From the IMG/VR virus record IMGVR_UViG_3300044476_000134, positions 1 through 33,624 of that record: a DNA stretch of 33,624 nucleotides; one strand, 5' to 3'. Position numbers and translations under genes: made by a program. This document shows, piece by piece, positions 1 through 33,624 of the stretch. Position 1 is the first letter of the stretch. Each line of letters opens with the position of its first letter. This stretch comes from a virus (taxonomy: Duplodnaviria > Caudoviricetes). A model generated the notes under the pieces. It saw only the letters and a list, made by a program, of their open reading frames with translations. It did not search any database and was not told the origin of the DNA.

Positions 1-360
1 CCATATTTTTGGTTTGCAAATAGGCCTAAAGATGAACAAAGAAAGAACGGGCGTTCTTTAACAACCTGGATTAGGGATGGTTATATTACTAAATGTAAGA
101 CTCAAGTAATAGATTTAGATCAAATATTTGATAAGATTGTTGAGTTAAATAGTAACTTTAATATTCAATGTGTTTATTATGATAGATATAATGCTATACA
201 TCTTAACCAGAAATTGAAAGATCATGGCATTCCATGCCAAGAATTTCCACAAACTGCTATGAGATTTAATGCTCCACTTAAAATGTTGGAACAATTCATA
301 TATGAAAAGAGGATTACATTTGATAATAATCCAGTTTTGTTATGGAATTTTAGTAATGTT
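1..360. repeat. Terminal direct repeat, left copy (circular-contig overlap)
   Basis: Matches 33265-33624 apart from two substitutions I could see (309 G/A, 318 A/G). Confidence 0.97.
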
Positions 361-528
361 GTATTATATCCAGATGCAAACGCAAACATAAAGATAGATA
401 AAAAAAGGCAGATGGATGCCGTTGATGGTGTTGTAGCACTTGCAATGTCGATGGGTGGTTACATAGAAAGTAATTATGGAGAAGAAATATTAGGACTTAA
501 CCAATATTTAAACCTATCGAAAAAATGA
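1..528 (+). CDS. terL: Terminase large subunit, C-terminal nuclease part (continues from 32083 across the join)
   Basis: Frame 1 is open from position 1 (PYFWFANR...YYDRYNA...NPVLLWNFSNV...DGVVALAM). The listed 214..528 ORF is only its tail. Confidence 0.93.
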   Translation, partial: PYFWFANRPKDEQRKNGRSLTTWIRDGYITKCKTQVIDLDQIFDKIVELNSNFNIQCVYYDRYNAIHLNQKLKDHGIPCQEFPQTAMRFNAPLKMLEQFIYEKRITFDNNPVLLWNFSNVVLYPDANANIKIDKKRQMDAVDGVVALAMSMGGYIESNYGEEILGLNQYLNLSKK

Positions 529-546
529 AATATATAATAAAATAAA
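529..546 (+). promoter_or_regulatory. AATATATAnTAAAATAAA motif (putative late promoter plus A-rich translation initiation region)
   Basis: Same 18-mer at 529, 6441, 7572, 16282 and 31719, each 6-9 nt before an ATG. Confidence 0.7.
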
Positions 547-555
547 TACATAAAG

Positions 556-1779
556 ATGCCATTATCAATATTTTTCAAAAATGTAAAAAACATGTGGGTT
601 GGAACACCAGACGTTTATTTAAGTACTATGATTCCAACAGCAAATGGGACATCATTTAATTTAGAAAATGCAGATACGATATCAACTGTATATACTTGCA
701 TAAAGACATTAGCAGATACATTATCTAGATTACCTTTAAATGTGTACATTGAAAATGATATGGGTAGAGTTGTTGATAAAGAAGATTATCGTTATCCATT
801 GGTACACTTTAATCCAAACAATTATACCTCATCACAAACTTTCTTTGCAGCATTAGAATATTATCGTAATCTTAAAGGAAATTCGTTTGCAAGAATTTAT
901 AGAAGTAAAAATGGAAAAATATTGTCATTAGAAATTATACCACCATCATCTATTGTTGCATATCAAGTAGAAAATAATGAACTTTATTATAAATATAAAG
1001 ATGAAAATGATAAAGAAATAGTCATTAATGCTAGTGAAATGCTTCATTTCAGATCACTAACTAAGGATGGCATATGGGGAATTAATCCTATAGAGGCCTT
1101 ACGTCTTAACATTTCTACTACATTTCAAGGTATGAATACTATAGATAACTTCTATAAAAACAATATTTCATCACCAAAATTTATTAAATCAATAGTAAAT
1201 TCTGCAACAAATACTAAAGCAATGGCTGAAGCTGTAACAGATTTAAAATCAAAATTTGCTGGTTCATATAATGCAGGACAACTTATTACTTTACCACCTA
1301 ATACAGAAATTTCTGAACTATCTTTAAACATGGCTGATGCAATGTTTATTGATACAATTAAATTCAATACAACTCAGATAGCAGCTCTTTATGGAGTTCC
1401 TCCTCATATGGTAGGAATTTTGGAAGCAACAAAGTTTAATAACGTAGAAATGATGATGCTTGACTTTAAAGCTACAACGTTGACAGCTATTGCAAGAATG
1501 TATCGTCAAGAATTAGAATTTAAGTTATTAACAACTGAAGAAAGATTAAATGGTAAATCAATTGAATGGAATTTAATGGCTTTAGTTGAAGCAGACAGTA
1601 CAACAAGAATAGAAAATATAAGAAAACTTGCTAATTTAGGTGCAATTTCTCCTAATGATGTTGCTAAATTAGAAGGTTATCCAACTTATAAAGGTGGTGA
1701 TTATCACTATATACCAGGTAATTATTTGCCTGCAGAAAATATAGCTGTTGCACCTACACAACAACCTAAGCAAAATTAG
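556..1779 (+). CDS. HK97-family portal protein
   Basis: 407 aa; VYTCIKTLADTLSRLPL, PNNYTSS, GNSFARI, EMLHFR, GINPI, IAALYGVPPHMVG; follows terL. Confidence 0.95.
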   Translation: MPLSIFFKNVKNMWVGTPDVYLSTMIPTANGTSFNLENADTISTVYTCIKTLADTLSRLPLNVYIENDMGRVVDKEDYRYPLVHFNPNNYTSSQTFFAALEYYRNLKGNSFARIYRSKNGKILSLEIIPPSSIVAYQVENNELYYKYKDENDKEIVINASEMLHFRSLTKDGIWGINPIEALRLNISTTFQGMNTIDNFYKNNISSPKFIKSIVNSATNTKAMAEAVTDLKSKFAGSYNAGQLITLPPNTEISELSLNMADAMFIDTIKFNTTQIAALYGVPPHMVGILEATKFNNVEMMMLDFKATTLTAIARMYRQELEFKLLTTEERLNGKSIEWNLMALVEADSTTRIENIRKLANLGAISPNDVAKLEGYPTYKGGDYHYIPGNYLPAENIAVAPTQQPKQN

Positions 1780-1808
1780 GTGATATATATAAAAATTACG
1801 ATTATTTT

Positions 1809-2564
1809 ATGAAGAAAAATATTGAATATAGAACAGTAGATCCTGTATTTACTTCGTTTAGAGCCGTTGAAGAAGACGGAAAGAAGTTTTTAGAGGGGTA
1901 TGGTTCGGTTTTCAACCAAAGATCCAAGCTCATATATGAGCATGGAAAGTTTTTTTTCGAAATAATAGATCCAAAAGCATTTGATGAAGTTTTAAGAGAT
2001 GAGTCTTTGGATGTGTACCTAACCCTGAATCACTCACGTGATAAGGTTATCGCACGTACAATTTCGGGAACGTTAACTCTAACAACAGATGAAAAGGGAT
2101 TACTATTTCGCGCAGAAATGCCTAACGTTAGTTACGCTAACGATACTTATGAACTTGTTTCAAGAGGAGATCTCTTTGAAAACAGTTTTGCTTTTGTAGT
2201 CAACAGAAATGACGAAGAATGGACCAAAGATAAAGATGGAAACAACATTAGATTCATTAAAAAAGTTTCTAAACTTATTGATGTTTCTGTAGTTACTAAT
2301 GGAGCCTATGCAAATACAACTGTAAGTGCACGTCAAATTCAATTAGACAATAGAGGTCAAACAATTACAATTACAATTAATGACACTGAAGATGAACCTG
2401 AGGATGAACCACAAGAAACTGTAGCTTTACCTGAAGATCCATCAACAAATGAAGATGCTTTAACAGCAGATTCATCAACAAATGAAGAAGAAGACAAGGA
2501 AAAAAGTAGAAAAAGCAAAGAATTAATGGAGATGCATTTGCGAATTTTAAAATTAAAATTATAA
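1809..2564 (+). CDS. HK97-family prohead maturation protease
   Basis: LEGYGSVFN, FFEIIDPKAF, LNHSRDKVIART, DEKGL, SFAF, LIDVSVVTNGAY; acidic C-terminal tail. Confidence 0.93.
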   Translation: MKKNIEYRTVDPVFTSFRAVEEDGKKFLEGYGSVFNQRSKLIYEHGKFFFEIIDPKAFDEVLRDESLDVYLTLNHSRDKVIARTISGTLTLTTDEKGLLFRAEMPNVSYANDTYELVSRGDLFENSFAFVVNRNDEEWTKDKDGNNIRFIKKVSKLIDVSVVTNGAYANTTVSARQIQLDNRGQTITITINDTEDEPEDEPQETVALPEDPSTNEDALTADSSTNEEEDKEKSRKSKELMEMHLRILKLKL

Positions 2565-2569
2565 ATAAT

Positions 2570-3649
2570 ATGAAAAAAATAAATGAATTAAAATCCGAAC
2601 GTTCTACTTTAATTTCACAAATGGAAGAAATTCTTAAAAATGAAACCGTTAGTGAAGAACAACGTTCAACATGGAATCTTCATGATGCAAAAGTTAAAGA
2701 AATTTCAACTGAAATTGAAACTCTTGAACGTCAAGAAGCTTTAAATAAACTCAATGTAGATACATTAGATAATGTTCCTACAATTGCAAGAAAACCTATT
2801 GGTGAATCATTCAGAGAATGGCTTAATATGTCAGTTGATAATGGTGGAAAAGGACCAAGTTTCAGAGCAGATCCTATCATCACAAGTACAGATTCTACTG
2901 TTATAAATAAAGTAGTTGCTAATAGTGTTGATATTCTTAAGTCACCTGCTGAAGCATTCCTTAAAGAACTTGGTATCACATTTTATACTGGATTAACTAA
3001 CACTTTAGTTCTTCCTTATATGGCTGAAGACACAGCAGCGTTCCCTGGAGAAAATACTCAAGCTGCATCTGCTAATATGGCAACTGCAAGTTTAACTCTT
3101 GCTCCAAGACGTGTATCTCATACACAATCAATTTCAAAAGAAACACTTGTTCAAACAAATCCTGCAATTTATGCTTCTATTTTACAAAATCTTTATGATG
3201 GTATTTGGAATGCTGTTGCAAACGATGTGTTTGATACAATTCAAACTGATGCGCCTGCTCAAGTTCAAACAGCTGGTATTACTTATGCTGCTATCGCTGC
3301 AATGGAAGCTTCTTTAGCTTACACCAATATTGGTACAGTTAAATATGTTACAACTCCTGCAAACAAAGCAACTCTTAAAGTAACTGCTAAAATGGCAAAT
3401 CAAGCTCCTATTTGGGATGTTGATAATAAAGTTCTTGGCTATCCTGCATACGGTGTACCTGCAGCTAATGCAGCACAAATGTATATGGGAGACTTCTCAC
3501 GTGCGGTTATTGGTCAATGGGGTGGTGTAGAAATCATAGTTGATCCTTATACTTCAGCCGCAAATGGACTTATTAAACTTACTGTTATTGGTATGTTTGA
3601 TACTGGAATTGTTAATCCTAAAGCAATGGTTTGGAAAGCTTCTGCATAA
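2570..3649 (+). CDS. Major capsid protein, HK97 fold, with N-terminal coiled-coil delta domain
   Basis: Follows the protease; helical N-terminus; LTLAPRRVS, LGYPAY, GDFSRAVIGQWGGVEIIVDPYT. Confidence 0.9.
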   Translation: MKKINELKSERSTLISQMEEILKNETVSEEQRSTWNLHDAKVKEISTEIETLERQEALNKLNVDTLDNVPTIARKPIGESFREWLNMSVDNGGKGPSFRADPIITSTDSTVINKVVANSVDILKSPAEAFLKELGITFYTGLTNTLVLPYMAEDTAAFPGENTQAASANMATASLTLAPRRVSHTQSISKETLVQTNPAIYASILQNLYDGIWNAVANDVFDTIQTDAPAQVQTAGITYAAIAAMEASLAYTNIGTVKYVTTPANKATLKVTAKMANQAPIWDVDNKVLGYPAYGVPAANAAQMYMGDFSRAVIGQWGGVEIIVDPYTSAANGLIKLTVIGMFDTGIVNPKAMVWKASA

Positions 3650-3676
3650 TAATTAAATTAACATAATATTATAAAT

Positions 3677-4561
3677 ATGAAAAATATAAATGAAAAACCA
3701 ACTTTTCGTGATTGGTTAAAAGAATCAGTAGAAGAAGGAAGACAAGCAACTTACCGTGCCGATCCTATACTTTCAAATACTGATACTACAGTTATCGAAA
3801 AGCAAGTATTTGCTGGTGTTGATGTTTTAACATCACCAGGTGAGGCTTTCTTACGTCAATTAGGTGTAACATTCTATCCTGGTCTTGTTGGAAACTTTGT
3901 AGTTCCAAGTATGGCTGAAAGTACTGCTAAATTTGTAACTGAAACTCAAAATGCTTCAACAGCTAACTTAGCAACAACTTCTATTACATTGGCTGCAAGA
4001 CGTGTATCTCATACACAATCAATTTCTAAGGAAACTCTTGCACAAACATCACCTGCTATTTACAATTCAATTGTACAGAATCTTGTTGATGGTCTTTGGA
4101 ATTGTGTAACTAATGACTTGTTCGATCAAGTACGTGCAGATTGTACAAGTACTAATGAAGTTAACATTTTAACTACTTCATTAAACTTTACACATTTAGT
4201 TAATATGGAAGCTTCTATTGGAGGTTTGATGCTTGCAAAACCTGCTTATGTAACTACTCCTGCAGTTGGTGCTTATCTTAAAACTCTTCCTAAATTAACC
4301 AACCAAGTTGGTGTTTATGAAGATGATAAGATTAATGGTTATCCTGCATATGCAGTTCCTGCACAAAATGCTAACGTTGTTACATTTGGTGACTGGTCTA
4401 GAGCATGCGTAGGTCAATGGGGCCCAATTTCTATAATTGTTGATCCATTTACTTCTGCAAAATCAGGTCTCATCAATTTAACTATTGAAGGATTATTCGA
4501 TACTGGAGTTTATAACAAACTTGGATTTACTAATCGTATCGACGTATCAGCTGGAAGATAA
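3677..4561 (+). CDS. Second capsid-protein paralog lacking most of the delta domain
   Basis: Colinear with 2570..3649 (RADPI, SPxEAFL, RRVSHTQSISKETL, GYPAY, GQWG..IIVDP, G.FDTG). Confidence 0.88.
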   Translation: MKNINEKPTFRDWLKESVEEGRQATYRADPILSNTDTTVIEKQVFAGVDVLTSPGEAFLRQLGVTFYPGLVGNFVVPSMAESTAKFVTETQNASTANLATTSITLAARRVSHTQSISKETLAQTSPAIYNSIVQNLVDGLWNCVTNDLFDQVRADCTSTNEVNILTTSLNFTHLVNMEASIGGLMLAKPAYVTTPAVGAYLKTLPKLTNQVGVYEDDKINGYPAYAVPAQNANVVTFGDWSRACVGQWGPISIIVDPFTSAKSGLINLTIEGLFDTGVYNKLGFTNRIDVSAGR

Positions 4562-4584
4562 CATCTTTAATGATAATATATAAT

Positions 4585-4618
4585 AAGGGAAGGAGACCTC
4601 GATTTCCTTCCCTTTTTT
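4585..4618 (+). terminator. Rho-independent terminator after the capsid genes
   Basis: AAGGGAAGG...CCTTCCCTT stem followed by a T-run. Confidence 0.75.
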
Positions 4619-4637
4619 AATAAAATAAACTTTCAAG

Positions 4638-5192
4638 ATGCTATATTTTTCAAACTTATCAGGTACTGTTGCAACAACTCAGACTACTAAGTCTAAGGTT
4701 AATTATCCTTTATCAGTTAGTGAAGTAAAAAGACATTTAAGATTAGATAGTGATTTTGTAGACGATGATGATTATATTAATACTTTAATTATTGTTGCTA
4801 CTCAATATTGTGAAAATTATATTGGCAAAGACATAGCATATACATTAAATACATTAAGGATTGATGATTGGGATGGAGACTTTTTAAAAGTTTATGATGC
4901 TAATTTTCTTTCTGCAACAACTTCGCATGGTACAATATTACAAACATCTACACATTATGATTATTTTCAAGTTGAGTTTACTGAATCAGTTAGTGCCGAT
5001 CCTCTTACACTTACTTACTATACTGGATATGCAACTACGAGTACAACACCAGAACTTATAAAACAAGCAATCTTGGTTAAAATAGCCGATCTTTATGACA
5101 ATGAAAGAAGTTCATATGGATATGGTGGTAGTCGTTATAATACAGTTATTGAAATGCTTCTTTCGGGTTATGTTAATATAAGATTTGTATAA
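4638..5192 (+). CDS. Head-tail connector (HK97 gp6-like)
   Basis: PLSVSEVKRHLRLD..DDDYINTLI..ATQYCENYIG and PELIKQAILVKIADLYDNER. Confidence 0.88.
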   Translation: MLYFSNLSGTVATTQTTKSKVNYPLSVSEVKRHLRLDSDFVDDDDYINTLIIVATQYCENYIGKDIAYTLNTLRIDDWDGDFLKVYDANFLSATTSHGTILQTSTHYDYFQVEFTESVSADPLTLTYYTGYATTSTTPELIKQAILVKIADLYDNERSSYGYGGSRYNTVIEMLLSGYVNIRFV

Positions 5193-5527
5193 TGCCTAAT
5201 GCTAATGATTTACAAAAACTTGTAGAGATTTGGAAAGAATCTACAACTACTAATTCAGTTGGAACTCCAACCGAAACTTACTTGTTATACAAAAAGTGTT
5301 ATGCTAGAATACTATTTAGAAGCGGTACTTCACAAAATACAGATAATAATGGTGTCTTACCTACAGCTTATACAGAAATACTTGTTAGATATGATCCAAA
5401 CATTGATTATAAATGTAAAGTTAAATATAATAACTGGTGGTATTTAATAAATTATATAGAAGAACTTGACAGATCATCTTTTTTGAAACTTGATTGTACA
5501 GTATACCAGGATGTAAACGAAAAATAA
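5192..5527 (+). CDS. Head closure/adaptor protein (SPP1 gp16-like)
   Basis: Synteny; TTNSVGTP, ILVRY, KVKYNNWWYLINYI pattern. Confidence 0.8.
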   Translation: MPNANDLQKLVEIWKESTTTNSVGTPTETYLLYKKCYARILFRSGTSQNTDNNGVLPTAYTEILVRYDPNIDYKCKVKYNNWWYLINYIEELDRSSFLKLDCTVYQDVNEK

Positions 5528-5528
5528 A

Positions 5529-6047
5529 ATGGCAGCACCTATTGAAATAAAAATGGAAATTGTAGGTCTTAAAGAGATACAACAAGCTCTTAAAGAATTA
5601 CCTTCAACTGTTGCAACTCAAGTTTTACGTTCTTTTCATAGAAAAATACTTACTGATACTGTAGTTAAACCAATGAGAGCTGCTTTGCCTTATTCAAGAA
5701 GAACTACAAAGAATATACAAGTATGGGGAGATAGATCTAAAAAAGATGCTGCAATTGCCGCACCTTCTACCGATTCATTTTGGCTTAGATTTGTTGAAAA
5801 AGGTACAGTTACTAGAATACTAAAAAAACCTCATGTTGCAATGATGGCAAATTGGGGTATTGGAGAAGTCAAATGGCGTACTCTTAAAAAAGGTACAAAG
5901 TTTGGTAAAGTAAAAGCAACTCATCATATGGAAAGTTTCATAGATTCACAAATACAAACCATACTTAAAAAATATGGAGTTGATATGGGTGAAGAAATGA
6001 TAAAGATTATTGAAAAAAGAGTTAAAAAAATAAAAGTTACGAAATAA
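5529..6047 (+). CDS. HK97 gp10-like tail completion protein
   Basis: IVGLKEIQQALKEL and FWLRFVEKGT motifs; synteny. Confidence 0.8.
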   Translation: MAAPIEIKMEIVGLKEIQQALKELPSTVATQVLRSFHRKILTDTVVKPMRAALPYSRRTTKNIQVWGDRSKKDAAIAAPSTDSFWLRFVEKGTVTRILKKPHVAMMANWGIGEVKWRTLKKGTKFGKVKATHHMESFIDSQIQTILKKYGVDMGEEMIKIIEKRVKKIKVTK

Positions 6048-6433
6048 TGTCTACCTTTGGATCAGATTTTTACAATTTAATAAGTAACGACGCATCTATA
6101 AATGCTCTTTGCTCAAAAATCTATTATGAAAAATTACCAGATGTCTTTAACTTAACTGATAAGTGGATTGTATATACATTTAGAAGAATTGAACAACAAG
6201 ATGTCCTTAATAATGAAAAGGATATATTCTCTACTTATACGATTTACATACAGGTTCAGGACAAGACGACTGACACACTTGAAACATTGTGTAATAGTAT
6301 TATTGATCGCTTAAATGGAGCCCACTCGGGTCACATAGACGATATCTGGTTCATTAATGATAATCATCAAATAGATCTTGATAACAATACATATGTTAAC
6401 ACACTAGAATTCGGAGCATATTACGTTCCCTAA
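6047..6433 (+). CDS. Tail terminator protein
   Basis: Size, synteny and IYYEKLP...WIVY pattern. Confidence 0.7.
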   Translation: MSTFGSDFYNLISNDASINALCSKIYYEKLPDVFNLTDKWIVYTFRRIEQQDVLNNEKDIFSTYTIYIQVQDKTTDTLETLCNSIIDRLNGAHSGHIDDIWFINDNHQIDLDNNTYVNTLEFGAYYVP

Positions 6434-6440
6434 AAAAATG

Positions 6441-6458
6441 AATATATATTAAAATAAA
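6441..6458 (+). promoter_or_regulatory. AATATATATTAAAATAAA motif before the tail tube gene
   Basis: Copy of the repeated 18-mer. Confidence 0.7.
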
Positions 6459-6467
6459 TTTAAAAAT

Positions 6468-6890
6468 ATGCCAACACCACTTTTTTCAAAGAAAATGTCA
6501 ATCTTAATTGACGCGTCAACTATAGTTATGGCAAGTGATTATGATCTTGCTATTGACAAGGACATGATCGACATTGTATATCTTAATTCAACTGGATGGA
6601 AAACTTCTGTTCCTGATATGACTGGATGGAGAGTAACATTTAATGGTTTTGTTACTAATACTTCAACTAGAACTTCAGCTACTGTAGATTTTGATCATTT
6701 AGTTGCAAAATTAACTACTGTTCCTGACGTATCAGTACTTATAACTTTATTACCTGATGTATCAAGTCAAATTTATTACAAAGGCGTAGGTTATTTAAAA
6801 TCTTTATCAACAAAAGGTACAGCAGGTTCTGCCGTAACTTTCTCAGGAGAAATTCAAGGAATTGATAATCTTTATACAGCAACAAGATAA
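6468..6890 (+). CDS. Major tail tube protein
   Basis: 140 aa; GWKTSVPDMTGWRVTFNG and YKGVGYLKSL...VTFSGEIQG, typical of siphovirus tube proteins. Confidence 0.85.
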   Translation: MPTPLFSKKMSILIDASTIVMASDYDLAIDKDMIDIVYLNSTGWKTSVPDMTGWRVTFNGFVTNTSTRTSATVDFDHLVAKLTTVPDVSVLITLLPDVSSQIYYKGVGYLKSLSTKGTAGSAVTFSGEIQGIDNLYTATR

Positions 6891-7189
6891 TGATTCAATA
6901 TATTACATATAAGGGGAATAAATATCCTCTACGTGTATCGTATTACGCGATAAAGAGATTTGAATTAGAATCAGGAAAGAAGTTATCACAACTTGATGAC
7001 AATTTTGCTAATCTTGAAATACTTTTATGGTATTCATTAGAGGCGGGTGCTAAAGCTACAAATACAGTTTTACATCTTAATCGTGAAGATTGTGAATTTA
7101 TTCTTGATGAATCGATGACTGAATTTTCTAATGCTATTCAAGACTCTTTTGCTCCGTCTTCATCAGAAGGCAACGATAAAAAAAAATAA
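6890..7189 (+). CDS. Tail assembly chaperone (gpG-like)
   Basis: Between tube and tape measure genes; ends in an A9 slippery run. Confidence 0.8.
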   Translation: MIQYITYKGNKYPLRVSYYAIKRFELESGKKLSQLDDNFANLEILLWYSLEAGAKATNTVLHLNREDCEFILDESMTEFSNAIQDSFAPSSSEGNDKKK

Positions 7190-7551
7190 ATACGATTGAA
7201 GAGTGTTGTGGCATAGCAATTAATCGATTTGGATATACTCCCATGATGTTTTGGGACATGTTACCAGTTGAGTTTGATAATGCACTAAAAGATTGGCAGG
7301 AAGTAGAGTTTGGTAATTTAAAAACAAACTACGAGCGCACTCGACTGGCCATATACTATCAAATATTATCTCAATCAACTAAAAGTGTAACATATAATGA
7401 ATTTTGTACTGAATCTTTACCATATCCATGGGATGAAGGAAAAGAAATAATACAAACTAATTATGATGCCGATCTTGAATTAATGAATAATTTAGGAGCT
7501 AAAGAAATGAAAGCATTATCATTAGAAGAAATGAGTAAATTAACGGGATAA
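7186..7551 (+). CDS. Tail assembly chaperone -1 frameshift extension (gpT-like)
   Basis: The -1 frame is open from the A-run (INTIEECCGIAINRFGYTPMMFWDM...) into the listed 7243..7551 ORF. Confidence 0.75.
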   Translation: MNTIEECCGIAINRFGYTPMMFWDMLPVEFDNALKDWQEVEFGNLKTNYERTRLAIYYQILSQSTKSVTYNEFCTESLPYPWDEGKEIIQTNYDADLELMNNLGAKEMKALSLEEMSKLTG

Positions 7552-7567
7552 TACTATCCCGTTTTTT
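7542..7567 (+). terminator. Rho-independent terminator
   Basis: AACGGGATA-ATAC-TATCCCGTT followed by Ts. Confidence 0.7.
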
Positions 7568-7571
7568 ATTA

Positions 7572-7589
7572 AATATATACTAAAATAAA
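7572..7589 (+). promoter_or_regulatory. AATATATACTAAAATAAA motif before the tape measure gene
   Basis: Copy of the 18-mer, placed directly after a terminator as a promoter would need to be. Confidence 0.72.
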
Positions 7590-7597
7590 TCAGTATT

Positions 7598-9571
7598 ATG
7601 GCCGGAAAAATAATGGCAGACCTTGGAGTTAGATTATCTGCACAAGTAGGTGAATTAATTAAAGGTCTTGATCAAGCAAATAAAAGTATAAGTGGCTTTA
7701 AGGCCAATATGGATCAAATGGGTAAACAGTTGATTCAAAGATTTTTTGGTATTGAAGCTGCAATGCAAGCATTCCGTGAAGGATTTAATTTTACAAAAGA
7801 GTCATTAAAAATGGCTGCAGATGCAGAAGGTATCTATCGTGCATTTGATAAAATTTCTAATAGAGCATTTCTTGAACAAATGAAAGAAGCTACTCGTGGT
7901 ATTTTTAATTCCAAAGAGTTGGCTGAATATGCCGTACGTGCTAATAACTTAGGTATAAAAATGCAAGATCTTGCAACACTTAGTAAATACGCTATATCAT
8001 TCTCTATAAGATCTGGTAAACCAGCAGTTGAAGTATTAGATAATGCTATTCTTGCTGTAGGTAGAGGTGCATCAAAAGGTCTTGTACAAATAGGTTTGGC
8101 AACAGAAGCATTTGATAAAGCTTATGAAAAAGTAGGTAATAAATCTCAAGCAATCATCAATATAATGAAAGATGATTTGAAAAAATATGGAGAAGTTGCT
8201 AATACAACTGCTATTTCATTATTACAAATGGGTGCTACATTAGGAGATTTACAACTTGCTTATGGTAATATGCTTGCTAATAGTGCACAAGTTAAATCAG
8301 TATTTGGATGGTTAGTTACATTAATGGAAATGTTGACTGACTCTAGATTAACAGGATGGGAAAAACTTCTTGGACAACCTAAGGAATATGAAGCATTTAA
8401 AAAAGATATGGAATGGATTGTTGGTTTATCTGACCAAGATCTAAGATTTAATATCGAATTATATATGAATGGCACTAAGGTAGGTACTAAAGTAAAAGGT
8501 AGTAATTATCTTATGCTTGATGAATTGAGAAAAGCTGCTCAAGCAAGAGGATTAGAAGGTATTCCGGGTGTTGAACCAGGTAAAATAGAAAAAGATGTAG
8601 CAACACTAAATACATTGAACACTGAATTATTAGTTTTAACAAATTCATTTAAAGAACTTGATATTACTGATAAAAAAGGTCTTCAAACTACTGCCAATAA
8701 AATAAAGGCATTAAAGGAACAAATACGTGTTATTGAAGAGTTAATTGCTGTTACTAAAAAAGAAAAAGAAACTTTTGAAATAAGACCTAAAGATATAGAA
8801 ATATTTCAAAATGCTGCAAGTAATTTTGGTTTATCAATGACTAAAATTGCTGAAAGAGAAAGTATACTTCCAAAGTTCTTTCCATCAGGTGAATCAAAAG
8901 AATATATTGAAAAAGAATTTGGAATTGCTTTAGAAGCTTATGATGCTATACGTTTACGTGTTGCTGAAAGAATGAAAGGAAGTCCTATTTCTTTAATAGT
9001 AGAGCAGATTAATAAAGAAGCTACACAACTTGGTATTGATATGCAAAATTTAACTGGTATTATGCAAGATGGCATGACCAATTTAGTTTCTACATTTGCA
9101 GAAGGAGTTGGTAGATTAGCAGGTGGATTAGAAGAAGTTAACTTGGGTGAAGGTCTTTATAACGCTCTTTCACAAATGCTTATTCAACTTGGTAATTATA
9201 TGATAAGAATCAGTCCTATAATAACAAGTATAAAAGTAGCATTATCAACATTAAGTGGTGGAATGTTATTTCTTGGAGGTGTTAGTTTAGTTGCTATTGG
9301 TGGTGCTCTTGCTGGAATGGCAAGTAGAACTAAATATGCTGGTAATGTTCCTAAACTTGCAGAAGGTGGATTAGCTTATGGAAGTATATATGCTAACGTT
9401 GGAGAATATGCAGGCGCTAAAACAAATCCAGAAGTTATTGCTCCTTTAAGTAAATTACAAAGCATATTAAGTAAATCTATGGGAGGTGGAACTGTTGTAT
9501 TTGAAATACAAGGAGATAAATTGGTAGGTGTTTTAAATAATGCCGGAAGATTACAAAAATCATATAGATAA
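7598..9571 (+). CDS. Tail tape measure protein
   Basis: 657 aa, helical and Ala/Gly-rich; hydrophobic segment; C-terminal PKLAEGGLAYG...VGEYAGAKTNPEVIAPL. Confidence 0.92.
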   Translation: MAGKIMADLGVRLSAQVGELIKGLDQANKSISGFKANMDQMGKQLIQRFFGIEAAMQAFREGFNFTKESLKMAADAEGIYRAFDKISNRAFLEQMKEATRGIFNSKELAEYAVRANNLGIKMQDLATLSKYAISFSIRSGKPAVEVLDNAILAVGRGASKGLVQIGLATEAFDKAYEKVGNKSQAIINIMKDDLKKYGEVANTTAISLLQMGATLGDLQLAYGNMLANSAQVKSVFGWLVTLMEMLTDSRLTGWEKLLGQPKEYEAFKKDMEWIVGLSDQDLRFNIELYMNGTKVGTKVKGSNYLMLDELRKAAQARGLEGIPGVEPGKIEKDVATLNTLNTELLVLTNSFKELDITDKKGLQTTANKIKALKEQIRVIEELIAVTKKEKETFEIRPKDIEIFQNAASNFGLSMTKIAERESILPKFFPSGESKEYIEKEFGIALEAYDAIRLRVAERMKGSPISLIVEQINKEATQLGIDMQNLTGIMQDGMTNLVSTFAEGVGRLAGGLEEVNLGEGLYNALSQMLIQLGNYMIRISPIITSIKVALSTLSGGMLFLGGVSLVAIGGALAGMASRTKYAGNVPKLAEGGLAYGSIYANVGEYAGAKTNPEVIAPLSKLQSILSKSMGGGTVVFEIQGDKLVGVLNNAGRLQKSYR

Positions 9572-11559
9572 TGGCATACGGCGTTAATTATAGAATGACA
9601 TATAAGCGCTTCAGTGGAGGCACTACTACTATTGATATTCTTAAAAATGGATATGGCGGTGGTATTACTACATTAATGGGTGCAAGTGATCCATTAGAAG
9701 TAATGTTTGATGGTAATGTTAGTAATATTTTTTCAGGAACAAAGGGCAGTGGAGCAAATATCAATATAGTTGCAACTCCTTTTTCAATGGTAAATGTCTT
9801 TACTACTGATCCTCAAGAATATATGGTTAAAATATATAATGGAGCTTCGGGGTCTACATTGGTATGGCAAGGTTTTCTGAATACAGGAATATATGCAGAG
9901 AACTTAAATAGTAATTTGCACAGTACGATTTCTTTAAAAGCAAACGATGGCATGGCAGTACTTGATATGCTACCATATAGACCCGATCCTTCAACTTATT
10001 ATTCAGGCGCTGCAACAGTTACTACAATACTTAATAACTGTTTAAATAAATTAGCTTTAACATGGACTGACCGAAGAGGTTGTATCAATTTATATAATAG
10101 TTTAACTGGTTGGATATTTAACAGTTTAGCAGTTAAGCAAGAAAACTTTATTGATGAAAGTGGAGTACCTATGTCTTGTCGTGAAGTTATAGAGAACATA
10201 ATGAAATCATTAGGTGTCAATATGTTATTTAGAGGTGGTACTATTTATATGGTAGATCCTCTTATGCTTCAAAATAGAGAATTAGGTCAACAATATGATG
10301 CTAACTGGGCTGGTGCAGGTTATACAGATTTCCCTGGCAGTACATTAGAAATTTCAACAGGTCAAATTACATGGAAAAAAACTGGAGTTTCTCTTGATGT
10401 TAATCCTCCTATTAATCAATTGGATATTAAATATGATCCTTATAATTTAACGACAACAATTTTTAATTTAAGTGATTCTAATATTTGGAATAATGTTGGT
10501 ACATGGAGCGCTACATTGGGTAGTTACCCTAATCAATATAAGATTAATAAAACAATTACATATGATAATGTAACTTTTGATGGTTCTATATATGCAGAAG
10601 CAATTAAAAGAGATGATGGTTCAGATTCAGAATATTATATTAAATCATTATGTGGTCCTGTAAATAATAATATACATAAAAGTATTGGAAAGGCAAACTT
10701 TTCATTTCCTTTTACAAGTGTTTATAGGGATCCAAGTGTTTATATTCGTGTTTCTGCTGACTATTATGTCAATACAAGAAGTTTTGATAATATTTATGAC
10801 ACATCAATAGCATCAACTGTCGTTAATCGCGTTGATAATTCAATAGGTTTAAAGATTGGTGGTGGTCCAGATTCTTCAATAAGATGGCAAAAAACAAGAG
10901 TAACATCGGCGTCTGGTTTAAATGGCTTAACTATAACACAAAGTAATATACAAGATGCTTGGTTTACTGGCTCAACTACATTCCAATTACAACATCCTAC
11001 TTTAATATGGGACGGTTCTATAAACGTTTATATAGATGCTAAGTATGATACTGGTTGGTTTACTTCAAATGACAAGAACTGCCTCATTAAAAATATTAAG
11101 ATAGAACCTGTTAATGTTGCAGGTAATGTTTTAGAAAATTCAGGTATTAATTATAATTGTTTAAAAACAATAAGTAATTATGTTATAGATCCTGTAGAAA
11201 TTACTACATTACTTGGTGCAGGTCCATATGGTATATCAAAAGCTGCTTATATCGATTATGACATAGATCAAATATCGCCAGGATTAGCGAGAACTCCTGG
11301 TGGCACCATAGTAAAATATGCACATTTATTAGGTCAAAACTTTGTTACTCAATATGATACACCTCGTTTAATACTTAATGGTGATTTAAAAGTCCCTACT
11401 CAAATGATGGATATTCAAAATTCATTAATAAGATGGAGCAATAATTTGCCAGGCAAAACATTTTATATTGTTAAAGGAACATATAACGATTTTAGGGAAT
11501 ATTTTAGTGCAACGATGATTGATTGCGCAAGCACTCGAGAAAATATAAATTTATTATAA
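9571..11559 (+). CDS. Distal tail/hub protein
   Basis: Follows the tape measure gene; YMVKIY...LVWQGFL...ISLKANDGM pattern recalled from Bacteroidota siphoviruses. Confidence 0.65.
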   Translation: MAYGVNYRMTYKRFSGGTTTIDILKNGYGGGITTLMGASDPLEVMFDGNVSNIFSGTKGSGANINIVATPFSMVNVFTTDPQEYMVKIYNGASGSTLVWQGFLNTGIYAENLNSNLHSTISLKANDGMAVLDMLPYRPDPSTYYSGAATVTTILNNCLNKLALTWTDRRGCINLYNSLTGWIFNSLAVKQENFIDESGVPMSCREVIENIMKSLGVNMLFRGGTIYMVDPLMLQNRELGQQYDANWAGAGYTDFPGSTLEISTGQITWKKTGVSLDVNPPINQLDIKYDPYNLTTTIFNLSDSNIWNNVGTWSATLGSYPNQYKINKTITYDNVTFDGSIYAEAIKRDDGSDSEYYIKSLCGPVNNNIHKSIGKANFSFPFTSVYRDPSVYIRVSADYYVNTRSFDNIYDTSIASTVVNRVDNSIGLKIGGGPDSSIRWQKTRVTSASGLNGLTITQSNIQDAWFTGSTTFQLQHPTLIWDGSINVYIDAKYDTGWFTSNDKNCLIKNIKIEPVNVAGNVLENSGINYNCLKTISNYVIDPVEITTLLGAGPYGISKAAYIDYDIDQISPGLARTPGGTIVKYAHLLGQNFVTQYDTPRLILNGDLKVPTQMMDIQNSLIRWSNNLPGKTFYIVKGTYNDFREYFSATMIDCASTRENINLL

Positions 11560-14519
11560 TGGCAATTGATATTAGACAATATAGTTTATTACCTGTAAGA
11601 AGAGATAAACAAAATCACCCAGGAAGTACAGCAGGAATAAGTGCTGCTGGTGGAGGTAGTAGTTCAAGTTCTTCAGTATCTGGTACATTTTTACCAATAT
11701 ACAAAGATAGTTCAGTAATGATATATTGGGAATCGAGTACTAATTCTGTTAGATTTTCTGCTAATGTTTTTGCAGATGGAGAAGTTGCAGCATGGACTGC
11801 AGCACCTACATCACCATCTTGGTTAAGTGGTTTAATGCATGAAGTTTCATTTGGTCCTAAATTTAGTTGGTCAGGTGGATATTTAACATATCCTGAATAT
11901 TTAAGAGAATCTTCATTAGGAACTGGATTTACTTGGAATGGTGTGACTAGTAAATACGATGTAAGTGGTGGTGGCGGAACTGGTGATGTTACTAAAGCTT
12001 ATGTTGATGGTAGTTTATCAACAAGAGATACTTCAATATACAATTTAGGAGTTAAAAATTCTAATCAAGACACTTCTCTTAATTCAATATGGACTAAATT
12101 AGGTTCTGTAGACACTTCATTAAATAATTTAGGTGTAAAGAACACCAATCAAGATACGTCTTTAAATAATTTAGGTATAAAGAATGCTAACCAAGACACT
12201 TCACTTAATTCAATATGGACTAAATTAGGTTCAGTAGACACTTCATTAAATAAAACATTACAAAAAAATAGTACAAATACTGCTTTTGTAATGACTCTTC
12301 CTATGAATACACAGGATGCATCATTATTATTTTATTATGAAGTTTCAACAAATGCTTTAAGAGTAAATGCTAACCTATATGCTTCAGGAGAAGTTGCAGC
12401 ATTTACAGCAGTACCTACTGTTCCAAACTGGAGTGCAGGATTTATGAAAGAAGCTTCATTTGGTCCTAAGTTCAGTTGGGTAGGAGGCTACTTAGATGTA
12501 TGTACAGGCGCAGGTAGTGGTTCTCAATGGATTACTTCAGGAAGTAATATTTATTATGATACAGGTAATGTTGGTATTGGAACTATTACACCTACATTCC
12601 CACTTTCATTTGCTGCAACTACAGGCGATAAAATAGCCTTGTATGATAATAATGCAGGAATACAATATGGGTTTGGCATTCAATCGAATTTATTACAAAT
12701 ATATTGTGATACTGCAACAGATAGGGTAGGCATAGGCTATGGAACCAGCGGATCATTTACTGAAACACTTACAGTAAAAGGAACAAATGTAGGTATTGGC
12801 GAAACTGCTCCTAATAGAATGTTTGTTGTTAATTCAGCATCTAATCAAGTTGCAAAAATTACCAACGGTTATTATAACAGAGGAATTGAATTAGGTGTTA
12901 CAGCAGATTCAATGTCTTATATACAAGGAGTGATTCACAATTCAGATGCTCCTTACTATCTAAATCTTAATCCAAATGGATATGGTGTAGCGATAGGTAA
13001 AACAACAAATGCTACTGCAATGCTTGATGTTGCAGGATATGTGAGATTTGCTTCATCAGCAGGTACATATCCTTGGGAACTTCGTACATCAGCAGGTGCA
13101 AATGAAATGTATCTGTATGAGATGACCGGGTCTACTGGTCCAAAATTAACACTAACTTCAGGAGGACAGCTACAATTAAGTGCAACAACAGGAACAGCTC
13201 CCATTTCTGTTTCATCTACAACAGTATGTCCTAACCTTAATGCCGCTATGGTTGATGGATATGGAGCAAGTTCATTAGCAAAAAGATACTCTGCAACAGT
13301 GACTCTTTCATCTACCTATGCAAAAATCGCACGTATTTATGGTGGAGGATTAGCTTCTGGATACAGAGTTTCTTTCACTGGAACAGGTGATAGTATTGTT
13401 GTAAATGCTGTTGCTGATATACTTGTAAATCACTATAAAGATATAACAATAAAGTCATTTTCAGGGGCATACTCAACAGTGACACTTAGAATTACTTCTG
13501 ATGATAATTCAGATCATTATCTTGAAGCCAAAATTAACTCTGCAAACTCTTCTCCAATTATTTGTGTTGTAATGCCATTTGGTGCTGAAACAGTAATAAT
13601 GACTCCGGCTTCAGTTTCAGGAAGTTCAGTATTAGAACACGTTTGTAGTAGACAAAAACTTGCAATCTCAAATTATGATGGAGATGGAGGAACAGTAGGA
13701 GGAATTACATCAACAGGAAAAATTGCAGTTACCTATGCTGATTTAGAGTTTGGACAGTGGATACATACTACTACTGGAAACACCTATCTTGATAATACTA
13801 AAGATGATAGTAGTTATAAGTTGTTCTTAAGGATGAGAACAAATGGAACTCCTTTATATGCATTTACAGCCTGTGGTACTGGTTATAATGGAGTTGGTAC
13901 TGACTCCCCTACATATCCTTTTCACGTTTATGCTACACCAACAGACAGAGGAATCGCCTGTTTAACAGGAGCGGGTACAGCAGGTACTTATTTACAGCTT
14001 GATGAAGCAGGAATCAAAGGTTGGGCTATTGGAATGGACAATGGAAGTTCTACTTTTAGGATAAAAGAAGATTCTTATGCAGGTACAACAGCATTTTCAA
14101 TAGCAGTAGGAGGAGTCGCCACCTTTGCACAAAACATAATTGCAAACGCAAACATAAATTGCTATGGCGAAGTAACTGCTTATTATTCTTCTGATGAAAG
14201 ACTTAAAACTAATATCAAATCATTCACTGCCTTAGACATTATCAAAAAACTTCCTTCTGCAAAAACCTATAAATGGAATGAAAAAGCTGTTAGTCTTAAT
14301 CCTGCAAAAGATACATCAACACAACAATATGGACTTATTGCACAAGAAGTTTTAAAAACAAATCCTGAACTGGTACATAAGATATATGAAGATTATCTAA
14401 GTATTGATTACGTGCAACTTATACCTATTCTTTTACAAGGTATGAAAGAACTTAATACTAAAGTTAATAATCTTGAAAAGGAACTTAATTATTATAAAAA
14501 TGAACGATATGGTTTATAA
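11559..14519 (+). CDS. Tail fibre with internal repeats and C-terminal intramolecular chaperone (peptidase S74-like)
   Basis: Likely start MAIDIRQ at the TAATG overlap; DTSLN heptad repeats; GNVGIGT repeats; SDERLKTNI...YGLIAQEV...IDYVQLIPIL. Confidence 0.88.
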   Translation: MAIDIRQYSLLPVRRDKQNHPGSTAGISAAGGGSSSSSSVSGTFLPIYKDSSVMIYWESSTNSVRFSANVFADGEVAAWTAAPTSPSWLSGLMHEVSFGPKFSWSGGYLTYPEYLRESSLGTGFTWNGVTSKYDVSGGGGTGDVTKAYVDGSLSTRDTSIYNLGVKNSNQDTSLNSIWTKLGSVDTSLNNLGVKNTNQDTSLNNLGIKNANQDTSLNSIWTKLGSVDTSLNKTLQKNSTNTAFVMTLPMNTQDASLLFYYEVSTNALRVNANLYASGEVAAFTAVPTVPNWSAGFMKEASFGPKFSWVGGYLDVCTGAGSGSQWITSGSNIYYDTGNVGIGTITPTFPLSFAATTGDKIALYDNNAGIQYGFGIQSNLLQIYCDTATDRVGIGYGTSGSFTETLTVKGTNVGIGETAPNRMFVVNSASNQVAKITNGYYNRGIELGVTADSMSYIQGVIHNSDAPYYLNLNPNGYGVAIGKTTNATAMLDVAGYVRFASSAGTYPWELRTSAGANEMYLYEMTGSTGPKLTLTSGGQLQLSATTGTAPISVSSTTVCPNLNAAMVDGYGASSLAKRYSATVTLSSTYAKIARIYGGGLASGYRVSFTGTGDSIVVNAVADILVNHYKDITIKSFSGAYSTVTLRITSDDNSDHYLEAKINSANSSPIICVVMPFGAETVIMTPASVSGSSVLEHVCSRQKLAISNYDGDGGTVGGITSTGKIAVTYADLEFGQWIHTTTGNTYLDNTKDDSSYKLFLRMRTNGTPLYAFTACGTGYNGVGTDSPTYPFHVYATPTDRGIACLTGAGTAGTYLQLDEAGIKGWAIGMDNGSSTFRIKEDSYAGTTAFSIAVGGVATFAQNIIANANINCYGEVTAYYSSDERLKTNIKSFTALDIIKKLPSAKTYKWNEKAVSLNPAKDTSTQQYGLIAQEVLKTNPELVHKIYEDYLSIDYVQLIPILLQGMKELNTKVNNLEKELNYYKNERYGL

Positions 14520-15138
14520 AGTATATATGACAATAAACAATCTCGACACAAAGAAGTGTTATGTTGGGATGACAGGTAGATTAGATACTAACTATAAAGG
14601 TAGTGGCACTTATATACGTAGAGCTTTTAAGAAATACGGAATTAACAATTTTGTTCGTATTGATTTAGGAGAATTTCAAAACAAAGACGAAGCTCATTAT
14701 TGGGAAGGTTTTTATATAAAGCTTTATAAAACTGAGGTTAAGTATAATGGATATAACATAAGTCCTAAAGGAGGACTTGGTGCGTATAATGATTGTTTAT
14801 CTGAAGATACAAAACAAAGAATTAGTCAAAAATTAAAAGGCAGACATAGCGGAATTAAACCAATGTTAGGAAAGCATCATTCTATTGAAACTAAAATAAA
14901 AATTAAGGAATCTAATATAGGTAAATCAAAAAATAAAGGATGTAAACATACAGAAGAACATATAGAAAAACAACGAAGTAGTATGATTGGCAAAAACTTA
15001 AATAATAAATCAAAAACTGGTAAAAAAGATTCATCTGAAACTTTATTGAAAAAAAGTGATTCCGGAAAAACTGCTTGGATAAAAAGAAAACAAAAATTAA
15101 CTAAATGTAAAAATGAGCAAAGTTATTTCGAAATATAG
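14500..15138 (+). CDS. Free-standing GIY-YIG homing endonuclease with NUMOD3-like repeats
   Basis: KVYMTIN...CYVGMT, YKGSG, AFKKYG, GYNISPKGG, then GKHHSIETKIKI and GCKHTEEH repeats. Confidence 0.9.
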   Translation: MNDMVYKVYMTINNLDTKKCYVGMTGRLDTNYKGSGTYIRRAFKKYGINNFVRIDLGEFQNKDEAHYWEGFYIKLYKTEVKYNGYNISPKGGLGAYNDCLSEDTKQRISQKLKGRHSGIKPMLGKHHSIETKIKIKESNIGKSKNKGCKHTEEHIEKQRSSMIGKNLNNKSKTGKKDSSETLLKKSDSGKTAWIKRKQKLTKCKNEQSYFEI

Positions 15139-16129
15139 AGGTTATTCAACAAACGAATTAAAAACCAGAGCAGAAGTTCCTGATCAAGGTAATATGACTG
15201 AGTCTGGCAATGATGTTCTTTGTTCTGATATTACAACAAATAAAATTGAAACTGCTTTAGGTTTATCTATAACACCTAATACATTATCAACATTATGCAC
15301 AAGTAATTCAATTAACAAATATAGTGGCTTTAGTCCTTATACTTTAAGTTATTCTGGAGGCGGAGGAACACTTGACTCTTCTTTAGTATTTACAAAACCT
15401 ACGACAAATTATACTATGGGTAGTTTTGCAGGTTATAATCACGGTGCAATTACACCCGGATTAGACCATATTTGGAATACTACAAATGTAGTAACAGGAG
15501 GTGTAGCAACATTTGATGCTTATGTAGATATAGGTGAAATGAGATACCCATCTCCTGCCGCTGCTTTAGTTTTATCAATATGGGATGGAGGAATGTTAGA
15601 AGGTGTAGGTTTTACTGCATTGAGTGGAGTTAAAGACACTTATATTTTTGTAACTGCTGACTCTTCCACTTTATTTATGAATAAAACACTTACTTGTAGA
15701 TTACACATAGGAGATAGTACAACTGAATTTCAACAAAATGGTACAAATGCTTTATGTATAGTTCCTAACACAACCACTTATGATAGGAATATTGTAGTAG
15801 GACCATCTGGTGGAGCAGTAACATATCAAGGTGACACCAATTGGGGTGTATGGAATAGAGCAAGTACATACAAGCCATCTTCAGTTAGTTCATTTGAAAC
15901 TTCAACTGGATATTTAGAACTTACTATACTTGGTTCAGTAACAAATAGTAATCAGCAAATATCTGCTTATGTTACAGGAACAGGTGTTACTAATGGAGCT
16001 ATGGATATATTCAAATCATCAAGGGATGGAACATATAATGCTAATCAACAAATAATATTTGAACAATATGTAGGCCCTCAAGTCTATAATGATTGGTCAA
16101 TGACAGTAACATTTGGTGACGAAATGTAA
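15113..16129 (+). CDS. Tail-associated structural protein
   Basis: LCTSNSINKYSGFSPY and MGSFAGYNH resemble genes that follow tail fibres in Bacteroidota phages; Ser/Thr/Gly-rich. Confidence 0.55.
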   Translation: MSKVISKYRGYSTNELKTRAEVPDQGNMTESGNDVLCSDITTNKIETALGLSITPNTLSTLCTSNSINKYSGFSPYTLSYSGGGGTLDSSLVFTKPTTNYTMGSFAGYNHGAITPGLDHIWNTTNVVTGGVATFDAYVDIGEMRYPSPAAALVLSIWDGGMLEGVGFTALSGVKDTYIFVTADSSTLFMNKTLTCRLHIGDSTTEFQQNGTNALCIVPNTTTYDRNIVVGPSGGAVTYQGDTNWGVWNRASTYKPSSVSSFETSTGYLELTILGSVTNSNQQISAYVTGTGVTNGAMDIFKSSRDGTYNANQQIIFEQYVGPQVYNDWSMTVTFGDEM

Positions 16130-16143
16130 AATAATTTAATGAT

Positions 16144-16290
16144 ATGGAAATAATATTTGGAATTTTGATAATCGGTCTTATTGCTTGGATGATTGTCTTA
16201 CAAAAACGTAAAGGAAACAAAAGCAAAGGTGAAGGTGGGTTCATACACGAGGATTTAAAAAACGATCCTCAAGAAATGAAGAATATATAA
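16144..16290 (+). CDS. Small membrane protein (48 aa, not in the ORF track)
   Basis: MEIIFGILIIGLIAWMIVLQKRK...; fills the intergenic gap. Confidence 0.55.
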   Translation: MEIIFGILIIGLIAWMIVLQKRKGNKSKGEGGFIHEDLKNDPQEMKNI

Positions 16291-16299
16291 TAAAATAAA
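16282..16299 (+). promoter_or_regulatory. AATATATAATAAAATAAA motif
   Basis: Identical to the copy at 529. Confidence 0.72.
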
Positions 16300-16307
16300 A
16301 CTATTCA

Positions 16308-17285
16308 ATGGCTGACATTACAGGATATATTTTAGACTCATCTTTAACTGGTTATGTATATGACATTGGTACATCTGGGGTTGTAGCACAATTTAGTGTA
16401 TCAGGTGTATCAATGGATTATGTCAATACTGAACTTGAAAAACGATTAAAAGAATCAAGTTTGGGATCTTCGTTCTTATGGGCTAATGGAATTGTTGATG
16501 TAAGTGTAACAGGAGTAACTGGTGGGGTCTCTCAGACTTATGTAGATGCCTCACTATTAAAACGTGATTCTTCAATAATAGATTTATATTCAAAAGTCGG
16601 GGGTGTTACTCAGGCTTATGTAGATAGTTCACTTGCACAAAGGGATATTTCAATCAATAACATTAAAAACAATTTTGGTCTATTCATTAAAAGCGCTTCT
16701 ATTGGGGATCACTTAGCTTGGAACGGAGGACAACTCGATGTAACAATTGATGAAGATGGTTTCGCAACTAATGCATCAATCAATAATGCTGGGTTTGCAA
16801 AAAACTCTTCAGTTAATTCAATCTGGACTAAACTTGGAAGTGTCGATACCTCGCTTAATAATCTTGGTGCAAAAGATACCTATATTGATACATCATTAAA
16901 TAATCTAGGCATAAAGAATTCAAATCAAGACACTTCGATAAATAACATTTGGACAAAGTTTATAAGCGTTGATACATCTCTTAATAACTTAGGAATCAAG
17001 AATGCAGCGCAAGACACCTCCATTAATTCAATATGGGCTAAACTTGGGAATATAGATATATCTCTTAATGCACCTGATAATGATGTTACAAAACTATATG
17101 TTGACGGTTCATTGAATGCAAGAGACGTTTCAATCGCTTGGTTAGCCGCAAATAGTGGTGGAGTTTCTCAGTCGTATGTTGACGGTTCACTTAATAATAG
17201 AGTTCTTGGAGTTATTAAAATAACATCAAGTACAACACAACCAACTACGCCAAGTGTTGGCGATCTATGGGTAGATATAAACTAA
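16308..17285 (+). CDS. Fibre-like virion protein sharing coiled-coil repeats with the tail fibre
   Basis: NSIWTKLGSVDTSLNNLG and YVDGSL repeats; ends PTTPSVGDLWVD. Confidence 0.7.
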   Translation: MADITGYILDSSLTGYVYDIGTSGVVAQFSVSGVSMDYVNTELEKRLKESSLGSSFLWANGIVDVSVTGVTGGVSQTYVDASLLKRDSSIIDLYSKVGGVTQAYVDSSLAQRDISINNIKNNFGLFIKSASIGDHLAWNGGQLDVTIDEDGFATNASINNAGFAKNSSVNSIWTKLGSVDTSLNNLGAKDTYIDTSLNNLGIKNSNQDTSINNIWTKFISVDTSLNNLGIKNAAQDTSINSIWAKLGNIDISLNAPDNDVTKLYVDGSLNARDVSIAWLAANSGGVSQSYVDGSLNNRVLGVIKITSSTTQPTTPSVGDLWVDIN

Positions 17286-17294
17286 TTTTTAAAA

Positions 17295-17441
17295 ATGAAT
17301 AAATATTTAATAATACAAAATTGCAATACAGAATATCCTAACATCAAAACTGATGTATATGGAAGACCGATTTACCTTTCAGAAATAAGTGATTTACCTG
17401 AAATTGAAGTAAACGAACAAATAATTGAAATAACAATATAA
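17295..17441 (+). CDS. Small hypothetical protein (48 aa, not in the ORF track)
   Basis: ATG to TAA fills the gap between neighbouring genes. Confidence 0.5.
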   Translation: MNKYLIIQNCNTEYPNIKTDVYGRPIYLSEISDLPEIEVNEQIIEITI

Positions 17442-17443
17442 TT

Positions 17444-18298
17444 ATGGCGATAACAACACTTGATGGGTACATTGGTGCCGCAAAACAAAAACTAAGATAT
17501 GTAAAAACAGCTTCTGCAACTTCCGTAGCTGCTCAATGGCACACACTATGGAATTTAGCAGGAGACCCAGGAGCAGGTTCGTTTGGACAAGTAATTGCTG
17601 CCAACAGTTCAACAGCCGGAACAGTATGTGATTACACAATGAATGGTTTTCCCACTATAAGACCATTTGGTGCAGGAAATACCGGTTATATGACCACATT
17701 TGATTATTCAGATTCAGTAGCAGGTAGGTTTATGATTTATGATAGAGTTTGGCAAGCAGGCCCCTTTGATTGTTCAACTACAAGGAACCCATCCAGAACA
17801 TACTCACTAACTGTGAACCCATCCTTATATGAATATAGAGTGCCATTGCAAACTGATGGTAAAAGAGATTGGTCTGTATTAGAATTATGGGCTGAAGTTT
17901 CAACTGCGTTCACTGCACAAGCTGCAACTTTATCTGTAGGTTATATGAACAAAGATGCATCAATTGGATGTTTCACAATTCCAACAGGGTCACTATCTGG
18001 GTTTATTACAGGCAGAGCATTTAACTTATCATTAGCAGCTGGTGATAATGGCATTATAAAAGTTACTGATGTTTCAATAGGTGGAGCATTGCTTTCAGGT
18101 GGTGTATTTAATTTGTTCTTAGCAAGACCTCTTTATGTAAACGCAAGGGTAAACGTTGCAAACTATTCTGATGTGCACGGGTTTGAAAAATTAGGCTTCC
18201 CAATAATAGAAGCAAGTTCAGCAATCGCACTTATGTACGCTGCTGATTCAACGGCAACTGGAATTGTGGATTGTATGATTGGATTGTGTAATGGGTAA
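17444..18298 (+). CDS. Putative beta-rich virion protein
   Basis: 284 aa, Gly/Ala/Thr-rich, in the late cluster. Confidence 0.55.
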   Translation: MAITTLDGYIGAAKQKLRYVKTASATSVAAQWHTLWNLAGDPGAGSFGQVIAANSSTAGTVCDYTMNGFPTIRPFGAGNTGYMTTFDYSDSVAGRFMIYDRVWQAGPFDCSTTRNPSRTYSLTVNPSLYEYRVPLQTDGKRDWSVLELWAEVSTAFTAQAATLSVGYMNKDASIGCFTIPTGSLSGFITGRAFNLSLAAGDNGIIKVTDVSIGGALLSGGVFNLFLARPLYVNARVNVANYSDVHGFEKLGFPIIEASSAIALMYAADSTATGIVDCMIGLCNG

Positions 18299-18569
18299 TT
18301 TTTCAATATATAGAAACACTAATTACAAAAGTCCGGCATTCCCTTTTAGTTCTTTAATTAAAAGAGAATCTGGACAAGGAGCAACTGAACTTGCAAGGTG
18401 GTTCTATTTTGGAACTGCTTCTACTCCTGAGACGTTTGGTGCAATACTTAAGAGATGGACTGGAAGTGTTTGGACGAAAGCAAAACTTATGGTTTATAAT
18501 GGTTCTTGGATTAGTAAACCACTTAAAGTTTTCAAAGAGGGTACTTGGCAAAATGTTGATACTCTTTAA
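18279..18569 (+). CDS. Small putative virion protein (start may be 18291)
   Basis: LKRWTGSVW / LMVYNGSW / LKVFKEGTW repeats typical of small fibre-associated proteins. Confidence 0.55.
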   Translation: MDCVMGNFSIYRNTNYKSPAFPFSSLIKRESGQGATELARWFYFGTASTPETFGAILKRWTGSVWTKAKLMVYNGSWISKPLKVFKEGTWQNVDTL

Positions 18570-18584
18570 AATAATTAAATAAAA

Positions 18585-18893
18585 ATGAATAATAAAATAG
18601 AATTATTTCAACATAACACGAAGTCAATTGCTTGTGTTGTAATCGGTGTAGCAGATGTATCTGGATTCATTCCTTACTTAACTGTTAAACGCAAAGCAAC
18701 AGATGATGCACCTGTGCTTTCAAATACCGGTGTTGTTACTGATGCATCAGGTTCTTTAGCATTTACATTAAGTGCAACTGATACTTCAATAAGTCCTGGT
18801 GATTATGTTTATGATGTGACTATTGAAAAAACACCTAATGTATATACAATAATTAAAGACCGTTTCACTATATTGGATGGTGTTAAATACTAA
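18585..18893 (+). CDS. BppU-N-like small structural protein
   Basis: GSLAFTLSATDT...GDYVYDVTIE pattern. Confidence 0.55.
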   Translation: MNNKIELFQHNTKSIACVVIGVADVSGFIPYLTVKRKATDDAPVLSNTGVVTDASGSLAFTLSATDTSISPGDYVYDVTIEKTPNVYTIIKDRFTILDGVKY

Positions 18894-18907
18894 AATAAAT
18901 TTGATTT

Positions 18908-19354
18908 ATGTCAGACACAGAATATAACGTTGTTAGTGAACAAATTAAAGGATTGACTACTTTAATAAATGCACAATTTATGGAAGTGCACTCTAGACTT
19001 GACAAGATAAATGGCAAAGTCGGTAAACACGATGAACAAATTCAAGAAGCTTTAATTGAAAGAGCTAAGAATCGTGAAGAACAAAAGAACATGATACCTG
19101 TTCATATTAATTCATGTCCTAATCTTAGTGAAATTAGAGGATGCAGAATTAAAATTGAAAATGTAGAAGAAAGATTTGAACAATTAGAACAAAAACTTGA
19201 GGATGGGTTGTTTATTCTAAAATATCCAAAACTTTTTATTGCAGGTCTTGCAATTATTGTTATTCTTACAATAGGAACATTCTTATCAAATAATCCTTTA
19301 AAAGCATATGATAATTTCGTACATCCTAAACCTCAAACTGAACAAGTAAAATGA
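18908..19354 (+). CDS. Coiled-coil membrane protein, possible lysis accessory
   Basis: Coiled coil plus C-terminal TM helix; ATGA overlap with the holin-like gene. Confidence 0.55.
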   Translation: MSDTEYNVVSEQIKGLTTLINAQFMEVHSRLDKINGKVGKHDEQIQEALIERAKNREEQKNMIPVHINSCPNLSEIRGCRIKIENVEERFEQLEQKLEDGLFILKYPKLFIAGLAIIVILTIGTFLSNNPLKAYDNFVHPKPQTEQVK

Positions 19355-19572
19355 CAGCAAAAAAGTTTAAAGATCTATTAGTTGATTTTATAAAAGAATT
19401 ATTCTCAGCAAGTAATGAAGTAAGTTCAAAAAGATTACTTGCTTTTTACTTTGCTCTTATAGTTACATTTCTTATGTTCTTTAATTATAATTATAATTAC
19501 ATAAGTGCATCAATGATATTGATTGCAGGTCTGATGGGTTTAACCACCATCGAAAAATTCGGAAAAAAATAA
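19351..19572 (+). CDS. Putative holin
   Basis: 73 aa, two TM helices after EVSSKRL, basic C-terminus, end of the late cluster. Confidence 0.6.
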   Translation: MTAKKFKDLLVDFIKELFSASNEVSSKRLLAFYFALIVTFLMFFNYNYNYISASMILIAGLMGLTTIEKFGKK

Positions 19573-19608
19573 GCGGATGGTGCTCTGGTTAAGCAACTAC
19601 ATCCGCTT
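19571..19608. terminator. Hairpin between convergent genes
   Basis: AAGCGGATG...CATCCGCTT inverted repeat. Confidence 0.55.
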
Positions 19609-19635
19609 GGTCATATATAAAATGATTCTAGTGGT

Positions 19636-19995
19636 CTAAAAATTCCATATTTTACTATTCAATCTTGTTTTTCGTGCTGATGATATGTCTTTATAAAGTA
19701 TTCTCCATTCTTTAGCAAAGGCATTTTTTATTACTTGTGTAAAATATGCAAATGCATTAACTGATTTCTCAGGATCAAATCCCCTAAAATATAAAAAACA
19801 ATCTATAATAGCTTGTTGTATACAATCTTGTCTATCTTCTTCTTGAATATATGAAAATTTCCTTGACAATCTTGTAGACATTAATGTAAACATTTGAATT
19901 GCTTCATTTGAAATTTTATCATTTTCTTTACACCTAATTATTTCATTACAAAGTTCCTTATTACTTAAGTAACCTTTTTTTTCGTTATTTACCAT
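19636..19995 (-). CDS. T4 gp55-like late sigma factor, compact (119 aa)
   Basis: YLSNKEL, RLSRKFSY, FDPEKSVNAFAYFTQVIKNAF match recalled gp55-family motifs (YVNNKEL; FDPEKSxNPFAYFTQ...AF). Confidence 0.82.
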   Translation of the reverse strand: MVNNEKKGYLSNKELCNEIIRCKENDKISNEAIQMFTLMSTRLSRKFSYIQEEDRQDCIQQAIIDCFLYFRGFDPEKSVNAFAYFTQVIKNAFAKEWRILYKDISSARKTRLNSKIWNF

Positions 19996-20034
19996 AGTTT
20001 ATATATTCTATATAAATAACATGGTATTGTTTTG

Positions 20035-20238
20035 TTATGGTACCTGTATTTCCACTATCTCAGTAAAAAAATCCGGAACAGTAATTTCGAAAGTGACACC
20101 TGTAGTATCATTTGCTTGTTTTATAGAATCAGCTTCAATTATGCCTTTTTTCATAAGTCTATATTCTTCTAAGGTATAATATTCCTTTTCACATCCAAAA
20201 AAGCAAAAAACGCATAGTACTAATAATAATTTCTTCAT
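20035..20238 (-). CDS. Small lipoprotein
   Basis: MKKLLLVLCVFCFFG-CEKE lipoprotein signal. Confidence 0.65.
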   Translation of the reverse strand: MKKLLLVLCVFCFFGCEKEYYTLEEYRLMKKGIIEADSIKQANDTTGVTFEITVPDFFTEIVEIQVP

Positions 20239-20404
20239 AAGTTATGTTTTTTATTTAAGTAAATTTAATAAAATATATAATATAAAAAATGATGACAGTG
20301 TTAATTTTCTGTTAAGATTTTTTTTAACAAACATTTAATAATTTTATATACTTTATTATAATAAAATATATTATATTAACATTATAAATTTAATAATATA
20401 TAAT

Positions 20405-20593
20405 ATGAAATTATGCTATTGTCCTTCATGTAAAGCTATGAGAGAAGCTTATTGGTATATAAATTATAACAAAGATGGTTCAAAACACATAAGATGTGAT
20501 TGCAAACAATGTGGAAAATTTATAAAATGGGTTTCTCAAGATAATGAAACAATGAAAGATGTAAAAATAACTAAAACTAAAGAATTATTTTGA
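20405..20593 (+). CDS. Zinc-ribbon protein
   Basis: CPSC...CKQC. Confidence 0.6.
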   Translation: MKLCYCPSCKAMREAYWYINYNKDGSKHIRCDCKQCGKFIKWVSQDNETMKDVKITKTKELF

Positions 20594-20913
20594 TTGATTT
20601 ACAAACACCAGAAGGAAGAAAAGATTTTTACAATTCTAGAGAATGGGCCGAATTAAGAACATATAAGTTATATCGTAATCCATTTTGTACTGATTGTTGG
20701 AAAAATAAAGATGAACTAAACCCAGGAGTTGATGTACACCATATTATTGATATTGCAGATGATCCATCATGGGAAAATGCAACTAACGTAGATAATTTAA
20801 AAGTTTTATGCAAATCTTGTCATTCAAGAATTACAGCAAAAAACCTTAAAAAGAAAGAAAAAAAGAAAATTGTTTTATATAAACCTTTATTAAAATGGAA
20901 AAGTAGCAAATGA
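20590..20913 (+). CDS. HNH endonuclease (HK97 gp74-like terminase cofactor)
   Basis: FYNSREW...NPFCTDC...DVHHI...NLKVLCKSCH. Confidence 0.88.
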   Translation: MIDLQTPEGRKDFYNSREWAELRTYKLYRNPFCTDCWKNKDELNPGVDVHHIIDIADDPSWENATNVDNLKVLCKSCHSRITAKNLKKKEKKKIVLYKPLLKWKSSK

Positions 20914-21089
20914 CGGGAAAATTTTTTAAAAAAAAGCCAGCAAATTCAAAAGCATTCAAGTTTATAATTACTAGATTTGATGATGAAGGATTTCAGTATA
21001 CATACTATTTAATAGGAACAATGGATGTATTGAAAGAAGAACTAGAAAAATTACACGATAAGTGTGAATACGTGATCGAAGAAATATAA
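20910..21089 (+). CDS. Hypothetical protein (59 aa, not in the ORF track)
   Basis: ATGA overlap with the HNH gene; MTGKFFKKKP...YVIEEI. Confidence 0.55.
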   Translation: MTGKFFKKKPANSKAFKFIITRFDDEGFQYTYYLIGTMDVLKEELEKLHDKCEYVIEEI

Positions 21090-21098
21090 TATATATTA

Positions 21099-21204
21099 CG
21101 TAGGAACTCATAGGCCCTACGATTCGTGCCAACGAATATAAGTTATTACCCGTTAACATGGGATTTTTTCCTCCACTGTTTTTCATGATTCAGTGGAGGT
21201 TTTG
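21099..21204 (+). ncRNA. Candidate small structured RNA
   Basis: AATATATA at 21088, then four hairpins; the last (CCTCCACTG/CAGTGGAGG plus Ts) is terminator-like. Confidence 0.4.
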
Positions 21205-21230
21205 TTTTATACCCTTAACAAATTTTTAAC

Positions 21231-21425
21231 ATGTCATTTCCAAAAGCAACAATTAAAATCAGATTATTAGAAAGAGAAGAACTTGAAGAAAAGAAAGCGT
21301 TAAAAGAACGCATTCAAAATTCTCCTTTAGATATTAGAGCAAAAAAGGTTGTTATAGAAGAAATTTATAAAAATCTTAAAATAGAATATAATAACGCTAT
21401 CCGTAGAAAAGAATACAAGATATAA
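21231..21425 (+). CDS. Hypothetical protein
   Basis: 64 aa charged ORF with an AT-rich leader. Confidence 0.5.
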   Translation: MSFPKATIKIRLLEREELEEKKALKERIQNSPLDIRAKKVVIEEIYKNLKIEYNNAIRRKEYKI

Positions 21426-21713
21426 CCAGAACACCCGAGAAGGATTATTTTATCTTTAATAAGGTATCCTATTTATTTTTAAATAATTCATCTCAGGTGA
21501 AATAAATTTTTAATTCAATCTTAACTTTTTTAACAGAACCTTAATTATAATGAAACCTATAATTCTAGTATAGGTACCCAGGATACTATTATATAACCAG
21601 AGTTTTAAATTTACAGTTGATGTAGTCAAATGGTCCGTCCTTATGAAATTTCATAAATGAAATTTACATTTCGGACGTACCGCGACGCAAGCGTCGATAA
21701 TATATAGCATAGT

Positions 21714-21875
21714 ATGACCAAACCAAAAACAATATCAGTAAAATTACAGAAAAGTTTAGATAACTATCACTTTGCACGTGGTTATAATAGAGGATATAAA
21801 GATGCTCAATTACATTTTGAAAAAATCTATAAACAAATTATAAAAGATATAGAACATAAGAAAAAGCAAGAGTAA
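21714..21875 (+). CDS. Hypothetical protein (53 aa, not in the ORF track)
   Basis: AATATATA at 21699 upstream; MTKPKTIS...GYNRGYKDA; terminator downstream. Confidence 0.5.
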   Translation: MTKPKTISVKLQKSLDNYHFARGYNRGYKDAQLHFEKIYKQIIKDIEHKKKQE

Positions 21876-21879
21876 CTGC

Positions 21880-21908
21880 AAAAAAAACCCGGGATTAGGC
21901 CCGGGTTT
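21880..21908. terminator. Bidirectional terminator
   Basis: A-run, AAACCCGGG/CCCGGGTTT stem, between convergent genes. Confidence 0.75.
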
Positions 21909-21945
21909 GCTGATTATCCAAATAAAAGAACGCAGCGTATATAGT

Positions 21946-22731
21946 TTACGCCAAACTTTTAAGCCATGAAGCAAAATCTAAATCTGCGTTTTTCATTTTT
22001 TCAATCTCGAATGTAGTCATTTTGTTATAAACATCAATATTTACATACCAATCTTCAAAAGGTACTCCTTTAAATCCTGGAATATTACAAGTAACATCTT
22101 CTTTCCATCGCAAATATCCATTAGCAGTCATTATGTCATTAATTTCTTGCTTTCTTTGTTTTGCTGCAGTTCCATATTTTCCTTTAACATACAATTTTTC
22201 TCCTTCTGGTTTTTGATATGAATCTTCATAAAGATTATGTTCTATAGTCCAACATTTTACATTATGAGCAGACCACGGAAAAGTATTTAAAGCTTTTACT
22301 TCATAACCTTCACAATCAAGATTAATGTAATCTATTTCACGAGGAGCATTATATTGCTTTAAAATAGCATTAAATGTTACTAAAGGAAGCATTCTTGTAC
22401 GTTTAGTAATTTTTATTCCTGGATTAAATCCTCCATCCCAATTTTTATTAGTTTTAAATGGAAGTGTTTCCGCTTTATCTGAAACTCCAAACGGTACAAC
22501 TGTTGATGTTCTTTCTTTTTCAAGAAGTTTTACATTGTAAGGATTAGGTTCAATAAGTAAACCAGTCCATCCAAATAAGTATTCAAGATAATAAGTATTG
22601 CTTAAAAATCTTGGTAAATGTGCGCCTACATCAATAAAATAACCATTTTCTTTGTATTCACACATTGAGTGTACCCACATATCCTGTCCGGATTGGGATT
22701 TGTTCGGTTTCTTAGTCTCGTTCCATGCCAT
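21946..22731 (-). CDS. FkbM-family SAM-dependent methyltransferase
   Basis: SQSGQD, GYFIDVGAH, SNTYYLE...GWTGLLIEPNP, IDYINLDCEGYE; likely start MAWNE. Confidence 0.88.
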   Translation of the reverse strand: MAWNETKKPNKSQSGQDMWVHSMCEYKENGYFIDVGAHLPRFLSNTYYLEYLFGWTGLLIEPNPYNVKLLEKERTSTVVPFGVSDKAETLPFKTNKNWDGGFNPGIKITKRTRMLPLVTFNAILKQYNAPREIDYINLDCEGYEVKALNTFPWSAHNVKCWTIEHNLYEDSYQKPEGEKLYVKGKYGTAAKQRKQEINDIMTANGYLRWKEDVTCNIPGFKGVPFEDWYVNIDVYNKMTTFEIEKMKNADLDFASWLKSLA

Positions 22732-22813
22732 ATAATTTCGGTATTTGATATTATATATATATGGATCGAGAATTTGCAAAATGGCACTTATCGAAATGTT
22801 CATCGCAATTGTA

Positions 22814-23020
22814 TTAATCAATGAATTCGATTGTAGCATTTTCGATACTATCGAGAGACTGAAATACTTTATAATCCATTTTCATATCATGAAGTATTTC
22901 TTTTAGATCAGCAACAGACAATTCATTTATCTGTTTAAGTTGGTCATATTCATCATCTGATATATTTTTTTCAAGATGAATAATAATGGTTTGTTTAATG
23001 TTAAAAATCAGGTTTTTCAT
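22814..23020 (-). CDS. Hypothetical protein
   Basis: In the minus-strand gene string. Confidence 0.55.
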   Translation of the reverse strand: MKNLIFNIKQTIIIHLEKNISDDEYDQLKQINELSVADLKEILHDMKMDYKVFQSLDSIENATIEFID

Positions 23021-23032
23021 GTTGTATGTAAA

Positions 23033-23284
23033 TTATCTAAAAAAATCTATATGTGGTGTTTCATATATCGTAGGTGACGCATGTTCAGCGCGCCATTCTT
23101 CACTCGTTTTTTCATTAAGAACTCTTAGTGAATATTCATCCACTGCAAGTAATCTTTTATTCATAACGATGAAAGTACTGTGCCATGTAGACACATGAAA
23201 AGCTTTTCCATGATTGTAATGAGTTAAATGCTCTTGAAGTCTTTTCTCATTTTCTTTTCTTATTTCAAATAAACCGCGAACCAT
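23033..23284 (-). CDS. Hypothetical protein
   Basis: Abuts its neighbours in the minus-strand gene string. Confidence 0.55.
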   Translation of the reverse strand: MVRGLFEIRKENEKRLQEHLTHYNHGKAFHVSTWHSTFIVMNKRLLAVDEYSLRVLNEKTSEEWRAEHASPTIYETPHIDFFR

Positions 23285-23285
23285 A

Positions 23286-23738
23286 TCAAAATTTAATTTT
23301 TAGACCGATACCATTTGCATCTAAACAAAGACCGGCTTTACCAATTTGTACAATACCAACAATTTCAAATCCAAGACCACCCAAAGCAAGAGCAATACCA
23401 GCAATAGATAATCCAGTACCATCATATTCTTCTCCGTTTTCTACTGCATTAGTAGCTATAGAACTATTAATAATTGCTAAAAATATAGCGCCACCTTGCA
23501 TTGCAATTCCGGAAAGTATATTTTTTGATGATTGTTGCAAATAATAACCAGGAGTTCGAACTGTTAATAAATTATTCTTATCCTGTTGTCTTGCATTAAG
23601 ATAATTTTGCCATATTTGTGCTTCTTCACTAAGTTTTTTGGTAGTATCAATATGAATTGTTGATGGTTCACTTGTTACTTCTTGACCAAATAAAATATAT
23701 GGTAAGAATACAATAAATAAAAGTAGAAGTTTTTTCAT
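23286..23738 (-). CDS. Secreted/membrane protein
   Basis: Signal peptide MKKLLLLFIVFLPYILFG-Q, two hydrophobic helices, C-terminal GIGLKIKF. Confidence 0.7.
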   Translation of the reverse strand: MKKLLLLFIVFLPYILFGQEVTSEPSTIHIDTTKKLSEEAQIWQNYLNARQQDKNNLLTVRTPGYYLQQSSKNILSGIAMQGGAIFLAIINSSIATNAVENGEEYDGTGLSIAGIALALGGLGFEIVGIVQIGKAGLCLDANGIGLKIKF

Positions 23739-23809
23739 CTATTCATTATTAAGTTACTAATTAAACCAAGTGTTCCCGCAAGAATCCACATAAAAAAACA
23801 CATTACTAA

Positions 23810-23843
23810 AAAAAAGAAACAGCCTACTATAAAGTAGGCTGTT
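23810..23843 (-). terminator. Rho-independent terminator
   Basis: AACAGCCTACT/AGTAGGCTGTT stem with flanking A-run. Confidence 0.7.
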
Positions 23844-23862
23844 GCATTGTAGATTTTTTCTT

Positions 23863-24084
23863 TCATTTTTCTACGAGTGTTTTATATTTCCTATAGTGAA
23901 TTTCTTCCTGTTCAGGCGTTAAGGCCCTTATGTACTTTCGCATTTCAATATTGCGCATCATAGACATCAATTTGATGTATTCCTCTTCCGGTTGCTTTAT
24001 GAGCCACGGAATAAACTTTGTAATGTGTATCTTGGGATATACATTACGTTGTCTATACAAACTAAATAAAACATTTGGTTTCAT
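23863..24084 (-). CDS. Hypothetical protein
   Basis: 4-nt overlap with the upstream gene. Confidence 0.55.
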   Translation of the reverse strand: MKPNVLFSLYRQRNVYPKIHITKFIPWLIKQPEEEYIKLMSMMRNIEMRKYIRALTPEQEEIHYRKYKTLVEK

Positions 24085-24377
24085 TTCTTTGGCTTTTCAA
24101 AAGTGGAAACAAGTTTATTCAGGCAATCCTGCCTGATGCTCTCATAATCACGCTTAAACGTGGATACAACAAGTTCAGCCTCTTTTCTGTTATAGAAAAC
24201 ATTGTGGCCAATTTTGATTGCATCGAACTCCCACAGTTCATTGACTGAAGCAAGTTGCTTCTGAACAGTAGTAACACCGACTTTATGCAAATCAGAAAGA
24301 TGCTTTGCATTGACAAACTCAATATCATCTATTTGGATGATGTTAGTTGTCCTAATCATTTTTGCTTTTTTAATCAT
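24081..24377 (-). CDS. Excisionase/MerR-like winged-HTH DNA-binding protein
   Basis: FVNAKHLSDLHKVGVTTVQKQL...IKIGHNVFYNRKE; start placed after the structured leader. Confidence 0.5.
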   Translation of the reverse strand: MIKKAKMIRTTNIIQIDDIEFVNAKHLSDLHKVGVTTVQKQLASVNELWEFDAIKIGHNVFYNRKEAELVVSTFKRDYESIRQDCLNKLVSTFEKPKK

Positions 24378-24394
24378 CTTGTTTAATTTAATTA

Positions 24395-24453
24395 CTGAGA
24401 CTGTTCTCATTGTAAGAATGCGGGAATCGAACCCGCATTAACCATTATTCTTA
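24395..24453 (-). ncRNA. Mini tRNA-mimic element A plus downstream hairpin
   Basis: AAGAAT-AATGGTTAAT-GCGGG TTCGATT CCCGC-ATTCTT-ACAA-TGAGA ACAG TCTCA-G. Confidence 0.7.
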
Positions 24454-24681
24454 ATTTCCGCCATGTTGCGAACACTTTCCATTTTGACTATATGTCATGT
24501 GTTTGCAACGATTACCTGTGGATTTTGCAGTTGCCGAACATTGCACACTTGTACTTCTTTTAGTAGAAGCTGTAGTTTCTGTTTTAGTTGATACTTTAGT
24601 ACTATCAACTTTTTGCTTATCCTGTGCAAATAAGGATGTCGACAATAAAGCGACGCAAATAATTAAAAACATCTTTTTCAT
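24451..24681 (-). CDS. Secreted small protein with C-terminal CCCH motif
   Basis: Signal MKKMFLIICVALLSTSLFA-Q; CSATAKSTGNRC...CSQH. Confidence 0.65.
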   Translation of the reverse strand: MKKMFLIICVALLSTSLFAQDKQKVDSTKVSTKTETTASTKRSTSVQCSATAKSTGNRCKHMTYSQNGKCSQHGGN

Positions 24682-24699
24682 AATTAAGTTATTTAATAT

Positions 24700-24757
24700 C
24701 TGGCAATATTGCCATTGTAGGGAAGCGGGAATCGAACCCGCATTAACCATTTTCCCT
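24700..24757 (-). ncRNA. Mini tRNA-mimic element B plus downstream hairpin
   Basis: AGGGAA-AATGGTTAAT-GCGGG TTCGATT CCCGC-TTCCCT-ACAA-TGGCAATATTGCCA-G. Confidence 0.7.
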
Positions 24758-24763
24758 TGCCTT

Positions 24764-24952
24764 TCACTGGTTACAATTTGCTGGTTGCACGTAAAATAAC
24801 TTTTTATAAGTCATATAAGGTTTTGTAGTTTTTTTAGCAAACCACAATTTAGTTGTAAGATTACCATGTTGTTTAGGTGGCTTAACCTTTTTGGTTGAAG
24901 CACAAGATAAACAACAAAGCAAAATGAGCAAAAGAGTAATCATACGTTTCAT
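24764..24952 (-). CDS. Small basic lipoprotein
   Basis: MKRMITLLLILLCCLS-CAST lipobox. Confidence 0.6.
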   Translation of the reverse strand: MKRMITLLLILLCCLSCASTKKVKPPKQHGNLTTKLWFAKKTTKPYMTYKKLFYVQPANCNQ

Positions 24953-25917
24953 TTCATATTCATATCATTGATTGCAGGAAACCATGCCTCATAATTAACA
25001 TCAAATTGTGAAGATGTTATAAAGGTAACACGTATTGTAGTATTAGGCTTCCAAATAAGAGAAGGAGGTAGTGCACTTGAATAGTCCTTTAACCATGCAA
25101 CTGTTTTTGATGGACTAGCCGCACCAGCACTAAAATCAATACCAATAAATGTAGCATAAGCTGCTATAAATGAAACGTTTCCATATCCTAATTGCCTTGA
25201 TGCCCATAAAGATGCTCCTGGTATTGTATAACCATAAAAAACATTAACAGTTGGTGTACCATCATAAAATAATGTTTTTATTGCAACTGGTGGTAATTCA
25301 ATAATTTCATCAAATGTTAACAACGAATTCATTGAATTGGTTTTAGCAATTTGAGGAACCCATGTACTAGTTCCACCCATATCAAATAATACACATGCAT
25401 AATCCGTAGTCACATTCAATTGGCATGTTGAAGCACCAACAACATTAAAAACTACCGGACCTGGTGTGTAAAATGGAGCTTTGTCAAGTATTTCATATGG
25501 AGCACCAATCGTAGGAACTGAATAAAAAGGTTCAGTTAATGATGCTTGCCTTACACCTGTTAAAATATCATTAGTAGGCATAACATAAACATTATAAGTA
25601 CCAACAGGAAGATCCAAAGTTGGTGGACTATATGTTATTGTTTCATCATCTCCATTTGTAATTGGTATATCAGCAACCCATGTATCCGTTGTTGTGTTAA
25701 TACGAATAATGTGATTAAAATACTTATGAGTAAACTCCGCATTACCTTTGCCTTTATTCTTATTATTTTTAAGCCAAGGTACTACATCTCCATGCATAGT
25801 AGCAGAAAATGTAATTGGAAACTTCAATGTCGAATGAGGAATGACATCTTTCTTACAACTGCTCAACATGAGCAAAAGTAAACCAGTGAAAAGCAAACCA
25901 TAAATTAAGTTTTTCAT
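24949..25917 (-). CDS. Surface lipoprotein, paralog of the N-terminal half of 26042..27949
   Basis: MKNLIYGLLFTGLLLLMLSS-CKKD signal; shared VPW..GKG..F.H.Y..HI.RI, WVADIP and WL.DY motifs. Confidence 0.75.
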   Translation of the reverse strand: MKNLIYGLLFTGLLLLMLSSCKKDVIPHSTLKFPITFSATMHGDVVPWLKNNKNKGKGNAEFTHKYFNHIIRINTTTDTWVADIPITNGDDETITYSPPTLDLPVGTYNVYVMPTNDILTGVRQASLTEPFYSVPTIGAPYEILDKAPFYTPGPVVFNVVGASTCQLNVTTDYACVLFDMGGTSTWVPQIAKTNSMNSLLTFDEIIELPPVAIKTLFYDGTPTVNVFYGYTIPGASLWASRQLGYGNVSFIAAYATFIGIDFSAGAASPSKTVAWLKDYSSALPPSLIWKPNTTIRVTFITSSQFDVNYEAWFPAINDMNMK

Positions 25918-25937
25918 AATGAAAAAGAATTGATTAT

Positions 25938-25995
25938 CTGGCATATGCCATTGTTATCATTATGGGAATCGAACCCAAATAAACCATTATGATAA
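25938..25995 (-). ncRNA. Mini tRNA-mimic element C plus downstream hairpin
   Basis: TATCAT-AATGGTTTAT-TTGGG TTCGATT CCCATA-ATGATA-ACAA-TGGCATATGCCA-G. Confidence 0.65.
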
Positions 25996-25999
25996 AAAT

Positions 26000-26024
26000 A
26001 AAAAGGGGGAGAATTTCTCCCCCT
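26000..26024 (-). terminator. Rho-independent terminator
   Basis: AGGGGGAGA/TCTCCCCCT stem followed by Ts on the minus strand. Confidence 0.75.
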
Positions 26025-26041
26025 AGTTTTAAAGATTAAAA

Positions 26042-27949
26042 TTAATTATGAGTTGGTTTTACAAAAGTTACAGTACTTGTTTGTGTACCATTTGTAACTA
26101 CACATGTAATACTCCAAGTTCCATCAGCAGTATATTGTCCTGCTGCATTTCTAACTGTTACATTTCTTGATGTTGATGAACCATCAATATATGCAGTAGG
26201 AGTACTAATATTAGAACCTTGTATATTTGTAAGAGTCCATGCATAAGTTGTTCCAACTGGTGGTGTAGTACTATTAACATCAATAGTTAAATTAGCTGTT
26301 CCATCCATATTAGAAAATCCATTAGTATTAATTGATGCATTAAATGGAGTAGGAACAACTGCATAAGAACCTGAAACTGATTGACCAAGTGCATCAGATA
26401 CTTTACAATAATATGTACCTTGTATACCACCATGATTATAAGATGCAGTACTTCCAATTTTATTAGTCATTAATGCATCAGAATACCATGCATAAGTATA
26501 TGCAACTAAATCATAACCACCAGTTGAACTAGCAGTAACAACATTATCAACATTTACAAAGTTGATAGATGTCATATCATGATTAGGTGATGCCATACCA
26601 TTAGAAATAGTATAATGTCCATGTACGTCAGTTACTTTAGCATAATGAGTTCCACTTGCAAGAGGAGCACCTATTAAACCCTCAACCTGAATTGAATTAT
26701 AAGTATCAGGAATAGTAGCTGCCGCATCTTTCCACCATGTTATAGTTAATGGTGCAGTTCCACCAGCAACAGTTGCTTCCAATGTCCAATCAGTTGGAGT
26801 TGGTTGAGTATTTGCTATACTAATTGTAAGTGGTTCTTCAGGAACAGCAATGTCTCCATCTACAATATCAATACCGGTGCCAAACCATGTAAGTCTTTCA
26901 GTTGAAAAGTTAAGTGTTCCTACTGAATATTTAACTCTGATTACCATGTTGGCTTTCAAAGTTCCATCATTCCAATAGTCTCTCAACCAAATAGCAGGCA
27001 TTGTTGTAGGAGCAGTTTCATTACCAAACCTTAGGTAGGTTGATTTTACAATAGGATCAAACATATGTACTCCAGGTAAGTTATTCTGTTCTTTAAGACC
27101 AGGAACAAAATACTGGAAATACTGCTGATTGGTTACATCTTCAGAAACCTGCTGTAATTGTGTACCATCCTGTACATCAAACGCGTTTAATTCAGCATAA
27201 GTTAATGAATGTGGAGCAACCGATGATCCAGTTAAATAGGAATTATCCAATACAAATTGGAGTAATGGTTCTCCTACTCCTGCATTATCATACTGCCAAT
27301 CAGGATTACCAAGGTCAAGCAACATAAGAGCCTGTCTGGTAAACATTTTTAACGGTACTGTCTGACCTGCAGTTGAAATAATTGCAAAAGGAACATTATT
27401 TGATTCAAACGATGCATACTCATATGTTTGATCCATTGCATCATTCTCAACATAATACTCATCAAATGGTATTTGTTCTTCTGGTACATTGGATGTTGCA
27501 TAATGCAAAGTTGGATTTAATGCTGTCCATGCTTCTGCTGACATGTCTACCGGCAATACTCTTGCCTGATAATTACCTTTCGGCAGTTTATGGGAATAAG
27601 CATCAGTTCCTGTTCCATTTGCAAATTGTGGAAGGAGCGGAATGTCCGCTACCCAACGTCCTGGATCAATTGACCAGGCTCCATTCCCGGATATTATCCT
27701 AAGAATGTGGCCGGCATACCTGTGTGAGAATGTGAATGATCCGTCTCCTTTACCGGATCCATTAGGTTTAGCATTCCAAGGCACAGTTTCACCATTTAAC
27801 GTTGGACTAAAAGCCACATCAACGAGAGTACCATCATCAACAGGACCAATGGGTGGATAATCGATGTCTTTTTTACACCCTGTGAACATTAACGATAGTG
27901 TCATCGCGATGAGCATTAAGCTCCTTCCAAAAAGATTTACTCTTTTCAT
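26042..27949 (-). CDS. Large surface lipoprotein with C-terminal SprB/PKD-like Ig repeats (adhesin-like)
   Basis: LMFTG-CKKD lipobox; GGTAPLTITW, YTYAWY...GTYYCKVSDALG and TTYAW repeats. Confidence 0.75.
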   Translation of the reverse strand: MKRVNLFGRSLMLIAMTLSLMFTGCKKDIDYPPIGPVDDGTLVDVAFSPTLNGETVPWNAKPNGSGKGDGSFTFSHRYAGHILRIISGNGAWSIDPGRWVADIPLLPQFANGTGTDAYSHKLPKGNYQARVLPVDMSAEAWTALNPTLHYATSNVPEEQIPFDEYYVENDAMDQTYEYASFESNNVPFAIISTAGQTVPLKMFTRQALMLLDLGNPDWQYDNAGVGEPLLQFVLDNSYLTGSSVAPHSLTYAELNAFDVQDGTQLQQVSEDVTNQQYFQYFVPGLKEQNNLPGVHMFDPIVKSTYLRFGNETAPTTMPAIWLRDYWNDGTLKANMVIRVKYSVGTLNFSTERLTWFGTGIDIVDGDIAVPEEPLTISIANTQPTPTDWTLEATVAGGTAPLTITWWKDAAATIPDTYNSIQVEGLIGAPLASGTHYAKVTDVHGHYTISNGMASPNHDMTSINFVNVDNVVTASSTGGYDLVAYTYAWYSDALMTNKIGSTASYNHGGIQGTYYCKVSDALGQSVSGSYAVVPTPFNASINTNGFSNMDGTANLTIDVNSTTPPVGTTYAWTLTNIQGSNISTPTAYIDGSSTSRNVTVRNAAGQYTADGTWSITCVVTNGTQTSTVTFVKPTHN

Positions 27950-27982
27950 TTTATTTAATGAATTAAGTTATGCCGCAATATT

Positions 27983-28030
27983 GACGGCGACCTCATTTTC
28001 TGGTTTCTGCATTAGCTTCTTCAGGCCGTC
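27983..28030 (-). ncRNA. Type I hammerhead ribozyme candidate
   Basis: GACGGC-CTGAAGA-AGC TAAT GCA-GAAAC-C AGAAAATGA G-GTC^GCCGTC: full core and 6-bp stem I; stems II and III are minimal. Confidence 0.65.
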
Positions 28031-28033
28031 TGT

Positions 28034-28081
28034 AAAAAAAAATAGAATGGGCGCTATTCTGGTTAAATAGAACGCCCATTC
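28034..28081 (-). terminator. Rho-independent terminator
   Basis: GAATGGGCG...CGCCCATTC stem followed by a long T-run on the minus strand. Confidence 0.8.
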
Positions 28082-28118
28082 CTGAAAACTTTCAACGAAT
28101 GTTGAAACTAAAACTGTA

Positions 28119-28322
28119 TCATATACTTGGCATTGACTTTATTAAATTTTGTTTAATAACTTCCATCATGCCAATTGTTTCGTATGGTGTATCACATGCC
28201 ATAATTGCTATACTAATAATGCACGAATATGCAAAATCATGTATTTCGTCAGGATCATCCAGCAATTCTATATGTTTTTTAATTGCATCTGTCCATTCTT
28301 CAGTTCCAGATATTTTTGCCAT
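28119..28322 (-). CDS. Hypothetical protein
   Basis: 67 aa; AATATATA just upstream (28326-28333, minus strand). Confidence 0.55.
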   Translation of the reverse strand: MAKISGTEEWTDAIKKHIELLDDPDEIHDFAYSCIISIAIMACDTPYETIGMMEVIKQNLIKSMPSI

Positions 28323-28506
28323 TTTTATATATTTTTTAGTTAATTTTTCGCCCGAACTCTGTCATTCAGTAAACTGCTGTATTTTTTTCCAACTTCGAAA
28401 CACAGTGCCCATCAATCGTTACTGTTTTTTCGCCGGCTTGCAAAACTGCTACGAAACAGCAAAATGCACCTAAGAAAAGGCACCATGTTTACATCGAAAA
28501 AAATGC

Positions 28507-28537
28507 AAAAAAAGGTGGTGAGTTTTCATCACCACCT
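28507..28537 (-). terminator. Rho-independent terminator
   Basis: AGGTGGTGA/TCACCACCT stem followed by a T-run. Confidence 0.75.
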
Positions 28538-28544
28538 ATGTTGG

Positions 28545-28724
28545 CTATAATCGCCATACAAAAGGAATGCCATATTTTATCCACAACCATGTGATTAGTG
28601 CGATAATGGCAATCTTTATGGCGATTACCATAAAGATTGAACCGATAACAATACCTAATAAAGTATCGCCACCCTTAGATTTCTGAGGTGCCTTACCACC
28701 TGGAATAAAATCATTCGCTTTCAA
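28545..28724 (-). CDS. Small membrane protein (59 aa, TTG start, not in the ORF track)
   Basis: ...LLGIVIGSIFMVIAIKIAIIALITWLWIK...; ends just before a terminator. Confidence 0.5.
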   Translation of the reverse strand: MKANDFIPGGKAPQKSKGGDTLLGIVIGSIFMVIAIKIAIIALITWLWIKYGIPFVWRL

Positions 28725-28917
28725 TCATATCCATAATCATGGATTTACATCCTAAGTAGAATTCCCATTCCCATGATGGGATTTGGTCACGAACATATCC
28801 ATCGATATCCTCGATGTCAATGTCAAGTTTGAATAAACCATCATAAACGATGTCATGCAAACGCATTATTTCAGATTTAATCTTTCCCATTTTAGTTAAG
28901 ATTAATGAACCAATCAA
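28711..28917 (-). CDS. Hypothetical protein (start may be MGKIK)
   Basis: In the minus-strand gene string. Confidence 0.55.
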   Translation of the reverse strand: MIGSLILTKMGKIKSEIMRLHDIVYDGLFKLDIDIEDIDGYVRDQIPSWEWEFYLGCKSMIMDMIESE

Positions 28918-29028
28918 TGCGTTGATTATCTTTCGTTATGAATAACAGAAACCAACGATTTCCGTCTTTGAGTTCCATCCCCTCAACAATTTTGAGGGGT
29001 TCATAAGTGTACTCAGGCATGGTTTCAA

Positions 29029-29511
29029 TTATTTCTTACCTTTACCTTTTCCTTTTTTCTCTTCGGAATCTTTTGGAGCCATGTTGTTGTCAGAATACTC
29101 GGTTTCATTTTCGAGATCTTCTTCACTAACACCGGCAGCATTTAAGGCGGCTTTTATTGCAATGGCCTCATCTTCAGTTGGAATCAAATCCTCAAGTGTA
29201 ATGCCCATCAAATCAAGTGTTGATTGTATTTCAACTCTTTTTGATTTCGGCATCATCACCTTAAGTTTTTTCGAAACCTCGATGAATTCATTTTTTAATG
29301 CTTCAACCTTTGCGTCGGTTTGTTCACTGGCACCAATAAGTGCAATCGCTTTGGTAATTGCCCTTAATTCCTGTGGAATTTTGTAACGTCTAACCTGGAG
29401 GTCATAAGATTTGGAACGATCAGTTCCATTGATAACCTTAAGAACTCTAACGTTTGTGTCGTTTTCAACATTCTCACTAAGCCATTCTGTAACAGTTTTG
29501 AAAGTTTTCAT
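29029..29511 (-). CDS. Hypothetical helical protein, paralog 1
   Basis: Start MKTFKTVTEW after the tRNA-like leader; aligns with 30322..30597. Confidence 0.7.
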   Translation of the reverse strand: MKTFKTVTEWLSENVENDTNVRVLKVINGTDRSKSYDLQVRRYKIPQELRAITKAIALIGASEQTDAKVEALKNEFIEVSKKLKVMMPKSKRVEIQSTLDLMGITLEDLIPTEDEAIAIKAALNAAGVSEEDLENETEYSDNNMAPKDSEEKKGKGKGKK

Positions 29512-29529
29512 TTGTATAAGTATTAATAA

Positions 29530-29623
29530 CTGAGCAACATCGCTCATTGTGAAGGAGGTTGGTTTCGCACCCACATCTATGAACTGCCCAACATTGGGTT
29601 CATTTCATTCTTGGACCTCCCTC
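29530..29623 (-). ncRNA. Degenerate full-size tRNA-like element D plus downstream hairpin
   Basis: GAGGGAG/CTCCTTC stem, ATGAAC/GTTCAT arm, GTGGG TGCGAAA CCAAC T-arm, then ACAA-TGAGC GATGTT GCTCA-G. Confidence 0.55.
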
Positions 29624-29946
29624 TATAACTTAATTTGTAAATCTACTTTCATAGTCGATGCGATTACCTCGTTACCAAATCTTTTTTGTATCTCCAACTG
29701 GTGCATGATTCACATCATTCTAGGTCATTGGAGCGCGATTCTTACTACTTCATTGATGATGTACTCGACATCTTCGTTCGCATCTCTCGGCTTTTTGTTA
29801 GGGGTTATTCAATAGATGGGTAAGTTTGTCATCGTTATCACTTACATTAGCCATCATCCGATTTTGATTCGTGGCCCTTACTTTATTCGCCTTGTACTCT
29901 CTACATCCTTGCCCACACCGCGAAGAAGGAGGAAGAGAACCAACCA

Positions 29947-29957
29947 TTCAAAGAACA
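29947..29957 (-). promoter_or_regulatory. boxA-like antitermination site
   Basis: TGTTCTTTGAA downstream of an AT-rich TATATTTA promoter-like tract. Confidence 0.5.
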
Positions 29958-30279
29958 TTAATAATATAATTATTAATATATAAATATAATAATAATAATT
30001 AACAATATATTATTTGTTAAAAATCATTTTTTAAAAGTTATTAACAATTACTTTATCACGATTGTTAACAACTTTCTCATTTTCCGGTCGAAAAGCGACT
30101 GCTCGAAAACATTTGATACTTTTTCGGGATTTCGAAACTCAGTGCTGAGCAATCGTCGCAGTATTACAGGTCACTGGCAAAACGCAGTGATGCGGTTCGC
30201 ACATTCCGCATATATGACAAATTGTCATATTATTTAAATATTAATATATTTAAATAGCTGAATATGTTGACATAATGAC

Positions 30280-30308
30280 AAAAAAAAACCGGTTTTTCAA
30301 CCGGTTTT
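30280..30308 (-). terminator. Rho-independent terminator
   Basis: AAAACCGGTT/AACCGGTTTT stem followed by a T-run after the 30322 gene. Confidence 0.7.
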
Positions 30309-30321
30309 GAGGTGTCGAGGG

Positions 30322-30597
30322 TCATTTTTTAATTTTGTGCATTCCCCTTGATTTAGGAACGAACTGCTTGAGGGCCTTCGCGTTTAATTCGAATTGCTGT
30401 TTGAGGAGAGCCAGTTCAGAATCATCGAGAAGGAGTTTTTTCGCATTTTCGATTTTTCTCAATTTCTGATTAAGGTAATACTGTTCAACTCGCAGTTCGT
30501 GGGTGACGTTCCGGTTAATCGCTTTAAGGATTATTTCCTGAGATTTGGCACTCGGGTTAGAATCGACCCATTCCTGAATAGATGTGAAAGTTTTCAT
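30322..30597 (-). CDS. Hypothetical helical protein, paralog 2
   Basis: Start MKTFTSIQEW; aligns with 29029..29511. Confidence 0.7.
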   Translation of the reverse strand: MKTFTSIQEWVDSNPSAKSQEIILKAINRNVTHELRVEQYYLNQKLRKIENAKKLLLDDSELALLKQQFELNAKALKQFVPKSRGMHKIKK

Positions 30598-30669
30598 TTT
30601 TTTAATTTTTAAGTTTTCGAATTTGAATTCCTCTCGGGTGACCCGATGAGGTTTGTGCTTATTCCAGAG

Positions 30670-30683
30670 TGTCAAAGAACGCA
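30670..30683 (-). promoter_or_regulatory. boxA-like antitermination site
   Basis: TGCGTTCTTTGACA followed by the CCTC-A-TCGGG TCA CCCGA-GAGG hairpin. Confidence 0.55.
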
Positions 30684-30921
30684 TAATTAATTAATAATTA
30701 TATTTAAATATAAAACTTTTTTATTAATTAAAAAAATTTTTTATAATTATTTTCACAGTAACTGTGATGAATCGACACCCGAGTTTAATTAACTATAAAA
30801 TAAAAATATAATATATTACTGATATCAGTAAAAGATGTCTCAAGCGTTTTGTCCCGCGCCCGCGTAATATAATAAAAAAAATTCATATAAAAAAATATTT
30901 CATCATTTATTTTCATAAAAG

Positions 30922-30953
30922 TTATTAACAATTTTATTAACAGTTTATTAACA
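30922..30953 (+). repeat. Three tandem TTATTAACA boxes (DnaA-box-like or iterons)
   Basis: Copies at 30922, 30934 and 30945; another at 30038; variant TTGTTAACA at 30062. Confidence 0.6.
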
Positions 30954-31294
30954 TATACAGATATTTAAATATATTAATAATATGACATAATGACACAGCT
31001 GCTGATGACACATTGTCATGGACGCTGGAGGACTGCGGGCGAATGGATTTTTTTACTGTTGATTTTTAACAGTAACAGACTGGGTATGCCATACATGGTT
31101 AGGAAATGATAGGGATTACCGATCCCTAGATGGCCGCCTCCACAATTTTCTTAATAACAGATGTTCCTAAACTGAATACCTGTAATCCCTTAACAGTTTT
31201 TTAATTCATATTTAATTAATTCTTAACACCCTTAACAAATATTTAACATCGCACGATTATATAAAATACGTAAAAGAATATATAGATTATAAAA

Positions 31295-31710
31295 GTTTGA
31301 GTGATACATCAGTCCTGTATGCAGGATAGGCCAAACATACTCAATGGGAATATCCAAGTCCCGAACAACACACTGATAGGCACCCCGCAGGAAGATCGCA
31401 AGTCTTCTGTATGTGGCAGAGAGCCTCGAGAACTCTCTGCCATTGTGAAGGGTAGTTATAGTACATCATCGTAAAAATACCAGGCAACGGCAATTAGCAA
31501 GATAACGACCTGGACCTACAAACCGAAAGGATGCCTTACAAGCTTACGATGCCGCAAGGGACGGGACACTTGTACATAGCTCGGGGTTAAGTTGGTGCAT
31601 GCTTATGTAAACTTAATCCATACTATAAATAGAGAGCGATAGACACTGCTTGATAAAACAAGAATGATGTGTCTATACTATTTGTAGGGATAGGCTTGCT
31701 ACGCCGTTTT
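31295..31710 (+). ncRNA. Large structured noncoding RNA candidate (~410 nt)
   Basis: GC-enriched tract with no ORF in the track, after AATATATA at 31277; more than ten helices, GNRA loops and two crossing pairings. Confidence 0.75.
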
Positions 31711-31718
31711 GATTATAG

Positions 31719-31736
31719 AATATATACTAAAATAAA
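31719..31736 (+). promoter_or_regulatory. AATATATACTAAAATAAA motif before terS
   Basis: Identical to the copy at 7572. Confidence 0.72.
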
Positions 31737-31742
31737 GATAGC

Positions 31743-32090
31743 ATGGATAATTCAAAGATTATATCCTTAATCAAAGAAGCTTTAAAATCAAAAGGTCAGT
31801 ACGAAGATATTGATGATACATTACTTACTGAATTAGTATTCAATATAGAAATGGCAGAAGAGTGTCGTGCCAATATTAAAGCAGAAGGAATAAGGATTAA
31901 TGTAACAACACGTAAGGGTAAGAAACCTTACTATGTAAAGAACCAATCGTATGTAATATACCTTACTGTAATTAAAACTATAACTTCTATATTAGCGGAC
32001 TTAGGTTTAACACCAAGAGAAAGAAACAAAATCAAATCTGCAATAACTGAAGAAGACCAATTTAGTATATCATCAAAAGATTATGAATAG
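31743..32090 (+). CDS. terS: Terminase small subunit (P27 family-like)
   Basis: IKAEGI...VKNQS...LADLGLTPRERNKI; overlaps the terL start. Confidence 0.88.
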   Translation: MDNSKIISLIKEALKSKGQYEDIDDTLLTELVFNIEMAEECRANIKAEGIRINVTTRKGKKPYYVKNQSYVIYLTVIKTITSILADLGLTPRERNKIKSAITEEDQFSISSKDYE

Positions 32091-33624
32091 ACGTTTAACA
32101 GAGAAAGAGTATATAGATCATTGTTGGACGTTAGTTGAACATTATATATATGGTGTAAGAGCAGGAGAAATTAAGGTTGGTAAATATATAAAACTTGCTA
32201 TAGAACGTTATAAAGCCGATATAAATCGTAAAGATCTTGAATATAAAGTGAAGAAAGTAGATAAGGTATTTGCTTTCTTTTCTTATCTTAATATAGAACT
32301 TAACAATGAATGGATTCAATTTCCTTTAATGGATTGGCAATGTTTCTTCATAGCAGCAATATTTGGATTCTATAATAAAGGTACAGATAAAAGAAAATAT
32401 AACGAAGGATTTCTTTTCATAGGTAAAGGAAATGGAAAAACTCCATTTGCTTCAGCATTACAATTATACGGGATGCTTTGGGACGGTATGACAACACCAC
32501 AAAGTTTATTAATAGCTAATACAGGTAAACAGGCTTTGAATGCCCTAAATTACGCGAAAGGTATTATCTTAAACACGAATGCACTTAGACCTAGATTACT
32601 TGGACAGAGATATAGGATTATATTCGACCAAAGAAAAAATAAATCAATGGGGTTTTGTGAGATCATGTCCGCTGTTGATCCTGCAAGACTGCATGGGTAT
32701 CGTCCAACTATGGCAATCATAGATGAAATCCACGGATTTAAAGATGGAAAAGCAGTAGATGCAATACGATCTGGTATTGAAAAGACCTTTAATAGTTTAA
32801 TGTTAATCATAACAACTGCAGGAAATAAGGATTATCCATATTGTCAAGAGTATTTAGAGTATCACAAAAAGATACTTGAAGGAACATATGTTAATGAAAC
32901 TTCATTTGGATTGATATACCAATTAGATCCTGAAGACGATTTAGCCGACGATTCATGTTGGATTAAATCAAATCCTTCATTAGGTACATTGCTCCAAATA
33001 GAAGATATGAAGAAATCTTTTAACAATGCTATCCATAGTTTGGAAACAAGATATGAATTCTATACAATGCGACTTAATATATTCTGGGAAACACCAGATA
33101 CTTGGATTCCAGAAGATACTATTAAACCTTGTTTTGAAAAAATAGATTATAAAAAATTAGTTGGTAGGGATTGTTGGTTAGGAATGGACTTATCACGTAC
33201 ATCAGACTTATCATCCATAGTGATGTTTTTCCATATAGAAGAGGAAGATAGGTTCATTGCTATACCATATTTTTGGTTTGCAAATAGGCCTAAAGATGAA
33301 CAAAGAAAGAACGGGCGTTCTTTAACAACCTGGATTAGGGATGGTTATATTACTAAATGTAAGACTCAAGTAATAGATTTAGATCAAATATTTGATAAGA
33401 TTGTTGAGTTAAATAGTAACTTTAATATTCAATGTGTTTATTATGATAGATATAATGCTATACATCTTAACCAGAAATTGAAAGATCATGGCATTCCATG
33501 CCAAGAATTTCCACAAACTGCTATGAGATTTAATGCTCCACTTAAAATGTTGGAACAATTCATATATGAAAAAAGGATTACGTTTGATAATAATCCAGTT
33601 TTGTTATGGAATTTTAGTAATGTT
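32083..33624 (+). CDS. terL: Terminase large subunit, N-terminal part (~569 aa across the join; not in the ORF track)
   Basis: ATG at 32083; WQCF, Walker A GKGNGKT, Walker B AIIDEIH, LIITTAG, WIKSNPSLG, GMDLSRTSDL; open to the window end. Confidence 0.95.
   Translation, partial: MNRRLTEKEYIDHCWTLVEHYIYGVRAGEIKVGKYIKLAIERYKADINRKDLEYKVKKVDKVFAFFSYLNIELNNEWIQFPLMDWQCFFIAAIFGFYNKGTDKRKYNEGFLFIGKGNGKTPFASALQLYGMLWDGMTTPQSLLIANTGKQALNALNYAKGIILNTNALRPRLLGQRYRIIFDQRKNKSMGFCEIMSAVDPARLHGYRPTMAIIDEIHGFKDGKAVDAIRSGIEKTFNSLMLIITTAGNKDYPYCQEYLEYHKKILEGTYVNETSFGLIYQLDPEDDLADDSCWIKSNPSLGTLLQIEDMKKSFNNAIHSLETRYEFYTMRLNIFWETPDTWIPEDTIKPCFEKIDYKKLVGRDCWLGMDLSRTSDLSSIVMFFHIEEEDRFIAIPYFWFANRPKDEQRKNGRSLTTWIRDGYITKCKTQVIDLDQIFDKIVELNSNFNIQCVYYDRYNAIHLNQKLKDHGIPCQEFPQTAMRFNAPLKMLEQFIYEKRITFDNNPVLLWNFSNV
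33265..33624. repeat. Terminal direct repeat, right copy
   Basis: Matches 1-360. Confidence 0.97.

Follow-up and report, generated by a model that had tools for sequence, protein, structure and literature searches.

What is the function of four similar elements that recur in the gaps between non-structural genes of a phage? The question is raised by the window, i.e., the whole stretch of DNA analysed here (33,624 nt; IMG/VR record IMGVR_UViG_3300044476_000134), which contains a complete siphovirus genome of about 33.3 kb whose host phylum is probably Bacteroidota. A search for relatives revealed no annotated phage closely related in the element region; the portal protein was at most about 32% identical to those of the listed phages, and Shine-Dalgarno motifs were absent from the window's genes. 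The first-pass annotation had described four minus-strand intergenic elements that share an acceptor-like stem, a T-arm, a hairpin and a start codon. All four positions and this layout were confirmed, the quoted stem and hairpin pairings were correct, and the T-arm GGTTCGATTCC was indeed found three times (chance mean 0.5, one mismatch allowed). The elements (E1 to E4) and their surroundings are given below; element coordinates start at the acceptor's 5' end and stop at the discriminator A.

24081..24377, minus strand: 98-aa ORF downstream of E1, without a convincing family match
24396..24412, minus strand: E1 trailer, CAA and 5-bp hairpin; ATG at 24377
24413..24452, minus strand: E1, putative mini-tRNA of 40 nt (covariance model, 51.4 bits)
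24451..24681, minus strand: 76-aa signal-peptide-type protein, between the 27-bp direct repeats of E2 and E1
24701..24717, minus strand: E2 trailer, CAA and 5-bp hairpin; ATG at 24681
24718..24757, minus strand: E2, putative mini-tRNA of 40 nt (covariance model, 50.7 bits)
24949..25917, minus strand: 322-aa lipoprotein-type ORF downstream of E3
25939..25953, minus strand: E3 trailer, CAA and 4-bp hairpin; ATG at 25917
25954..25994, minus strand: E3, putative mini-tRNA of 41 nt (covariance model, 46.0 bits)
25994..26024, minus strand: intrinsic-terminator-like hairpin and U-tract, running straight into E3
26042..27949, minus strand: 635-aa lipoprotein-type ORF upstream of E3
29029..29511, minus strand: 160-aa ORF downstream of E4, opening the leftward operon as its first substantial gene
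29531..29549, minus strand: E4 trailer, CAA and 6-bp hairpin; ATG at 29511
29550..29623, minus strand: E4, long variant of 74 nt (T-arm descriptor match)

In each element the acceptor stem is followed by a short loop, the T-arm, ACAA, a hairpin and the ATG, with a trailer composed of CAA, a TG..CA hairpin, a G and an AT-rich leader. The distance from ACAA to the ATG is 32, 33, 33 and 35 nt in E1, E2, E3 and E4, respectively. E1 folds into a 6-bp acceptor, an AAUGGUU loop, a 5-bp T-stem and a UUCGAUU T-loop that precede A73, and it overlaps the upstream TAA stop codon, whose last two bases serve as the first two of E1. The 62-aa ORF at 24764-24952 stops 6 nt before the start of E2. E3 has an AU-rich acceptor and a U-U mismatch within the T-stem, and no promoter was evident alongside the terminator-like site just upstream of it. 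E4 combines a 7-9-bp acceptor helix, a linker with AG, a long internal hairpin, a T-loop of the G55 type (UGCGAAA) and A73, and was missed by both covariance models. The mini-tRNAs had been estimated at about 45 nt; E1 to E3 measure 40-41 nt. A descriptor devised post hoc, in which a T-arm is followed by 6-7 nt and ACRA, matched exactly E1 to E4 in the window and at most two sites in 500 dinucleotide shuffles. Whole-element folding z-scores were only -1.2 to -2.0, and E1 folded alone favoured an extended T-hairpin in which the AU-rich acceptor stem was not formed. As the folding energies are weak, the support for the fold comes from covariation.

With acceptor pairing left out of the search pattern, an acceptor of at least 5 bp was present in 52 of 72 non-redundant non-tRNA IMG/VR matches, compared with 399 of 5000 swapped pairs, and a second pattern gave acceptor pairing in 35 of 43 matches. 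The T-loop stood 11-12 nt from the discriminator in 53/57 hand-picked copies (8-14 allowed) and in 58/61 census matches (9-14 allowed), and the acceptor/T stack retains the tRNA length of 11-12 bp. In the model-fitted alignment 99.5% of the cells were paired, 10 of 11 pairs changed on both sides, and there were 34 G-U cells versus 5 mismatches; position G+1 formed a G-C pair in only 81/160 copies. Moreover, the linker loop varied together with the T-loop: U55 T-loops were accompanied by YGG in 27/31 copies (YAG in 1/31), and G55 T-loops by YAG in 23/26 (YGG in 0/26). In tRNA the elbow is held by the contacts G18-U55 and G19-C56 (PMC10424219). As far as the sequences tell, the pairing of GG with U55 and of AG with G55 matches this elbow, and the short linker loop provides the pair of D-loop bases docking on the T-loop.

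The fold turned out to be that of a widespread phage family, represented by 160 distinct, though not phylogenetically independent, copies of 39-48 nt from Bacteroidota-type phages and actinophages. The carriers are unrelated lytic, temperate and Mu-like phages from at least two bacterial phyla, and the copies, sometimes near-identical within one genome, form single-strand clusters within small-gene arms. Cultured phages with copies are Fowlmouth, Predator, VanLee (10, 6 and 12 model matches, respectively), Cuke and PSonyx; as their laboratory hosts are harmless, the motif is directly testable. The element had been viewed as a feature of accessory genes, but in Mu-like prophages copies precede transposase-like and ATPase genes. 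In host chromosomes matches were sparse: 1 of 121 genomes of a Bacteroides genus sample had a model match, within prophage-like genes (50 candidates scored per genome), and in a second family the pattern was present in 1 of 61 genomes, the starting genome itself. An exact-pattern GTDB scan returned 8 stretches. A search for long variants resembling E4 returned 16, two of which (L292 and L294) were plausible by eye and the rest chance matches.

The surroundings of the copies connect them with gene starts. A sense ORF began within 80 nt of 65/69 copies, as against 28/69 for antisense ORFs. A hairpin lay directly 3' of 20/24 ACGA-type copies, and its inner pairs covaried in 12 of 21 non-tRNA ACAATG..CAG matches. 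In addition, a genuine tRNA-Arg (L330) and a genuine tRNA-Asn (L159) precede the same succession of CAA, hairpin, leader and ATG in phages that also carry mini copies. The elements probably originated from phage tRNA genes that lost the anticodon and D arms.

We compared the elements with known RNA classes. ARAGORN found no tRNA or tmRNA in the window, and Rfam no family at cut-off in the window and eight loci; the motif is missing from Rfam. A tRNA gene was rejected, as there is no cloverleaf with D and anticodon arms. The tRNA-like domain of tmRNA (RF00023) likewise has an acceptor, a T-arm and a stemless D-loop mimic, but two family members scored only 20-21 bits against it, far below the 47-bit cut-off. 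Moreover, tmRNA is about 350 nt long, whereas the phage element is without a tag reading frame or an encoded CCA and has G3-U70, the alanine identity pair, in only 2/160 copies. The C4 antisense RNA of phages P1 and P7, which host RNase P processes, would be a phage parallel in this respect, but it is one immunity RNA that acts in trans; no C4 match was obtained in the window (E<=5) or in the eight loci (E<=1). The early mRNAs of T7 and SPO1 are segmented by repeated host-nuclease signals, and the pieces stabilised, but these RNase III sites are long double-stranded hairpins and not tRNA mimics.

The closest parallels are t-elements. In the window all four elements lie in sense orientation beside the RNA that they would delimit, and the family combines an acceptor stem stacked on a T-arm in tRNA dimensions with the lack of a canonical anticodon arm and of tRNA function. 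The plant mitochondrial t-elements of Arabidopsis cox1, ccmC, nad6, rps4 and ccmFN1 described by Forner et al. (2007, PMC1920247) are likewise tRNA-like and include a T-arm; cleavage by RNase Z or RNase P at the ends of these plant folds defines where the mRNA begins (5') or finishes (3'). According to the same study real tRNA genes do this job upstream of other genes. However, those described are organellar and mostly cloverleaf-sized, whereas the phage fold is smaller, multi-copy and joined to a hairpin-leader of fixed layout, and its cuts are predicted. In Haloferax volcanii, according to PMC4326828, tRNase Z and RNase P act on a t-element that lies upstream of 5S rRNA and so free the neighbouring RNA; this is a prokaryotic example, but it is a single rRNA-maturation signal of an archaeal host, whereas the phage element is repeated between protein genes and has a bacterial host-type NCRA tail. 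mascRNA and menRNA of MALAT1 and MEN-beta (PMC4919922) are reduced tRNA mimics too, and in their case cuts by RNase P and RNase Z release a small RNA, but, as described there, they are single-copy 3' ends of mammalian lncRNAs with no downstream start codon.

With moderate confidence we favour the reading that the elements are tRNA-punctuation signals, i.e., bacteriophage t-elements: cis-acting mimics of the top half of pre-tRNA within long non-structural transcripts, at which a cut by RNase P is followed by a cut on the 3' side, giving hairpin-protected downstream mRNA starts. The downstream mRNA would begin with about 3 unpaired bases and the hairpin, which would slow 5'-end-dependent decay, and the start codon about 20 nt beyond the hairpin would leave space for the ribosome. 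Long phage messages would be split by the host's tRNA-trimming enzymes into separately protected pieces, which would allow chosen genes a level and lifetime independent of the remaining operon, and an RNA of about 40 nt would be released as a by-product. Support for the tRNA mimicry and protective 5' hairpin proposed in the first-pass annotation is indirect, coming from covariation at the secondary and the tertiary level, the tRNA-length ruler, the host-type A73-C74 ends and true tRNAs in the same slot; we infer that the elements are cleaved. Judged from tRNA genes of the presumed hosts, the ACAA tail with A73-C74 is a host pre-tRNA-type end: C74 was encoded in 36/36 sampled Bacteroidota tRNA genes, CAA in 14 and CCA in 2. 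In B. subtilis the C74 pair matters more than 100-fold for RNase P, precursors without CCA are still cleaved, and with long leaders RNase P precedes RNase Z (PMC1874595). The L15 GG was kept in the one RNase P RNA inspected, and the cut-off for RNase Z was passed in 3 of 3 Bacteroidota genomes. Against this reading stand, besides the stop-codon overlap and the frequent lack of the hairpin described below, the modest share of G-C pairs at G+1, the failure of RNase J to pass its cut-off in any of three Bacteroidota genomes, the position of E3 after a terminator-like site, and the result that neither of two loci carrying a related sigma gene had an element. Also, the 5' end T-4384 published for halovirus HF2 lies within the linker of an element of similar type (4375-4414), off the predicted cut.

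A cut on one side only is unlikely. It would leave the mini-tRNA attached as a stabilising cap, which after cleavage by RNase P alone would form the 5' end of the downstream mRNA and after a 3' cut alone would close the upstream mRNA at its 3' end. The upstream stop codon is overlapped by 18/104 copies with a near upstream ORF, E1 included, so that an RNase P cut would give a stop-less upstream mRNA, and this fits a 3'-only cut. The near-invariant C74 suits RNase P and may hinder or block RNase Z, and the extra hairpin is missing in most ACAA-type copies (61/74). On the other hand, where present the hairpin is fixed right after NCRA, and the same hairpin follows genuine tRNA genes, whose function needs excision on both sides. 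In the plant nad6 and ccmC t-elements the described cuts fall inside the reading frame (PMC1920247).

Punctuation by two cuts could also be part of a broader, rather unlikely scheme, in which a portable tRNA-gene-derived cassette would be common to phages of Bacteroidota, Actinobacteria and haloarchaea. Host RNase P/Z would make hairpin-capped early mRNAs from it, while CCA-tailed mini-tRNAs of about 43 nt would flood the cell and titrate enzymes of tRNA processing or of tRNA-end-targeting defence; a single element would then act in gene expression as well as in host takeover.

It is improbable that the element stays uncut and acts in translation, the elbow mimic binding the ribosome or aiding re-initiation after the upstream stop. 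Copies do lie just past upstream stops with a narrow gap to the next start (32-35 nt in the window; median 36.5 nt for ACGA-type copies), and the window's genes lack the usual ribosome-binding motifs, but 15/24 ACGA-type copies retain a normal Shine-Dalgarno and the distance to the ATG varies widely among ACAA-type copies. Moreover, the conserved A73-C74 and the 11-12-bp ruler are features that processing enzymes read.

That the main product is a released, CCA-tailed mini-tRNA which works in trans, either as a decoy of defence enzymes that target tRNA or by competing with the host's tRNA processing, is more doubtful still. Up to 10-12 copies per genome, their location in early arms, the kept elbow and acceptor end, and some copies without a nearby downstream ORF are consistent with it. 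However, a single gene would be enough, yet the copies are tied to downstream starts; G3-U70 is rare, and without an anticodon arm anticodon nucleases would not be decoyed.

Finally, sites acting at the DNA level, be they repeats for cassette recombination, att remnants or promoters, are very improbable, as is a put-like antiterminator. On the supporting side, a stretch of 27 bases is identical in E1 and E2, which flank one small gene (E2 24725-24751, E1 24420-24446), near-identical copies occur within a genome, and HF2 intergenic repeats of another class are promoters according to PMC8707807. On the opposing side, the stems vary freely while pairing is kept, the sense strand is the one on which G-U is preferred, loop and T-loop covary in three dimensions, the scanned ORFs yielded no integrase, and E3 lies after its terminator, not before it. 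A tRNA-derived attachment site, expected to match a host tRNA 3' end next to an integrase, was likewise rejected, as the stems differ from copy to copy. Recombination, suggested earlier as an alternative, is unsupported as the primary role. The promoter reading was rejected: the Bacteroidota -7 promoter motif (TAnnTTTG) was at none of the elements, and sigma-70-like sites numbered 62 versus 48.2 +/- 7.1 expected.

tRNA punctuation is established for organelle mRNA and, in the sources considered, for one archaeal rRNA signal (PMC1920247, PMC4326828). Our literature search turned up no account of it as a repeated device of bacteriophages, and the motif offers a rare case of natural covariation of the tRNA elbow. 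It may be present, unnamed, in the large catalogues of candidate phage RNA structures that have been published. If confirmed, punctuation would add many natural RNase P/Z substrates, explain part of early phage gene tuning, aid gene-start annotation and make a 40-nt processing part available for bacteria.

As to the genes that the elements flank, a relative search found none for the 160-aa protein, and the C-terminus of the 76-aa protein has a weak HGGxSTG-like Cys/His signal below cut-off. Feature look-alikes of the 322-aa ORF include Mfa2/FimB-type clusters, a lead only, and one stretch of the 635-aa ORF is similar to Hoc-like decoration domains.

The first-pass annotation had described four intergenic elements on the minus strand of the window, and their positions were confirmed:

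24452-24413, minus strand, element E1
24757-24718, minus strand, element E2
25994-25954, minus strand, element E3
29623-29550, minus strand, element E4

As it had also noted, each contains ACAA, immediately followed by a TG..CA hairpin and then by an ATG; the ACAA-to-ATG distance is 32-35 nt. The mini-tRNA itself (acceptor stem, short linker and T-arm, ending at the discriminator A73 before an NCRA-type tail) had been estimated at about 45 nt; measured from the start of the acceptor stem up to A73, it spans 40-41 nt in E1-E3 and 74 nt in E4, which by inspection is of the G55/AG type. A descriptor built from these elements gave four matches in the window versus at most two in any of 500 shuffles. 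ARAGORN and Rfam matched nothing in the window. Folding energies were modest, and E1 folded alone preferred an extended T-hairpin; the leaders of E1-E4, putative starts of downstream mRNAs, fold with CAA and then the hairpin. Both at E3 and at locus L281, the element starts exactly where a terminator-like U-tract ends.

The window represents a whole siphovirus genome, the final 360 bases of which repeat the genome start with two differences. Genes for the portal, an HK97-type capsid, the tail and the terminase lie in the rightward arm. Besides small unknown genes and two ORFs of lipoprotein type, the leftward arm (about 19.6-29.6 kb) encodes an FkbM methyltransferase and a sigma factor. Individual features are:

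2570-3649 and 3677-4561, plus strand, two HK97-type capsid-like genes in tandem, of which the second (294 aa) is shorter and scores under the family cut-off
14500-15138, plus strand, GIY-YIG/NUMOD3 homing endonuclease, inserted directly 3' of the tail fibre gene
19636-19995, leftward arm, T4 gp55-like sigma factor gene
24949-25917 and 26042-27949, minus strand, two large accessory ORFs of lipoprotein type that share a CKK-type motif downstream of the signal peptide, possibly host-surface or fimbrial-like proteins
29623-29706, minus strand, 27-codon ORF; the last base of its stop codon is also the first of E4
about 29960-31740, long, mostly non-coding divergent region in which TTAACA-N16/17-TAT-type motifs recur and a GC-richer stretch precedes the small terminase; it gave neither an Rfam match nor a strong folding signal

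None of the 39 starts examined in the window has a Shine-Dalgarno motif, and A is enriched at their -3 position; together with the lipoprotein look-alikes, these features suggest a Bacteroidota host. The genome looks complete, although the ORFs scanned or read included no recognisable integrase, polymerase, primase or helicase.

The motif is real, uncatalogued and widespread among phages; the openly accessible literature that was searched held no bacteriophage description of it. In a first IMG/VR scan, an exact pattern that specified the loop, the T-arm and ACAA, but not acceptor pairing, matched at least 120 stretches. Among the matches listed, 93 were non-redundant, and ARAGORN, run at a relaxed setting, called 21 of these tRNA; 52 of the 72 others listed can form an acceptor stem of 5 bp or more, versus 8% of swapped pairs. 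With an AACGG variant pattern, 35/43 matches had an acceptor stem. Covariance models R1 (18 sequences picked by eye) and R2 (91 sequences) scored E1-E3 at 33-36 and 46-51 bits, respectively. In the R1-fitted alignment, the pairing figures of which lean toward the model, pairing holds in 99.5% of cells, and both sides vary in 10 of 11 pairs. With 7 tRNAs dropped, a pooled census of the retrieved loci comprised 160 distinct minis, 39-48 nt in length. Of 45 virus records, a good number of which are fragments, 12 carried two to four copies each. In Mu-like Bacteroidota-type prophages, copies precede a transposase-like gene, an ATPase and small early genes. In cultured actinophages the same fold, mostly ACGA-ending, occupies intergenic gaps (model matches at E ≤ 0.05: Fowlmouth 10, VanLee 12, Predator 6, PSonyx 2); the copies of each of these phages are all on one strand, and those of Fowlmouth, VanLee and Predator cluster in small-gene arms. 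A minihelix and hairpin resembling these were recognised by eye in two gaps of halovirus HF2. Cellular genomes rarely contain the motif, and those copies are mainly in prophage-like surroundings; one lone, apparently chromosomal copy in a Porphyromonadaceae genome is flanked by two genes for housekeeping-type enzymes (L124, 3000-3046, minus strand).

The identities of tRNA, tmRNA, C4 RNA and att site were rejected for the minis. The first-pass annotation had also offered recombination repeats, i.e. a DNA site. Against this, tertiary covariation and a G-U preference show that the minis are an RNA fold of the sense strand: the R1-fitted alignment has 34 G-U cells versus 5 mismatches, and a single unfiltered pair has 11 G-U versus 3 A-C. 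In the tRNA elbow, G18 and G19 contact U55 and C56 (PMC10424219). When G55 T-loops were scanned with the linker unspecified, 26 minis had YAG in 23 cases and YGG in none, and among 31 U55 minis without the original anchor motif the linker was YGG in 27 and YAG in one (Fisher P ~1e-13, for sequences that are related, a few of them mis-parsed and one a real tRNA). With wider ranges allowed in both cases, the T-loop-to-discriminator distance was 11 or 12 nt in 53/57 copies and in 58 of 61 census matches (including two real tRNAs and two spurious ones). In three dimensions, the minis mimic the top half of tRNA.

Their tail is of the host pre-tRNA type. Three Bacteroidota genomes (141 matches overall) were sampled at 30 loci; of the 36 distinct tRNA genes read there, all encoded C74 (36/36), CAA was the commonest trailer (14/36) and CCA was rare (2/36). 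RNase Z was found in all three genomes and type A RNase P RNA in two, the one inspected keeping the L15 GG; RNase J was above cut-off in none of the three. One study reports that C74 pairing is worth >100-fold to Bacillus subtilis RNase P, that this enzyme cuts precursors without CCA in vivo, and that RNase Z is poorly active before long 5' leaders are removed (PMC1874595).

The hairpin-leader is part of the module. A hairpin directly follows 20/24 ACGA copies and only 13/74 ACAA copies, and a pattern combining a T-arm with ACAATG and CAG gave 49 stretches, in which 12 of 21 unique non-tRNA matches had a 4-6-bp hairpin with inner pairs left free by the pattern. In two phages, the hairpin and leader behind a real tRNA gene (tRNA-Arg in L330, tRNA-Asn in L159) are nearly those found behind a mini copy of that genome. 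Since host enzymes excise real tRNAs, this interchange is the best, if indirect, evidence for punctuation, and it suggests that the minis may have arisen from tRNA genes.

The phage minis have the structure and position of t-elements, to which they probably belong. In their predicted cleavage they resemble plant-mitochondrial t-elements, the Haloferax t-element and mascRNA. Comparison established the fold, elbow covariation, ruler, host-type end, orientation and position. RNase P would cut first, the 3' cut at 73/74 would follow, and the downstream mRNA would then start with CAA and the hairpin, a sequence of events that we regard as moderately probable. Several observations count against cleavage. 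The upstream stop codon is overlapped by 18/104 copies, E1 included, so that a 5' cut would leave a non-stop upstream message; the plant nad6 and ccmC t-elements are a precedent for such a cut (PMC1920247). In addition, 16/160 copies sit within long stop-free frames, E3 follows a terminator-like site and would require read-through, and the element is absent from both loci that carry a related sigma gene. Provided that the numbering agrees, the HF2 5' end T-4384 (PMC8707807) falls 9 nt inside the similar element. Our verdict is that the motif is probably a new form of tRNA punctuation, the reading put forward in the first-pass annotation; the cleavage itself is moderately likely.

A separate class of degenerate tRNA-like genes of about 85-90 nt, with conserved acceptor stem and T-arm and an odd middle, occurs in several phages (close to the motif match in L033, L037, L049, L052, L074, L083, L093-L097, L107 and L119). 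Phage PSonyx has another repeated intergenic hairpin motif between early genes (L204, 15538-18628), which is not tRNA-like.
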